Below are positions 1-64,000 of a stretch of DNA of 64,000 bases, one piece after another. The translations under genes were made by a program, and so were the position numbers. The stretch's first letter is position 1. Every line of letters starts with the position of its first letter. Under the pieces are notes generated by a model. It ran no database searches. It was not told where the DNA came from and was given only the letters and a program-made list of their open reading frames with translations. Location of the stretch: the IMG/VR virus record IMGVR_UViG_3300032241_002083, positions 1 through 64,000 of that record; one strand, given 5' to 3'. Source of the DNA: a virus.

Positions 1-623
1 TAATCTCTATCTGAATCTTTTTCAACTTTTTCGAATGGTTGTCCGGAATGAGAAGATATAATATTATATAACTCTTTTTTGAGTTTATTTATTTCTCTTA
101 CGGAGATTTCCATATCAGATGCCTGAGTTCCACCTGGAATGCCGGACATTGGTTGGTGTATCATTACTCTTGAGTGTTTCAAAGCTGATCTTTTGCCTGT
201 AGCGCCAGCACACATAAGAACTGCACCCATTGAAGCAGCCATACCTGTGCAAATAGTAGCCACATCTGGTGTAACTAATTGCATAGTATCATATATACCA
301 AGTCCGGCATAAACTGAACCACCAGGAGAATTCAAATAAATTTGAATATCTTTCTTCTCGTCGGCTGATTGGAGAAAAAGTAATTGTCCTGTAACTATAT
401 TTGCTACTTGATCATTTATACCTGTTCCAAGAAAAATAATTCTATCCATCATAAGACGTGAGAAAACGTCCATAGACGCTACATTCATTTTTCTTTCTTC
501 GATGATATATGGAGTCATACCATAAATACCATTTACTACATCGTTTGTATGATTTTGATAATCATGTAAAGTAAGCGAACTTATGCCGAGATGTTTTACG
601 GCGTATTTGTTAAATTCATTCAT
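1..623 (-). CDS. clpP: ATP-dependent Clp protease proteolytic subunit (3' end beyond window)
   Basis: Not in ORF track. Manual translation from ATG at 623: MNEFNKYAVKHLGISS...MDVFSRLMMDRIIFLG...YLNSPGGSVYAG...GMAASMG...RVMIHQP, with catalytic Ser and His motifs. Confidence 0.95.
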   Translation of the reverse strand, partial: MNEFNKYAVKHLGISSLTLHDYQNHTNDVVNGIYGMTPYIIEERKMNVASMDVFSRLMMDRIIFLGTGINDQVANIVTGQLLFLQSADEKKDIQIYLNSPGGSVYAGLGIYDTMQLVTPDVATICTGMAASMGAVLMCAGATGKRSALKHSRVMIHQPMSGIPGGTQASDMEISVREINKLKKELYNIISSHSGQPFEKVEKDSDRD

Positions 624-649
624 AATTTTTAAACTTTTTTAGTTATTTA

Positions 650-657
650 CAAATTTA
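650..657 (-). promoter_or_regulatory. Bacteroidota-type -7 promoter element (TAAATTTG)
   Basis: Matches TAnnTTTG about 27 nt upstream of the clpP start. Confidence 0.6.
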
Positions 658-715
658 ACGAAAATTTCAGAATTAATAAAATTTAAAAAACATTTTATTT
701 TTCTTTATATAAAAT

Positions 716-724
716 TAATATATA
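716..724 (+). promoter_or_regulatory. putative late promoter TAATATATA
   Basis: The same 9-mer lies just upstream of many virion-type genes (also 2076, 2096, 6853, 12288, 15054, 24094, 29409, 39757, 42390, 47484, 50512). Confidence 0.6.
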
Positions 725-729
725 CTCTT

Positions 730-1095
730 ATGAAGTATTTAAAAGCTTACGAACAAGTTGATTGGAGTACAAAATTTGGAAAAGTAAAATCTCAAAAAGA
801 ATCTCAAATGAGGAATGCATCTAATGCCGATTTTAAGAAACAATTTTTTGAAGAATTTCCAAAAGGAACAGCTTTAATCTTTAAAGATAAAGAGTCTGAA
901 TATCATATTAATTTAGATGATATTAAATTTGTAGAAGACGGTTATAATTTAATTTTTAAAGCCGAAAATGGTCAAAAGATAGTAATTTCTAAACCATTTA
1001 ATTTAAGTACAGAAGATGCTGACAAAATATCTTTACTTCCAATTGAAATTACGCCGGAATCACAAGAATTAGTAGAAAAAATGTTAAGTAAATAA
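730..1095 (+). CDS. hypothetical protein with MKYLKAYE leader (putative head-internal protein)
   Basis: ORF track; shared N-terminal motif; TAATATATA upstream. Confidence 0.7.
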   Translation: MKYLKAYEQVDWSTKFGKVKSQKESQMRNASNADFKKQFFEEFPKGTALIFKDKESEYHINLDDIKFVEDGYNLIFKAENGQKIVISKPFNLSTEDADKISLLPIEITPESQELVEKMLSK

Positions 1096-1108
1096 AAAAA
1101 GATCTTTT

Positions 1109-2071
1109 TTATTTTATCATTATAGTACAATATATCCAAAATCCATTATCTGTTCTAACAGCCATTTTTAGATTTTCATGTCCTTTTAATTTTTGTAAAT
1201 ATTGTCTAAATTTCTCTTTTAATTCTTCAAAATTAATCATCTGCCCTTCATTCCAATTGCCGATTCCTTGATAACCAAATTCCATTAATCCATCAATTAT
1301 TTTATAACTTCTATTGTCAGTATTTCCTGGATGAAATTTATTCATATGATTATAAATTTGACTCATAAATTTAATTTTATCATTTGATAAATAAGCTAAT
1401 TCCCTTTTTAAATGAGCTGCTGAAGGTGAATCTAATAATTGTAACGAATTTAGTGCGGCTTTGTTTATTTTAAATTTACCAATAGAAATAACATCTCCAT
1501 TTCTAAATCCAAAATGAAATGTTAAATCAGTTTTAATACCAAAAAATAATTTTGGATTTTCAGGTATTTTATTTACAAATTTACTCAAAGAAGGGAAACG
1601 AGACATTCTACTTGTTAATTCTTCGTATTTTACAGGATATTCAAAAAATAAAATAAAATCATCTGGTATATTAGTCCAAGTTGCCGGAGTATCCTTTAAA
1701 CCAAGTGATGTAATTACTTTAAGAAATGTTGTAAATATATTTTTTCCCGCTTTTAATTCATTTGAATCTGATTCAAAAATGAAATCTTCATTAGTTAAAT
1801 CTACAAAGGTTCTAATACTTGTTTCTTTGCCAGTATCATTTAGGTAATCTGTAACTATTTTATAAATAGAAAACTTACTTGGTTTATCTAATACATTAAT
1901 TGTATTAGATATTCTGACAGTTGGATTTGAATTTTCTAAAAATGGTTTAATTAATTCTAAAATTTCTTCATTTCTTTCAGCTAAATTTTCAATCCATTCG
2001 CCTAAACTGTGGTGTTGATTTTCAATTTCTGAAATTGTTTCCTTTATAAATTCTAAATACTTTTTAAGCAT
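1109..2071 (-). CDS. hypothetical protein with MLKKYLEFIKE leader
   Basis: 320-aa ORF; TAATATATA upstream. Confidence 0.75.
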   Translation of the reverse strand: MLKKYLEFIKETISEIENQHHSLGEWIENLAERNEEILELIKPFLENSNPTVRISNTINVLDKPSKFSIYKIVTDYLNDTGKETSIRTFVDLTNEDFIFESDSNELKAGKNIFTTFLKVITSLGLKDTPATWTNIPDDFILFFEYPVKYEELTSRMSRFPSLSKFVNKIPENPKLFFGIKTDLTFHFGFRNGDVISIGKFKINKAALNSLQLLDSPSAAHLKRELAYLSNDKIKFMSQIYNHMNKFHPGNTDNRSYKIIDGLMEFGYQGIGNWNEGQMINFEELKEKFRQYLQKLKGHENLKMAVRTDNGFWIYCTIMIK

Positions 2072-2125
2072 ATAGTATATATTATTTTCCTTATTTAATA
2101 TATATGTTATAAAATAAAATACTTT

Positions 2126-2959
2126 ATGATAAATTATACAGTCTTTAATTTAAGCACAGTTGTTAATTCTACCAACTTACAAAATATGGTTAGAGCTATA
2201 AATATATATTTAACTACAGTTTGTAATGATTGGGGCTTGGCATCTACACAATTAGTTATAGGAAATTATAATTCACATATGTCATTACAAAATGATAGCA
2301 TATTTATATATGATAATACTGATCAAGAAGGAGCATTAGGATACCATTATGAAACTAATGGTAATGCTGTGGGTAGAGTATTTGCTGAAACTATATTAAA
2401 TTATGGTGGTGTAATATTGTATCAAAATTCAACAACATTTACTGTGGCTCAATGTTTGGCACACGAATTATTAGAAATGATTGGTAATCCAGAGACTAAT
2501 AAATGGTATTTAGATAATTATGGCAATTTATGGGCTGGTGAATTATGTGACCCAGTTGAAAGTAATTTAATAGTTTATACTTTACCTGGTAATATAAAGG
2601 TTGGTCTTTCTAATTATGTTTTACCAAAATGGTTTTCACCTGATTCAATTTCTGGGCCTTATGATAAACTTGGTGTTACTTCTTATCCATTTGAAATTGC
2701 TTCTGGGGGATATGCTATAGTTGTTGAAGATGTTTCAGGAGATGTTGTTAGTTTGTATGGTATGAATGAATTTACACAATCAACTATAAATGGTTATAAA
2801 ATGACAAATAATTCCATGATATATAATTATGGTTCTTCTTCAATTGTATATGGGGTAGGAACCTTTTCATCAGATAATAAATTATTAACATATCAAAGTT
2901 ATGAAAAAACAATAAACCCTAATAAAAGAGGTGTTGTTATATCTAAAAGAGTTAAATAA
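2126..2959 (+). CDS. putative zincin-like metallopeptidase
   Basis: ALGYH, AHELLEM (HExxE) and ELCDPVE motifs. Confidence 0.5.
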   Translation: MINYTVFNLSTVVNSTNLQNMVRAINIYLTTVCNDWGLASTQLVIGNYNSHMSLQNDSIFIYDNTDQEGALGYHYETNGNAVGRVFAETILNYGGVILYQNSTTFTVAQCLAHELLEMIGNPETNKWYLDNYGNLWAGELCDPVESNLIVYTLPGNIKVGLSNYVLPKWFSPDSISGPYDKLGVTSYPFEIASGGYAIVVEDVSGDVVSLYGMNEFTQSTINGYKMTNNSMIYNYGSSSIVYGVGTFSSDNKLLTYQSYEKTINPNKRGVVISKRVK

Positions 2960-2960
2960 T

Positions 2961-2984
2961 AAAAGCCGCTATATAGCGGCTTTT
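2961..2984. terminator. bidirectional intrinsic terminator
   Basis: aaaagccgct-atat-agcggctttt between convergent genes. Confidence 0.85.
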
Positions 2985-2985
2985 A

Positions 2986-3585
2986 TTATTTAACTATAAC
3001 CATAAGGTTTGAGTTATTTAATATATGTCCTAACCCAACACGAATTATATCACCAGTTTTTACTTGATAATTTATATCTGTAACTAAATTACCATTAATT
3101 GTTACTGATGCTTTTGTTATTATGGAAGTTGCCTTTGTTTCACTAGTATTAGTCATGGATGAAACAATATTTACCAAAGAATTAACCGAAACTTGTTTTG
3201 TTTTAGAACTAGGTTTAACGAAAAATTTATTTTGTTTCTTAACCACAGAAGCAAATGGATGACTTTGTGTCCCTACGCTATGTGTTCCAATATTTGCAAA
3301 TTTTGAAAAACTACTAGTAATTCCTAATTTATGTGATTGGGTGCCTATTAGATGTGCATAACTATATGTAGTAGTTAATACTTTACCATATTTTTCTGTA
3401 AATCCTGGATTTTGTATTTCTTTTGAAGAAAAATAGGCGTATAAAGCACTTTGTGTGCCATTATTACTAGCTGTTGAGGATACCCTACTACTATATGTAA
3501 ATCCTTTATAATGACTATTAGATGCTGATATATAAGCATTATAAGATATTGTTTGTGATTGTGTGTTACTCATTGTTAAATCCAT
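2986..3585 (-). CDS. S/T-rich protein with C-terminal S4-like RNA-binding domain
   Basis: SETKATSIITKASVTINGNLVTDINYQVKTGDIIRVG resembles the S4 motif; start may be the second Met (MSNTQ). Confidence 0.55.
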   Translation of the reverse strand: MDLTMSNTQSQTISYNAYISASNSHYKGFTYSSRVSSTASNNGTQSALYAYFSSKEIQNPGFTEKYGKVLTTTYSYAHLIGTQSHKLGITSSFSKFANIGTHSVGTQSHPFASVVKKQNKFFVKPSSKTKQVSVNSLVNIVSSMTNTSETKATSIITKASVTINGNLVTDINYQVKTGDIIRVGLGHILNNSNLMVIVK

Positions 3586-6500
3586 AATTTGTATTTTTTA
3601 AAGTTATTTCTAAATAAATTGTTCCTGCTGTTATAGCATCGCTTGTTATTTCAACAACTACTATATCACCTATAACACCTAATGATTTATGACCATTTGC
3701 TCCACCATTTCCTATGTCTGATACTAACACAAAATTTGAAGCAATATTAGAATGATGCAATCCACAATTAATAAAGGAAGACATACCTATATTAATAGTA
3801 GATGATGAACTGTGTGTCGTTATACTATTGCCATCCATTAATACTTTTTCAATATAAAACCCTGAAGGAATTGAATATGTTCCAATGTTTACTGTGCCTA
3901 CCGCCCCTTGTCCTAACAAGCCATTGAAAGTTGGTAATTGAAATTTATAAATTATTGTGTTTGAATTAAATAGTGTATATTGCGGAACATCATAATATGT
4001 ACTATTAAAATTAAACTCGGAACTAAACATATCTAAATTAGATATTTGATTTCCAACAAAATCATGTAATGATGATGATCTCATATAAATATCAGATAAA
4101 CCATTTCCTATATTTTGATTTAAATTATAGATTAAACTTGATTTCAGACTTGAAGAATATATACCACTTTGACTGAACCCAGAATCATGAATCCAAGAAT
4201 TAGATAATAATTCAAGATTTGCTAAACGGCTATCATATAAATAAACATTATATATCTTAGCGGAATTCATTATAACATCATAAATACCAGAACCATTATT
4301 ATCGTCATTAAAAGTATTATTATATATACCACTATTTATAATTAAAGAATCGTAAATACCGGAACTATTAAAATTATTATATGAAATACCTGGCGAACCA
4401 GAATTTGAACTATTACTATCTATCATTTTTATAGTAGTTATAGTAGAACCGTTTGTTAAATTATTATCATTTATACTACTATAATTCATTTCTACATTAC
4501 TTATACTAGAATAATTGCTGAAAGTATTTGTACCATAATAACTACCAATATAACTTTGGCCAATCATATTTGTATCTTGTATGCCGGAATTTGTAGCAAA
4601 ATTATTACCAAATATAGCAGAATCTTTCATATATACATTAGTAATACCACAATTACCTAAAAAATAATTACCTATTTCTTCAAATCCAATATCACTATTA
4701 TATAACTCACTATTATTAATAGTGGAGCCATTTAATAAAGTTGTTAAAAATATTATTGAATCTGATATTTGTAAATCTCCAATATATGAATAATTATCTA
4801 AAATATTAGAAAATATTGCGCTTTCTGACATTTGTATATTATATAAACCAGAATTATCAGTTATTGTCACGTTGTCTATATCTGAATCTGTTAATATTAT
4901 ATCAGATATAGAAGATTGTGTTCCTAAAGTATTGTTGTAAAACGATGAATCATTTTTTAGTTCTATTCTCCTTATATATGAGTTATCAGTTAAGATTAAA
5001 TCAGTAAAAGATGAAAAATTCGTTATATCAATATATTCGATATAGGATGAATCAACAACAACTATAGCATTATTACTGTTAAATCCACAATTTATGGTTG
5101 ATTCATTTTGTAAATTTATATTTGATATATTAGCACCACCAATTAAAAAATAAGACTCTACATTAATAACAGAGTAATTAGAAAGATTAATATTAGTCAT
5201 TGAGGCTTCATATAATGCAAAATTAGCACCAGGGCCATTTTCTCCAGTTGCATTTAAAATTATACCAGAATCATTTTGAAAATTAAAATAATCAAAAACA
5301 GAATTATCTAAGTAAATAAGACCATATTGTCCTGAGGAATTTCCGCTTATTGAAGAATTATTTGATAAAACCAAATTGCTTGTAGAAGAGTTATCAATAT
5401 AAATATACTGTAGATAAGAATTAGTATCTAGTGAGACATTATAAAGAGATGAATCACTATAACAATAAAAATCGTTTATATAAGAATAATTATCTAAACT
5501 TATATTATACATCTCCGATCCACTTATGCTGTAATTAGTATAATCTAAATCGCTATAAATATAACTTTCATTGTCTAATGTTATTTGACCAAAATAAGAA
5601 TCAGTTATACCAATATTGTATATATAGCTATCATTAGTAATAGTTATATCATTAATTTCTGAATTATATATTGAATTATATTCCGAACTATAAAAATAAC
5701 CTTCGTTTTCCATGTATATTTCATACACCTCCGAACCTATTATATCAATATTGTAAAAATAACTATTATTTTTTAACACTATACTATAAAATAAAGAATT
5801 TTTAATATAACAACTATAAATACCAGTATGTGAGTTATAACCATCAAGATAATTATTTGATATATCTATAGAATATACAGAACTGTTGTCTATTGTAAAA
5901 GATGATATATTAGCGCCATTAGATAAATTTATACCATAAAAATATGAATTATTTATTAACTGTAAATCAAATATAGAAGAAAAGTTATTTAAAGATACAC
6001 CGTTTATTTGACCACTAACATAATTTAAACAACCAAAATAAGATGAGTTAATTGTACAATTTGACACCCCTCCTCGTGAATATCTATGTCCCCATCTAAA
6101 CATTTGTATAGGACTAACATCACACCAGAAAAATCTAGTATCTGATTCCATTTTAACTAAATTATTATTAATCGCGTCATATCTTGAAACTATATAACCA
6201 CTATCACCTAAAACGCCTTCTGAAAATTCTGAATCCAGAGCAAAATCAAATTCAATTTCATCCCAAACAACATTATAATAATTACTATTAGTATAACTTA
6301 TTAAACTCCAATTTGTATTATCTAATTGAAAATAACTTTCGTTTGTGCCATAAGTTCCTGTTATATTTTGCCATATCTGTCCCCCAAAAATTACAACATC
6401 ATTTATATTATAAGTAGAAGCACCAGTATAATCCCAAACTGGATATCCAAATGATGTTGAAGTTTCAAAATTATAATCTAAATAAATTGGGTTATAAAAT

Positions 6501-6829
6501 TGCCCCCATCCATTTTTACTAAAATTATAACTATCTAATCCAACAAGTAAAACATTAGTTCCTAATCCAAATCCAAATGCGCTACCTGTACCATATAATG
6601 ATTGATTTGTATTTTGTATTAGATATGATTGACCTTGTACTACACCGCCACTTGACATTAGAACGAGTGATTGTGAAAAAGATAAAGGTATTGCACTAAT
6701 ATTACCATTTCCTGCTATATTTTGTAGAAATATAAAATTATCATCCATTTGTTCTAATGTCAATCTAGAATTAGATACAGTTGCACCCGAAGGTAAATTT
6801 TCATGAGGAACCCTTAATGTTAAACCCAT
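3566..6829 (-). CDS. putative tail fibre/spike, beta-helix-like repeats
   Basis: 1087 aa with about 11-residue N/S/I repeats (S-x-I-x-x-I-x-L-x-N-x). LTLEQMDDNF N-terminus typical of phage fibre proteins; W..TYNINDVVIFGGQIW resembles a small carbohydrate-binding module. Confidence 0.6.
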   Translation of the reverse strand: MGLTLRVPHENLPSGATVSNSRLTLEQMDDNFIFLQNIAGNGNISAIPLSFSQSLVLMSSGGVVQGQSYLIQNTNQSLYGTGSAFGFGLGTNVLLVGLDSYNFSKNGWGQFYNPIYLDYNFETSTSFGYPVWDYTGASTYNINDVVIFGGQIWQNITGTYGTNESYFQLDNTNWSLISYTNSNYYNVVWDEIEFDFALDSEFSEGVLGDSGYIVSRYDAINNNLVKMESDTRFFWCDVSPIQMFRWGHRYSRGGVSNCTINSSYFGCLNYVSGQINGVSLNNFSSIFDLQLINNSYFYGINLSNGANISSFTIDNSSVYSIDISNNYLDGYNSHTGIYSCYIKNSLFYSIVLKNNSYFYNIDIIGSEVYEIYMENEGYFYSSEYNSIYNSEINDITITNDSYIYNIGITDSYFGQITLDNESYIYSDLDYTNYSISGSEMYNISLDNYSYINDFYCYSDSSLYNVSLDTNSYLQYIYIDNSSTSNLVLSNNSSISGNSSGQYGLIYLDNSVFDYFNFQNDSGIILNATGENGPGANFALYEASMTNINLSNYSVINVESYFLIGGANISNINLQNESTINCGFNSNNAIVVVDSSYIEYIDITNFSSFTDLILTDNSYIRRIELKNDSSFYNNTLGTQSSISDIILTDSDIDNVTITDNSGLYNIQMSESAIFSNILDNYSYIGDLQISDSIIFLTTLLNGSTINNSELYNSDIGFEEIGNYFLGNCGITNVYMKDSAIFGNNFATNSGIQDTNMIGQSYIGSYYGTNTFSNYSSISNVEMNYSSINDNNLTNGSTITTIKMIDSNSSNSGSPGISYNNFNSSGIYDSLIINSGIYNNTFNDDNNGSGIYDVIMNSAKIYNVYLYDSRLANLELLSNSWIHDSGFSQSGIYSSSLKSSLIYNLNQNIGNGLSDIYMRSSSLHDFVGNQISNLDMFSSEFNFNSTYYDVPQYTLFNSNTIIYKFQLPTFNGLLGQGAVGTVNIGTYSIPSGFYIEKVLMDGNSITTHSSSSTINIGMSSFINCGLHHSNIASNFVLVSDIGNGGANGHKSLGVIGDIVVVEITSDAITAGTIYLEITLKNTNYGFNNE

Positions 6830-6867
6830 TTTTATAAATTAATTTGTTAAAGTATATATTAAATTAA

Positions 6868-8049
6868 TTAATTAATTAAAAATATTTGCGTTGCTGTTTC
6901 ACGATATGTAGTTATTTCTACATTTGTTTGTGTATCCACAACTGTCCATGTTGAATTATCATTAGAAATAGATAATGTCCAGCTAACTGGGTCTCTACTT
7001 GAAAAATCATTAGCAGTATTATAATAATAAGAATCAAAACTAATAGGAATTATATTATCAATATATAATGTTGTTAAATAACCATTATTAACAAAATTTT
7101 GATCACACCATTTTGTAGTTGGATTATTATCTAATAAATTAGATGGTCCTTCTGAACTATTCCAAACCCCATCTGGATTACTTATAGTTGCACCAATATT
7201 CCAATTTAAAATATTGCCTTCGTACATCAATACAAAATCTGACATTTGTGTACAGTTAGAGTCTGGTGAAGAACCACCAGCTGCTGCTGTTATTATTAAT
7301 CTAAAATATCTAGATACTTGTCCATTAGAATATCTAGTATTTATAGAATTAAAATTATTTAATATCTCAGTTTGTGATAAAACTTTATCGTAAATTCTTA
7401 CAATTGGTATATAACCATCTATATATTCAGCATAATCCCATCTTCTTCCTATATAAATACCAGAACCACTTGATATAGCTGGTGTATTACATGAAAGTGT
7501 TGAATAAGTATATCCGTTTAGATATAAATTTAAATTTTGTGTATCATATGTTAATGTAACATTATACCAATAATTTAAACTTAATGTAAATCCACCAGTA
7601 TAATACCAATTAGATGAAAAAAACCCACCATACATTTTTGTGTCCCATGCTTGCCCATTTATATTTGTGTTATCTAAAAATCCAATTGTATAATTTATCG
7701 TAGTTTCGGTATATACATTAGTTACAATTTGTGGATTTAAATTTGTTGATGGCAGCGAATTAAGATTAAACCAAGTATCAATTGTAAAAGTGTTTAATGT
7801 TCCTATATCATTACCAGATGCATATTGACTATAAGATGAATTAAAATATAATGAATTATTTTGGAATATTGGAGAATTTATAAGATTAAAAGTATTATTT
7901 TTTCCAGATATATCAAACCAATAACTACCTGTTCCTAAATAACTGGCAGTAAGACCGGCGTCTAAATATAACATCAATCCATATAAATTATTATTTTGTA
8001 ATATAAAACTAGTTAATGGCCCAGAAAAATTTGATAATTTACCTAACAT
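6868..8049 (-). CDS. LamG/concanavalin-A-like plus discoidin (F5/8C)-like virion lectin
   Basis: LYLDAG..SY.GTG..WFDISG, FTIDTWF, WYNVTLTYD...LYLNG, IYDKVLS; then LLDNNPTTKW and RDPVSWTLSISNDNSTW. Confidence 0.7.
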   Translation of the reverse strand: MLGKLSNFSGPLTSFILQNNNLYGLMLYLDAGLTASYLGTGSYWFDISGKNNTFNLINSPIFQNNSLYFNSSYSQYASGNDIGTLNTFTIDTWFNLNSLPSTNLNPQIVTNVYTETTINYTIGFLDNTNINGQAWDTKMYGGFFSSNWYYTGGFTLSLNYWYNVTLTYDTQNLNLYLNGYTYSTLSCNTPAISSGSGIYIGRRWDYAEYIDGYIPIVRIYDKVLSQTEILNNFNSINTRYSNGQVSRYFRLIITAAAGGSSPDSNCTQMSDFVLMYEGNILNWNIGATISNPDGVWNSSEGPSNLLDNNPTTKWCDQNFVNNGYLTTLYIDNIIPISFDSYYYNTANDFSSRDPVSWTLSISNDNSTWTVVDTQTNVEITTYRETATQIFLIN

Positions 8050-8052
8050 ATT

Positions 8053-8568
8053 TTATATATTAAATAAATCTATAACTAAATTAATTTTATCTCGCAAATA
8101 TCCAGCATCTTTTACCCAAAATCCATCAACTTGTAAATGGTTATTTGTATAATTTTTTTCTTTGAAATAAATATCAAGATTTAAATCATCAATTGCCAAC
8201 CATTTTTCGGGTATATTTGCTTCTACATATAAAAGTATTTCTTGACTCCTTAATTTTATTCTATCTTCAGTAGATATATTATATGATAATCCAAATTTTA
8301 ATGTTGTGAAATCTATTAAATGATTTGGATTTATAAAATAATAATCAAATATTTTTTTTATTTGTAAAAAAGAATATTTGAATCTCCAATCAGAGCTTAA
8401 TACCAATTTACTATTTGTATTTTCTACCATTGTATTTAATGCTTTACAATCTTCTATATTCCAACTATAAGGTATTTTAAACTCTGAATTTCCTTTTTCA
8501 ATTATAACTTCATTTCTTGGTTGATTAAATGATAATGGGCCATCAATGTCTATAAAAATTATATTCAT
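8053..8568 (-). CDS. HAD-family phosphatase (Swiss-Army-knife RNA-repair type)
   Basis: IFIDIDGPL (DxDG), VLSSDWR, WLAIDD. Confidence 0.75.
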   Translation of the reverse strand: MNIIFIDIDGPLSFNQPRNEVIIEKGNSEFKIPYSWNIEDCKALNTMVENTNSKLVLSSDWRFKYSFLQIKKIFDYYFINPNHLIDFTTLKFGLSYNISTEDRIKLRSQEILLYVEANIPEKWLAIDDLNLDIYFKEKNYTNNHLQVDGFWVKDAGYLRDKINLVIDLFNI

Positions 8569-11072
8569 TTATAATATGTTTGCATATGGTTAATTAATTC
8601 TTCTAATGTCGGAGTTGTATTTGTTTCCGCAAAATTTTCAGATATTTCTACTAAAGGTTGTTCACCCAATCTAAATCCATTATAGTATTCCTCTGTTATT
8701 CCTTTAAATTTATTAAATGGTATTATTTGTCTATTATCCTTAATAAACTTCATATTATTAATTGGATAAATATTGTTTAATCTGATAGAAGTTAATAAAG
8801 AGTTACAGAACATATTTAAATGTTTAAATGTCACTATATTATAAATTTCGGTTAATACTTCATTTGGTTCTTTACTAATTAATGTAACAATTTCATCTTT
8901 ATCATTAAACGTATGTGTACCAATAGGTGTATCTTCATCAGATACTAAATAAGTAAATTTGCCTTTTTCTATGTTAAATATACGATGGCTTGTTTTTCTA
9001 ATACCTAATTTACCAGCAGTTGTTAATTCTGAACCATCACTAAATTTACATGTGAATGTATCTGATGTAGTAATTGGTTTCATAATCCATACTGGGTTTG
9101 CAAAATCAAATTTTCCTTCATCAAAGTTCCAAACTAATAATGAATCATTGAATGTTATATCTTCTATCTTTTTAGAAGAACCGTCACTTAGAGTAACTAG
9201 TGTTCCCTTAGCAAAACATGGACCACTAAATGATACTTGCGAACCATAAGCTACGCCAGCATTATTTATAGCATAAGCTCTGCCATAGCTTTCTGGGTAA
9301 GGACTTACGTTTATATCAACTGTAAATGTTCCAATTCCAGGATTAGATGCTGTTACTCGACTATCTGAAATTGTTGGTGTATCATGAGTAGCATATACAA
9401 ATCCCATTTCTGTTATTGGTGATCCACCTATGTTATTAACAGTGCCTGTAGCAACGCATGGCTCTCCTGATGATATACTATCGGTAGTTACTGTTGGTAA
9501 TGCACCAGGTGAATATGTACTTAGTTGCCCAAGAACTTCCACAATTGAATTATTATATGTTATAAATGTTAATCCTATTATATCAGTTTGATTTATATTA
9601 CCAGATGGATATACACCATTACCCCATTTTACTACTTGTTGAGTTCCGTTTATATAAACGGAACTAGGTATATAAGCTGTTCCAGACTGACTTATAATAA
9701 TTGTTGATGTTATAGCTGTATTATTATCAGTTGGTATATTTATAAAATTTGCTGAATAATTTGATGTTAGATCATTATGATACCATATACTACCTAAATT
9801 ATAATCATAAATTATTGAAGTGGAAGCGGTTGAAGTATTTAATATTTCTTCTGTTTGTTGAAATTTTGTTGTGCCTTCTATTATTAAACTACCACCTAAA
9901 GTATATACTCCGTTTTCTTCTACAAATCCTTCAAGAGATGCTCCACTTAAATTTATATACCAAAAACTTCCTGTTCCTCCTATATAATTAGATTGTAAAC
10001 ATACTACAGACATTGAGCCAGAAATTGGATTATAATCATCTATTTGACCATAAAATTTTGGTAATATACTATCGTCTTCATCATAATCGCCTATTGTGTA
10101 AAAATTATCCCTATAATTTGAAACTAAAACCCATTGACCACTGGTATATGATAAATTTGGTTGTGTTTGTAATGTTACCACACCATATACAGATGGTATT
10201 GTTATATATGTATTTGTAGTGCAAAAATATTTATCAGCATATCCTCTTTTTCCAGTAGGGTAGTATTCAACATTTGTAAATGTATAATTAGTGGTTAAAG
10301 TTGTTACTGGATATGATAAATAATAATAAGAATCTATTGAATAAGTTGAAGAACAAATATTATTACCATTTATTCCATAATAAACATTATATCCATCTAA
10401 ATAAATAGAAAATAAAAAACTTTGACTATATGTGCCATCGTAAATATCATTCCCGTAATAATCATATATTGAATAATTTGATATTAAAGAACCTGTGTCA
10501 TTTATACTAATATAGTAGCTATAAATTAAGCCAAATACACCTAATACAATATTAGAAATATTAGAGCTACTTGTTGGACCGGGAATTATTGTTTCTAAAT
10601 AAATACCTTGTGAATTATCGTATGATTGTAATGTGGATATATTTGAAGTACTAGAAGCACCTGTTAAAAAAGTAAAGCTATTTGCGTTATTAACTACACT
10701 ATATGTTTGACCTTCTGGATTATAGGCTATTAAATTACTAAATGATGAAGAATTTGAATTAGTTAATCCTAAATTATTTATGTATAATTCTACATCTTTG
10801 TCTATACTTAGGGGTGGTTTATTAATTAATATATTAATAGCATTTTGTAAATTAGTTAATGCTATTTTAGATTCATAAACATTATTAAAATCTATAAGAA
10901 CAAAATCACCATTAGTAAAATTAATTCTAATATTATTATTATTTAAAATAGAGGAATTTATTTTGAATGGAGATAAAGACCATACAATATTATTATTTAT
11001 ATCTTTTATAAATAATTTAGTATCATTTGCGCTTGGTATTTTGAAAAAATCTAAATAATTAAAATTAGCCAT
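8565..11072 (-). CDS. virion-type protein with Fn3-like domain and C-terminal Hint domain
   Basis: LPTVTT...GGSPITEMGFVY...RAYAINNAGVAYG, then CFAKGTLVTLSDGSSKKIEDI...YNIVTFKHLNMFCN. Confidence 0.75.
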   Translation of the reverse strand: MANFNYLDFFKIPSANDTKLFIKDINNNIVWSLSPFKINSSILNNNNIRINFTNGDFVLIDFNNVYESKIALTNLQNAINILINKPPLSIDKDVELYINNLGLTNSNSSSFSNLIAYNPEGQTYSVVNNANSFTFLTGASSTSNISTLQSYDNSQGIYLETIIPGPTSSSNISNIVLGVFGLIYSYYISINDTGSLISNYSIYDYYGNDIYDGTYSQSFLFSIYLDGYNVYYGINGNNICSSTYSIDSYYYLSYPVTTLTTNYTFTNVEYYPTGKRGYADKYFCTTNTYITIPSVYGVVTLQTQPNLSYTSGQWVLVSNYRDNFYTIGDYDEDDSILPKFYGQIDDYNPISGSMSVVCLQSNYIGGTGSFWYINLSGASLEGFVEENGVYTLGGSLIIEGTTKFQQTEEILNTSTASTSIIYDYNLGSIWYHNDLTSNYSANFINIPTDNNTAITSTIIISQSGTAYIPSSVYINGTQQVVKWGNGVYPSGNINQTDIIGLTFITYNNSIVEVLGQLSTYSPGALPTVTTDSISSGEPCVATGTVNNIGGSPITEMGFVYATHDTPTISDSRVTASNPGIGTFTVDINVSPYPESYGRAYAINNAGVAYGSQVSFSGPCFAKGTLVTLSDGSSKKIEDITFNDSLLVWNFDEGKFDFANPVWIMKPITTSDTFTCKFSDGSELTTAGKLGIRKTSHRIFNIEKGKFTYLVSDEDTPIGTHTFNDKDEIVTLISKEPNEVLTEIYNIVTFKHLNMFCNSLLTSIRLNNIYPINNMKFIKDNRQIIPFNKFKGITEEYYNGFRLGEQPLVEISENFAETNTTPTLEELINHMQTYYK

Positions 11073-11087
11073 TTATTCTAAAAATTT

Positions 11088-12272
11088 TTATGTTGTTACA
11101 CTCATTTGAATATAAGTTGTTGGGCTTACCATATTTCCAGCCAAATCATTTATATTAAAATATAAACTATAAGTTCCTGTTGCTGCGATTGATGATAATA
11201 CATTACAATTATAATCTTCTAAAATTAAATCAGCATCATCTAATCTAATATTTCCGTCCCTATTATCTGATACACCACTAATTAGTATGTTATATAAAAC
11301 TGATTTAGTAATAGTATATGAACCGTAAACTAAATCACCATATTGTGATAGCGAAAATGCTGTTGAGAATGTCATTGTAACAGCGGAACTTGTTCCGGTA
11401 TTATATGGAACACCTGCTGTCATACCACCGAATGATATATATGCTTTTGTTGTGTCATTATTAACATGTGAATATAAATATACTATTGGTGGTAATAAGT
11501 CTAAATTAATACTATTTACAACTACACCTATATTTTGTAAAATCCAGTTAATCAAAGAATATGCTTGTTTTGCATCACTAGTTGAAATAAACTGTAAGAA
11601 AATTTTTCCTTGTGTTTGTGAATCTATTATTATTAAATCACCATTAATATTTATCGATGTTATATCCACATTAGTGATATAAACTAATGCACTTCTAGGG
11701 GTATTTGTGTCGAAAATTACTATAGATTCATTTGTTACAAAAGTATTAATGCAGTTTATAGTTGCGTTACATTGTAAATTATAAAATGATAATCCAGTTT
11801 GATTAGTTGTATCATTAAAGAATGTATAAGTATCGTCAATAACCGCAACCATAACATCTAACTGTACATTGTAATTACCATTTGGGTTGGTAAAATACAA
11901 CTGTGGTATTCTATTAGTTGAATTTCCAGTTAAAACCATTATTTGGTCCATATAATGAACTGTACCTGGGTCATCATAATAATACCATTCTAAATAATTA
12001 TCTTCTTCATTAACAGAGTTAGAATCATAACGAGCTATAATAGCTAAAAATGTTGCGTTATCACCGAGTCCTAAATGATTCATTAAATAATTAATTTGTC
12101 CAGCTTTTAATTGTATTCTTCCTTTTAAAACTTGTTTATATGGAATCTTAATATCACTAGCTATTATTCTTTCTAAGGTATTAGGCCCTTCGATTGCAAC
12201 TATATCACTGTTTAATAATTTAATATAATTATTTGCACCAAAAATTGAATTAACACCAATTTGACAAGACAT
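11088..12272 (-). CDS. putative virion structural protein
   Basis: 394 aa, N/T/I-rich, TAATATATA upstream, in structural cluster. Confidence 0.55.
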   Translation of the reverse strand: MSCQIGVNSIFGANNYIKLLNSDIVAIEGPNTLERIIASDIKIPYKQVLKGRIQLKAGQINYLMNHLGLGDNATFLAIIARYDSNSVNEEDNYLEWYYYDDPGTVHYMDQIMVLTGNSTNRIPQLYFTNPNGNYNVQLDVMVAVIDDTYTFFNDTTNQTGLSFYNLQCNATINCINTFVTNESIVIFDTNTPRSALVYITNVDITSININGDLIIIDSQTQGKIFLQFISTSDAKQAYSLINWILQNIGVVVNSINLDLLPPIVYLYSHVNNDTTKAYISFGGMTAGVPYNTGTSSAVTMTFSTAFSLSQYGDLVYGSYTITKSVLYNILISGVSDNRDGNIRLDDADLILEDYNCNVLSSIAATGTYSLYFNINDLAGNMVSPTTYIQMSVTT

Positions 12273-12311
12273 ATTTTCTTTTATTTTTATATATTAAAAA
12301 TGTTAAACAAA

Positions 12312-15035
12312 TTAATACAATTCTGTTGTAACCAAATATCTATCTGTAAATAAAGAACTATCTGTTGGATCTACTCTTGTGACACTTATTTTACAACCTT
12401 TATTTAAACTAAAATAAGGCATATTATTTAATAAATAACTACCACTATTATTAAGTATTAATGGCAGAGAAGATGAAGAACCATAACTTATTAATTTAGT
12501 ATTTGAACTAATATCTAAATAAATATAAGAATTTGTTGCTCCAACACTTGAAATAGTATATTGTCCAGAAAAATCTATTGTGCTCGATGTGCCAACTGAA
12601 AAATCATTTAATAATAAAGTATCACCAGAATTAAAACTATTAGAAATTAAATTACCATCTCCATAAAGCGGAACTTCTAATATTGAACCTACATTTAATC
12701 TTAAAGGTTTAGTTAAGTCGATATTAAATTTAAAGGCACTCCAATTATAAGCAGAATTGGTTGTTAAATTGGATGTATTATAATAAACAGGTAAATTTAT
12801 ATTAGATATTATAGGAGTTAAAACAGGAGCAGAATTACTATTTGAATAATTAATAAAAACACTCAATTGTTTATTTTGTGTTGCATAATTTTCCGCATTA
12901 ATAATTAAATCCATAGTTTGGTTAGGATCTAAATCTCTATTAATTACAATCGTTAAAACTGAATTGTTTGGTAAATTAAAATAAGTTTGATCATTATTTG
13001 AAATATAAATTAAGAAATCTTTATTTTGTGTTGTTATGTTATAATTAAATGGAACTATACCAGTTGAAGCATATAAATTTGTTGTTAAAATAGTTGTAAC
13101 ATTAGAATATTTTGGATCTATTGAGTTTAATTGTATTATTGGATTTCCACCTACAGTTGAATTACTTACATCAATAGTATTAGATGGAATTATTTGGTTT
13201 GTAGAATATAATTGTAACAAATTATTCATATAAGAAATTTGCCCAAGTATATTGTTTATTTGAGGTTGTGTATAAATTTGTTGCGTTAAATTACTTAAAG
13301 CAGTTTTAATTTGCACATTATCATAAATAATATCTTGGAAAGAATCATTTAAGCTTGCTAAATTTTGCATCGCTTGATTAAACAAATCAAAAGAATATAA
13401 AGAATTAATTGCCTCAGGATTAAATGTATCTTGTGGATTCTCATTTACTATATTGAAATTTAAATCTAATGAAAAATTATAAGAAGTGCCATCTTGTGTA
13501 TCTGTGGCAACATATTTTTCAGCAACAGGAAATTGTTCTCCTGTATTTATATCACTGTTATTTGGATTATTTAAAAATGAAATTCCATATAAATCTTGAA
13601 CTGAATTACCATTCAAATCTTCATATGTATAATACCATAATATTGCATTAAAACTGAAATCAGATGGTGGTATATTATTAACCATTAACGCATTAAATTG
13701 TTCGAAATTAGTAACTTCCATACCATAAATATTCATTTTTGCATAATGAGAAGGATCAAAATCAATAGAAATTCCATCTAAATTTGCCGAATTTACAAGC
13801 GGTACTGTTGTATTACCACTTATTCCATAATAATCACCACTTCTTCTGTTAGAATCACCATTTGATGTTACATAAGTAAAATCTGTTGTATCAAATTGTC
13901 CATAATAACCGCCAGGATAATTCTGTGGATTAACTACTATAGGGCTTGTATAAATTTCTGCTCCAATTATTTCAGGTTGTATTTCAGAAGGTAAAATAGG
14001 GAAAACAGAATTAGGTACATAATTTTCGTCAATCATGGTTCTAAATAAAACATCTGGTGTGGCTCCATTTTGTCCTGCAACCTGCGCATAAACTTCCGTA
14101 TAAGATAAATTTGTTTGTTGTACATTATTTATGCCATTTACTTCTCCAATATATTGAACTAATTTATTATAAATCAAATTATATGAACCTGTTAATTGGT
14201 TACCCAATGTTCCGATGATTGTTGGAAATCCAGGAGCACCTATTTGCGGAAAAATGCTACTATTTAGATTAACAGTTACCGATTGTCCATAAGTACTTGT
14301 AGCTGGTGTAACTGCTAAAACTTTTGCATTTACGCCATTTAAAAAAGTAACGGTAGTATTTGTTTCTCCATTCATTTGTATTATATCACCAACTTTAAAA
14401 TTAGTAGTATCTTGAAAAACTAATTGTAAATATCCATTAAAAGGTCCTGACGATAATGCATAGATTGAATATAAAGAATAAGCATTAGTTGTTCTTTCTG
14501 TCCATAAAACTTCGGGAAAATATGACGTATCTAATGGATTATTAGATTGAAATTCTGTTAAAGTTCCTATATATTGGTCACCATTATTAGCAGGTTCAAA
14601 ATCTATTAAATTCATTTTTTTTGCCCATTTAAAAAATATTTTTTCTGCTGGCACATTTAATGAATTATTATTAAAATAATAATCTGTTGTATTTAATTTC
14701 GAAGTCATCATAGTTTCCTCAAAATTAGCTACATAATTTCTCAAAGATTCTATCACTGCATCACCAAAGGAGTTGGGTGGCGTATAACCTGCAGGTGTTT
14801 GGAAACCCCAACCTTGACCAGTAGCGTTAGTAAAATCCCAATAAATAGGTTGATTACTATTTGTTCCTGAACCTGAATATAAATTTTGTGCTGGGAAATT
14901 TAATAAAAGATAATTTGAAAAATACATCTTATCATTTTGATTTTGATAAGCAGCAGATATTTTTTCAGCAGCAGAAGGAAAAGCATAGAATGATGTTCCG
15001 TTGGTTTTTAATGATTTGTATAGGGGGCAAGCCAT
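12312..15035 (-). CDS. putative virion structural protein (tail/baseplate region)
   Basis: 907 aa, N/S/T-rich with a short coiled coil; TAATATATA upstream. Confidence 0.55.
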   Translation of the reverse strand: MACPLYKSLKTNGTSFYAFPSAAEKISAAYQNQNDKMYFSNYLLLNFPAQNLYSGSGTNSNQPIYWDFTNATGQGWGFQTPAGYTPPNSFGDAVIESLRNYVANFEETMMTSKLNTTDYYFNNNSLNVPAEKIFFKWAKKMNLIDFEPANNGDQYIGTLTEFQSNNPLDTSYFPEVLWTERTTNAYSLYSIYALSSGPFNGYLQLVFQDTTNFKVGDIIQMNGETNTTVTFLNGVNAKVLAVTPATSTYGQSVTVNLNSSIFPQIGAPGFPTIIGTLGNQLTGSYNLIYNKLVQYIGEVNGINNVQQTNLSYTEVYAQVAGQNGATPDVLFRTMIDENYVPNSVFPILPSEIQPEIIGAEIYTSPIVVNPQNYPGGYYGQFDTTDFTYVTSNGDSNRRSGDYYGISGNTTVPLVNSANLDGISIDFDPSHYAKMNIYGMEVTNFEQFNALMVNNIPPSDFSFNAILWYYTYEDLNGNSVQDLYGISFLNNPNNSDINTGEQFPVAEKYVATDTQDGTSYNFSLDLNFNIVNENPQDTFNPEAINSLYSFDLFNQAMQNLASLNDSFQDIIYDNVQIKTALSNLTQQIYTQPQINNILGQISYMNNLLQLYSTNQIIPSNTIDVSNSTVGGNPIIQLNSIDPKYSNVTTILTTNLYASTGIVPFNYNITTQNKDFLIYISNNDQTYFNLPNNSVLTIVINRDLDPNQTMDLIINAENYATQNKQLSVFINYSNSNSAPVLTPIISNINLPVYYNTSNLTTNSAYNWSAFKFNIDLTKPLRLNVGSILEVPLYGDGNLISNSFNSGDTLLLNDFSVGTSSTIDFSGQYTISSVGATNSYIYLDISSNTKLISYGSSSSLPLILNNSGSYLLNNMPYFSLNKGCKISVTRVDPTDSSLFTDRYLVTTELY

Positions 15036-15098
15036 AGTTTAATATATTTTAATTATATATTAAACAACATCACTCACATAAAATATATTTTATGTTCC

Positions 15099-15392
15099 TT
15101 ATTGACCCCATAAGTTTTTAAATATAGGTTTATCATTTGTATATTTCATTAATTGTATTATATTATCAATATAATTATCTATTTTTTCTGGTTCTTTTAT
15201 TTTATTTCTAATTAATAATTTAGACACTTGTGCTGCTATTGGTTTAGACAATCCATTTAATAATAATAAATCAGCAACTTCTTTAAAATCTCTATCGGTA
15301 TCATAATGTAACTTAATAATAGTTTTTTTAATTATATTATATAAGGTGCTATTGTATTCTAAATTAAAATCTTCAAATAATTTAATATACAT
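15099..15392 (-). CDS. hypothetical protein with MYIKLFE leader
   Basis: ORF track; leader motif; TATATA boxes upstream. Confidence 0.65.
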   Translation of the reverse strand: MYIKLFEDFNLEYNSTLYNIIKKTIIKLHYDTDRDFKEVADLLLLNGLSKPIAAQVSKLLIRNKIKEPEKIDNYIDNIIQLMKYTNDKPIFKNLWGQ

Positions 15393-15453
15393 ATAATTAT
15401 ATATTTAATTATATATTAACATTATTTTAATTTTTTTATTCAAAATTTTTTCT

Positions 15454-15461
15454 TATCTTTG
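15454..15461 (+). promoter_or_regulatory. Bacteroidota-type -7 promoter TATCTTTG
   Basis: 16 nt upstream of ATG 15478. Same element at 20402(+), 32214(-), 38175(-), 50427(-), 63383(-); TATTTTTG at 39717(-). Confidence 0.7.
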
Positions 15462-15477
15462 TTTAAAATTAGAAACT

Positions 15478-16119
15478 ATGCGTTATAATAACTTTTCTTA
15501 CATCTATCCTTGTCGCCCTAAAAATGCGGCACCTATTCAAGATATTCAGAAATATGATAATGGTATGATGCTTGCTCAACCAAAATTTAACGGGTCAAAC
15601 TGCACTATTTTCACTAATGGTATAGATGTAAAAGTTTTTAATCGGCGCAAAGAAAGATTGACAAATTTTAATCTAACTACTGAAGAAATTTGTGAAAATA
15701 TTTTTAAAGGAGAAAGAGGCAAATGGATGGTTATAAATGGTGAATATTTGAATAAAAATAAAAATGATGAAACCGGTGATTCATTCAATCATAAATTAAT
15801 TATTTTTGATATTTTAGTATATAATTCTGATTATTTACTTGGTAAATCTTTTGTTGAAAGAGTAAATCTTTTAGATGAAATTTATGGCACAGAAGATTCT
15901 GAAAAGAAATATTTGTATTTTATTGATAAAAATATTTATAGGACAAAAACTTATTATGACGGATTTGTTAATTTATATACAGATTTATCAAAAATAGATA
16001 TGATAGAGGGTTTGGTATTGAAACGTCAAAATGCTAAATTGGAACTTGGAATCACCGAAGATAACAATAGTAAGTCACAAGTCAAGTTTCGCAAAAGGAC
16101 CCTTAACTATAGTTTTTAA
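15478..16119 (+). CDS. stand-alone ATP-dependent ligase-type nucleotidyltransferase domain
   Basis: Motif I QPKFNG, INGE, IFDIL, EGLVLK and a terminal K-x-R; no OB domain. Confidence 0.75.
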   Translation: MRYNNFSYIYPCRPKNAAPIQDIQKYDNGMMLAQPKFNGSNCTIFTNGIDVKVFNRRKERLTNFNLTTEEICENIFKGERGKWMVINGEYLNKNKNDETGDSFNHKLIIFDILVYNSDYLLGKSFVERVNLLDEIYGTEDSEKKYLYFIDKNIYRTKTYYDGFVNLYTDLSKIDMIEGLVLKRQNAKLELGITEDNNSKSQVKFRKRTLNYSF

Positions 16120-16154
16120 TTAATAAAACAAGGCATAAGGGAGTAATTGAAACT

Positions 16155-17333
16155 ATGAAGCCGGAAAATTATTGGACAAAGGAAAAATGTGCAGAAGAAG
16201 CATTGAAGCATAAATTGGTTGAGGATTTTAGAAAAAATTCTAAATATGCCTATGTAAAATCATATAAAAATAATTGGCTGAAAGATTTTTATAATGATTA
16301 TATGGAAATAAAATGGACTAAAGATAGATGCTTGGAAGAAGCATCAAAATATTCTAAGTTTAGGGATTTCCAAACCATGTCAAAGAGTGCTTATACGAGT
16401 TGTTTAAGAAATAGTTGGCTTGATGATATACATAAAATTTTTAAATTAGGTTCATACTGGACAAAAGATTTATGTTTAGAAGAATCAAAAAAATATAAAA
16501 CAAAAACAGAATTTAAGAAAGGTTCTTATCAAGCATATAAATCTGCCTATATAAATTGTTGGTTAGATGAAATATGTGAACATATGCCAAAAATAGGAAA
16601 TCTATATAAGAGGTGTATATATGCTTTTGAATTTCCTGATAATAATGTTTATATTGGACTAACTTATAATATAGATATTATAGAGAAACAACATTATATT
16701 TCTTCTAAAAGCCAAGTTAATAAGCATTATATAGAAAGTGGATTAGAACCTAAATTGGTTAAATTAACAGATTATATTGATGTTAATTTAGCAAAAATAA
16801 AAGAAGGTGAGTATATACAGAATTATAAAAACAATAATTGGTATATTTTGAACTCACAAAAAGCAGGAAACATTGGCGGTAATCATAAAAACATTACAAA
16901 GGAAATTTGTAATCAAGAAGCACTAAAATATATTTATTTAAAAGATTTTAGGACAGAAAAACCTAATCTATATAAACAGATTGTTAGGTATAAATGGTAT
17001 GATTGTTGTAATTTTTTAATAAAAACTTCGCCATCTAAAATTAAGTGGACGAAAGAAAAATGTAAAGAAGAAGCTTTAAAATATAAAACAAAAACAGATT
17101 TCGAAAAGGTAATATAAATGCGTATAATGCTTGTGTTAGAAACAAATGGTTAAATGAGTTATGCTCACATATGACTTCTAAGCCTCGTTTAGGGTCAAAA
17201 CCTAAATGGACTTATGAGTCTTGTAAAGAAATTGCCTCTTTATATAAAACTAAAAATGAACTTAAAAAAAAATAACAATAAAGTTTATCAATCTTGTTTA
17301 AGAAATAAATGGATTGATGAATTTTTCAAATAA
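16155..17333 (+). pseudogene. GIY-YIG homing endonuclease with WTKE.C.EEA.KY repeats, 3' end frameshifted
   Basis: CIYAFEF..VYIGLT. Repeats continue past the 17117 stop in a shifted frame (GNINAYNACVRNKWL...WTYESCKEIA) and shift again at the A9 run near 17264-17272, ending NKWIDEFFK*. Confidence 0.7.
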
Positions 17334-17345
17334 AATTAAATATTT

Positions 17346-17525
17346 ATGGATTTAAATAAAATAAAAAAAGATGAAATACAAGAAATTATTGAATTTTACT
17401 ATTTCATAAAAGAATATGGACATATCTTCCATTTAGAATCTAAATTACTAGATGAACCTTTTAAAAAAATAATAGAAGGTATGGATGAAGTTCGTGATCT
17501 TGTAGATAAAAGTTATAGTATGTAG
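17346..17525 (+). CDS. small hypothetical protein (59 aa)
   Basis: Manual ORF MDLNKIKKDEIQEIIEFYY...; fills the gap. Confidence 0.5.
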   Translation: MDLNKIKKDEIQEIIEFYYFIKEYGHIFHLESKLLDEPFKKIIEGMDEVRDLVDKSYSM

Positions 17526-17588
17526 AAAAAAGTTATTGTTTAAACCAAGATAATTGGCTTTCAATAACAATAAATAAAACAATAAATA

Positions 17589-17948
17589 ATGTTTAATAAT
17601 TTTAATTCATTCATTTATAATCTTACTATAGAGCAAAGAGTAAGATTTAATATCTTTCTTCAATCTCTAAAAGATGATGGTATGCAGATTGCTTACTCTG
17701 ATATAAATCATCATGATGTAACGATTGATGAATTAATTGAAGATATAAATAGCATAACTGAATATGAAAAAATTCGAGATAAACAAGAATTGGCTGCATC
17801 TAAAGATGAGACAACTATTTCACAAGATAGATGGGGTGTGCATAAAACACATTGCTGTCTTAAACATGGTTGTAAATATGGTGATCCTGATTGTCCAGTT
17901 ATTTTATCTTTGATTGAACAAAAATATCCTTGTGAATTTTGTGAATAA
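17589..17948 (+). CDS. hypothetical protein with His/Cys-rich metal-binding C-terminus
   Basis: HKTHCCLKHGCKYGDPDCPV...CEFC. Confidence 0.65.
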   Translation: MFNNFNSFIYNLTIEQRVRFNIFLQSLKDDGMQIAYSDINHHDVTIDELIEDINSITEYEKIRDKQELAASKDETTISQDRWGVHKTHCCLKHGCKYGDPDCPVILSLIEQKYPCEFCE

Positions 17949-18269
17949 CTATTTCCTAAATTTATTAGGATAAATACTTCTTAATATATCTCCCTTTGGT
18001 ATATCTTTGGCTCTTATACCAAATATTTTTGGTTCTGGGCAAGTATCTTCACCATTTAGTAAAAAATTGTTATTACAACACCAAGTTTCCATATTTCTTG
18101 TATAATATTGTCCTTCGACATAAGGAAATCTCATATGTGCATTATTGACTATATTATAGATTTTTCCATCTTTTACATCAAATGTAATCTTCAAGGCTGG
18201 ATTTCTTTTTGAAATTAATTCAATTTTCCTACCATATTCTTCGTTAATAAATTCATTAAATTTTTTCAT
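17949..18269 (-). CDS. hypothetical protein with MKKFNEFINE leader
   Basis: Leader resembles the T4 internal-protein capsid-targeting sequence. Confidence 0.7.
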   Translation of the reverse strand: MKKFNEFINEEYGRKIELISKRNPALKITFDVKDGKIYNIVNNAHMRFPYVEGQYYTRNMETWCCNNNFLLNGEDTCPEPKIFGIRAKDIPKGDILRSIYPNKFRK

Positions 18270-18273
18270 ACAA

Positions 18274-18289
18274 TATATATTAATATATA
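18274..18289. promoter_or_regulatory. palindromic back-to-back late promoter TATATATTAATATATA
   Basis: Two overlapping TAATATATA boxes in a 24-nt gap between divergent starts. Confidence 0.65.
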
Positions 18290-18293
18290 GAAT

Positions 18294-18851
18294 ATGGAAA
18301 AATTTAGTAAATTAAAACCTGAGGAAAAGAAAATTGACGATAATAATATCGCTTATAAAGATAAGAATTTAACAATAACAAAATATGAAGATTGGAGTAT
18401 TGTCTCTGATAGAGATGTTGTGGTCTGCATTCCCTATTTAATCGAATTAAATAAAATTGTTCTTCGTCAAGAATATATTCCATCATATAAATATGCAAAC
18501 GGTCAAGAATTACACATATGTTTAGTAGGTGGCGGCATCGAAAAGGATGAAACTCCAGAAGAAGCAATGTTAAGAGAATTACAAGAAGAATCTGGTATAG
18601 TAGTTAGACCTAATTTTAAGGTTCAAATAGAAAAACCACTTTTTATTTTTAAAGGTAGTTCTAATAAATGTTATATGTCTATTTTAACTTTAACTGAAAA
18701 TGACTATCATGAAATAGCGGTTGATAAATCTCAAGAACATAGATTAGATGTGGCAGCAAAAATAGATGTTAAATATATTAATTCTTTAAATGTATCTGAT
18801 GTAATCACAGAATTGATGTTGGAAAAATTTAAAAAGTATGCTAATTTATAA
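18294..18851 (+). CDS. NUDIX hydrolase (ADP-ribose pyrophosphatase-like)
   Basis: GGIEKDETPEEAMLRELQEESG Nudix box. Confidence 0.9.
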   Translation: MEKFSKLKPEEKKIDDNNIAYKDKNLTITKYEDWSIVSDRDVVVCIPYLIELNKIVLRQEYIPSYKYANGQELHICLVGGGIEKDETPEEAMLRELQEESGIVVRPNFKVQIEKPLFIFKGSSNKCYMSILTLTENDYHEIAVDKSQEHRLDVAAKIDVKYINSLNVSDVITELMLEKFKKYANL

Positions 18852-19353
18852 AAACTTTTTTATAAATAGAATTTTGTGGCATAAGCAATTTAATATCTGG
18901 TATATAACCATCTTTTGATAGAAAACAATATGTTAAAGTTTTTTCTTCGTTATTTGATTTATACAAAGTATTATAATATTCTAAATTATAACCAGATATA
19001 TTTTTTAAATATTCATAGTTCATTTTTGCTCTTTTATTTGGTTCATTTAATTCGCCACTTTCAAATTTCATAGCTATATGTGGAATTACTATGCAATTTG
19101 GTTTTACATTTTTTATAAATTCTTTAGTTATATTAGTTATAGCGGTTAATATTGCTTCTTTTTTACCATAACCAGTTTTAAATTTATCTACTGATGAATC
19201 TTCATTATATCTTCTAACATAAACTTTCTTCTTAATAGATTTTAAAAATCTAACATAAAATGGAATATCATCAATCATTGTTTTATATAAATAAACAAAT
19301 TGGGTTTTATCTAATGTGAAATCAATTTCTTCAAATAATTTTAAATACTTCAT
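18841..19353 (-). CDS. hypothetical protein with MKYLKLFE leader
   Basis: ORF track; leader motif. Confidence 0.7.
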   Translation of the reverse strand: MKYLKLFEEIDFTLDKTQFVYLYKTMIDDIPFYVRFLKSIKKKVYVRRYNEDSSVDKFKTGYGKKEAILTAITNITKEFIKNVKPNCIVIPHIAMKFESGELNEPNKRAKMNYEYLKNISGYNLEYYNTLYKSNNEEKTLTYCFLSKDGYIPDIKLLMPQNSIYKKVFIN

Positions 19354-19364
19354 ATACTATATAT

Positions 19365-19399
19365 AAAAAAGACATCCAAATTTGGATGTCTTTTTTTTT
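19365..19399. terminator. intrinsic terminator
   Basis: aaaaaagacatccaaatttggatgtcttttttttt. Confidence 0.8.
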
Positions 19400-19418
19400 G
19401 AGCTGTTCTTAATTCATT

Positions 19419-20249
19419 TTATATTTTTTCACCACAATTTGGGCAAAATTTATAATCTTTATTTTTAAATCCACAAGATGTACAAAAGTTATTTTTTAGT
19501 TCTTTTGTTTCAATTGGTTTTTTAGATTCTGGAAGTATTTGATAAGTAATTTTATTTATTGAATAAGATTCAAAATCCATATTAACAGATTCAAATTTTT
19601 GATTTGATTTATCACCCCTTTCAATTCTACCAGTTTCAGTTTTATCTGATGATAAAGTTCTTTTATTAATACTATTCGCATTATCAAAATGAGTTCCGCT
19701 ATAATAACATGAGGTTGTTTTAGGCTGAAATTTGTTAAAATCATTTTTATTTGAATATGATGAATTAGAGATTAAAGAATCTGTATCATTTATTATATTA
19801 CTTGTATAAGTTATAGATAAATTAGTAGGATAAGTTACAGTAGGATAATAACCATTTTGATTATAATAATTGTAATTACTATAATTGTAATTATTAGTTT
19901 TTTCTTTATAAAAAGAAACTTCTACTAAACCATTATTAGCGGTTGCGTTTAATGACTCGGAACTATTCTCTATTTCATAGGTTTTGAAAACAAATTTTCT
20001 TTTATCATCAACGAAGCAGTCTAAATAATGTCTTTCTCCTGGTCTTAAAACTAAACCATTGGAAGAAGCATTTTTCCCATTAATTTTTATTTCCGCTAAA
20101 ATTGATTCTTGAAGTGGATTAAATAATTCGATTAAGAATTCTTGATTATTTGGTAAATAAACTTTACCGTTTAAATAAATCTTTTTACGTCCTCTATCAC
20201 GAGAGTCGACGATCCAGGCACCTGGATTGTGTTGTGTTGTGTAATACAT
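19419..20249 (-). CDS. hypothetical protein with C-terminal double-CxxC zinc ribbon
   Basis: FCTSCG...FCPNCG; N-terminal beta-rich domain. Confidence 0.7.
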   Translation of the reverse strand: MYYTTQHNPGAWIVDSRDRGRKKIYLNGKVYLPNNQEFLIELFNPLQESILAEIKINGKNASSNGLVLRPGERHYLDCFVDDKRKFVFKTYEIENSSESLNATANNGLVEVSFYKEKTNNYNYSNYNYYNQNGYYPTVTYPTNLSITYTSNIINDTDSLISNSSYSNKNDFNKFQPKTTSCYYSGTHFDNANSINKRTLSSDKTETGRIERGDKSNQKFESVNMDFESYSINKITYQILPESKKPIETKELKNNFCTSCGFKNKDYKFCPNCGEKI

Positions 20250-20425
20250 TTCTATTCTTTTATTTTATCCCATATCTTTATTTTCTCTTCAAAAAAATTC
20301 AAAGCAACCAATTGTTACTCGACATGAGTTAGCGAACAGCTCAAAATTATATATCAAATTTATATATGTTTGTTTATTTTGAAAATTAAAAAAAAAATTC
20401 TTATCTTTGTAAAAATAATTGTGTT

Positions 20426-20653
20426 ATGACTATCAAAGAAGAACTCATATCTATTTTAGGTAAAAATTCAACACATCCTTGTGTATTTAACGAAAATTTA
20501 GAGGTAGATGCTATCTATACTTATAAAGGTAATGTTTATTGTTTAGATAAAGGAATGGATTTTCCAATTGAAAATGTAACTAATGAATGTCAAGTTGATA
20601 TACTTGATGCAATTAAATCAAAAAAATTTATTGTTGATAAAACATTTCAATAA
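20426..20653 (+). CDS. hypothetical protein
   Basis: ORF after TATCTTTG promoter at 20402. Confidence 0.65.
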   Translation: MTIKEELISILGKNSTHPCVFNENLEVDAIYTYKGNVYCLDKGMDFPIENVTNECQVDILDAIKSKKFIVDKTFQ

Positions 20654-20886
20654 TGATACAATTTATTTTACTTATATTAACTATATTATTTAGCTATTTG
20701 AATATAAAAGCCGAAACATTAGAAAGAAAGCTTATGTTTATAACTATATCAATTTTTATTGATTTAGCATGGTTTGGCGTTTCATTATTTCAATATAATT
20801 ATATCTGGGCTTTTCTTTGGTTTTTAATTTCTTTACTTGATTTAAGAGCATATAAAAATACAAAAAATGAAATCGAATCCGAATGA
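20653..20886 (+). CDS. small membrane protein
   Basis: Three hydrophobic segments; coupled to the upstream gene. Confidence 0.65.
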   Translation: MIQFILLILTILFSYLNIKAETLERKLMFITISIFIDLAWFGVSLFQYNYIWAFLWFLISLLDLRAYKNTKNEIESE

Positions 20887-20979
20887 TGATAAACCTATTA
20901 AATAAAGAAACAGAAAAACCACAAATTCAATTAGAAACAAAATTAAAAAATAAATATATAAAAACAAAAACAATTACTT

Positions 20980-21324
20980 ATGTAGATTGACAAGTTTAAC
21001 GAAACGAAACTATTAGTAATATCCAGAGAAGATATAACACCTGGCTATTCAGTTGTGCAATCAGCACATGCAATCGCAGAATTCGCTGCCGAGCATACAC
21101 AAACTTTTAAAGAATGGAAGAAACAATCAAATTCCATTATTTGTCTTTCAGTTAAAGACGAAGAATCCTTATTAAAACTTTTTGAAAAATTAGATAAAAA
21201 AACACCAAGTTCATCTTTTTATGAACCTGATGTAAATGCTTTTACTGCTATTTGTGTGTATGGAACACCAGAAATTCGTAAATCTCTTTCTCATTTGCCA
21301 TTAGTTTTAAAAACTAAGAAATAA
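20980..21324 (+). CDS. Pth2-like peptidyl-tRNA hydrolase with in-frame TAG at codon 2
   Basis: M*IDKFNETKLLVISREDITPGYSVVQSAHAIAEF...WKKQSNSIICLSVKDEESL...FYEPD..FTAICV. The conserved K..V.R.D...G...Q..HA segment starts upstream of the ORF-track start at 21055. Confidence 0.7.
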
Positions 21325-21372
21325 AAAATTAAAAAGGCGAAACGGATAACAAAATTAAAAATAATAGAAAAT

Positions 21373-21868
21373 ATGAAGTAGATAACATTACAAGCATTAA
21401 GAGAAGCAATGCAAAGTTGCGAACAAAGTAAAGGATTTTCAACATTAGAGCATGGAAAATCTGTTAAAAATTACTTATTTGATTTGATAAATCATTTAAG
21501 AAATAACGAACTATTGAAATACGAATGGAAAATACCTGAATGGGTAATTGAAAATAAAGAATTTATTTTGACTAATTTAGTAGATGATAAAACATTAGTT
21601 ATTTAAAAACAAAATAGCCGCTGATTTAGTAAGACACGATATGGACATCCATACTTTAAAATCCGAAGGTGTTGAGGAATTCTGTAAAAATCCATTAGCA
21701 ATTACATTACTTTTAAGTGGACTTGCTGAAATCCATTCAAATGCTCCAATTTTTGGTGGGTTAAGTAGTACTAGTTTTAAAATTAAGTTAAAAACTATTA
21801 CACAAAGAGGTAAGCAAATTTTAAATATTCTAAATGTCAAAAATTGTTATTTTAAAGAAAAATATTAA
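21373..21868 (+). pseudogene. HD-domain-like gene with in-frame TAG at codon 3 and an apparent internal deletion/frameshift near 21600
   Basis: MK*ITLQALREAMQSCEQSKGFSTLEHG...DDKTL, then in another frame LFKNKIAADLVRHDMDIH...AEIHSNA. HD assignment is inferred. Confidence 0.5.
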
Positions 21869-21984
21869 GGTTGTTTGTGTTGAAGAATATATTTTCTATT
21901 GGAGTTGAAATAGCAACATTTGCTAAACATTTCATGGTTTTATCTGATTTTAGAGAACAAAGGATTAATGATATATTAGAATGA
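21834..21984 (+). pseudogene. remnant of small protein ending HFMVLSDFREQRINDILE*
   Basis: MSKIVILKKNIKVVCVEE in one frame, tagged C-terminus in another; resembles 45360-45668. Confidence 0.45.
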
Positions 21985-23009
21985 ATATAAAAGAAACTTT
22001 TTTAAAACTAACAAGTCGCACATATCCTTATGGTAATGAAAATCGTTTAAGATATGCATTACCTAAGGATATTAAACGTGACAATCATGGTAATTTTTAC
22101 TATCAAATAGGTAAATCAAAAACTATTTTTACTTGTCATCTTGATACGGTTTCAAAAAAATATGAAGAAGTTACACATATTATAGAAAGAAATATCATCA
22201 AAACTAATGGTAAAACTATACTTGGTGCTGATGATAAGGCTGGCATGTGTGTGCTTCTTTATATGATTGAACAAAAAATACCCGGAACTTATTTCTTTTA
22301 CATTGGAGAAGAAGTTGGATGCATTGGTAGTAAAGCAGCTGCTTCAAAAGATAAAGACTTTTATTTTAAATATGATAAGATAATATCTTTTGACAGGAAA
22401 GATACTTGCTCAATAATAACACATCAATCTTGTGAAAGATGTTGTTCTAATGAGTTTGCCGAATTCTTATCAAAAGAATTTATAGATTTAGGATTGGAAT
22501 TAAAACCAGATGATACTGGTGTAGGCACAGATTCTGCTCAATTTACAAATATAATACCTGAATGCACTAATATATCTGTTGGTTATTATAAAGAACATAC
22601 ACATGATGAATATCAAGACATAGATTTTTTAGAAAAACTTTGTATGGCTTCATGTTTAATTAATTGGGATAATTTACCTGTTAAAAGAAATACACAAATA
22701 AAAGAATATAAAGAATATAATTATAATTCTACTAATTATAATAGTTGGTTAGAAAAAAATCGAGCCAAAAAATGGAATGATAAACCAAAACGAAGAGAGA
22801 ACAATCTTAATAAGGTTTATGGTTATGAAGAAACTCTTTATGCTTCTGTTGAAGAAGATATTAAAAATGTATGTAAACCCCCTCAAATTTCTTTAATTTC
22901 AAAAAAGGATCTTTTTACTTTGTATAAAGACACGATTAATGATAAGCATTTTTCTGCAAAAGAATATGCAATAATTGAGGAACAATTTGTAGAAAATTAT
23001 TTATTATAA
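21981..23009 (+). CDS. M28/M20-family zinc peptidase
   Basis: CHLDTV, LGADDKAG, GEEVG, SFDR, GYYKEHT. Confidence 0.85.
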   Translation: MNIKETFLKLTSRTYPYGNENRLRYALPKDIKRDNHGNFYYQIGKSKTIFTCHLDTVSKKYEEVTHIIERNIIKTNGKTILGADDKAGMCVLLYMIEQKIPGTYFFYIGEEVGCIGSKAAASKDKDFYFKYDKIISFDRKDTCSIITHQSCERCCSNEFAEFLSKEFIDLGLELKPDDTGVGTDSAQFTNIIPECTNISVGYYKEHTHDEYQDIDFLEKLCMASCLINWDNLPVKRNTQIKEYKEYNYNSTNYNSWLEKNRAKKWNDKPKRRENNLNKVYGYEETLYASVEEDIKNVCKPPQISLISKKDLFTLYKDTINDKHFSAKEYAIIEEQFVENYLL

Positions 23010-23237
23010 TTTGCTAATAATTTGAGTTGATTTAATTATTTCGTCCGGAGCATTTTTAATTTTTGATTCGGATATATTATGTGAAACAAGGAATTTTCTT
23101 CCTTTTATTTCTTTTATGCGAACTTTTGTAATCATCTTATTATACCAGTATTCAATATAAACAATATCTCCTTCTTTATAATAGGACTTTTTTTCTGATA
23201 GATTTTCAAAATTTGAATATTTAATTAAATAGTTCAT
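23004..23237 (-). CDS. small SH3/Tudor-like protein with MNYLIKYSNFE leader
   Basis: YKEGDIVYIE...VRIKEI. Confidence 0.6.
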   Translation of the reverse strand: MNYLIKYSNFENLSEKKSYYKEGDIVYIEYWYNKMITKVRIKEIKGRKFLVSHNISESKIKNAPDEIIKSTQIISKL

Positions 23238-23249
23238 AAACTATATATA

Positions 23250-23278
23250 AAAAGCACCAATAATTATTGGTGCTTTTT
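23250..23278. terminator. intrinsic terminator
   Basis: aaaagcaccaataattattggtgctttt downstream of phoH. Confidence 0.8.
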
Positions 23279-23280
23279 TA

Positions 23281-24078
23281 TTATTTTCTTTTCCAAGGTT
23301 GTTCTTGCTGAACTAGCTTATCATTTTCAGTTTTCCACTTTTCGTATTTATTAACGATGTTAATTAAGAATTTATTTCTTACAATATCATCAGATGCAAA
23401 GGCAAAGTTAAAAATACCTTCATCATCTTTATAAAGATTTATAAAATCTAAAAACCTTGAATCTGATTTTTTTATATCATATTGAGATATATCTCCCATC
23501 ATAATAGCTTTTGAATTATTACCTAGACGAGTTACCCATAACATTAATTGTGTCATTGTTGAATTTTGTGCTTCATCCATTAACATAATACAATTATCAT
23601 AAGTAGTACCTCTCATATAAGCTAATGGTTCTACAATTATTTCACCAGTTGCTCGCATCCATTCTAATTGTCCCTTTCCAATAATTTTTTCAAAATTAGA
23701 AAAATAAGATTTCATAAATGGATCAGTTTTTTCTTGAATAGTGCCTGGTAAAAAGCCTAAATTTTCGCCTGATTCTTGTATTGGTTTAGTTAAAACTATT
23801 TTTTCAATTTTTTGATCAGCTAAAAGTGCGAGAGATGTATAACAAGCGGTAAAGGTTTTACTGGTTCCAGCAGGGCCTTGACATATTGTTAAAGTATTAT
23901 TTCTGATTCCTTTATATAATTCTAATTGTTTTTGATTAAGAACTATACCACATCTCTCTAATTCTGCTTTATTAAAGCGACTTTTTCTAGAAGAGCTAAC
24001 TTGTCTTTGTTCTAAAAGTTCTTCGGCTTCAATATAAGCTTCTTTTTTAGACCTTTGTTTTGCTTTTGGGTTTGCCAT
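23281..24078 (-). CDS. phoH: PhoH-family ATPase
   Basis: GPAGTSKT, LGFLPG, AYMRGTT, DEAQN, GDISQ. Confidence 0.95.
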   Translation of the reverse strand: MANPKAKQRSKKEAYIEAEELLEQRQVSSSRKSRFNKAELERCGIVLNQKQLELYKGIRNNTLTICQGPAGTSKTFTACYTSLALLADQKIEKIVLTKPIQESGENLGFLPGTIQEKTDPFMKSYFSNFEKIIGKGQLEWMRATGEIIVEPLAYMRGTTYDNCIMLMDEAQNSTMTQLMLWVTRLGNNSKAIMMGDISQYDIKKSDSRFLDFINLYKDDEGIFNFAFASDDIVRNKFLINIVNKYEKWKTENDKLVQQEQPWKRK

Positions 24079-24172
24079 GCGTTTTTTTTATTTTATATAT
24101 TATTCGTTTAGTTGTTTAAATAAAAAATATAACTTATGAATTCTAAAAAGAGATTATTTTTATATATAAAAT

Positions 24173-24388
24173 ATGAAACAAACTGATGATTTAATTTATG
24201 AACTTATTTTTTCAGATTCAAATAAATTTGAGATAATAGTATCAGACTATATTGTTGATATATATACTTATGATAAATTTATTAATCATATAAAGGTTAT
24301 TTTAGAAAAATCAAAGGTAGTTATAGTTAAAGAATCAATTGAAGTTTTAACCAAGAGTGTTAAATGGAAATTAAAAGTAAAAAGATAA
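24173..24388 (+). CDS. hypothetical protein
   Basis: ORF track; TATATA upstream. Confidence 0.6.
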   Translation: MKQTDDLIYELIFSDSNKFEIIVSDYIVDIYTYDKFINHIKVILEKSKVVIVKESIEVLTKSVKWKLKVKR

Positions 24389-24391
24389 ATT

Positions 24392-27300
24392 ATGTACATA
24401 TATAATACAGATACTCAAATGTGGGTTAAGCAAACAGACACGCTTAGCCAAGATAATTATGATAATCTTAAACAAGATTTATCACAATTACAACTTTATT
24501 CAAGAGATTTGAGTGGAGCAACTTACTTGTATACCAGTAATACTGCTAGTATTTATGATTCTTTAAAATATAAAGATAATTCTACATGGGTAGTATCACC
24601 TTTATATTCTAATTGGACATCATTGCCAACAGATGGATCTATTATTGACCCAAGTAGTTTAAATACTTATCAAAACTATTCTTATGAATATGGCTTTAGT
24701 CTTAAAAATTTTTTTACTCCATTAAAAACCATTGATTCATTAAATACAATAAATGTTAGTGTTGCTACAACTGAACAGATTGATTTAAATTCTAGTACTT
24801 TTAGCCAAATAGATGGAATAGATTTGTTGAATGGAAATTTGGTTTTAGTAAAAGATCAATTGTCAACAGTAGATTTAGATTTTACTGTAAATCCAGATAG
24901 TTATTTTGATGTAAATTATTATTTTGTAAGCACGAATATAGCCGATATAACTTATGAATACTATAATTCTGATAATGGTATTTATATTTTTCAAAATGGA
25001 CAATTAATTAAACAAGATTTAATGACTTATAGCCTAATAAGTCAATTGAGTATTTATGTTCAATTAGGAACTACATATCAAGATTCACAATTTGCTCTAT
25101 CAAGAAAAAAGAATGGATTTTATCCAATTAAAGGAGAACCCTTTGAATTTAAATCTTCAAAAAATTATTTAGTTAGAAATCAAGTAGATTATCATAATTT
25201 ATTTGAATCAAATTATTACGACATTCTTAAACATGCTACACAATCTTTAACTATTGAAGGTTTTACATATACTATTCCAAGTAGATTGTTATATGTTGGT
25301 GATTTTGGAATTATACTTAATTTACAACAATTATCTTATTCACAATATGTTTGGAATCCATATAAAGACAATATAAGAAGTATTACACAAACTACAAATT
25401 ATTATTGGATGTGTGGTGATAATGGAAATATTTTAAGAATGTCTAAATTAGATTTTAGTATAATAAAAATAGATTTAGGAGATGAGTGGAGACAATTAAT
25501 GTCTATTTCATTTGTAAATGATTTAAACGGTATGGTTGTTGGTAAAAATAATTGTATTTATTACACAAAAGATGGAGGATTTAATTGGACTTCATTAAAT
25601 ATCGGTCAAGAAAATTGGTCTTACAATCGTTGTCTTTATTATAATTATAATTTAATTTTTTTAGCTGGTGAAAATGGTTTATTTGTTGAATTAACTTATT
25701 CTGATTTAAGTGGTTTTAATTTTGAGCAAATTAATTTAGTTAAAAATCTTTCATTAACAGATACATATGACCTAATACAAGATATTAATGATATGTATTA
25801 TACACATTTTGACACTTATCAGTATGGTTGGGGCTTAACATATGCTACTGCTGTTGATTTAATGGCTGGTAATGGAATCACATATTCTATGGATTGCTTA
25901 TTTATGGTTACAAATAATAGCAATATTTTATGTTATGAGATTAATAATTTTGTAACTGAACATGATGTTTTATATTTATCATTTAGTCAATCTTTGGGCG
26001 ATTTAACTTCTATTACAAGACAAAATGGTACAAATAATATGTTCGTTTCAGGAGATAATTTATATACATTTGATATAAATACTTTTAAATATGTAAGCAC
26101 AACTTCTAATCAAATTGGCGGTTCTTCTTATTCAATTGTTGCTTCAACTTATAGTAATCGCATATTTGATTTTGAAGGAGTAGATTTATATAGAGCTTGT
26201 AATTTTGCTAATATTTATGATTATAATTATACTTCAAGCATTGAAACTTCAATACAAACAGAAACAGTAATTCCAAAAATGTTATTTATGGAGTATGATA
26301 TGGCAGACAAATTAAATTTCTTTGATGAAAATTTTAATTATAGATTGCCAAATTCTGTAACATTTAGTGGTTCTACTTTATCTGAAATTTATTTTAATAA
26401 TAATCAAGCCACTTGGTTAGATTATTTAAAAGATATTTGGAAAGTTTATCCAGCCGTTGGCGCAGATACTTCATCTGGAAATGAAATAACACTTAATACA
26501 TTATTCAGTATTAGAAATACTTCTTCAATTACTTTTAGTAGTTCCGATATAACATTAAATTATAATGATATATCTGGTTTATATCCAAACGTAGGAAGTT
26601 ATATAACATCAAGATGGAATCCTTTTACTCCAACTGTACCATCATCAGGATATTCTGTTTTTATGAACAGTTATATATCAGTTTTTAAATTACCCAATGA
26701 TTTTTGTGTTCCTGGTGATATTCTGATGATTTCTGCTTCTAATATAAATGCAAATTTAATGGTAAATTATGGTTTGACAACAAGTGCGTTGTTTACATAT
26801 TTTTATGCTTTTAATGACTTCAATACAGCGATTTTAAACAGCATAAAAAATAGCCCTTCACTTAGTATTACAAACTTAAATAAGTTTGAAAATGCGTCTG
26901 TATTAGTGTCTAATTTTGAAAATCACCCTATATCAACTGGGTATAATTTAACATATGACGGAAATAATTTAACTGTAAATCCTGTTTTTAACAATTATAC
27001 CGCTTATAAATCATTAGAAGCTAATTTAAATGTAATAAATGGTTCTACTTTAACAACAAATAATTTAATTTATGAAGATACGTTTAATTTATTTGGATAT
27101 ACACCAAAATATAGTTTATTAAATTATCTTTCAAATATAAACTCAACATTTACCGCAAGTAAAATTTTTTACAGCATGCCTATTTATGTAGGTCTTCCTT
27201 GTAATGGAGCAAGTAGTTTTACTTCAACAAATATTTATTTTGATTCTAATCTTCCTTTACCAGGAACTATGAGTTATGCTAAAAATAAATTATTATTTGG

Positions 27301-29398
27301 TTCAGAATTAAAGTTTCAATATGATACACTTTGGCTTAATACATTTGTTGATTTAAATCTTTATACTTCTGCTGGTAATTTTACAAAAACACAAGTTTTA
27401 ATAACTAACAAATACTATGATTCTGTATATGGTGGATGGGCTTTAGAATTTAATGATAATATAATTAAAACTGATGATGGTATAACACATTATCGAGTTG
27501 CTTTAAATTCTATTGATATAATTTCGAGAAATACATTAGGGCAAATATCAGCAGATTTAGAAATTTTTAATAATTTGAATAAACCTCTAATCGATAAAAA
27601 ATTTAATTCTGGTTTATGGAATGTCAATATTTATGATAATCCTATTAAAACAAAAATAAATACAGATTCTTATACTAAAATACTTTTATCTGACGGTGAT
27701 ATTAAAAAGTATATTAATTCAATAATTTTTACTAATTCTGATAATATCTTAACTTTAAATGTTGTTAATATTCCTTATATGGAACAAATAACAATAAATG
27801 ACACTTTTACAGACATGGGTAATTTAGCAATTACAACAGATGGATTAAAAGATGTTAATGGAACATTTTTAGGCTATTTAAATTTTACAGGAGGAACTGG
27901 CTCTTCACAACAATTAAATCCAAGTTATATAGGCATTAATTCAGTTACAAAAATTGATGAATATATAGCTATGATAAACACTGAATATTTAATTACACCA
28001 AGTGTAACTGATATAGGTTATTTAACAACATTTATATTTGATCCATTTTTTAATTATTCACCTGTTAATCTTTTAGAAATATCTAATGATATGATGTTTA
28101 AAATACCGACAATCTTATCAGCGAATAATTTACTAATTAATGGTAAAACAAATAGTATAGTACAAAATTCAACAAACCCAGCATTTAGATTGGTTGATGG
28201 TTTAGATATAAATATAATACAAAATAACTATCATTGGATTCTAGAAGCTGAAATAGAAGATGCTGTTATTGGTATAAATAATAATGGTATAGTTTGGTAT
28301 AGTGGAATTTGGTATTCTGGTAGATGGTTTGGAGACACTTGGTATTCCGGAACTTGGGTTTCTGGCGATTGGTATAGTGGAAACTGGTTTTCATCTCAAG
28401 TAATAGATAACGGTGATAGTATATTCATAGGGAATACTAATTATAATAACTATAATTCTGTATGGTATAATGGTCGATTTTTTTCAGGCACATGGAATTC
28501 TGGTTCATGGATAAATGGTCGCTGGTATGGCGATACATGGAAATCTGGGTTGTGGTTTAATGGTATTTGGAATAATGGTATTTGGGAATCTGGTATATTT
28601 TATGGTGGTGTTTGGATAGAAGGAAATTGGTATTCTGGCACTTTTAATTCATTTAACAAACCTGCTTATTGGTTAAATGGTTCTTTTAATAGTGGAGATT
28701 TTCAAAATGGAATGTGGTATAATGGTATTTTTGGAAATAATTTTAATACATTAAATAAGTTTGGATCTTTGGCATCTAATAGTAGAAATGCCATTTGGCA
28801 AGGTGGAGTATTTTCATCAGGTAATTTTTATTCAAGTGAAAATATAGTAGGTGGAACAATTAGTGCTTCACCAATTCATAAATACTCACAATGGAAAACT
28901 GGTAGTTTTAATTCTGGCAATTTTTATGGAGGTATAGTTTATAATATAAACATAAGTGGTAGTGAATGGATTTCAGGTATTTTAATGGATATAGAAATTA
29001 TAGGAATTAATTTACAAACAAACATAATAACATTAAATGGCTTATTTATGTTTAACATAGGTGATTATGTTAATATGCTTGCTAATGGAACTACAACACC
29101 TTATTTACAACTTGGTAATTATTCTAATTATGGCAGATATCGTGTTGCTTTAATTGAGTATGACTACAATAATAATTGGACTTTCTTAACTTTAAATTAT
29201 GATTTAAGTAGTTTAGGTGTTACAGGTTATTATGCAGGCACAGCAAGTTATAATATAGATACTGGTATGAGATTAGTTAGTAAATTTAATAACATAGATT
29301 GGAGTAGCGGCATTTGGTATAATGGTATATTCGAAAGTGGTAATTTTTACGGAGGAATGTGGTATAATGGTGTATTTAATGGTAATTGGGGAATTTAA
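24392..29398 (+). CDS. large virion-type protein with BNR/YCF48-like propeller and W-x-x-G pentapeptide repeats
   Basis: YYTKDGGFNW, VGDFG/CGDNG/AGENG blades; C-terminal WYSGIWYSGRWFGDTW... repeats. Confidence 0.65.
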   Translation: MYIYNTDTQMWVKQTDTLSQDNYDNLKQDLSQLQLYSRDLSGATYLYTSNTASIYDSLKYKDNSTWVVSPLYSNWTSLPTDGSIIDPSSLNTYQNYSYEYGFSLKNFFTPLKTIDSLNTINVSVATTEQIDLNSSTFSQIDGIDLLNGNLVLVKDQLSTVDLDFTVNPDSYFDVNYYFVSTNIADITYEYYNSDNGIYIFQNGQLIKQDLMTYSLISQLSIYVQLGTTYQDSQFALSRKKNGFYPIKGEPFEFKSSKNYLVRNQVDYHNLFESNYYDILKHATQSLTIEGFTYTIPSRLLYVGDFGIILNLQQLSYSQYVWNPYKDNIRSITQTTNYYWMCGDNGNILRMSKLDFSIIKIDLGDEWRQLMSISFVNDLNGMVVGKNNCIYYTKDGGFNWTSLNIGQENWSYNRCLYYNYNLIFLAGENGLFVELTYSDLSGFNFEQINLVKNLSLTDTYDLIQDINDMYYTHFDTYQYGWGLTYATAVDLMAGNGITYSMDCLFMVTNNSNILCYEINNFVTEHDVLYLSFSQSLGDLTSITRQNGTNNMFVSGDNLYTFDINTFKYVSTTSNQIGGSSYSIVASTYSNRIFDFEGVDLYRACNFANIYDYNYTSSIETSIQTETVIPKMLFMEYDMADKLNFFDENFNYRLPNSVTFSGSTLSEIYFNNNQATWLDYLKDIWKVYPAVGADTSSGNEITLNTLFSIRNTSSITFSSSDITLNYNDISGLYPNVGSYITSRWNPFTPTVPSSGYSVFMNSYISVFKLPNDFCVPGDILMISASNINANLMVNYGLTTSALFTYFYAFNDFNTAILNSIKNSPSLSITNLNKFENASVLVSNFENHPISTGYNLTYDGNNLTVNPVFNNYTAYKSLEANLNVINGSTLTTNNLIYEDTFNLFGYTPKYSLLNYLSNINSTFTASKIFYSMPIYVGLPCNGASSFTSTNIYFDSNLPLPGTMSYAKNKLLFGSELKFQYDTLWLNTFVDLNLYTSAGNFTKTQVLITNKYYDSVYGGWALEFNDNIIKTDDGITHYRVALNSIDIISRNTLGQISADLEIFNNLNKPLIDKKFNSGLWNVNIYDNPIKTKINTDSYTKILLSDGDIKKYINSIIFTNSDNILTLNVVNIPYMEQITINDTFTDMGNLAITTDGLKDVNGTFLGYLNFTGGTGSSQQLNPSYIGINSVTKIDEYIAMINTEYLITPSVTDIGYLTTFIFDPFFNYSPVNLLEISNDMMFKIPTILSANNLLINGKTNSIVQNSTNPAFRLVDGLDINIIQNNYHWILEAEIEDAVIGINNNGIVWYSGIWYSGRWFGDTWYSGTWVSGDWYSGNWFSSQVIDNGDSIFIGNTNYNNYNSVWYNGRFFSGTWNSGSWINGRWYGDTWKSGLWFNGIWNNGIWESGIFYGGVWIEGNWYSGTFNSFNKPAYWLNGSFNSGDFQNGMWYNGIFGNNFNTLNKFGSLASNSRNAIWQGGVFSSGNFYSSENIVGGTISASPIHKYSQWKTGSFNSGNFYGGIVYNINISGSEWISGILMDIEIIGINLQTNIITLNGLFMFNIGDYVNMLANGTTTPYLQLGNYSNYGRYRVALIEYDYNNNWTFLTLNYDLSSLGVTGYYAGTASYNIDTGMRLVSKFNNIDWSSGIWYNGIFESGNFYGGMWYNGVFNGNWGI

Positions 29399-29421
29399 TT
29401 ATTAAAAATAATATATACATT

Positions 29422-29781
29422 ATGAAAAAATTCACGATTTATTTAAAAGAAGCCGAAGAAGTAAAAATTGATATTAAACTTAAAGAAGAATTATTAGAGA
29501 TGGTAAAAAAATCTTTAAATACTTCTGATGCTAAAACTGTAAATGATTTCATTGAGGCATATAAAGAAGATTCTGATAAGAATCAAATAGAGGGTTTGAT
29601 AAACGATGCTGATGTTTATGACTTTTATTTAAAATTTATGGATGAGATAGATGAAATTTTATCAGAATCAAATTTTTTTGAAAAAACTCCGAAAGAATTA
29701 AATACCTTTTCTTTATACACTTATTTAGTAGCTGGCACAAAAAATGCCGTCAAAATTACTATTGACGGCATAAAAGAATAA
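29422..29781 (+). CDS. hypothetical acidic protein with MKKFTIYLKE leader
   Basis: Start reassigned to ATG 29422, just after TAATATATA 29409-29417. Confidence 0.65.
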   Translation: MKKFTIYLKEAEEVKIDIKLKEELLEMVKKSLNTSDAKTVNDFIEAYKEDSDKNQIEGLINDADVYDFYLKFMDEIDEILSESNFFEKTPKELNTFSLYTYLVAGTKNAVKITIDGIKE

Positions 29782-29787
29782 TTTAAT

Positions 29788-30843
29788 TTATTTAAAACCT
29801 ATTTTGTTTTTAACTTTATTTAAGAAATTATTTTTTATAATATCAGAGTTATAAATATCAGTTAATGTATTTTGTCCTTCAACATATTCCCTACCGAGTT
29901 TTTTGGCTAATTTCTTAGCTTTTTCTTCTTCTAATGGTAAAAATTCATGAGAAGAAAGTAATCTTCCCCTTCTTAATAAAGCTTTGTCTATTTTATCAAT
30001 GTTGGTATTAAAAGTGCAAATAAATTGTGATTTTAAGGTTTGACCAAGTAATCCATCACTTAAATTAAGTAATGCTGAAATTGGCGAGTGTCCATCTATT
30101 TCTCTGCTTATAATAATTTTTTCAGCATCTTCAATTATAAAGACTGAATTGCTTTGACTCATTAGTAATTGTAAAAATTGTGGAGAATCCATCATTACCG
30201 CAACACTATTTGGAATATAGATAAGATTTTTATCTACTAAACTAGTAAGGCAAGAAATATATGAAGTTTTACCTGTGCCAGGAAGACCATAAAATAAATG
30301 CACTCCATTTTTATCAGAATTAAGTTCGTTGACTATTAATTCATGATTTTGCACTAAATCATCATTATAATTATCTACATCAAAATCATAACGAGTTAAT
30401 GGTGAATAATAAACTGTTAATCCATTAGAATTTTGAATTATTACACCAATTTCCTTTTTCTTTCTCTCTAATTTTAGAGAAAGTGATTCAAAATCTGATA
30501 TTAATTTTTTAGGATAATTAACATAAAAAATCATATAACTTGAAGAATCAGAATGATGGTCCTTATAAAGACGAACCATTATATCTTCAAAGAAGTAAAT
30601 ATAATTAATTTGAGAATTAGTATCATGAATATATTTTTTATGTCGTGGCAGATTCTTTTCTATAAACCTACATATCTTATCAATATCTGGGGTAGTTTCA
30701 TTATTATCTTGGTTTCTATAAGAATGTAAACTACATAATTTACCATATTCTGTAAAATATAATCTATAAAGATTATCATAAAAATAACCAAACCCATCAG
30801 AATAAATAGCGGGCGTTCCTTGAATTGAATGATTTTCTATCAT
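29788..30843 (-). CDS. AAA+ ATPase (BCS1-like)
   Basis: GLPGTGKT, IIEDAE, LLNLSDG, ICTFN, ALLRRGR. Confidence 0.9.
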   Translation of the reverse strand: MIENHSIQGTPAIYSDGFGYFYDNLYRLYFTEYGKLCSLHSYRNQDNNETTPDIDKICRFIEKNLPRHKKYIHDTNSQINYIYFFEDIMVRLYKDHHSDSSSYMIFYVNYPKKLISDFESLSLKLERKKKEIGVIIQNSNGLTVYYSPLTRYDFDVDNYNDDLVQNHELIVNELNSDKNGVHLFYGLPGTGKTSYISCLTSLVDKNLIYIPNSVAVMMDSPQFLQLLMSQSNSVFIIEDAEKIIISREIDGHSPISALLNLSDGLLGQTLKSQFICTFNTNIDKIDKALLRRGRLLSSHEFLPLEEEKAKKLAKKLGREYVEGQNTLTDIYNSDIIKNNFLNKVKNKIGFK

Positions 30844-31118
30844 TATTTAAATGTTATTTTAGTGCTACCGAAACCATATAAAGGATGATATTCGTTGACA
30901 CAATTGTCAACATGTGGATGACTCTTTGCTAAAAGATGAATTTCTTTTTTTAAAATTCCACTTCCTATACCGTGTATAATTATCAATTCAAATTCACCAT
31001 TTACTAATGCTTTATCTAATTCAGATTCAAATAAATCTAATTGCATTTGAAGTGCTTGGCGAGGATCAAAATCCTTTGATTGTGTTATATAACTTGGAAG
31101 ATGTAAATCAATTACCAT
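30843..31118 (-). CDS. stand-alone Smr/MutS2 C-terminal domain protein
   Basis: IDLH, IIHGIGSGILK, GFGST. Confidence 0.85.
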   Translation of the reverse strand: MVIDLHLPSYITQSKDFDPRQALQMQLDLFESELDKALVNGEFELIIIHGIGSGILKKEIHLLAKSHPHVDNCVNEYHPLYGFGSTKITFK

Positions 31119-31332
31119 ATTTTCTTTTTAAGAAGTAATAAATATGTATTGATACTACTGAAAAATTGACAAGTGTAATAGGAATATCTGCTTTACAAAT
31201 ACCATAAACTATCCACAAAACACATGCGATAGAGCTAACTATGCGTAGTTTTAGAATATCTTTGAATGTAAAAGATAATATAGTAGTTATTGTGGCAAGA
31301 TATCCTATTGCATCTATCATTACGCTAAACAC
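31108..31332 (-). CDS. YgjV-like small membrane protein
   Basis: IGYLAT...SF...KLR...WIVYG...P...N. Confidence 0.65.
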   Translation of the reverse strand: MFSVMIDAIGYLATITTILSFTFKDILKLRIVSSIACVLWIVYGICKADIPITLVNFSVVSIHIYYFLKRKYGN

Positions 31333-31760
31333 TTTTTAGCAATATCAGAAATAGTTTTACCGTCTGCTTTACCAATTAATTTTTTAGAAACTAAACCGAT
31401 AACTTTGCCCATTTCTTTAATAGAAGTAGCATTAACTTCCGCAATAGCCGCCTTAACTTCGGCTTCAATTTCAGATTCAGACATTTGTTTTGGTAAAAAT
31501 TTTTCAATTACAGAAATTTCAAACATTTCTTTTTCAGCCAATTCATTTCTACCGTTTTGTGCGAAAATAGCAGCCGATTCTTGCCGCTGTTTGACCATAC
31601 GTTGTAATTCTTTAAGACGGATATCTTCCGTAACTTCTTTACCAGAAGTGTTAAGTGTTAAAAATGATGCTTTAATACCTCTTAAAGCATTAAGAGTTTC
31701 AGAATCTTTTGCTTTCATGGCTTCCTTCATGGATTCCATGACTTTTGTTTCGAGTGTCAT
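31320..31760 (-). CDS. yqeY: GatB/YqeY-domain protein
   Basis: MKEAMKAKD..LNALR.IK, KQRQES..F...GR.EL, FLPKQMSE, MGKVIG...GKADG. Confidence 0.9.
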   Translation of the reverse strand: MTLETKVMESMKEAMKAKDSETLNALRGIKASFLTLNTSGKEVTEDIRLKELQRMVKQRQESAAIFAQNGRNELAEKEMFEISVIEKFLPKQMSESEIEAEVKAAIAEVNATSIKEMGKVIGLVSKKLIGKADGKTISDIAKKCLA

Positions 31761-31764
31761 ATTA

Positions 31765-32271
31765 CTAGTTTTTAATTAATTCAATTAAATTTAAAAAACG
31801 ATGAAATGATTTTTCTTTAATTTCATCCGCTGTTAAAAATCCAGCCCAATCAACTTCTTCTATTTGAAGCTGATCTTTCGGAACTATTTCAGAAGTTAAA
31901 CCAATTTCTGATAAATCATTTATTTTAACAATAAAAAGATAAACTATTTTATGTATAGTTTTCTTTTTCGAAAAATACAAAACCTCTATTGGAGTTTCAA
32001 TATTTAATATTTTATTTTTCGAAATGGAAATTCCAATTTCCTCTTTTGTTTCTCTTATAGCTGCATCAATAAAAGATTCTCCTTCATCAACACCACCTTT
32101 TGCTGGTGAATATGAGCCAAACCAAGAACCGTTTGTTGGATGACAAAATAATATTTTATTCTTGTAAAGAATACAAGTACCAGCAGAGATTTTCATTTTC
32201 TTTTTCTTTGATTCAAAGATACGAAAATTATTTGATAATTCAAAATCTAAACTTATATTATTTTTTTTCAA
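31765..32271 (-). CDS. NUDIX hydrolase
   Basis: KGGVDEGESFIDAAIRETKEEIG; start may be MKISAG at 32196 after TATCTTTG at 32214. Confidence 0.9.
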   Translation of the reverse strand: MKKNNISLDFELSNNFRIFESKKKKMKISAGTCILYKNKILFCHPTNGSWFGSYSPAKGGVDEGESFIDAAIRETKEEIGISISKNKILNIETPIEVLYFSKKKTIHKIVYLFIVKINDLSEIGLTSEIVPKDQLQIEEVDWAGFLTADEIKEKSFHRFLNLIELIKN

Positions 32272-33172
32272 CTTTCTTTTTCTTTCTTTTTTCTAAAATT
32301 TCTTCTCTGGAAATTATAAAATTATTTTTTTGATTTTTATTTTCATTTGAATAAGGAATAACATTTTGAATTCTTTGTTCGGATAAAGTCACATAAATTT
32401 CATTTATATCAATTCCTATAAAATTTCTATTATTCATTTTAGCCATTTTAAGCGTTGTTCCAGAACCACACATAGGGTCTAAAATTACATCTCCTTCGTT
32501 GCTCCAACTTAAAATATGATCTTCTGCTAAAGATTCTGGAAAACTTGCTGGATGATAGTAAGATAATTTATCACCACCAAAACCTTTTCCATTTACAATA
32601 TACCAAACATTATATCTTGTTCCATATTCACCAACGGTAAATCCTTCTTTCATTTGTTTAATTGAACCGTCTTTTTGACGTGTAGAAGGTGTGCCAAATG
32701 TTTTTGATCCAGCCCATTTATTTGGCTTATCTTTAATTAGATTAACAATATTAGGACGTTTACCTTTTAAAAAAATAAACATGTATTCAAATACTTGATC
32801 ATATCTACCTGTTTCATGATAAGCGGCGCCATTTTTATGATAAATCATAGTATCATAAATTTTAAATCCAATTTCTTGGAATTTAAGTGCTTGTCGAAAA
32901 GAAGTGCCTGTTTCGCCACCATCAATAACTTGATCATTGACAACCCAAACAACTATACCACCCTCTTTTGTAATTCGGTATAATTCTTGTGCCATTTCCA
33001 CAAATGGAAATGAATAATAATCATCAAAAATTTTGTCAGTAATTTTATTATTATAGGATCTTAATGTGTCATAAGGAGGAGAAGTAACCGTTAAATCTAT
33101 TGAATTATCGGGTATATTTTTCATTATATCAACACTATTGCCGTGTAAAACTTTATTTAAAAATCTATTCAT
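32258..33172 (-). CDS. N4-cytosine/N6-adenine DNA methyltransferase, beta class (orphan)
   Basis: VTSPPY (motif IV) precedes HPASFP and LDPMCGSGTT (motif I). Confidence 0.9.
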   Translation of the reverse strand: MNRFLNKVLHGNSVDIMKNIPDNSIDLTVTSPPYDTLRSYNNKITDKIFDDYYSFPFVEMAQELYRITKEGGIVVWVVNDQVIDGGETGTSFRQALKFQEIGFKIYDTMIYHKNGAAYHETGRYDQVFEYMFIFLKGKRPNIVNLIKDKPNKWAGSKTFGTPSTRQKDGSIKQMKEGFTVGEYGTRYNVWYIVNGKGFGGDKLSYYHPASFPESLAEDHILSWSNEGDVILDPMCGSGTTLKMAKMNNRNFIGIDINEIYVTLSEQRIQNVIPYSNENKNQKNNFIISREEILEKRKKKKVEKK

Positions 33173-33194
33173 ATGTGTTATATGACAGATTGAT

Positions 33195-33677
33195 TTAAAG
33201 TTTTTTATACCAAAAATGAATATGACGTATAAATTTAAACGAGGGTTTTACTAATTTTGTTTTCATACCAAAAGGTCTTTCAAATATAATTGGTTGAAAA
33301 TCATTATTTAATTCAAATAAGTCTATGCATTTTTTATTAATAAATTCAAATACTTCTTTTTGAGAAGTATTTTCTTTTATCCAAATAATATATTGCTCTA
33401 CATCATTTGGAAGCATATATGGAAATTGATTTTTTAAAAAAAGACAATTAGAATTATCAAATTTAATAGTTTCTAAAAGTTGATTTTTATCAAAGGAATG
33501 GTAGTATTTTTGCATTTCATCTGATTTAATCGGAACTAATCGTAAATCTCTAATTAATTCTCTTACTTTTAGTAAATCATCAAATGATTTAAAATCTTCT
33601 ATAAAAATAAGATATGGTTTATCTAATTCTTCTTTTATAAGAATATTTTGTGATGTTAATAATTTTTCAGTGAGCAT
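33195..33677 (-). CDS. DUF3605/HIT-like protein
   Basis: NQFPY...YIIW and S..FIRHIHF. Confidence 0.45.
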   Translation of the reverse strand: MLTEKLLTSQNILIKEELDKPYLIFIEDFKSFDDLLKVRELIRDLRLVPIKSDEMQKYYHSFDKNQLLETIKFDNSNCLFLKNQFPYMLPNDVEQYIIWIKENTSQKEVFEFINKKCIDLFELNNDFQPIIFERPFGMKTKLVKPSFKFIRHIHFWYKKL

Positions 33678-34010
33678 TTAGTCTAATTTAATAATAACAA
33701 AATGAAAATCTTTCCAATCACCTTTTGTTTTTAGAATACCACGAAATGGATCTTTCCATGTCTTATAATATTTATTACCTTTTTCTAATAAGAAATTTAG
33801 AAATGATTGTGCTTCTTCTTTTGTTTTCCAAATTTTTATATAATCTCTATTATCATACCAATTGATGAATTTTATATCATCGTTAAATCCTATAAAATTT
33901 GATTTTTCAGTAAGATTTGGATTGAAATTTTCATCAAGTATTTGGGATATTTTAAGATCCCTTAATTCGGCTATCTTTTCCACTACATAAATAACCCATT
34001 TTTCTTGCAT
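33678..34010 (-). CDS. hypothetical protein carrying LRDLKISQIL motif
   Basis: ORF track. Confidence 0.6.
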   Translation of the reverse strand: MQEKWVIYVVEKIAELRDLKISQILDENFNPNLTEKSNFIGFNDDIKFINWYDNRDYIKIWKTKEEAQSFLNFLLEKGNKYYKTWKDPFRGILKTKGDWKDFHFVIIKLD

Positions 34011-34013
34011 TAA

Positions 34014-34060
34014 TAAAACTATATTTATATGTTATATAACAACCTATAAATATAGTTTTA
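34014..34060. repeat. 16-bp perfect inverted repeat enclosing palindrome TGTTATATAACA
   Basis: taaaactatatttata (34014-34029) / tataaatatagtttta (34045-34060). Confidence 0.8.
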
Positions 34061-34062
34061 AT

Positions 34063-34335
34063 TTAATCCGATAATATGTCATCTATTCTGCTATCTCGCT
34101 GTTTTGCTAATAGATAATCATGATAAATAGTATCCTTTGTAACAGCTATTTCATATATTTTTTGAAATACTTCTTCATGATTATGAAAATCTTCTTGCCA
34201 TAATTCTTCCTAATCATTTACTTTTGAAAAAATTGTGATACTATCCTTATCAAGATAACAAAACTTTGTATGATATTTTTTTGGATAATTATCCTTCAAA
34301 TGTTGATAAATTAATTCAATATAAAAATATTCCAT
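34063..34335 (-). pseudogene. 90-codon ORF with one in-frame TAG (34210-34212), ending QRDSRIDDILSD*
   Basis: Manual translation; ATG overlaps the aspS stop (TAATG). Confidence 0.6.
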
Positions 34336-35885
34336 TAGTGTATAAACTTTTCTTTGGTCCTTGGAATTAGAGATGCTTCATCTGCTGTTTGTAAATTAAG
34401 AATGCATTTTAAAAGTCTTTCTAAACCAATTCCAAAGCCTCCATGTGGAGGCATACCATATTTAAATGGCATTAAATAGCTTTCAAAATTATCTGGATTT
34501 AATCCTTTACTTTTGATTGATTCGACTAATTGATTATAATTATTAATGCGCATTCCCCCACTTGTAATCTCTGTACCTTTGTATATTAAATCAAAACTTT
34601 CTGTTAGAAATTCTTTACCTTCATTTAAGATAGTTTCATTAGAAGGCATAGTATAAAATGGTTTTTCATTTAATGGATAGCCATATATAAAAACAAAATC
34701 AGAATTATATTTAGCCTTTGTATAATCACCAATCCATTTTTCAATCTCGGAATTAATACCATTACTATACATATGAGCATATAATCTAAATTCGCCAGAT
34801 TCTTCAAGAATTGAAAATAATTGATTATATGAAATTCGTGGAATATTTGGTAAAATAATTCCCGGAGTTGAATTAAAGTATAAATACTTATCGTTTTGTG
34901 GTTTAAAATCAATATTTAAATACTTCAATTCTTTCGAGCAATTTTCATAAATCCTATAAAAAATAAAATTTAAAATTTCTTCTTCAATATCCATTATATC
35001 AAAAACAGAATCAATAAATCCCATTTCTAAGTCAAGACCAATAAATTCAGAAAGATGTTTATTTGTATTAGAGCCTTCGGCACGATAAACTTTGCCTACT
35101 TCAAATACTCTTTCAAATACACCAACCATAGTTTGTTTATAAAATTGTGGTGATTGTGTTAGATACATTGGTGTTCCAAAATAGTCAACTGTAAACATAT
35201 CAGCACCGCCTTCTAACCCAGCAGCAGATATTTTTGTTGATTGTATTTCGGTAAATCCTTTCTTATTGAGAAAGTCTCTAAAAGAAGATATAACTTCGGC
35301 TTGTATTTTAAATATACATCTTTCTTTTTCTTTTCTCAAAGTTAAAGGCCGATACAAATTTAAAGTATTAAATGGTGGTATGTCTTCTTCTCTTGAAATT
35401 GGGAATGGTAAAACTTCAGATTCTGAAATTATATTTAAATTTTGTGCAAAAATTTCCAAAGAAAAATTATTAGATTGATTTGTTTCTTTGACTTCACCAA
35501 CTATTTCAACAACACTTTCAACTAACAAAGAACGACATAAATCTTTTGGAACTATAACTTGGCAATAACCAGACATATCCCTTAAAATAAGGAATGACAT
35601 TTTTTTAAGATCTCGCCATTGTGAAACCCAGCCTTTTATTAAGACTTTATCACCTATTTTTTGATTTAATTCAGAAATAAGTGTCCTTACTTTTGGATTA
35701 TCATCATTCCAAGGTTCCACGATAACTTCTTCTGGCTCATAATTTTTAGAATTAATTGTCCAGTATAAAGTTATTTTTTCGTTACCTATGTGATAAATTT
35801 CATGATATATATGTAAGGAATTACCAATTTCAATAGGTTTGAAATTTCTAGTTAATTCAAAATAATAATTGTCTGTAGTTGTCAT
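34335..35885 (-). CDS. aspS: aspartyl-tRNA synthetase, short archaeal/non-discriminating-like type
   Basis: OB fold (GWV...FLILRD.SG..Q), EGGADMF, YLTQSPQFYKQ, YRAE, EITSGG.R, PPHGGFGIGLER; no GAD insertion; about 60-aa N-terminal extension. Confidence 0.9.
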   Translation of the reverse strand: MTTTDNYYFELTRNFKPIEIGNSLHIYHEIYHIGNEKITLYWTINSKNYEPEEVIVEPWNDDNPKVRTLISELNQKIGDKVLIKGWVSQWRDLKKMSFLILRDMSGYCQVIVPKDLCRSLLVESVVEIVGEVKETNQSNNFSLEIFAQNLNIISESEVLPFPISREEDIPPFNTLNLYRPLTLRKEKERCIFKIQAEVISSFRDFLNKKGFTEIQSTKISAAGLEGGADMFTVDYFGTPMYLTQSPQFYKQTMVGVFERVFEVGKVYRAEGSNTNKHLSEFIGLDLEMGFIDSVFDIMDIEEEILNFIFYRIYENCSKELKYLNIDFKPQNDKYLYFNSTPGIILPNIPRISYNQLFSILEESGEFRLYAHMYSNGINSEIEKWIGDYTKAKYNSDFVFIYGYPLNEKPFYTMPSNETILNEGKEFLTESFDLIYKGTEITSGGMRINNYNQLVESIKSKGLNPDNFESYLMPFKYGMPPHGGFGIGLERLLKCILNLQTADEASLIPRTKEKFIH

Positions 35886-35894
35886 TGTTATTTT

Positions 35895-36365
35895 TTAAGC
35901 GGTAATATTTAATACCTCTAATTCAAGTTCGCCAGCAGGAGTATTGACTTTTACAACATCACCTATAACCTTACCAATTAAGGCTTGCGCAACTGGACTA
36001 TTAACGGATATTTTTCCTTCTTTAATATTCGTTTCTAAATGTGGAACTATTGTATAAGAAATTTCTTTATTTAATTTCTTATTTTTAAGATTAACCGTAG
36101 TTAATATTTGAACTGAATCAGTTTGAATAAATTCGTGGTTAATAACCACAGAATTAAGAAGTATTTCTTGTAATTTTTGTATTCTATCGTTTACAGAATC
36201 ATATTTTTCTTTGGCCGCATCATATTCAGCATTTTCAGAAAGATCACCTTTATCACGAGCTTCTGCAATATCTTCAATACATTCACGAACCTCAACAGTC
36301 TTTAAATGATTAATTTCGAAATGTAATTTCTCCATTCCTTCTTTTGTTAAAAATGTTTTAGACAT
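35895..36365 (-). CDS. greA: transcription elongation factor GreA
   Basis: EARDKGDLSENAEYDAAKE, ISVNSPVAQALIGK. Confidence 0.95.
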   Translation of the reverse strand: MSKTFLTKEGMEKLHFEINHLKTVEVRECIEDIAEARDKGDLSENAEYDAAKEKYDSVNDRIQKLQEILLNSVVINHEFIQTDSVQILTTVNLKNKKLNKEISYTIVPHLETNIKEGKISVNSPVAQALIGKVIGDVVKVNTPAGELELEVLNITA

Positions 36366-36368
36366 AAT

Positions 36369-36584
36369 TTAATTTTTATTTAATTCTAATGTTTCGCACC
36401 ATTTTTTTGCAGTTTCTATATCAGAAAAATACCATTTGTCTTTCTGATTATCATATATTCTTAAAAGAAATTTATTATCTCCTTTAGATTTAGATATGAT
36501 ATATTGTGTATTTTGCGAAACTCCAACCATTTGGAAGAAACTACCATATTCGCTATTACTTTTCCAATCTATTATTGTTTTCAT
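36369..36584 (-). CDS. hypothetical protein
   Basis: ORF track. Confidence 0.6.
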   Translation of the reverse strand: MKTIIDWKSNSEYGSFFQMVGVSQNTQYIISKSKGDNKFLLRIYDNQKDKWYFSDIETAKKWCETLELNKN

Positions 36585-36591
36585 AGCATGT

Positions 36592-36652
36592 TATATAAGC
36601 ATTAACTTAAAAGTTGAGTTTTTGCTCAAAAATTTAAGTTAATGCTTATATA
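36592..36652. repeat. 20-bp perfect inverted repeat with inner TTGAG/CTCAA stem
   Basis: tatataagcattaacttaaa (36592-36611) / tttaagttaatgcttatata (36633-36652). Confidence 0.8.
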
Positions 36653-36723
36653 TATTGAAACTTGACGAAGATCGGCAACATCATGATATATATAATACTA
36701 CTATTAATATATACTATACATAG

Positions 36724-37032
36724 TTATTTTCTCAATGGTAAGTATTCTATTCTTTTGACTTCTGTTGGAAATACTTCTTCGTAATCTTGTCCAGAGAAGT
36801 CAGTTCCTTCATAAGAAGAGTAATAACCGTCAAGTCTTATATAGACATCGTGATCGACAAAATGTTTTACTGTATACCATTCGGAACCCTGATCTTCACC
36901 GCCGTATGAGTCTACTTCTTTAACTTTACCAAGTCCGAGACCTTCAAAGTCGATATCATCGTAACCGAAATCTTGTATTTTGCAATTTTCATTAAGAATT
37001 TCTTTAATCTGTTCGAATGTTAATTTTTCCAT
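36724..37032 (-). CDS. hypothetical protein, tandem paralog 2 (VDSYGGEDQG motif)
   Basis: Clear similarity to 37062-37388. Confidence 0.75.
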   Translation of the reverse strand: MEKLTFEQIKEILNENCKIQDFGYDDIDFEGLGLGKVKEVDSYGGEDQGSEWYTVKHFVDHDVYIRLDGYYSSYEGTDFSGQDYEEVFPTEVKRIEYLPLRK

Positions 37033-37061
37033 TTTTATTTGTTTTTAATTATATAATTTAA

Positions 37062-37388
37062 TTATTGTATAATAGGTAAGTATTCTATTTTTTTTACTTC
37101 TGTTGGATATACTTGAAGAAATTTAGAACCTTCAAAATCAATGCCATCATAAGAAGTGTAATAAGCATCTATTCTTATATAAACATCATGATCTGTAAAA
37201 TTCCACACAACATACCAGTCTGTTCCTTGATCTTCACCACCGTAGGAATCTACTTTTTTACAAGGACCAAGTTCATCAATAGTCCAATTATTTTTATACC
37301 CACCGCCAAAATAGCCACGAGCAAAATCTTCAACAGATATATTTAGTTGCTTTAATTTTTCTATAATTTGATTAAATGTCAATTGCAT
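37062..37388 (-). CDS. hypothetical protein, tandem paralog 1 (VDSYGGEDQG motif)
   Basis: Shared WY.V..F.DHDVYIR.D.YY.SY.G.DF and V.PTEVK.IEYLP. Confidence 0.75.
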   Translation of the reverse strand: MQLTFNQIIEKLKQLNISVEDFARGYFGGGYKNNWTIDELGPCKKVDSYGGEDQGTDWYVVWNFTDHDVYIRIDAYYTSYDGIDFEGSKFLQVYPTEVKKIEYLPIIQ

Positions 37389-38157
37389 TTTTTAGTTTTT
37401 TGTCTGTTTTTTTATGCCATTTATCGTCATGTTTCATATGTTCCTGAATTATTTCTACATAATTGATAGGACATTTTTGTATGATTCTATAATTTTCGAT
37501 TATAAAAAGTGCTTGCCACATAGGAGCATGATTCATGATGAATTTTTTTAGCATCCAATTATATGCAACACGATAATCACGATTAAAAAGTCTTTCAAAT
37601 GCCATTACATAAACTTCTTCTCTGGTTAAAGAGATTTTTTCTTCAAAAGAAAGTTTATTAAACTTTTCCTCACTAACATCAACATCAGCTCCATCTTTTA
37701 AGACTTTAAAATAAGTTGGAGTTGGAGTTATATAAGTATGTAAGACATCATGATCGTATTTAGTTAACGCATTATCAAAAAAATCATCACCAGTCATAGA
37801 TAAATCAGAGCGATGATTTTTACCATGTATTTGATTCCAATAATCATATAATTCATAAAATAATGGTTTTATTAATTTGGCTCCATGCTCTTTTAAAAAT
37901 ACAATGTCGAACATATGTTTTGACCAAAAAATATCCCAAAATATATGACTTACTTTTAAGGTAAAAAGAACGTCAGCATTAATACCATTTTTTGAAATGT
38001 AGTTATATAATGGTTGATTAACATGATATTCTTCTATTAAACCTTCTTGTCTTAAAGTAGGTTGTTTGGTTTGAACCAAGTAATCAAAATCTTTTGGTTC
38101 TCTTGAAAAGTCCGGGAAAATATTTTTGATTGCTTGACTACCTATTAAGTATTTCAT
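37372..38157 (-). CDS. putative phage nucleotidyltransferase-fold protein
   Basis: LIGSQA...PKDFDYL (GS/DxD); HD in YDHDVLH. Confidence 0.55.
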   Translation of the reverse strand: MKYLIGSQAIKNIFPDFSREPKDFDYLVQTKQPTLRQEGLIEEYHVNQPLYNYISKNGINADVLFTLKVSHIFWDIFWSKHMFDIVFLKEHGAKLIKPLFYELYDYWNQIHGKNHRSDLSMTGDDFFDNALTKYDHDVLHTYITPTPTYFKVLKDGADVDVSEEKFNKLSFEEKISLTREEVYVMAFERLFNRDYRVAYNWMLKKFIMNHAPMWQALFIIENYRIIQKCPINYVEIIQEHMKHDDKWHKKTDKKLKNAIDI

Positions 38158-38330
38158 ATTTGAATATTATAAAGCAAAGATACGAAGAAATTTTTAAAAA
38201 GCAAAAATTTTGTTAAAATTATTGTATATTATAAGTTTTAATAAAAAAAGAAAAATTACGAGAATTTATTTTTATTTTTACTGTTTTATTTAATATCACA
38301 AATTATATATTAAATAACCAGTTTCGACAT

Positions 38331-38936
38331 CTAAACTTTATAAGTTTTTTTAAATACATCTTCTATTGCTTCTTCTCCTTCTTTCGTTAGTTTTCTTGTT
38401 CCTATTCCGGCAAAATTTTTTGATTGAATGATTGGTATTTCTTTCATTTCGATAAATTTATCTATTATATAAGACCATTTAAACCATTTATTTTTTATCA
38501 AGTCATAAACATAGACAGTTTTCGTATTCTGTATGGACATAGCAACTGCCCAACCAGTGCCACCAGAAACTATTCCATTAGAATAGGATTTTATTATACC
38601 AATAGCAAAGATTTCTTCTGAATATTTAACTTGTGCCCAATTACGAGCCAATAAATTCATATGCTTAACTATATTTTTTCGTCCTAAAACTTTATTGGCT
38701 TTTTTAATTTTTTCAATACCTTCTTCAAAATCTTCTTTTGATACTTCAATTTTATTAGAAGATTTATGATATTTTGTTTTATATGACCAAGCTTTTACTT
38801 TTAAGCCATATAAAGTTGAAAACATTTCCCATATAGTATCAGCACCTTCGGCTCCGCCACTATGACAAGTAGTTTCTTCTGGTTTATAACTAAATACTTT
38901 ACACATTAGAAATGATTTAAAATTTCGGTTAAACAA
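38331..38936 (-). CDS. SLOG-superfamily (YpsA/MoCo-carrier-like) protein
   Basis: HSGGAEGAD, LARN, SGGTGWAV, AGIGTR. Confidence 0.7.
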   Translation of the reverse strand: MFNRNFKSFLMCKVFSYKPEETTCHSGGAEGADTIWEMFSTLYGLKVKAWSYKTKYHKSSNKIEVSKEDFEEGIEKIKKANKVLGRKNIVKHMNLLARNWAQVKYSEEIFAIGIIKSYSNGIVSGGTGWAVAMSIQNTKTVYVYDLIKNKWFKWSYIIDKFIEMKEIPIIQSKNFAGIGTRKLTKEGEEAIEDVFKKTYKV

Positions 38937-39097
38937 TCTTTACAAATTATAGCCACATCATCGCAAACTAGACTTATTGATGCACATTTTTTCATCTCAT
39001 CACAACCATCACATAATCTTGATTCTTCTGGAATAAAGATTAAAGAAACTTTTTTAATTTCTTTACCATTTTTAATTATCTTAGCGTCTGTAATCAT
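38906..39097 (-). CDS. small zinc-finger protein
   Basis: CDGCD...ICKDC. Confidence 0.6.
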   Translation of the reverse strand: MITDAKIIKNGKEIKKVSLIFIPEESRLCDGCDEMKKCASISLVCDDVAIICKDCLTEILNHF

Positions 39098-39099
39098 AT

Positions 39100-39687
39100 C
39101 TATTGTGGATTTTTAACTACATGATGATCCAATTCAGAAATTTCTTTTTTAGACATTATATCTATAATTTCTGTGATTGAAAAAGGACGATACTTACCAA
39201 GTAATCTATAAGCCGTATCTATACCAACATCAATAGATTTTCCAAAATCTGGTATAGAATCGTGACTATGACCGTATAGATGGATAGTTCCGTGATGAGA
39301 ACTAGGCCATACTCTATGAGAATAATGAGATAAGAAGAAATTTTGCCCATTTATAGTAAAGAAATCAACATCTTTACAAGATGTGAATAACTTTTGGTAT
39401 TCTTCGTTAAATCTTATTTCGTCATCATGATTTCCATAGAAAAAATTAATGTTTTGGCAATTAATTTTCCATCTTAATTCTGGTATTTTTGTTGGATCAC
39501 CAAAAGCAAAATCGCCTAGAAAATTGAGTGTATCATCATATTTTACATACTCATTTATATTATTTATGATAGTATCATTCATTTCAGGTATAGAGTTAAA
39601 ATCTCTATAACCTGATTTCCAACGGGATATTTTTGGACCTGTAATATTGCGATGGTTGAAATGCGTGTCTGAAGTAAAGTATATCAT
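39100..39687 (-). CDS. calcineurin-like metallophosphoesterase
   Basis: SDTHFNH, LGD, GNHD, HLYGHSH, DVGID. Confidence 0.9.
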   Translation of the reverse strand: MIYFTSDTHFNHRNITGPKISRWKSGYRDFNSIPEMNDTIINNINEYVKYDDTLNFLGDFAFGDPTKIPELRWKINCQNINFFYGNHDDEIRFNEEYQKLFTSCKDVDFFTINGQNFFLSHYSHRVWPSSHHGTIHLYGHSHDSIPDFGKSIDVGIDTAYRLLGKYRPFSITEIIDIMSKKEISELDHHVVKNPQ

Positions 39688-39782
39688 TGTGTTTCTCTGA
39701 TGTTAAACAATTTTAACAAAAATACAAAGTTTTTTACTGACAGACAAATATGTTTTTAATATATAAAATAAAAATAAATATT

Positions 39783-40862
39783 ATGAAATGGACAGAACAG
39801 GAAATAAATTACCTTAAAGAAAATTACAAAAATGGCGATAAAGAAGAGATATTAAATAATTTAGACTCAAAGAATTGGAAATCTGTTAAATATATTGCTA
39901 AAAAATATAACTTAACAAGAGAAAGAAAAAATGATAATTGGAGCGAATGTGAAATAAAATATTTATCAGAAAATTATCAAAATGAAATAAAGGAAAAATT
40001 AGTAAAAAATTTACCTAAAAGAAATTGGACTTCTATTAAATTAATGGCTGGAAAATTGAATTTATATAGAACTAATGATTTTTATAGAAAATCTGACATG
40101 TATAGATTGATGGAAGATACAAACGAATCTTTTTACTGGATGGGATTTTTATCTGCTGATGGGCATTTTAATCAAAAAGATAAAAGAATTAATATTAATT
40201 TATCAGTAAAAGATAAAAAACATTTAATTAGGTTTTCTAATTTTGTTAATAATGTCAAGGTAATTATATCTGAAAATATTTGTTCTACATCTTTGCAAAA
40301 TATAGATGTGTTTGCTGAGTTATGTAAAAAGTTTGATTTAAAACACGACAAAACATATTTTCCACCTAATTTTGATGTTATAAACAAAGATAAAGAATTA
40401 TTCTTCTCTTATATAGTTGGATTTATAGACGGCGATGGTTACATAAATAAACTATACAAAAGAGAAGATTGCAATCTAGGAATACATTTACATAGTTCTT
40501 GGTTAAAGAATTTGATTTATATAGAAAATTTTCTATATAAATATTTCAATATTAGTAAAAATAAATTATCTTCTAAAATAGGCAATGATGGTTATGCTAG
40601 AATGACTATATCCGATAGTTCAATTTTGAGTAAAATAAAGAAAGAGGTCATAAGATTAGAATTACCTGTTTTAAACAGAAAATGGAATATAATAAATGAA
40701 AACCATATTTCTAGATATGAAGTTTCAAAAATTAACAAAGAAAGAGTAATTAAACTTTATTTAGAAGGACTAAATGGTGTAGAAATAATTAAACAAACTA
40801 AATTAAAAAAAGGAGTTGTATATTCATATATTAGAGATATAAAAAAAGAGGCTACAGCATAG
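39783..40862 (+). CDS. free-standing double-motif LAGLIDADG homing endonuclease with N-terminal W(T/S)E.E repeats
   Basis: YWMGFLSADG and YIVGFIDGDG; start reassigned to MKW after TAATATATA 39757. Confidence 0.85.
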   Translation: MKWTEQEINYLKENYKNGDKEEILNNLDSKNWKSVKYIAKKYNLTRERKNDNWSECEIKYLSENYQNEIKEKLVKNLPKRNWTSIKLMAGKLNLYRTNDFYRKSDMYRLMEDTNESFYWMGFLSADGHFNQKDKRININLSVKDKKHLIRFSNFVNNVKVIISENICSTSLQNIDVFAELCKKFDLKHDKTYFPPNFDVINKDKELFFSYIVGFIDGDGYINKLYKREDCNLGIHLHSSWLKNLIYIENFLYKYFNISKNKLSSKIGNDGYARMTISDSSILSKIKKEVIRLELPVLNRKWNIINENHISRYEVSKINKERVIKLYLEGLNGVEIIKQTKLKKGVVYSYIRDIKKEATA

Positions 40863-40872
40863 CCTCTTTTTT
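40843..40872. terminator. bidirectional intrinsic terminator
   Basis: aaaaaagaggcta-cagca-tagcctctttttt. Confidence 0.75.
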
Positions 40873-40877
40873 ATAAA

Positions 40878-41069
40878 AACGGTGGCAGGACTTGACCTGC
40901 ATGATGTGAGTTTAATTTCTCTTTTGTTTTTTTGAAGGAACATCCTTACGAATTCAACCCTGAATTGTTACACGGTAATTTTTATTTTACGTCTACAGGA
41001 TTTGTAACTTAGTTACTGACAACACATCTATAAGAGCTTCACTTTAGCGTCTAATTCCGCCACACCGTT
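40878..41069 (-). ncRNA. tRNA-like structured RNA with about 140-nt insert
   Basis: Acceptor stem AACGGTG/CACCGTT, Leu-type D-arm start TGGCGGAATTAGACGC, T arm GCAGG-TCAAGT-CCTGC, several internal hairpins. Confidence 0.65.
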
Positions 41070-41073
41070 TAAC

Positions 41074-42321
41074 TTAACTTAATTCTAAATCTTTTTTAAT
41101 TTCTACCAATCCGCCAGTTTTATCTGATAAATCAAAATTTTCTTTGATAAAATCAATTACTTCTTTTGGATTTATTGAATGGTGAAAAACTATATTTGGA
41201 CCATGATTATCTAACATTACAGCGGATAAATTATCAAATCTTTTTAAACCATTTGAAGTATTTTGACCACATTCATGACTGCCACATTCATATTCTCTTT
41301 GAGATACAACTGGAACTTTTGAACCTTCTTTAATAGGGCAGTGGAAATGAACGATACAATCGTAATCGTTATGCTCACTAAATATAATTCTCTGTGATTG
41401 ACCACCAACAGAAGGTTTAGCACCATAAGCAGTAACCGTATCTTCTGTATCAGTAATAACTCTAACTAAACCATTTTTGTCTAAATCATTAAAGTTAGAT
41501 TTTCTGATAGAAGTTAAAAATTCTTTTTCACCAATCTTACAAGCAAAATGCCCTACGGTTGCTCCATTAAATGGTTTATAAGCAGATTGCTCTATGCAGA
41601 AATTAACAACCTCTCTTAAAGATGGAAAAACCATATCAGAGTTCCAATCAACAGGTGTGCCTTCGACAACGGTTGCATGTGTAAATGAAAGATGACTTCT
41701 GTAATAAGTCATATCTACTAGCTGTTTAAGTGCTTCATCTCTATCAGTAGTTACATGGTATTTGGCTTCTTCGGGTGTAATAATCATATTAACTCTTGTG
41801 ATAACATCATTAGATAAAACTAAATTACAAGAATTTTTCTTCATTAAATTAAGTCCTGATAAATATTGCTCTTGTTCAGTAGCACCGGAAGTTGTTTTAA
41901 AAGCAACTAAGAATATATCTTTTCTACCTTCTCTTATTTGTTTAATTACTTTATTTTTAGGTGTTAATTTTAATAAATATTCTTTTTTAGATGATAATCT
42001 TTCAGAATATTTTCCAGATTTTATATTTTCTATATTACCATCAAAATCAGTCATGCCTACATTAAAGAATACAACTTTTGTATTAAAATCTTCTTTTAAT
42101 CCTAAAACATGTTTTTCAACATCTTCGTTAGTGGTGAGATTTGAATTAGAATCAGCCATTTTAGTTAGATGTAAATTAACATCCATGTTGTCAAATCTTT
42201 CTTTACATAAGATTTCTAACTTTTTGGCAGTTTCGCCAAAAGCGGGCATAGATAATGCTAAATGTGTGCGAACATAAGAAAATGTTCCACCGCCGTATAT
42301 ATGTATTTGTTTCTTAAACAT
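41074..42321 (-). CDS. CoaB/DFP-like domain fused to class II aldolase/adducin-like domain
   Basis: GGGT...VR, VGMTDF, LVAFKTT, LVLSND; then KPS, CIVHFH, MLDNHG. Start reassigned to MFKKQ. Confidence 0.6.
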   Translation of the reverse strand: MFKKQIHIYGGGTFSYVRTHLALSMPAFGETAKKLEILCKERFDNMDVNLHLTKMADSNSNLTTNEDVEKHVLGLKEDFNTKVVFFNVGMTDFDGNIENIKSGKYSERLSSKKEYLLKLTPKNKVIKQIREGRKDIFLVAFKTTSGATEQEQYLSGLNLMKKNSCNLVLSNDVITRVNMIITPEEAKYHVTTDRDEALKQLVDMTYYRSHLSFTHATVVEGTPVDWNSDMVFPSLREVVNFCIEQSAYKPFNGATVGHFACKIGEKEFLTSIRKSNFNDLDKNGLVRVITDTEDTVTAYGAKPSVGGQSQRIIFSEHNDYDCIVHFHCPIKEGSKVPVVSQREYECGSHECGQNTSNGLKRFDNLSAVMLDNHGPNIVFHHSINPKEVIDFIKENFDLSDKTGGLVEIKKDLELS

Positions 42322-42403
42322 AAAAATTATTTTTGTAAAAATACTAAAAATTGTTAAAGAAAACAAATTTTTTTTTACATATAGTTATTTAATATATAAT
42401 TTT

Positions 42404-42814
42404 ATGAAATATTTGAAATCTTTTAATAAATTTGAATCAGTCGGATTTGGTGATAATGTAAGTGGTATAGGTTCTGATGAAGGCACTTTTGATCATAGTA
42501 ATAATCCAGTTTTAAAACAACAAGTAGAAAGATATGTAGATTCTATGTTAAAATCAGAAATTACTGTTTTATGTAAGAAAATAGGTATAGAACCGCCAAA
42601 AGATTTAGAAGCAGCACAAATGGATGATTTTGAATCAAAAGTAAGAGAAAAAGCAATCAAATTTTTTATGAAAAATCCCGCTCATATGGATGCTGATGAT
42701 GACAAAAAGATAAAGAAAGATGTTAAATTTACCATGTATGATACTGATAGAGTGCCTTTGACGAATAATATAGGCGGAACTTCTTTTGCTAACTCTATTC
42801 AAGTTGGACAATGA
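42404..42814 (+). CDS. hypothetical protein with MKYLKSFNKFE leader
   Basis: Leader motif; TAATATATA at 42390. Confidence 0.7.
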   Translation: MKYLKSFNKFESVGFGDNVSGIGSDEGTFDHSNNPVLKQQVERYVDSMLKSEITVLCKKIGIEPPKDLEAAQMDDFESKVREKAIKFFMKNPAHMDADDDKKIKKDVKFTMYDTDRVPLTNNIGGTSFANSIQVGQ

Positions 42815-43861
42815 TCAAAAATAATTATTTAATATTTCTTCTATTTTGTCTATTTCTGTATATTTTATTCGGATTAAATTTATGTAATTATCTTCACAAA
42901 AATTATTTTTTATATTATCATTTATTTTTAATTTTTCAAAAGCTTTTAATCCGCCAAAAAAAGTTAAAGGTTCGAAATGTTGTTTCCCATCGAATTCTAT
43001 ACAAATTCTTTTGGATGGAATATAAAAGTCAAATGGTAATTCGTAAATATTTTTACAATTTGTAAATTTTTTTTGTCTATCAAAGTTTATTTTATTCTTT
43101 TTGAGAAAAGAAGCAATTTTTTTTTCACCTTTAGATTCATTGCATGACGGACATCCCATTCCTTGAATATGTGATAATGGACGTTGAAGAAAATCTCCGT
43201 GTTCTGGACAGGTTATAATAATTTTTGATTGATTTTTAATATAATTTGTTTTATCATATGAATATTTGAAGTCATGTATTTGGTTAGATTCGTTTATAAA
43301 TTGTTTATTTGTTTTTTTAATTGATAAAATTTGTTTTTCTGGACAATTTCCGCTTAAATGGTTATATGGCTTTTGTAAATATATTATTCCTTTGTATTTT
43401 ATTTGCACTGGTGTTTCGCCATTAATTATTTTTTTTATCAGACTATAATCATATTTATTTTCACCATGTATTTTTTTTGATTTATTTATAAAATTTTCAA
43501 GAGTTAGTGCTTTTTCAACACAAAATCCTTGCAGATGAGAAGAAGGTGTTTGTTCGAATATAATCCCTTCATATATTATTTTTATTTTTTTATTTGCTCC
43601 TTTATATTCCGTCATTGAGTAATCATATTTGTTATTCCATATTTTTTTTGCTTCTTTTATGAAATCTTTGGTGGTTTTAGTAGGTGTATTTTTTTCGGGA
43701 CATCTTCCCATTAGATGCTTACACACCTTTTGTGTGTAAGCTATTCCGTCATACATCATAGTTATATTATCGGATGATAGTATTTTTTCGGATAAATCTA
43801 AGTATAAATATTTATTTTTATGTTTTTCGAAAGCTTTATTTAAAAATTCTTGTTTTGTCAT
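42815..43861 (-). CDS. homing-endonuclease-like protein: DUF723-type repeats plus PD-(D/E)XK/Vsr-like nuclease
   Basis: FI..AK..H..KYDYS repeats, CPEHG, CPSC, ESKGE, LPFDFY..CIEFDGKQH. Confidence 0.8.
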   Translation of the reverse strand: MTKQEFLNKAFEKHKNKYLYLDLSEKILSSDNITMMYDGIAYTQKVCKHLMGRCPEKNTPTKTTKDFIKEAKKIWNNKYDYSMTEYKGANKKIKIIYEGIIFEQTPSSHLQGFCVEKALTLENFINKSKKIHGENKYDYSLIKKIINGETPVQIKYKGIIYLQKPYNHLSGNCPEKQILSIKKTNKQFINESNQIHDFKYSYDKTNYIKNQSKIIITCPEHGDFLQRPLSHIQGMGCPSCNESKGEKKIASFLKKNKINFDRQKKFTNCKNIYELPFDFYIPSKRICIEFDGKQHFEPLTFFGGLKAFEKLKINDNIKNNFCEDNYINLIRIKYTEIDKIEEILNNYF

Positions 43862-43865
43862 ATCG

Positions 43866-43955
43866 TATATATAAAATTGTTTAAATCCCCCCTTTAACTT
43901 TTATTGTGGTATTTTAAAATAAATCAAAGGGGGGATTTAAACAATTTTATATATA
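43866..43955. repeat. 30-bp perfect inverted repeat, 30-nt spacer
   Basis: tatatataaaattgtttaaatccccccttt (43866-43895) / aaaggggggatttaaacaattttatatata (43926-43955). Confidence 0.9.
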
Positions 43956-43980
43956 ATTATATAAAAATAAAAATTAAATT

Positions 43981-45204
43981 ATGGCAAAAGCAAATAGTAA
44001 AAAATTTGAGTTTAGTAAAGTAGGAGATTTATTAGATAAAATATCAGAAAAAGTTCCTATTTTTATAGATAAAAAAGAAAGACCTAGAAAGTATATTTCT
44101 ACTGGCAGTTATATATTAAATGCTGCAATAAGTGGATCACTATTTGGTGGTATAGGAGATATGGGAATTCAGGTATTTGCTGGTCCTGAAGCTAGTGGGA
44201 AAACATTTCTCGCTCTCAACACAATTAGAGAGGCTCAAAAACTTGGTTATTGCGTTATATATATTGATACTGAATATGCAATTAATCGTTCTGAATTACC
44301 AAAATATGGTATAGATAATGATCCTAATAAATTTATAATTATAAGAGGTAATCAAGTAGAGGAATTAAATATGGCTGTTACGCAATTAATTGACCAATTA
44401 AAAACAGCTAAAATGGATGGGTTTGATATGCCATTACAGATATGGGCTTTAGATTCTTTAGCTCAATTGTCATCTAAGAAAATGAAAGAAGATCTAATTG
44501 CCGGTAATATGAAGACAGATATGTCTAAGGCTAAGGCGATAGGTTCATTATTTGTTTCTATAACAGCTGATTTGAGTTTTTTAGAAATTCCATTGATTGT
44601 GAATAATCAAACATATGAAACGATGGATTTATTTAGTCAAACTATAATGAAAGGTGGTAAACAATTATACTATTCAGCTAATAACATAACATTTTTAACT
44701 AAAGCTAAATTAAAAGATGATATAGATGATATGGATTTAGGACAATCTGGTATTGTAGTTACTGCTAAATGTGTAAAAAATAGACTTGCAAAACCTAAAA
44801 AAGTGCAATTTGAAATTTCATTCGAAAAGGGAATGAACCCCTACAAAGGATTAGAAAATTTCTGTCGTGCTGAATATTTTGATAAAATTGGAATAGCACA
44901 AGGTAAAATGGAAGTTGATAAAAAAACAGGTGAAATGAAATTTACAGCAGGTGCCGGTAATAGATGGTATGTGAGTCATTTGGATAAATCAATGACACTT
45001 AAACAATTATTTACAAAAGAAGTTTTTACATCAGAAATCCTCAACAAGATGGAACCAATTGTAAATAATTATTTTAGGTATAAATCAATAGAAGAAGCTG
45101 AGGCAGTTGAAAAACAATTTGAATCTCTAATAGAAGGTGAGGAAGATGAAGACGGCTTTACAAATTCATCTGATGTTGATGCAGAAGATTTTTTTGGAAA
45201 ATAA
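43981..45204 (+). CDS. uvsX: RecA/UvsX-like recombinase
   Basis: ISTGSYILNAAISG, AGPEASGKT, YIDTE, LDS, NNQTY, GGKQLYYSA, KNR. Confidence 0.9.
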   Translation: MAKANSKKFEFSKVGDLLDKISEKVPIFIDKKERPRKYISTGSYILNAAISGSLFGGIGDMGIQVFAGPEASGKTFLALNTIREAQKLGYCVIYIDTEYAINRSELPKYGIDNDPNKFIIIRGNQVEELNMAVTQLIDQLKTAKMDGFDMPLQIWALDSLAQLSSKKMKEDLIAGNMKTDMSKAKAIGSLFVSITADLSFLEIPLIVNNQTYETMDLFSQTIMKGGKQLYYSANNITFLTKAKLKDDIDDMDLGQSGIVVTAKCVKNRLAKPKKVQFEISFEKGMNPYKGLENFCRAEYFDKIGIAQGKMEVDKKTGEMKFTAGAGNRWYVSHLDKSMTLKQLFTKEVFTSEILNKMEPIVNNYFRYKSIEEAEAVEKQFESLIEGEEDEDGFTNSSDVDAEDFFGK

Positions 45205-45335
45205 TAAATGATTATGAGAATATTAGCACCGCAGAAAGATGTGAAAATTATATCGGGTCATAAATGGTATAAAAGAATCTGGATATGGATTTCAAATCCA
45301 TTTACTTATATCTTTCTTGGATATATTAGATATTA

Positions 45336-45362
45336 AAAAAGCGGCTTTAAGCCGCTTTTTTA
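45336..45362. terminator. bidirectional intrinsic terminator
   Basis: aaaaagcggctttaagccgctttttt. Confidence 0.85.
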
Positions 45363-45668
45363 TTTTAAAATTTCATCAATTTGCATATCTCTCCATTTAC
45401 ATAAAGGCGTGAAATGCTCATTAAATTCGTTTTCGGTTAATGGACACATGGTGAAATTTTCAACTTTTATGCCAACTTCAATCCAATTATCATATCCTTT
45501 ATCATCTGGACCATCATATCTCACCCCATTTCCTACAACTTTACAAAATTCTCCGTTATTTAACTCTCCAAAAATATTTTCTACTTCAGTAAGTATTTGT
45601 CCAATATAAAATATTTTTGTTTTATTATCTTTAAGAGAATAATAATCAGCAATACATATATATTTCAT
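45360..45668 (-). CDS. hypothetical protein ending WRDMQIDEILK
   Basis: ORF track; C-terminal tag. Confidence 0.65.
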   Translation of the reverse strand: MKYICIADYYSLKDNKTKIFYIGQILTEVENIFGELNNGEFCKVVGNGVRYDGPDDKGYDNWIEVGIKVENFTMCPLTENEFNEHFTPLCKWRDMQIDEILK

Positions 45669-46078
45669 TAAAGCAATTTTAAATGACCAGTAATCTTATC
45701 AATTTTTTCTGAATAGTGTGGTCCAATGGCAAGACAAGTTTTAGTTTTTACACCATTAAACTCTGTTAAACCATTATCAACTATCATATGAACGGTCAAA
45801 CCGGCTTCTTCTGCCTTTCTATAGATTTCGTCTAACTCTTCTTCTGATTTAACACCAACACAGATTTTAGTAAAAGAATTTCCCATCCAATCTTCTGCTT
45901 CTTTAAGATTAGTCATTCTTTCGTTATGAAATGCTCTGTTATCTTCTAAAGAAGATTGATAAAATCCGCCATTTCTTGTTAAGAAAGCCATAGAAGCATG
46001 ACTTGCTTGTGCACACATTTTGCCTTTACGCATATTTAAGTCAGTTCGCATGACTATTACTTGTTTTGTGTTTGCCAT
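45668..46078 (-). CDS. pth2: peptidyl-tRNA hydrolase, Pth2 family
   Basis: KQVIVMRTDLNMRKGKMCAQASHAS, KICVGV, IVDNGLTEF, TCLAIGP, IDKITGHLKLL. Confidence 0.95.
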   Translation of the reverse strand: MANTKQVIVMRTDLNMRKGKMCAQASHASMAFLTRNGGFYQSSLEDNRAFHNERMTNLKEAEDWMGNSFTKICVGVKSEEELDEIYRKAEEAGLTVHMIVDNGLTEFNGVKTKTCLAIGPHYSEKIDKITGHLKLL

Positions 46079-46079
46079 A

Positions 46080-46787
46080 TTATATACAATATAAAATTGT
46101 TGGTGAATCTTTTTTGATTTCTATATTTGGATACTTTTTAGTAAAAAGATTTGGATTAAATCCAATTGTAATGATATGATGACCATTTTTAGTTGGAATT
46201 ACACCTATTACTTTTGTAATTGTTTCTAAATAAGATTTCACTTCATCTAATTTAGAATTATCATCAATATCTATAATCCATTTTTTTACTGGATCAGAAG
46301 TAAATTGTCCCGCAGCAGATAAAACTTGATATCTAATCACGCTATTATACCAATCACAATCCATTAAACAATCGCTTATCATACGAAGAATATAGAATTT
46401 CTTTTCAGTTTCCGAAACAAAGTTTTCATTAATTTTATTATTTAAATAATAAAATTTAAGCGGTTCTTCGTATTTTTGGTTAATTGAATTTATTAATTCA
46501 TCAGTAGAGATTTTAAATGCCTGTAAGGAAACTTTATCTTCATTTCTTTTATTTAAACGAATATAGGCTCTTGCATTATGTTCCTGACATAAATTAATAA
46601 TTTGGTGTTTGTAATTGTCTAAATCTTTATCGTCAATAATAAAGAAATTATCAATTAAAGAAACATCCTTTTTTAAGTCTGGATTTTCTTTTCTTCTCTT
46701 GAGTATTTGTAGAAAAAAGAAATCACCTTTATTCAAAGTATAATTTTCTTTTATTAGTTTTTTTATTAATTCAAAATTATCAGTCAT
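46080..46787 (-). CDS. phage hypothetical protein
   Basis: QILKRRKEN, NARAYI, WIIDID, PTKNGHHIIT. Confidence 0.65.
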   Translation of the reverse strand: MTDNFELIKKLIKENYTLNKGDFFFLQILKRRKENPDLKKDVSLIDNFFIIDDKDLDNYKHQIINLCQEHNARAYIRLNKRNEDKVSLQAFKISTDELINSINQKYEEPLKFYYLNNKINENFVSETEKKFYILRMISDCLMDCDWYNSVIRYQVLSAAGQFTSDPVKKWIIDIDDNSKLDEVKSYLETITKVIGVIPTKNGHHIITIGFNPNLFTKKYPNIEIKKDSPTILYCI

Positions 46788-46837
46788 AGATACAAAATTA
46801 AAGTGTAAAGATACGATTTTATTTTGAATTTTTAAAA

Positions 46838-47479
46838 TTATTTTCTTATATCATTATTTTTTTTATCAAAAGTTGTATTATTAGATAATTTAATATTAAA
46901 CGGATGAAAAGCACATATTTGATGTGCGCCATCAAAATATCCATCAAATCCATCTATTATTGCCATATCAGTGCTATCATTGCCTGTCATAAAAGACACC
47001 CACCATGTGGATTTTAAATTAGATAATTTGTTTTTTAAATAGATTTCATCATATTTATTTTTATATTTATCTTCTATAAATTTAATTGATTTATCAGATG
47101 GAGTATGATTAAATCCCCATTTGTGTATTAGTGGATTTCTTATATTTAAGAAACATTCATAAATATATCCATTACCATTGTTTGCATAATAAATTACATC
47201 TTGTTTATTATCGGCAAAATAAAATCCAGCAAAATTATTCGTTCTTTCTTTTTTTTCAGCATTTATATTAAATTCATTAAATAAGTTGTATGAACCATGA
47301 TACATAATTTTTGGTTCGCCATTTTCATCTAATACTTTTGAGCCTTCGTTTTTTTCCCAATCACCAAACCAATTTTTAAATTCTGGTGTTCGAACTATAT
47401 GCCATTGTGTTTTATTTAAATTAGAAATATTACCATTTGGTGCTAAATTATGGTTTTCAAAAAGTCTAATATATTTCAT
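46838..47479 (-). CDS. ADP-ribosyltransferase-like (polyvalent-protein ART) with MKYIRLFE leader
   Basis: [45 protein letters not shown]. Confidence 0.6.
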
Positions 47480-47510
47480 AAACTATATATTAATAAAACA
47501 TATAAATATT

Positions 47511-48440
47511 ATGGAATTAAATGCTAAAATTTATTTAGCCGGACATAATGGACTTGTTGGTTCAGCCATCGTAAGAAAATTAAAAGAATTGGGTTATACT
47601 AACATATTAACTAATTCTTCTAAAGAATTAGATTTAAGATTACAGACATCAGTATATAATTGGTTTTCTGAAAATAAGCCTGAATATGTATTTTTAGCAG
47701 CAGCTAAAGTTGGTGGTATAAAATCAAACTCCTTATATAAAGGAGATTTTATATATGATAATTTAATGATTCAAACCAACATAATTAATGCTGCAAAAGT
47801 AAATAATGTTAAAAAGCTTTTATTTTTAGGTTCGTCTTGTATTTATCCTAAAATGTGTCCTCAACCTATTAAAGAAGAATAATTATTATCAGGTTATTTA
47901 GAAGATTCAAATGATGCTTATGCTATTGCTAAAATTGCTGGTATTAAAATGTGTCAAAGTTATAATAAGCAATATAGCACTAATTTTATTTCAGTTATGC
48001 CAACTAATTTATATGGCATAGGTGATAATTACCATCCTGAAAACTCGCATGTAATTCCTGGATTAATTAGAAGATTTAATGATGCTAAAATTGCTAATCA
48101 AAAAGATGTTATTTGTTGGGGTGATGGAACACCTAAGAGGGAATTTTTATTTTCAGATGATTTAGCAGATGCTTGTATTTGGTTGATGAATAATTATAAT
48201 GATTCTGAAATAGTAAATATAGGAACAAGTAAAGATATGACTATAAAAGAATTAACAGAAATAATTAAAAATATAGTTTATCCAGAAGCAAATATAGTAT
48301 TTAATAATGATTTGAAGTTAAATGGCACACCAAGAAAAGTATTAGATACAACAAAAATAAACACCCTCGGATGGTATCCGAAGGTGTCATTTGAAGATGG
48401 AATAAAACAGGCTTATAATGACTTTTTGAGTCAAAATTAA
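47511..48440 (+). pseudogene. fcl: GDP-L-fucose synthase with a single in-frame TAA (47880-47882)
   Basis: [35 protein letters not shown] (TAT expected), YAIAK, SVMPTNLYG, WGDGTPKREFL. Confidence 0.9.
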
Positions 48441-48655
48441 TTAGGAAAACTATTGATAAAACGAGGCCAATATAAAATTAACATAATAACAATTATTTTT
48501 TTAACTTTATTGAAATCTTTTTCTTCAAAAACTTCATCTTCGTCAATTTCCATTACTTTTTCTATAAAAAGAGGTATTAGTTTAATATTTTTGAATACAA
48601 AAATAAAGCCTATTGCTATATAGCAATATATAATCCATAGTATAAATAAAATCAT
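48437..48655 (-). CDS. small membrane protein
   Basis: Hydrophobic N-terminus and C-terminal YWP. Confidence 0.55.
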   Translation of the reverse strand: MILFILWIIYCYIAIGFIFVFKNIKLIPLFIEKVMEIDEDEVFEEKDFNKVKKIIVIMLILYWPRFINSFPN

Positions 48656-48697
48656 ATAAAATTTAATTGATTACAAATAATGCATTTAATTGCTTCT

Positions 48698-48916
48698 TTA
48701 CCTTTTTCTTGATTTAGAGTAATCATTTGCCAAGTGACTTCGCCACAAAATGTTTTCATCCAAAAATAGGTATTTTCCATCATAAGGTATTTTATATAAA
48801 TTATCCCAATTTTTAAGAATTGTATTTCCGATCAATTCTGGTGTAATATACACAACCTTATTTGTATCACCCTTTCCGTGACCATATTCTCCATCTATTT
48901 TAAGAAAATTTTTCAT
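48698..48916 (-). CDS. hypothetical protein
   Basis: Likely start MKNFLKIDG overlapping the upstream gene end. Confidence 0.5.
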   Translation of the reverse strand: MKNFLKIDGEYGHGKGDTNKVVYITPELIGNTILKNWDNLYKIPYDGKYLFLDENILWRSHLANDYSKSRKR

Positions 48917-50039
48917 TAAAAAACTTTTGTCTTGTTTTATAAATAAATTTCTTGATATAATTGATATGCTCAAATTTATCTGGTAAATCAGAATTTTTGA
49001 ATAATTCATCCATTTTAGCCAAATTTTCATCAGATTTATCAATTAGAGTTTGTAAGTCATACTTACCTTTACGAATATCTATCAAATATTCTCTATTAGG
49101 ACGAAATATATTAATAGTTTTGTGTAAAGGTATTTCCATAGCAGTTTCAATAATTCTTATATTATGAAGAATATTTTTACCGTCTATTTTTTGACCATGC
49201 CCCTCTACATCAACATATCTATCAGTATTTCTGTTTTCTAACCAATATTTATATTGTGCCCATTTTTTACATGCCTGTGAATAAGCATCTTTATGAAAGA
49301 AAAGAATTGCTAATGGTTTATCACCAATTTCTATTTCAGAAAGGCAAACATCATTTGCATCTTCACCAGTTGTGATACCTCTATATTGATAAGTAGTAGA
49401 ATGAAAAAGTAAATAAGAATCTCTAAAATGCTCAAGTTTAGAAAGACCGCAGTTTTCGGTTTTAAAACTATTTTTTTCCAACCATTCAGTATATTTAATA
49501 GCATTAGTATCAAACATTTTACCATCCTTAATAGAAGAAAAATCATAAACAGAGCATAATTGTTCAACGGTTTTACGTTCAATTTTTTCTTTTTCCCAAT
49601 TCATCATTTTATCTTTTCCTTTTGCTTGATGTATCTGTCCTGATGCATAATTTGCGAAACTATGTCGAAGATTTTTGGTCAAAAAAATATCCTTAAACTT
49701 TAAGATTTCTCTAAAAGTATCAGTAATATGAACGATACAATTCTCTGGGGAATAAAGCAATTCTAACTGATTAGGATCGCCTTTTGAGCAAGAAGTTAAA
49801 AACTTTTCTAATTCAAAGTATTTTTCATCCTTATTTATGATTATTTCATCACGGTAGCCGTTGATATATTTATCATAAGGGTCTTGTAAAAAGACACCTT
49901 TATAATCGACATCCGAACCAGCCTGGGACTCTGTTTTTTCAATGTTTGTTCCGTATGCTTGCGAGCCGACTATACATTTAAATATTATTACATGATTTTG
50001 GATCTTTAGCAAACATTCTTTTTCTTTCTGGATATTCAT
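48900..50039 (-). CDS. pol-beta-superfamily nucleotidyltransferase (YcgL/RlaP-like)
   Basis: VGSQAYGT...SDVDYKGVF, PNQLELL, DGKNILH..R, IRKG, SDLP. Confidence 0.85.
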   Translation of the reverse strand: MNIQKEKECLLKIQNHVIIFKCIVGSQAYGTNIEKTESQAGSDVDYKGVFLQDPYDKYINGYRDEIIINKDEKYFELEKFLTSCSKGDPNQLELLYSPENCIVHITDTFREILKFKDIFLTKNLRHSFANYASGQIHQAKGKDKMMNWEKEKIERKTVEQLCSVYDFSSIKDGKMFDTNAIKYTEWLEKNSFKTENCGLSKLEHFRDSYLLFHSTTYQYRGITTGEDANDVCLSEIEIGDKPLAILFFHKDAYSQACKKWAQYKYWLENRNTDRYVDVEGHGQKIDGKNILHNIRIIETAMEIPLHKTINIFRPNREYLIDIRKGKYDLQTLIDKSDENLAKMDELFKNSDLPDKFEHINYIKKFIYKTRQKFFNEKFS

Positions 50040-50123
50040 AGCCTATTTCGTTTATTATTTTTCTTGTTTTTCGTTTGTCTATGTTAAATTGTAAAGATAT
50101 TTGTCTAATACTATAACCTTTAT

Positions 50124-50421
50124 CTAAAAGCGAAACAATAAGACTGCATTCAATATCTTTTAAATTATCTGTGTTTATTTCATATGCATATAACTTTTCA
50201 TCACTATAAAATCACTCAAAATCATTTATCGTAAAATCTAACCACTCAAAGCCAATAGAATACCATAATCCGAATGGCTTTGATACTATACCTTTATTTT
50301 TTTGCTCTGTAATTTTTGTTTCAATTTTATTACAATGAGTTACATGTAACTTAGTTTTAGAATCAATTCCTAATGCTTTTAATTGCGATTTAAAAGAGTT
50401 TGTATGTCCGCTGATTTTCAT
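50124..50421 (-). pseudogene. degraded hypothetical gene (KPFGLWYS motif), in-frame TGA at 50212-50214
   Basis: MKISGH...WLDFTINDFE*FYSDEKLYAYEINTDNLKIL; TATCTTTG promoter at 50427. Confidence 0.5.
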
Positions 50422-50533
50422 AATAACAAAGATACAATTTTTTTTAATTTTCTTCAAAAAAGAGAAACATATTTTTTTCAATTATTTCTCTTGCGGGGGA
50501 AGGAAATGTTTTAATATATAAAAATAAAATAAT

Positions 50534-51232
50534 ATGAATAATTATATAGGAATAGATATAAGTATAAATAGCACTGCGGTTTATATAAATAGCAAAAAAG
50601 GAGAAACGATATTATCTTTTACTAACAAAAAGGATAATAATGTTTATATAAAAGGATTAGATAATTGTGGAGTCAAATTCTTTCACAATACTAGAGATGT
50701 ATCAGAAAATTATTCTGAAAATGAGATATTAAAATTAATACATTATGCTAAAATTTCTGATTTATTTTTAGAAGAATTAAAGAAATATATTGATGTTAGT
50801 GAAAAAACATATTGTCAAATCGAAGGTTATTCATTTTCAAAAAACACAAGTTCTATTTTAGATATTGTTTCGTTATCCACTTTGATTAGAAGAAATTTAT
50901 TAACTTTAAAAAATATAGATATTACTATAATTTCCCCAAAATCTCTTAAATTAGAAACTTGTAAAATTTGTTATGAGCCAATAAATATTGGAAAAAAGAA
51001 ACCAAAATATGATTATAGAAATAATCAGGGAATTTCTGGTGGTTCGTTTAAAAAGCCAGAAATGTTCAGAGCAATGATTGAAGGTAATATAAGTTCTCCG
51101 ATAATTTCTTTTTTATTAAATTATAAAGATTTGATGGATAGAGATAAAATTCCAAATCCTATAGAGGATATAATAGATTGTATTTTTGCCGGTAAATTGA
51201 AAATTAAAGAAATAGAAAATGTTATTAGATAA
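50534..51232 (+). CDS. RuvC-like Holliday junction resolvase
   Basis: YIGIDISINSTA, IEGYSF, P.SLK, KKPEM, EDIIDC. Confidence 0.75.
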   Translation: MNNYIGIDISINSTAVYINSKKGETILSFTNKKDNNVYIKGLDNCGVKFFHNTRDVSENYSENEILKLIHYAKISDLFLEELKKYIDVSEKTYCQIEGYSFSKNTSSILDIVSLSTLIRRNLLTLKNIDITIISPKSLKLETCKICYEPINIGKKKPKYDYRNNQGISGGSFKKPEMFRAMIEGNISSPIISFLLNYKDLMDRDKIPNPIEDIIDCIFAGKLKIKEIENVIR

Positions 51233-52406
51233 ATTTGTTGAGATAGAAGTAAAATCCTCAAGAATTATAGGTGAATTAAAAAAAATAGATTTATATGTAA
51301 AAATTGGTGAAATAATACAATTGGATATAAATAAATTATGGAAAAATTCGAACATAATGATTAATGTTAAATGCGATGTTTGTGATTTAAAAAAATCTAT
51401 TTCTTATGCTTCTTATAATAAAAATTATTTTAAGCATAAAATATATTGCTGTTCTAATAAATGTGCTGTTATTAAAAATAATTTAACTAAATTAGAAAAA
51501 TATGGAGATAAAAATTATACAAATCCAAATAAAGCAAAAGAAACAAAAGAAATAAAATATGGAAATAAAAATTATATTAACCATCAAAAAATAAAACAAA
51601 CTAATATTAAAAGATATGGAGATGAAAATTTTAATAATCGTGATAAATATAAAGAAACTTGTTTAGAAAAATATGGAGTTACTAATTCTTTTTTAATAGA
51701 AGAAGTTAAAGAAAAAATAAAAAAAACAAATATTAAAAAATATGGAATTGAAGATGCAAGAAAATCAGAAATTATAAAGGATAAAAGAATTAAAACATTA
51801 ATAGAAAAATATGGAGTTGATAATTATTCTAAAACAGAAGAATTTAAAGATAAAGTTATAAGAACATCCATTGAAAAATACGGAGTTGATAGTTTTAATA
51901 AATCACAAATAATGAAAGATAAAAAAATCGAATCTATGCTTAATAAATTTGGATATATATCAAATTCAATGACATATGAAAGTAAAGAGAAATTAAAAAA
52001 AACTAATTTAGAAAGATATGGAGTTGATTATCCAATGCAGGTTGAAGAATTTTATTTAAAACAGCAAAAAAATTCATTTAAAATTAATTATTTAAATGGT
52101 ATTCCATATCAAAGTTCTTATGAGAAACATTTTTTAGAATTTATGGAGCAAAATGGACTATTTAATGAAATAAAAAGAGGAAAATTTATTAAATATGAAT
52201 ATGAGAATAAAATAAAAATACATTATCCAGATTTTTTTATCGAAAAATTTAATTTAATAATTGAAATTAAATCAAGTTATTATTATAATAAATTTTTTGA
52301 AAAGAATAAAGCAAAAATGGAAAAATGTATATCAGAAGGTTATAATTATTTATTTATTATAAATAAAAATTATGAAGTTTTAAAATACATATTATTTTAT
52401 GGTTGA
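51219..52406 (+). CDS. homing-endonuclease-like protein: T..EKYG repeats plus PD-(D/E)XK nuclease
   Basis: About nine KYG/RYG repeats; SSYE, YPDFFI...IIEIKS. Confidence 0.8.
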   Translation: MLLDKFVEIEVKSSRIIGELKKIDLYVKIGEIIQLDINKLWKNSNIMINVKCDVCDLKKSISYASYNKNYFKHKIYCCSNKCAVIKNNLTKLEKYGDKNYTNPNKAKETKEIKYGNKNYINHQKIKQTNIKRYGDENFNNRDKYKETCLEKYGVTNSFLIEEVKEKIKKTNIKKYGIEDARKSEIIKDKRIKTLIEKYGVDNYSKTEEFKDKVIRTSIEKYGVDSFNKSQIMKDKKIESMLNKFGYISNSMTYESKEKLKKTNLERYGVDYPMQVEEFYLKQQKNSFKINYLNGIPYQSSYEKHFLEFMEQNGLFNEIKRGKFIKYEYENKIKIHYPDFFIEKFNLIIEIKSSYYYNKFFEKNKAKMEKCISEGYNYLFIINKNYEVLKYILFYG

Positions 52407-52446
52407 TGATTGTAGCAACTATTATATATTTTTTAATATAAGGAAT

Positions 52447-52944
52447 ATGAAAAAAAGAAATAATTTAAGAAGATATATTACTAAGGTAATGCAAGAATCA
52501 AAAGAGGCAAAATCTAAAAAGTATGTAGATACTTTTAAGTATTGTAAATATACGCCTGAAATTTCTGAAAAATTCTATAAATTTTTAGATTTAAGTTTAA
52601 AAATGCCTTTTGAAATTCAAAATGAAAAAGATAGTTTTATTTTGACGATTAATTTATCAGAATATGATGACTCAAAACAAAATAATAATAAATCTACAAT
52701 CACATTATATGATGATAATTTTATAACATTTTACATAACCAAAAATAATTTTAAAATAACTAAAAATCATATGGAAATTTGTGGCTATCAAGATCCAAAT
52801 ATATACGAACTTTATAAAATTAAATTTGAAGAAAATTATAAAAAGAAATCTGATGAATCATTCCACAAAACAATTAATGAAATTTTAGATATTATACCTC
52901 AAATCGGTAGAGAGTATAAAATTGACGAAATACTAAAAGATTAA
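52447..52944 (+). CDS. hypothetical protein ending REYKIDEILKD
   Basis: Likely start MKKRNN; C-terminal tag. Confidence 0.6.
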   Translation: MKKRNNLRRYITKVMQESKEAKSKKYVDTFKYCKYTPEISEKFYKFLDLSLKMPFEIQNEKDSFILTINLSEYDDSKQNNNKSTITLYDDNFITFYITKNNFKITKNHMEICGYQDPNIYELYKIKFEENYKKKSDESFHKTINEILDIIPQIGREYKIDEILKD

Positions 52945-52976
52945 AACTTTTCGATTGATTTAAACTATCATGTAAT

Positions 52977-54665
52977 ATGATAATAAGCGAAATTACAATT
53001 AAAAATTTTAAATCCTTCGGCAATAATGAGCAAACTTTAAAACTTAATACTAATAAAGGTGAGTTAATACTTTTAGCCGGTTCAAATGGTAATGGCAAAT
53101 CATCTTTGATAGAATCGTTTGAATATATTTTGTATGGAGCAGTCAAAAGTGGTAAAACTAAAAAATGGGCCACGCTTTCATCGCTTCCTAATAGAATTAA
53201 TGGTGAATTATTAACAAAAATAGTTTTCACTTCTGGTGGAACAGAAGTGAAAATTGAAAGAGGTTATGATCCAGCCGTTCTTAAACTAACTGAAAATGGT
53301 GTTTTAAACGAAAGAGCCGGTAAAACTAATATAAATGATTTAATTGAGAAATATATTGGATTTGACGTTGAAACATTTAAATCTTTTATTTCTATGTCGG
53401 TTAATCATTTTAAAAATTTTATTTCTCTTTCTAATGAGGAAAAACAAATTCTTTTAGATAAGTTATTTAATTTAGAGGTTATTAATCTTTTAAACTCTAT
53501 ATTGAAGGACTTAAATAAATCAAATAAGAATTTAATTTTAAAGCATGAAACTGAAATTTCTACTCTGGAACAATCAATTAATTCAATTCGCCAATCTATA
53601 CTGAAATCTTTAGAAAAAGAGCAAGAAGATATACAAGGTGAAATTGAGTCTATTAAACAATTAATGGAATCTCAAAAATCTAAATATGCTGAATTGAAAG
53701 AAAAGGTTGAAAAAATTAAATTAAAAGATCAAGAATTAAAGCAGCAACTTGATAAAGAAAGAGAGGCACATATGTCAATTCAAAATGAATTAAGAAATAC
53801 ACAAAAAAGTATTGATTTATATAATTCTGGTAAATGTCCTACCTGTCAAACTCCTTTTGATAGTGAGCATTTTGTTAGTTTATTAGAAACTTTGATTGAG
53901 AAGAAAAAATCATCAGAAGGAATTATGAATGAAATAGGTTCTAATATAAATGCTTTAAGAGAAAAACAAAAGAAATTAGGAAATATTTCAGAAGAAACTA
54001 CAAAGTCGTTTAATGATATAACATGGCTTTTAAAAAGTTATAAACAACAGATAGATAAATTACAATTAAAAGCAAATTCAAATGAAAAAACTTCTTCTTC
54101 GGTAGAAGAGTTTCAAAAAACTATTGATGAATTATTAGAAAAACAAACGGGAAGTAGAGAAACTTGCGATTTGTTTAAAGAAAAAGAAATTTATTATAAG
54201 GAATTGTCAAAAATATTTTCTGATGAAGGAGTTAAAAAATCTATAATTTCTGGTATAATTAAACCAATTAATATATTTATTTCGGAAAATATAAAACATA
54301 TGGGACTTCCATTTCAAGTTGAATTAGACGAAACATTTTCGGCAAAAATTAAACAATTCGGTATTGAAGTTGAACATGATTCATTAAGTTTAGGAGAAAC
54401 AAAAAAATTAAATTTATGTTTTTTGATGGCATATCTTAAATTGATAAGAACCAAGAAAAATGTTAATATTCTATTTTTGGATGAAGTATTTTCATCATTG
54501 GATATGGAAAGTATTGAATCAGTATTGTTTTTATTAAAAGATTTTTCAACTAATTATAATGTTAATATATTTGTAGTACACCATTCAATTATGAACCAAG
54601 AATGGTTTGATAGAATAATTGAGATCAGAAAAAATGTGTTTTCCGAAATTATATATATAAAATAG
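52977..54665 (+). CDS. SbcC/Rad50/T4 gp46-like recombination ATPase
   Basis: KNFKSFGN, GSNGNGKSS, coiled coil with CPTC zinc hook, LSLGE signature, LFLDEVF, H-loop. Confidence 0.95.
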   Translation: MIISEITIKNFKSFGNNEQTLKLNTNKGELILLAGSNGNGKSSLIESFEYILYGAVKSGKTKKWATLSSLPNRINGELLTKIVFTSGGTEVKIERGYDPAVLKLTENGVLNERAGKTNINDLIEKYIGFDVETFKSFISMSVNHFKNFISLSNEEKQILLDKLFNLEVINLLNSILKDLNKSNKNLILKHETEISTLEQSINSIRQSILKSLEKEQEDIQGEIESIKQLMESQKSKYAELKEKVEKIKLKDQELKQQLDKEREAHMSIQNELRNTQKSIDLYNSGKCPTCQTPFDSEHFVSLLETLIEKKKSSEGIMNEIGSNINALREKQKKLGNISEETTKSFNDITWLLKSYKQQIDKLQLKANSNEKTSSSVEEFQKTIDELLEKQTGSRETCDLFKEKEIYYKELSKIFSDEGVKKSIISGIIKPINIFISENIKHMGLPFQVELDETFSAKIKQFGIEVEHDSLSLGETKKLNLCFLMAYLKLIRTKKNVNILFLDEVFSSLDMESIESVLFLLKDFSTNYNVNIFVVHHSIMNQEWFDRIIEIRKNVFSEIIYIK

Positions 54666-54811
54666 TATTTTTACAAATGGCTTATAAACATTAGGATTAA
54701 AAATGGATGTCCTAAATATAAAGGATTAAATAAGTGAAAGTTGTTTAAAGAATAATATAAAACTTATAAGAATTCCATATATAGAAAAGAATATAGAAAC
54801 GATATTAAAAT

Positions 54812-55027
54812 ATGTGGTTGGTTAATATTAAAAAGATGCCAGATGAATTTTTATTTTCATTAAAAGGAACTGCTGTGGTAAGATTATTCAAAACTTGTGG
54901 TTGGAGTCCTATAATTAATAGATTTGAAAAATGGTGTTGTGAAAATGATTATTGTTTTGAAAATTATTTTATAACACTCTCTGAATGGAGAAATAAACAA
55001 ATAGATAAGATTTTAGAAGATGAATAA
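54812..55027 (+). CDS. hypothetical protein ending WRNKQIDKILEDE
   Basis: ORF track; C-terminal tag. Confidence 0.6.
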   Translation: MWLVNIKKMPDEFLFSLKGTAVVRLFKTCGWSPIINRFEKWCCENDYCFENYFITLSEWRNKQIDKILEDE

Positions 55028-55748
55028 ATTAAAGAATTATTACGGTATATTAAATATAAACAATGCAGCAACCGCTAAACAAATAAAGTTAGCGTATTAT
55101 GCTATTTCAAAAGAAAATCATCCTGATAAAGGTGGTGATGAAGATATATTTAAAGAAATAACAGAGGCATATAAAATACTTTCAAATAAAGTTTCAAAGG
55201 AAGAATATGATAAAAAATCTAAATTTGGTGCTAACTACGATGAAACATTAGAAATTTATGATTTTAAATTTAGTAATCAGACAGCGGAATATAAGAGAGA
55301 TAATGAAATGTATCATGATTGGAAGGATAAAGAAGAATTAACTATTATTCTTTATATTGATGATACATTTAATGGTTCTATTGAATATGAAAGATGGGTC
55401 CTTTGTAAAAAATGTGGTGGTTGTGGTAAAGATACAGAATCAAAAATTCAAATAAAAGGTCCAGACGGCACTATTAAATATTTCGATGCTTCTGAAGGTT
55501 GTGATTTTTGCGATGGGACTGGTAAATGGGGTGATAAAGATTGTTTCTTTTGTTTTGGTGCAGGTAAAATAAATGGTAAAGATTGTGACGCTTGTCAAGG
55601 TTCTAAAAGAATTAAAGGAAAACAAAAATTAACAGGTATTAAAATGAAACCAAATGATAAAGATCATAAAGTTGAATTTATGGGTCATGTATCAAAAGAT
55701 ATTCCTGGTAAGGTAGGACACCTTTGGTTAGTTAGAAAATCAAATTAA
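55020..55748 (+). CDS. dnaJ: DnaJ-like co-chaperone (J domain plus CxxCxGxG zinc finger)
   Basis: NYYGIL, HPDKGG, four CxxCxG repeats; shortened C-terminus. Confidence 0.9.
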   Translation: MNKLKNYYGILNINNAATAKQIKLAYYAISKENHPDKGGDEDIFKEITEAYKILSNKVSKEEYDKKSKFGANYDETLEIYDFKFSNQTAEYKRDNEMYHDWKDKEELTIILYIDDTFNGSIEYERWVLCKKCGGCGKDTESKIQIKGPDGTIKYFDASEGCDFCDGTGKWGDKDCFFCFGAGKINGKDCDACQGSKRIKGKQKLTGIKMKPNDKDHKVEFMGHVSKDIPGKVGHLWLVRKSN

Positions 55749-58700
55749 AAAGATCTTAAACTTGGTGTAGTTTCAACAGATGATGCTAATGGTAGTGTAT
55801 AGCCAGTGAATATAGCAGGACTATAAAAACTTCCAGTATAACCAATTTCTGTTGGATTAATTGATAAAACTACATTTCCAATATAATTAAAATTTGCATT
55901 AGTATAATCAATATAGGGAGCATAAGCGATATAAGATGGATATATTGTTTGTGATATATCCGATTCTGTTGCGTATTCAAAGAATGGAATCATATCTGTT
56001 TCATAGAATGAAAGATTATTTATGCTAATTTGTGAATTAGTTCCGACTAAGAATAAATTTAATTGTTGTTTATTATAGAACCATTCAGTTTTAATAAGAT
56101 TTGTGGTTAAAGCATGATTAAAATTCGTTGAATCATAAATATTACCAAAAACTAAATTGGAAGCTGTATATGTAGTTAAATTCATAGATATTTGGTAATA
56201 TCTATTTTGAGTCGTGCTAATATCGATATTATCAATTACAATACCATTATATCCTGAGAATGTAATTGATAGTATGTCAGAAGTATCATAAGTAACATTA
56301 GAAGTTATATGAGTTATTCCACCTAAAAGATTACTAAATGTCCATCCATTATTTAACAATGAATTTAAACCAAGATTTGTAATATCACTGCTGGCTGGAC
56401 TATCAAAATTTCCACTATTTGGAATCAAATTTCCATATATTGTTGAAGAATATCCTAGTGAATAATTATTTGTATTAGTTGTGATAGAATCTTTAAAATA
56501 AGAATTACTGCTTAATATATCGAAAGTTGGAGAGCCATATAAATTTTTTCGATTCTGGTAATAACTATATGTTCCAATTGGTGATGTTTCATAAATCGTA
56601 GTTTTTGTATTTATATTAACCTGTGATGTAGTTTGATAATTTACATCAATCCAAGAAAGATATAATGAAGAAGTTCCAGTTCCGATATTCTCATCTTTAA
56701 ATATGAAATTTTGGACTAAACCGGTATCATATGTTACTGATGTTGCATATTTTAAATTAGAGGCTGTTGCAATACTGCTAATAAAATGTCCTCCGTCAAA
56801 AATTCCATCTATTAAATGAGAATCTTTCATTTCTGTAATATATGGGAAACCTTTAAATAACCCATAATTCCATATACCACTAAAATAACCAGATAAAAAT
56901 GCTCCCGACAACCAAACATTTTTACTTAAATAAATTAAATGATTTGGCGAATCTTTCGTAATGTAATTAATTGGAGTAGTTAAAATATATTCTAATACTA
57001 TATTATCATATGGATTAGTTGTATCAACATAAACTACCTTAAATTTATCTCTTAGAATTATTCTTTGATTATTAATATCTAAACCAACAACATTTCCAAC
57101 ACTTACATAATCACCTATATTAAAAATTGGTAAAGCACTGTCATTTAAAAATTGTAATTGTATTCTATGTGTTACAGAATCTACTCTAATATAAGAACCA
57201 CCTAAATATAAATCACAAAGTGTTAAAGTTGAATCATTTCTCCAACCATTATTCCAAACACCATTTTCCCATATTCCACTATAAAATTGTCCATTTCCGA
57301 ACATAACTGGTATATTCCAGGGTGTTTCTGGAATTATATTTGATGGTAAAGAAATTGTTGCTGACAGTGTAATTGAACTACTGGAACCCCATATATTATA
57401 TTGTGTATTGTTTAAATTTTTGTTATAATTTATTTTTGATTCTATAACTTGAGCTGATAAAATAACAACTTCTTCAATATAAGGATTTAGTGGTGCGGTT
57501 CTGTAAATACTAAAAGATTTATTTGTTCCACTAGCCCAATATGCAATATCTTCTGCAGTATAATTTAGTGTTATTGTAAATGAGCCTATTCCACATAAAG
57601 TAGTTGATGACGTATAACCAACATTTACAACAACTCCAACCGGCGAAATATGCGGAATAATAGGTGAAATAGGATGAGTTGTTGATATACCAGGCGCATA
57701 AGGATAATCTATATATCCAGTTATGATTATAGTATAACTAGATGAATAATCTGTAAAAATATCTTTTGTTCCTATGCTATTGAGAGCATAAAGGGTTGAT
57801 GTGCTAGAATATGTATATGTTAATTGATAATTAGGTTGGGATATTGTTTCGCCTATCCAATTATAAGTATAACTACCACCAATAGAGGTTTCGTGCCAGT
57901 AATGTTTATTATAATTTGATTTCCAATTCCAAAGTAATCCAGAATGAGTCCAACCAAATCCAGAAGGACTCATGTTAGGATTTACAATCATTTCAACAGA
58001 GCTTCCCGTGAATATATTTAGTATATGTATAGATGTTTCATTTGTCCAATTAGCAATGTTGTAAATTACATATTTAGCTTCTGGATTAGTTATAATCATA
58101 CTGTCTGTGTCAATAGAATTTACATCATAATTTGTTCCAAACCAATTACCATTTCTCCATAAACCAGACTGCCAGTAAATATTTTCAGCAGTTCCATATA
58201 ACCAAGTTCCATTTAACCAAATACCACCTAACATGTATCCTCCATTAAATATACCATTTTGCCATTGAGAAATATAAAATGTGCTATTATTTAATTTACC
58301 ATTTAACCAAATACAAGAATTGTTGAAGTTAAAATTAAAATTATTTGAATTAGTAGAACCTGATAAACTTTGGTCTATAAATGGATTAAATGCACTATTA
58401 TTAAATTGTCCATCTTCAAATGTTCCATTTAACCAAGCACTATTATTTATAATACCTGATGAATTTGAGAAAGTTCCTCCAAGCCATAGCATGTTTTGAA
58501 AAGTTACATTTTTACTAATAATTTTAGTATCATTATATCTAGGCACAACAGGATAAACTCTTTGACTTGGATCTCCTAAATGTGTTTCAGTTACTACAAA
58601 GCCATCTAACCAAATACCATAATAATTATTATTTGTAAATGAATTTACAAAATTAGATTCATTTTTATAAACTGAAAATGTAGCACTACCATTAAATATA

Positions 58701-61700
58701 CCATTAGTAAATATTCCCGAATACCAAATTTTACCATTAAAAATACCACCATTAAAAGTTCCGTTATACCATGTTGAATTAGTGATAAATATTTGGTTAC
58801 CAAATTGTCCACCATTAAATATACCATTTTCCCAAGAGCAATTTTGTTGTAATATATATGTATCTGTTGATATTATACTTATAGTAAATCCTGTGCCAAA
58901 ACTTGATGAATTTGGTATAGTTGGATAATTGCCTATTGTATAACTGGTGCCTTTATATAGTATTGTATAAGATGAAATATGATTTACTGATGTAGGATAT
59001 AATATTGTATTAGCTATATTAGAATATGTATATCCACTTCCAAAATTAGATAACGTAACTCCTGTAACATTTCCTAAATATCCAACAGATGTTACGATTC
59101 CAGAAGCTGTGCCACCACTTATAGTAAAAGAATCACCCACTATATAGTTTGAACCAGGATCTGATATTATAATATTTGTTATAGGACCCTCATAGCCACT
59201 ATATATTAATGTTGAATATGTTGCAGAAGCTGAGAAACCAGAACCAAAATTTGTAAAATTAATTGAAGAAACACTTCCTCCTGGTGTGACATTTATTATG
59301 CCTGTAGCATAAGATGTGCCACTAAAATTAGGAACATAAATAATTTCAGATGCAGTATAACCATTACCTCCATGCCAAATTGAATAAGAAGCTATACTAT
59401 ATGTTGCATCAGAACTTACGCTGCCAACTAATAATACTAAACCATTACCAGAAATATTACCAACAGAATCTATTAATAAAGTTAAACCAGAACCAGTACT
59501 TATCGAATTAATAATTCCGTAAGCGTCATCATTTCCTCCATATATACTAAAAGTATCACCAATTGAAAATCCATAACCTGGATAGAGAGCAGTTGTGGAA
59601 TAATGTGAAATATTACTAGAAGTATAACCATATATTGATAAAAATTTTCCATTGTTAAATACACCATCTTTCCATTTAGCAAATCCATCAAAAATTCCAC
59701 CATTAAAAGAGCCTTTATACCAAATTGATTCTGATGTATTTCCAAAACTTGTAAATTGTCCATCGTTAAATTGCCCTTGAAACCAATAAACATTTGAATT
59801 TCCACCAATAATTGCATTTTCAACTATACCGTTATAGAAATATGTTTGAGTTGCTCCAAATGAAAGATTTAGTAAATTTCCCATTGTGGTTGTTGATTTT
59901 GGTGAGTTTTTTAATCCTAAAATACCATTATTCCAAATGCCTCCAAGCCAATTAGAATAATATAATCTACCATTATTGAATGTTCCATCTATCCAAATTG
60001 AGTTATAAAATTGCCCAGAATTAAATTGCCCATAATTCCAAGAACGGAAATATCCAACTGCTATATTATCAAAAGATAATAAGGAAGCAGTTAAACTATT
60101 CGAATTTATGAAATATCCATTATTAAATAACCCATTTAACCAGTAGCTATTATTAAAAACTCCATTTGAAAAAGTTTGTGAAGAAAATAGACTATTATAT
60201 GATATAGCATTATTCCAATTAGTATTTAATACATGTGATTTGTAAATATAACCACTGTTATATTGATTATTATCATCTTTTAACAAAGTGTTAATGAATC
60301 TTAGTTGGTTTATATTTAATAAATTAAGATTTTGATCTGTAGTGTCAAAATTGCTATTATAAATTGTTGAATTTATAATTAAAGGAGTTTTAAATAAACC
60401 AGATTCGATTATTGAATTTTTTATTATCAATCTATTTACACTTATATAATTAGGTTGAAAGTTACTAATTGAAAATGTTCCTCCATATGTTAAGCCTAAT
60501 ATGTTGTTAGTTACTTCTGTGACGTATAATTGTCTCCAAGTTGAAATTGTAGTGATGCTATCAACTTTAAATGTTCCAAAAAAAGAAGTTACATTATTAA
60601 AAGGGTCTGTATAATCAATGCCATTTATCCAAATATAGTCGCCTATATTAAAAGTATCATATTGATTATATACATTATTACTAATTTTTATATTCATTGA
60701 ATTAGTAACACCATATATAAGCGATAACCCCAAATTGCTACCATTAATTAAAATTTTCGAAGAATTATCGTTAATATAACTACCACTTTCCCAAGTTGTG
60801 TCTGTTATTATTCCACTTTTAAAATCAGAAATGCATAATGTTGTATTTGTAAATAGACTATTTACATTATCAATTGTTAGAACAGAAGCGGTGGCATAGA
60901 TAGGATAAGTTCCATTATTATACCAATAAATTGCACTACCCAAATCAATATCAATAGAAGCCATTGGTGTTGAATATGCGACCCATTGAGTTGTAAATGA
61001 TGAATTAATATAACTGCTATAAATATTTTCATTAGCATTTTTTGTTGATACAATTATAGTATCTGAACTTAAATCAAAATTATTAAAATAATCTAGAATA
61101 TATTTATTTTCAAGATTTAACCAAACTTTATTTTCGTCATTAAATGAAGATAAATAAAATTGTTTATTCATTGATTTAATGTAAAACGTTTCAAAATCTT
61201 CCAATCTCAATAAATCTGTATCAGATATAAAAAGTTTTAAAACACCTCTATTTGAACCACTTATATTATATGACCATAAATCTGCTTTTAAAATATTTAT
61301 TCCATTATCAGAATTATATGTGCCTGTTGAAACACTATTATAAATTTGATTAGAAGACAATCTGTTATTTATAAGTTGTGAGTTTATTATATTCGAATCA
61401 AATATTTTTGAATTACTTAATAGGGTTGTATTTATATCACATCTTTGAAAATAACCATTAATAGAAGTTATAGAATAAGAGAAACTCAAACCATAATAAA
61501 CATCAATTGTATTTACACCATAATTTGTTAAACCTAAATTGCAATTTATAAAATTGCCATTATTTATATTTATTTCATAAATATCAGAATCTATTATATA
61601 GTTAAACCCATTTCCCTTGTTATTTGTAAAATCTGTTGATTGAACTGGCTTTCCATTATCATCTATTTTAGCATAATAATTTTCAGTTTTTTGATTTATT

Positions 61701-62737
61701 CTTGAATAAGCAGGATAATTATAATTTATATTTCTTGATGCTGTTGTAGAATTAATAGTTATTGGTGATGTTATTAAAATTTCACTACTGTTAAAAAATG
61801 GTGACAATAATGATGTATTTGAATTACTAAAAACAGGAGTTATAGTATCTGATTTAGAATTCATTATTCCTGAAATCCAATTAGAATTTATAAAAATTCC
61901 TGAATTCCAAATTGAATTTCCATACCAATTATTAGAATTAATATATGTGCCAAAAATACCATCATTCCAATTTCCGTTAAATTGCCCACCTCTGAAATTT
62001 AATTTAGATATGTATGGTTTGTATGAAGTTATATCAAACTCCCATGAATTTAATTGCTGATTAAATGAATAAATACCATTTTGTTTTAATATTGTATCTC
62101 CTACTATAATGTCTTCACCTAATATTAACAATTTACCATTATTATATAGAGAATAAGTTGGAATTCCAGAAGTTTTTATATAAAATGAAGAAGTTCCAAG
62201 AAGTGCATATGGGGAGCCCCCAATTATATTCCATATTGATATTGCAGATAAATTTGTAGTTCTTTGATAAAACCCATAACTTATATCACTATAAGTTCCA
62301 AATATATTTGTAGAACCAAAAAAATACGAATCTGTATAAACTATATTATTTGATAAACCATACTCAAATTTATTTTGAAATCCATTATATGTATTAATTG
62401 TAATATTATTAATATAATCAAAATCATGTTGGTTTTTTATATGATAAATTTTTATATAATTATCGGGAGAATCTTGGTTAAATGGCAGAGTTCCTGTGTA
62501 ATCTATATCTAAAATTATGCGGCATCTATCAATAGATATTACGGTATATCCATCAGTTCCAGATGAAAAATTATTAGAAGATATGAAATTATCAGAATCA
62601 TAATTACCATTAATTATAAAAACTTTATCACCAACTTCTAAATTAGTTGCAAATTCAGAATAAAATGCTGTTTTATTAACACCATTTATATTAACTGATT
62701 CAACATAATTAAGTAATCCAGAAGAAAATTTTCCCAT
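55745..62737 (-). CDS. very large virion-type protein with W/F-x-x-G pentapeptide repeats and G-x-G-Y/F repeats
   Basis: 2330 aa; many NGIFNGG/WLNGTW blocks like 24392-29398; DPGSNYIVGD-type repeats typical of baseplate/tail proteins. Confidence 0.65.
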   Translation of the reverse strand: MGKFSSGLLNYVESVNINGVNKTAFYSEFATNLEVGDKVFIINGNYDSDNFISSNNFSSGTDGYTVISIDRCRIILDIDYTGTLPFNQDSPDNYIKIYHIKNQHDFDYINNITINTYNGFQNKFEYGLSNNIVYTDSYFFGSTNIFGTYSDISYGFYQRTTNLSAISIWNIIGGSPYALLGTSSFYIKTSGIPTYSLYNNGKLLILGEDIIVGDTILKQNGIYSFNQQLNSWEFDITSYKPYISKLNFRGGQFNGNWNDGIFGTYINSNNWYGNSIWNSGIFINSNWISGIMNSKSDTITPVFSNSNTSLLSPFFNSSEILITSPITINSTTASRNINYNYPAYSRINQKTENYYAKIDDNGKPVQSTDFTNNKGNGFNYIIDSDIYEININNGNFINCNLGLTNYGVNTIDVYYGLSFSYSITSINGYFQRCDINTTLLSNSKIFDSNIINSQLINNRLSSNQIYNSVSTGTYNSDNGINILKADLWSYNISGSNRGVLKLFISDTDLLRLEDFETFYIKSMNKQFYLSSFNDENKVWLNLENKYILDYFNNFDLSSDTIIVSTKNANENIYSSYINSSFTTQWVAYSTPMASIDIDLGSAIYWYNNGTYPIYATASVLTIDNVNSLFTNTTLCISDFKSGIITDTTWESGSYINDNSSKILINGSNLGLSLIYGVTNSMNIKISNNVYNQYDTFNIGDYIWINGIDYTDPFNNVTSFFGTFKVDSITTISTWRQLYVTEVTNNILGLTYGGTFSISNFQPNYISVNRLIIKNSIIESGLFKTPLIINSTIYNSNFDTTDQNLNLLNINQLRFINTLLKDDNNQYNSGYIYKSHVLNTNWNNAISYNSLFSSQTFSNGVFNNSYWLNGLFNNGYFINSNSLTASLLSFDNIAVGYFRSWNYGQFNSGQFYNSIWIDGTFNNGRLYYSNWLGGIWNNGILGLKNSPKSTTTMGNLLNLSFGATQTYFYNGIVENAIIGGNSNVYWFQGQFNDGQFTSFGNTSESIWYKGSFNGGIFDGFAKWKDGVFNNGKFLSIYGYTSSNISHYSTTALYPGYGFSIGDTFSIYGGNDDAYGIINSISTGSGLTLLIDSVGNISGNGLVLLVGSVSSDATYSIASYSIWHGGNGYTASEIIYVPNFSGTSYATGIINVTPGGSVSSINFTNFGSGFSASATYSTLIYSGYEGPITNIIISDPGSNYIVGDSFTISGGTASGIVTSVGYLGNVTGVTLSNFGSGYTYSNIANTILYPTSVNHISSYTILYKGTSYTIGNYPTIPNSSSFGTGFTISIISTDTYILQQNCSWENGIFNGGQFGNQIFITNSTWYNGTFNGGIFNGKIWYSGIFTNGIFNGSATFSVYKNESNFVNSFTNNNYYGIWLDGFVVTETHLGDPSQRVYPVVPRYNDTKIISKNVTFQNMLWLGGTFSNSSGIINNSAWLNGTFEDGQFNNSAFNPFIDQSLSGSTNSNNFNFNFNNSCIWLNGKLNNSTFYISQWQNGIFNGGYMLGGIWLNGTWLYGTAENIYWQSGLWRNGNWFGTNYDVNSIDTDSMIITNPEAKYVIYNIANWTNETSIHILNIFTGSSVEMIVNPNMSPSGFGWTHSGLLWNWKSNYNKHYWHETSIGGSYTYNWIGETISQPNYQLTYTYSSTSTLYALNSIGTKDIFTDYSSSYTIIITGYIDYPYAPGISTTHPISPIIPHISPVGVVVNVGYTSSTTLCGIGSFTITLNYTAEDIAYWASGTNKSFSIYRTAPLNPYIEEVVILSAQVIESKINYNKNLNNTQYNIWGSSSSITLSATISLPSNIIPETPWNIPVMFGNGQFYSGIWENGVWNNGWRNDSTLTLCDLYLGGSYIRVDSVTHRIQLQFLNDSALPIFNIGDYVSVGNVVGLDINNQRIILRDKFKVVYVDTTNPYDNIVLEYILTTPINYITKDSPNHLIYLSKNVWLSGAFLSGYFSGIWNYGLFKGFPYITEMKDSHLIDGIFDGGHFISSIATASNLKYATSVTYDTGLVQNFIFKDENIGTGTSSLYLSWIDVNYQTTSQVNINTKTTIYETSPIGTYSYYQNRKNLYGSPTFDILSSNSYFKDSITTNTNNYSLGYSSTIYGNLIPNSGNFDSPASSDITNLGLNSLLNNGWTFSNLLGGITHITSNVTYDTSDILSITFSGYNGIVIDNIDISTTQNRYYQISMNLTTYTASNLVFGNIYDSTNFNHALTTNLIKTEWFYNKQQLNLFLVGTNSQISINNLSFYETDMIPFFEYATESDISQTIYPSYIAYAPYIDYTNANFNYIGNVVLSINPTEIGYTGSFYSPAIFTGYTLPLASSVETTPSLRSF

Positions 62738-62780
62738 TCTATATATATCCCTTTAATGTATATATAAAAAGGTTTATTTT

Positions 62781-63344
62781 CTAATAGGTGGATTTTACAT
62801 ATTCTACTAATTTAGTTAAATTACCAGAATTAAGAGGATATTTTTCTACAAGTGATTCTAAAAAATTTAATCTACCTTCTTTATATGCTTCGCCTGTAAA
62901 AGAATATTCTTTATGAATGCCTTTTTCCCATTCTAAAAGAGATTCATAATTTTTTTCTACTATATTCATATCATATTTGTTAAATAATTGTGAAAGATAA
63001 TTTTCCCCTATATGAAATTGTGTATCAATAATAGCTTGTTTTATATCTTTGATATGAATGTTATTTTTATCATTACAGAGAGATTCAAAAAATTTAGCTG
63101 ATTGTAATTCGTTATCTGTATTTTGCGGATTATAAATTATATCATGAAATAAAGCGGTTAATAATAATTTTTCTGTTGTTTTTTCATTTAATTTGCCTGA
63201 TACAAAATCATTTGTAATCATGTTGTTTAAATCTACTAAATGATCTAAATTATGATAGCCTCTATGTGGTTCATTCCACATTTCTAAAAGCATGTTTATA
63301 TTTGCTTTAATGTTATATTTTTCTAATAATTGATGAAATTTCAT
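62781..63344 (-). CDS. HD-superfamily phosphohydrolase
   Basis: EPHRGYHNLDH, ALFHDIIY, DNE..SA. Confidence 0.85.
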   Translation of the reverse strand: MKFHQLLEKYNIKANINMLLEMWNEPHRGYHNLDHLVDLNNMITNDFVSGKLNEKTTEKLLLTALFHDIIYNPQNTDNELQSAKFFESLCNDKNNIHIKDIKQAIIDTQFHIGENYLSQLFNKYDMNIVEKNYESLLEWEKGIHKEYSFTGEAYKEGRLNFLESLVEKYPLNSGNLTKLVEYVKSTY

Positions 63345-63441
63345 AATATAATTAATTTTTTATATTATATATATTTGTTTCACAAAGATACGAAAATTAT
63401 TTTGAGAATTAAATTTTTTAATTTAATTTTGACAAAAAACT

Positions 63442-64000
63442 ATGTTTAAAGTAGGACTTACTGGTAATTATTTTTCGGGATTAGAAGATGTTGCAGAGGT
63501 ATTTAAAAGATTTAATATACCTGTTTTTGAGGCAGATTTAATTGTAAGATTTTTCTTATATAATAATTCAGAAACTATTACAAAAATTAAAAATGAATTC
63601 GGAAAATCCGTGTTTACAGATAATCAAATTGATTTAAATAAATTTGGAGATACTGATGGTTTTAAAAAACTGCTTGCGGTGATTGAATTAGATTTATTAA
63701 AAGCATATGAAAAATGGAGACAAAAAAATCAAAAATCTAAATTTACAATTTTCAAATCTTCTATAATTTTTGAGGCTGGTTGGAATGAGAGTATGAATTT
63801 TAACATTTCAGTTTTTAAACCTAATGGTGTAAGAATAAACGAAATACAAAGGCATTTTAAAATGAAATTAACTGATGTTTATAAAATGATTGATACAGAA
63901 ATGGATGTTTTTCAGAAAAACCGTTTATGTGAATATGTAATTCATAATTATAATACTTATGCAGATTCAGTTGAAAAGCAAATTAATTCAATTACAAAAT
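63442..64000 (+). CDS. coaE: dephospho-CoA kinase-like protein with degenerate P-loop (runs off window)
   Basis: Manual translation MFKVGLTGNYFSGLEDVAEVF...IPVFEADLIV...IKNEFG...IIFE...; Walker A lysine absent. Confidence 0.6.
   Translation, partial: MFKVGLTGNYFSGLEDVAEVFKRFNIPVFEADLIVRFFLYNNSETITKIKNEFGKSVFTDNQIDLNKFGDTDGFKKLLAVIELDLLKAYEKWRQKNQKSKFTIFKSSIIFEAGWNESMNFNISVFKPNGVRINEIQRHFKMKLTDVYKMIDTEMDVFQKNRLCEYVIHNYNTYADSVEKQINSITK

What the first reader, a model, noticed from the sequence alone, without database searches (positions are those of the whole stretch)
20980..21868. Adjacent Pth2-like and HD-like genes each gated by an amber codon right after the start
Seen: ATG TAG ATT... (20980) is in frame with a Pth2-like domain whose conserved first strand (KLLVISREDI..G) precedes the next usable start. 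The next gene begins ATG AAG TAG ATA... (21373), also in frame. Both ATGs follow A-rich leaders and both stops read TAG-AT. TAG is a normal stop elsewhere in the window. Known: Pth2 frees tRNA from peptidyl-tRNA; start-stop minigenes (lambda bar) cause drop-off; RF1 reads UAG. Inference: a termination-sensing switch, expressed only when RF1 termination fails or an amber suppressor is present, or by re-initiation at AUU/AUA. It would induce a tRNA-rescue module when host translation is attacked. A 35-codon uORF (20883-20990) ending GAT TGA C overlaps the first site and offers an alternative +1 entry. An uninterrupted pth2 exists at 45668.
Basis: partly seen in the sequence, partly recalled or inferred. 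Interest (0 to 1): 0.75.

Follow-up and report, generated by a model that had tools for sequence, protein, structure and literature searches.

The report
Amber-locked phage tRNA-enzyme gene pair
Two neighbouring giant-phage genes for enzymes that work on tRNA ends each carry a conserved UAG stop just after the start codon, probably so that they are made only when a phage stop-reading tRNA is active; here one gene is also broken and that tRNA is missing nearby.

Summary
ATG TAG ATT (20980) opens a Pth2-fold gene and ATG AAG TAG ATA (21373) opens an HD-type gene.

The TAGs are neither decay nor error. ATG, 0-4 codons, then TAG recurs at 28 gene starts I tabulated, from Lak-like megaphages to cultured jumbo phages (pT24, CBB, GAP32, XacN1, RsoM2USA, ME3, Arash), while the flanking codons differ. 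Lak-B5 lacks it and Myrna is ambiguous.

A tRNA with anticodon CUA lies in 16 of 44 fetched loci around the pair. In the closest relative it sits 0.8 kb upstream.

The 89.7-kb contig shows no general TAG recoding. My best reading is a suppressor-tRNA-dependent translational lock. This would give the "orphan" suppressor tRNAs of standard-code jumbo phages their targets.

Three points are specific to this window:
- The HD gene has lost 113 nt, including its HD core, and is frameshifted.
- The syntenic tRNA(CUA) is absent.
- The 35-codon uORF is not conserved.

Re-initiation at AUU/AUA cannot be general, because 9 of 28 next codons are not AUN. Nothing here is experimental. This scan had already noted the same module on other DNA. 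I found no paper describing it.

The parts
20980..20985 (+). Start codon directly followed by amber codon (ATG TAG), next base A: the 'lock' of the Pth2-like gene
   Evidence: The same ATG-(0-4 codons)-TAG is found at all Pth2-like starts listed. A contig of another study (X4) covers 20980-21168 without a difference.
20980..21324 (+). Pth2-like gene (114 codons counting ATG and TAG; TAA at 21322-21324), otherwise intact
   Evidence: Pfam PTH2 31.9 bits against a cut-off of 23, and phrog_1866. The AlphaFold model has pLDDT 93.7 and matches Pth2 structures at TMq 0.72-0.76. dN/dS against L007 is 0.135.
21373..21381 (+). ATG AAG TAG, next base A: the 'lock' of the HD-like gene
   Evidence: L007 has the identical ATG AAG TAG ATA ACA TTA. 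A contig of another study (X2) covers 21363-21569 without a difference.
21373..21606 (+). N-terminal part of the HD-like gene, ending at TAA 21604-21606 created by the deletion and frame change
   Evidence: (phrog_14850 positions 85-149). dN/dS against L007 is 0.185.
21594..21600 (+). Deletion junction: 7 nt stand where the closest relative has 120 nt (L007 4383-4502) encoding the YHDCGK and HFPNH core; net -113 nt, frame shifts by +1
   Evidence: The junction is bridged only by a contig of run X1, which may be the source of this DNA.
21599..21868 (+). C-terminal part of the HD-like gene in the +1 frame (TAA 21866-21868)
   Evidence: (phrog_14850 positions 192-267, E 2.8e-26). dN/dS against L007 is 0.135.
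21584..21598 (+). Third ATG-3 codons-TAG (ATG ATA AAA CAT TAG), in frame with the C part: by-product of the DDKTL codons and the deletion junction, not a conserved lock
   Evidence: One search lists it. At the same place L007 reads GATGATAAAACGCTATCA, with no TAG in that frame.
20366..20889 (+). Segment (orf75 20426-20653, orf77 20653-20886) that stands where the closest relative has 1148 nt including a tRNA(CUA) gene; no tRNA here
   Evidence: Synteny blocks. tRNA(CUA) at L007:2097-2170. ARAGORN finds no tRNA in the window and no CUA among the 10 tRNAs of the contig. Short-word blastn with the L007 and L008 tRNAs finds only 10-13-nt matches.
20883..20990 (+).
   Evidence: One search lists it. 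The same frame in L007 has several stops.
45668..46078 (-). Second, canonical and unlocked Pth2 gene (136 aa)
   Evidence: Pfam PTH2 E 1.3e-34 over profile positions 2-115 of 115. Only 25% identical to the locked copy over 85 columns.

Best explanation
The two TAGs are a conserved translational lock. A gene pair found in many large phages has an in-frame UAG within the first few codons. One gene is a divergent Pth2-fold hydrolase. The other is an HD-type protein that resembles the C-terminal half of tRNA nucleotidyltransferases. The two are either adjacent or fused, in either order.

Inferred mechanism: ribosomes start at the ATG. Release factor 1 then ends translation after 1-5 residues, unless a phage-encoded tRNA with anticodon CUA inserts an amino acid at UAG. 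Full-length protein would therefore appear only while that suppressor tRNA is expressed and charged.

What is shown:
- The TAG is conserved at the start of the genes while the neighbouring codons vary.
- Both genes evolve under purifying selection.
- An A almost always follows the TAG.
- tRNA(CUA) genes co-occur with the pair, often within a few kb.
- General TAG recoding is absent in this contig, in its closest relative, and in cultured phages annotated with the standard code.

What is inferred: that the tRNA is made, charged and reads these codons; which residue it inserts; what the enzymes do; and why these genes in particular are locked.

In this window the module is reduced. The Pth2-like gene and both locks are intact. 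The HD gene has a recent 113-nt deletion that removes its metal-binding core. The tRNA(CUA) that lies 0.8 kb upstream in the closest relative is missing at the syntenic place. The contig is an estimated 17% of the genome, so a key elsewhere cannot be excluded.
For: Conservation of the lock:
- 28 tabulated starts all read ATG-(0-4 codons)-TAG (built).
- They cover the window (2 starts), Lak-like records LR745206, LR756500, LR756501, LR756502 and LR756504, IMG/VR loci L007-L012, and cultured phages pT24, RsoM2USA, CBB, XbC2, GAP32, BF, fHe-Yen9-03, ME3, Arash, XacN1 and RAS14.
- In 19 further IMG/VR loci of the HD gene, 12 have a TAG within the first 13 codons.

Context of the TAG:
- The base after these TAGs is A in 27 of 28. 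It is A in 6 of 20 ordinary TAG stops of long ORFs in this contig and in G001 (Fisher p 1e-6).
- In proteobacterial phages a GAGGA-type Shine-Dalgarno sequence precedes the ATG.

The genes are functional, not decaying:
- The region between the TAG and the next start codon is protein-coding. It holds strand 1 of the Pth2 fold and the invariant R14.
- dN/dS against L007 is 0.135-0.185, like the neighbouring peptidase at 0.177.
- Fusions occur in both orders: pT24 as Pth2-HD, XacN1 and RAS14 as HD-Pth2. Each has a single TAG at codon 3 of the fused frame.

tRNA(CUA):
- It is present in 4 of 5 complete records scanned: pT24, RsoM2USA, CBB and LR756501.
- It lies in 16 of 44 fetched loci of 3-7 kb around the pair, is annotated in ME3, and is in L007 and L008.

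No general recoding:
- ORF coverage is 86.9% under table 11 and 88.4% with TAG as sense. No long gene has an internal TAG.
- G001 gives 85.3% against 87.0%.

Literature:
- The RsoM2USA paper names no target (passage).
Against: - No experiment of any kind supports the reading: no RNA run holds the stretch, and there are no proteomic data.
- No tRNA(CUA) is found in this contig.
- None is found among the 58 tRNAs read in the fetched tRNA regions of LR745206, although that phage has both locks.
- In G002 and LR756504 I saw none, but only part of their tRNAs was fetched.
- The lock is not universal. Lak-B5 has no TAG. Myrna reads GTG TAG GTG with the Shine-Dalgarno sequence placed for the second GTG. 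The HD genes of ME3 and Arash have none. Five Rak2-like phages carry the TAG at codon 47 instead. 6 of 19 further HD loci have no early TAG.
- TAG also ends ordinary genes of the phage (8 of 58), so a strong suppressor would extend those proteins.
- The suppressor tRNAs are not alike. None has a clear paralogue (best identity 0.68-0.75), so the inserted residue is unknown.
- The 28-row table holds only the starts where I found the pattern. The exceptions are listed here, not in that table.
- An earlier internal check of the same idea on other DNA priced its bold form at 20 in 100.
Confidence: 0.65

Rival explanations
1. Ordinary whole-genome code 15. The phage is a Lak relative, Lak phages read TAG as glutamine, and these two TAGs are simply Gln codons of a recoded genome with no special role.
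For: The best DNA matches are Lak-like megaphages. Lak phages are described as TAG-recoded, with suppressor tRNAs and RF2 (passages of the Borges preprint). Public gene callers already translate these genes with Q at the TAG, for example MQIDKF and MLQIT, and the DNA of L102-L104 shows TAG at that position.
Against: Reading TAG as sense changes ORF coverage of the window only from 86.9% to 88.4%. TAG ends 8 of 58 long ORFs. No long gene (2330, 1668, 1087 aa and others) has an internal TAG. The closest relative behaves the same way. The same lock occurs in cultured phages annotated throughout with the standard code. Each locked gene has one TAG at its very start and uses CAA/CAG elsewhere, which neutral recoding would not give.
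Confidence: 0.1
2. Start-stop minigene without a dedicated tRNA. The ATG-x-TAG is a tiny ORF. The protein is made by re-initiation at the next codon (AUU/AUA), or by leaky read-through when RF1 is limiting, so the element senses termination capacity or peptidyl-tRNA drop-off.
For: The codon after TAG is AUN in 19 of 28. LR745206 has both locks but no tRNA(CUA) among the 58 tRNAs read. This contig also has none. The product is a Pth2-type enzyme, and 2-3-codon minigenes are known to cause drop-off (lambda bar; recalled, not checked here).
Against: 9 of 28 next codons (AAT, AAC, ACC, GTA) cannot start translation. Locks also occur inside genes, at codon 47 in five Rak2-like HD genes and as a second TAG in the LR756501 gene, where re-initiation would truncate the protein. 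tRNA(CUA) genes are strongly co-located with the pair.
Confidence: 0.12
3. Relic in this particular phage. The lineage lost its suppressor tRNA, so the locked genes can no longer be translated and are starting to decay. The HD deletion would be the first visible damage.
For: The syntenic tRNA(CUA) segment of L007 is replaced here. The HD gene has lost 113 nt and its catalytic core. There is no CUA tRNA among the 10 tRNAs of the contig. A canonical unlocked Pth2 exists at 45668.
Against: The contig is an estimated 17% of the genome, and in other phages the tRNA lies up to 12 kb or more from the pair. The Pth2-like gene has no other defect and dN/dS of 0.135. The deletion junction is bridged only by the probable source run, so a minority variant or an assembly fault is not excluded.
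Confidence: 0.25
4. Simple decay or sequencing error: both TAGs are nonsense mutations or errors in dead genes.
For: The HD gene really is broken by a deletion and frameshift.
Against: TAG stands at the same place in 28 tabulated starts from unrelated assemblies and cultured phages. Identical contigs from two other studies cover each TAG. dN/dS is 0.135-0.185. No sense codon was seen at the position in any DNA examined.
Confidence: 0.02

Closest known systems
Stop-codon recoding in phages with phage-encoded suppressor tRNAs (code 15, TAG read as Gln; Lak and crAss-like phages; Borges et al. preprint 10.1101/2021.08.26.457843, passages read)
   Same: An in-frame TAG in a phage gene, with a phage tRNA(CUA) as the presumed reader. 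The idea is the same: the gene cannot be translated until the code change is in force, so the stop codon acts as a timer.
   Different: In code-15 phages, many TAGs are spread through structural, lysis and replication genes of a recoded genome. Here there is one TAG at codon 2-6 of two specific tRNA-related genes, in genomes that otherwise use TAG as a stop. The words 'peptidyl' and 'hydrolase' do not occur in that preprint.
Orphan amber-suppressor tRNAs of standard-code jumbo phages (XacN1, PMC5852040; RsoM2USA, PMC8504454; passages read)
   Same: These are the same phages and the same tRNA(CUA) genes.
   Different: Those papers found no target. XacN1 was tested by reading through 18 annotated amber stops. 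The locked genes start with a 2-4-codon frame that no annotation lists, so that test could not see them. In XacN1 the lock is at codon 3 of ORF364, the HD-Pth2 fusion.
prfB (release factor 2) autoregulation through an in-frame UGA
   Same: A translation-factor gene carries, early in its own frame, the very stop signal whose decoding state it could report on.
   Different: prfB uses a +1 frameshift, and its product reads the stop codon itself. Here no frameshift is needed, and it is not shown that the Pth2-like or HD product acts on the suppressor tRNA.
Lambda bar minigenes and peptidyl-tRNA drop-off
   Same: A start codon is followed after one to a few codons by a stop, in the setting of peptidyl-tRNA hydrolase biology.
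   Different: bar minigenes are free-standing and toxic when Pth is limiting. Here the mini-frame is continuous with a conserved protein frame, and a tRNA(CUA) co-occurs with it.
Archaeal/eukaryotic Pth2 (Pfam PF01981; for example PDB 2zv3, 3erj, 1q7s)
   Same: The fold matches over the whole length (TMq 0.72-0.76, rmsd 2.2-2.8 A), and the Pfam score is above the cut-off.
   Different: Sequence profiles match only the first 73-83 positions. The C-terminal half has its own invariant F-x-E-P-D and T motifs. A canonical Pth2 is encoded separately at 45668, so the locked copy may have another substrate.

Membership tests
PTH2 peptidyl-tRNA hydrolase family (Pfam PF01981) | Match to the family profile above the curated cut-off | tested here: met
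   31.9 bits against a cut-off of 23, E 1.7e-07, but only profile positions 3-73 of 115. NCBIfam Pth2 equivalog models score far below their cut-offs (27.4 against 126).
PTH2 peptidyl-tRNA hydrolase family (Pfam PF01981) | Pth2 alpha/beta fold | tested here: met
   The model has pLDDT 93.7. Foldseek matches 2zv3, 3erj, 1wn2, 1q7s and 1xty at TMq 0.72-0.76 with probability 1.00.
PTH2 peptidyl-tRNA hydrolase family (Pfam PF01981) | Catalytic residues and peptidyl-tRNA hydrolase activity | tested here: inconclusive
   The N-terminal motifs (R14, Q25, H28) are invariant, but the C-terminal half does not align to the profile. I did not map the active-site residues, and activity cannot be tested here.
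HD-domain metal-dependent phosphohydrolases (Pfam PF01966 / HDIG) | H...HD...D metal-binding motifs | tested here: not met
   Relatives have invariant H24, H79-D80, H100 and D124. The window's copy lacks the stretch holding YHDCGK and HFPNH. The family assignment therefore holds for the relatives, while the window's gene is a broken member.
HD-domain metal-dependent phosphohydrolases (Pfam PF01966 / HDIG) | Match to the family profile above the curated cut-off (tested on intact relatives) | tested here: not met
   Pfam HD scores 14.8-16 bits against a cut-off of 22. HDIG scores 23.7 against 27.6. Precomputed PF01966 labels stand on some database homologues. The closest solved structure is the C-terminal part of 3wfo-3wfs, with profile E 0.012 and TMq 0.55-0.63.
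Code-15 (TAG-recoded) phages | Many genes with in-frame TAG; coding density rises clearly when TAG is read as sense | tested here: not met
   86.9% against 88.4% ORF coverage, with no internal TAG in long genes. The closest relative gives 85.3% against 87.0%.
Code-15 (TAG-recoded) phages | Phage-encoded tRNA(CUA) | tested here: inconclusive
   There is none in the window or among the 10 tRNAs of the 89.7-kb contig. The contig is an estimated 17% of the genome. The closest relative has one.
Amber-locked Pth2-like/HD module with suppressor tRNA (no published name; noted before by this scan) | ATG, at most a few codons, then TAG in frame with a Pth2-like gene | tested here: met
   ATG TAG at 20980. 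The same holds at all Pth2-like starts.
Amber-locked Pth2-like/HD module with suppressor tRNA (no published name; noted before by this scan) | HD-type partner gene adjacent or fused | tested here: met
   The partner is adjacent at 21373 with its own lock, but it is inactivated by a 113-nt deletion.
Amber-locked Pth2-like/HD module with suppressor tRNA (no published name; noted before by this scan) | tRNA(CUA) gene close to the pair | tested here: not met
   No tRNA lies in the window. The segment that holds it in L007 is replaced.
prfB-type autoregulatory recoding | The gene product acts on the decoding of the signal in its own mRNA | not testable with these tools
   No computation here can show whether the Pth2-like or HD enzyme acts on the suppressor tRNA.

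The most novel reading that the evidence does not exclude
The lock is half of a feedback loop, not merely a timer. The Pth2-like and HD enzymes act on the 3' end of the suppressor tRNA itself, deacylating it or trimming and repairing its end. Because their own synthesis needs UAG read-through, the loop would hold amber suppression at a set level. This would be a tRNA-level counterpart of prfB autoregulation, and it would explain why these two tRNA-end enzymes, and almost no other genes, carry the lock across phages of Bacteroidota, Proteobacteria and perhaps Actinobacteria.
Probability: 0.15. Interest if true: 0.85.

Novelty: new variant of a known kind. Interest (0 to 1): 0.7.

Why it matters
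Several cultured jumbo phages carry amber-suppressor tRNAs although they use the standard code, and their describers could not say what those tRNAs are for. A conserved UAG at the very start of a Pth2-like/HD gene pair, often next to that tRNA, names concrete targets. It also offers a simple natural lock-and-key translational switch that can be tested in laboratory phage-host pairs.

The module may be an early step on the path from acquiring a suppressor tRNA to full stop-codon recoding, as proposed for gut phages.

There is a practical consequence too. Standard gene callers truncate or miss these genes: CBB_406, Arash gp84c, pT24 gp293 and RsoM2USA_91 all start downstream of the homology.

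For this window in particular, the locus shows the module in a reduced state, with the nearby tRNA missing and one locked gene broken. That is the pattern expected if lock and key depend on each other.

Tried and rejected
Readings rejected:
- Global TAG, TGA or TAA recoding of the window. ORF coverage hardly changes for TAG or TGA, and TAA as sense is meaningless at 26% GC.
- Re-initiation at the codon after TAG as a general rule. 9 of 28 next codons are not AUN.
The uORF is not conserved in L007.
- The third ATG...TAG at 21584 as a lock. It is a by-product of the DDKTL codons at the deletion junction.
- Bypassing like T4 gene 60 at the GGA TAG of the Rak2-like HD genes. Homologues align across the TAG without a gap.

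Searches that gave nothing:
- Amino-acid identity of the suppressor tRNAs from their nearest paralogues gave no clear answer (best identity 0.68-0.75 to tRNAs of different amino acids).
- A release-factor gene (PF00472) was not found in the contig. The contig is a fragment, so this says little.
- Expression: no RNA holder is listed for the stretch.
- An independent check of the HD deletion failed. Contigs of runs X2-X4 do not bridge 21594-21600.
- The first two loci around the neighbouring peptidase in LR745206 and LR756502 (L001, L002) did not hold the gene pair.
- Two further small ATG-x-TAG frames in G001 had no Pfam match.

Literature: four searches and passages of six papers gave no description of an amber codon at the start of Pth2-like or HD genes. 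Supplementary tables were not open. The tRNA table of the XacN1 paper and Table S2 of the Borges preprint might bear on this.
Full report
**What is there.** The window is 26% G+C. It is the first 64 kb of an 89.7-kb phage contig with an estimated completeness of 17%. Its nearest DNA relatives in the phage collection are uncultured 630-735-kb phages and the Prevotella Lak phages.

At 20980 the sequence reads ATG TAG ATT GAC, followed by 110 more open codons up to TAA at 21322-21324. At 21373 it reads ATG AAG TAG ATA, followed by 73 more open codons. Both ATGs follow A-rich leaders.

The first frame matches Pfam PTH2 above its cut-off, though only over the first two thirds of the profile, and it matches phrog_1866. 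A model built on 30 sequences has pLDDT 93.7. It superposes on archaeal and human Pth2 structures over its whole length, with TMq 0.72-0.76. Strand 1 of that fold is residues 8-14. The next usable start, GTG 21055, is residue 24, so a protein begun there would lack the first strand and half of the first helix.

Its frame ends at TAA 21604-21606, and the homology continues in the +1 frame to 21868. PHROG family 14850 (270 positions) matches the two pieces at positions 85-149 and 192-267, so the middle is missing.

The closest relative is IMG/VR locus L007, about 80% identical in protein and syntenic from the gene upstream to the peptidase downstream. It has one uninterrupted 189-residue frame there. 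Where L007 has 120 nt (4383-4502) encoding SLYTEYHDCGKWSCLEVDDDGKRHFPNHAEKSYDIFKQT, the window has 7 nt (21594-21600). The net loss is 113 nt, which changes the frame.

Both halves still show purifying selection against L007, with dN/dS of 0.185 and 0.135. The Pth2-like gene gives 0.135 and the neighbouring peptidase 0.177, at dS of about 0.85. The deletion is therefore recent relative to that divergence. The junction is bridged only by a contig of the run that may be the source of this DNA, so a minority variant or an assembly fault is not excluded.

**The TAGs are conserved.** I looked at the DNA of every homologue I could fetch. For the Pth2-like gene the start reads ATG, 0-4 sense codons, then TAG in all of the following:
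- the window;
- LR745206, LR756502, LR756504, LR756501 and LR756500;
- IMG/VR loci L007, L008, L009 (L010 is identical), L011 and L012;
- Tenacibaculum phage pT24;
- Pectobacterium phage CBB, Xanthomonas phage XbC2, Cronobacter phage GAP32, Serratia phage BF and Yersinia phage fHe-Yen9-03;
- Acinetobacter phage ME3 and Salmonella phage Arash.

In pT24 the two domains are fused as Pth2-HD. In Xanthomonas phage XacN1 and Stenotrophomonas phage RAS14 they are fused as HD-Pth2. In each case the single TAG is codon 3 of the fused frame.

For the separate HD genes the picture is mixed:
- TAG is at codon 3-5 in the window, LR745206, L007, L008, L009, L012 and Ralstonia phage RsoM2USA.
- It is at codon 47 in CBB, XbC2, GAP32, BF and fHe-Yen9-03.
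- It is absent in ME3 and Arash.

Among 19 more IMG/VR loci of the HD gene, 12 have a TAG within the first 13 codons, 6 have none there, and 1 is fused to an upstream Pth2-like frame. One of the 6, L117, has a TAG further in.

The exceptions for the Pth2-like gene are two. Lak-B5, at 37% identity, has a plain start. Mycobacterium phage Myrna gp84 reads GTG TAG GTG, with the Shine-Dalgarno sequence placed for the second GTG, so it is ambiguous. L013 matched only the C-terminal half, and its start was not examined.

The table of 28 starts holds the positive cases only; the exceptions are those just listed. In that table the sense codons before and after the TAG differ widely.

**Context.** The base after the TAG is A in 27 of 28. 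After the ordinary TAG stops of long ORFs in this contig and in G001 it is A in 6 of 20 (Fisher p 1e-6). From memory, an A after UAG is the context best read by amber suppressors in E. coli; I did not check that here.

The codon after the TAG is AUU, AUA, AUC or AUG in 19 of 28, and AAT, AAC, ACC or GTA in 9. Re-initiation at that codon therefore cannot be the general mechanism. In the proteobacterial phages a GAGGA-type ribosome-binding site precedes the ATG at normal spacing, which marks the ATG as the start.

**The key.** ARAGORN finds cloverleaf tRNAs with anticodon CUA and a normal CU-CUA-AA loop in the following places:
- pT24, 2.6 kb upstream of the fused gene;
- LR756501, two in tandem 2.1 kb downstream;
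- CBB, 3 kb downstream;
- RsoM2USA, 12 kb away.

That is 4 of the 5 complete records I scanned. LR745206 showed none among the 58 tRNAs in the regions fetched. ME3 has an annotated tRNA with anticodon CTA 450 nt upstream of its locked gene.

Across the 44 loci of 3-7 kb fetched around the pair, 16 contain a tRNA(CUA). Among them is L007, where it lies 0.8 kb upstream of the Pth2-like ATG. [quoted passage not shown] The RsoM2USA paper reports one and names no target (passage).

**Not general recoding.** In the window TAG ends 8 of 58 ORFs of 100 aa or more. Reading TAG as sense raises ORF coverage only from 86.9% to 88.4%. No long gene contains a TAG. Each of the TAG-ended ORFs listed meets another stop 1-24 codons later, as base composition predicts.

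In the whole contig only five places have ATG, 0-3 codons, TAG and then 50 open codons. Two are the genes in question and one is the junction by-product at 21584. The 190.6-kb contig of the closest relative behaves the same way: 85.3% against 87.0% coverage, and one tRNA(CUA) among 46 tRNAs. Lak phages proper are described as TAG-recoded in many late and replication genes (passages). This lineage, at least in the parts seen, is not.

**What the products may do.** The HD protein of L007, modelled on 40 sequences, has pLDDT 97.2. Its best solved relatives, by profile (E 0.012) and by fold (TMq 0.55-0.63, probability 1.00), are entries 3wfo-3wfs. The depositors call these 'poly A polymerase' or 'tRNA processing enzyme', and I recall them as a class II tRNA nucleotidyltransferase. 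The match is to the C-terminal part, around an HDIGKP motif.

Pfam HD and HDIG score below their cut-offs. Invariant H, HD, H and D positions fit a metal-dependent phosphohydrolase.

Both products therefore plausibly work at the 3' end of tRNA, one on the ester bond and one on phosphate ends. This is inference. The fusions in both orders show that the two act together. The pair often lies inside or beside tRNA gene arrays, as in Myrna, pT24, Arash, LR745206 and LR756501.

**How it most likely works.** Ribosomes start at the ATG. At UAG, release factor 1 ends a 1-5-residue peptide unless a charged tRNA(CUA) is present. With that tRNA, the full-length enzyme is made.

Placing the stop at the very start makes failure cheap and lets any inserted residue be tolerated. 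The A that follows should favour the tRNA over the release factor.

The conservation and the co-occurrence are shown. The decoding itself, the residue inserted, the timing and the purpose are inferred. I put 0.65 on this reading for the family.

For this window there is an added question: does its phage still own a key? The syntenic tRNA segment is replaced, no CUA tRNA is on the contig, and one locked gene is broken. That fits a module in decline (0.25). However, four fifths of the genome is unseen.

**Independent sequence support.** Contigs from runs of other studies are identical over 20980-21168 (X4) and 21363-21569 (X2), so each TAG is seen outside the probable source run. Public gene callers have already read these frames through with Q, for example MQIDKF for the window's gene and MLQIT or MMQIT for the HD genes. 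The DNA of L102-L104 shows that this Q stands for TAG. It is therefore no evidence for glutamine. The suppressor tRNAs have no clear paralogue either.

**Comparison and novelty.** The known kind is stop-codon recoding by phage suppressor tRNAs, proposed as a timer for late genes. This case differs in four ways:
- It has one codon at the start of the gene.
- It sits on two specific tRNA-related genes.
- It occurs in genomes that otherwise use TAG as a stop.
- It spans phages of very different hosts.

I file it as a new variant of that kind. Four literature searches and the passages read gave no description of it (46, 54, 55, 56, 69, 110). Supplements were closed.

This scan had noted the same module on other DNA. 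One search reports 48 notes in at least 41 genomes, and one later check priced the bold 'self-contained switch' reading at 20 in 100. I reached my reading, before that look-up, and those notes are not independent evidence.

The boldest reading that the data do not exclude is a feedback loop in which the enzymes act on the suppressor tRNA itself (0.15).

Noticed in passing
L007:3376-4167 (also L003, between its two locked genes); absent from the window between 21327 and 21373: In relatives a 264-aa ORF lies between the Pth2-like and HD genes. It has a weak TnsA-like endonuclease match (24.4 bits, below the cut-off of 26.5). In L007 its frame runs into the HD gene's ATG AAG TAG, so the same TAG is its stop codon. 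RsoM2USA_92 likewise ends at the TAG of the HD gene. Read-through would fuse the two proteins.
   Followed up: partly
L127:14768-15028 and L128:8367-8675 (G001:134768 and 148367): The closest relative's contig has two more small frames that start ATG AGA TAG ATA and ATG ATG AAG TAG AAG, near tRNA arrays. Neither has a Pfam match. The first ends in ...WRDQQIDSILNNK, the same R-D-x-x-I-x-x-I-L tail that another reader noted on small proteins of this window. One of those is the 37-aa ORF 21871-21984, directly after the HD gene.
   Followed up: partly
L019:1800, and the same place in L065, L069, L070, L071: In five Rak2-like phages the HD gene carries its TAG at codon 47, directly after a GGA glycine codon (GGA TAG). 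This is the same two codons, at almost the same codon number, as the take-off site of T4 gene 60 bypassing (recalled). Homologues without the TAG align across it with no gap, so plain read-through suffices.
   Followed up: partly
L019 (CBB_406), L067 (Arash gp84c), L004 (pT24 gp293), L018 (RsoM2USA_91), L064 (XacN1 ORF364): Database annotations start these genes at a downstream ATG, TTG or GTG and so miss 10-60 N-terminal residues. Arash gp84c, named 'peptidyl-tRNA hydrolase', is annotated as only 50 aa. ARAGORN reads the annotated 'tRNA-Phe' of Arash (L067:2497-2571) and the 'tRNA-Ser' gene 86 of Myrna (L017:1972-2043) as anticodon CUA.
   Followed up: partly
L014:2495-2818 and L060:1586-1739 (LR756501): The 735-kb phage has a second in-frame TAG (again TAG ATT) 34 codons into its Pth2-like gene, and two tandem tRNA(CUA) genes 2.1 kb downstream.
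   Followed up: no
L016 (Prevotella phage Lak-B5): The TAG-less Pth2-like gene of Lak-B5 has a tRNA with anticodon UUA (ochre-reading, by ARAGORN) within the 5.3-kb locus.
   Followed up: no
L053:3365-3438 (LR745206 about 407364-407437): A tRNA-like gene for which ARAGORN reports an eight-base anticodon loop ('gtag'), in the one complete relative that has both locks but no plain tRNA(CUA).
   Followed up: no
window 20300-22300: Contigs of runs labelled marine and freshwater metagenome hold identical pieces of this stretch: X2 over three pieces of about 200 nt each, X4 over 189 nt. This Lak-like phage may therefore be aquatic rather than from a gut. Shares are small except in the probable source run.
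   Followed up: partly
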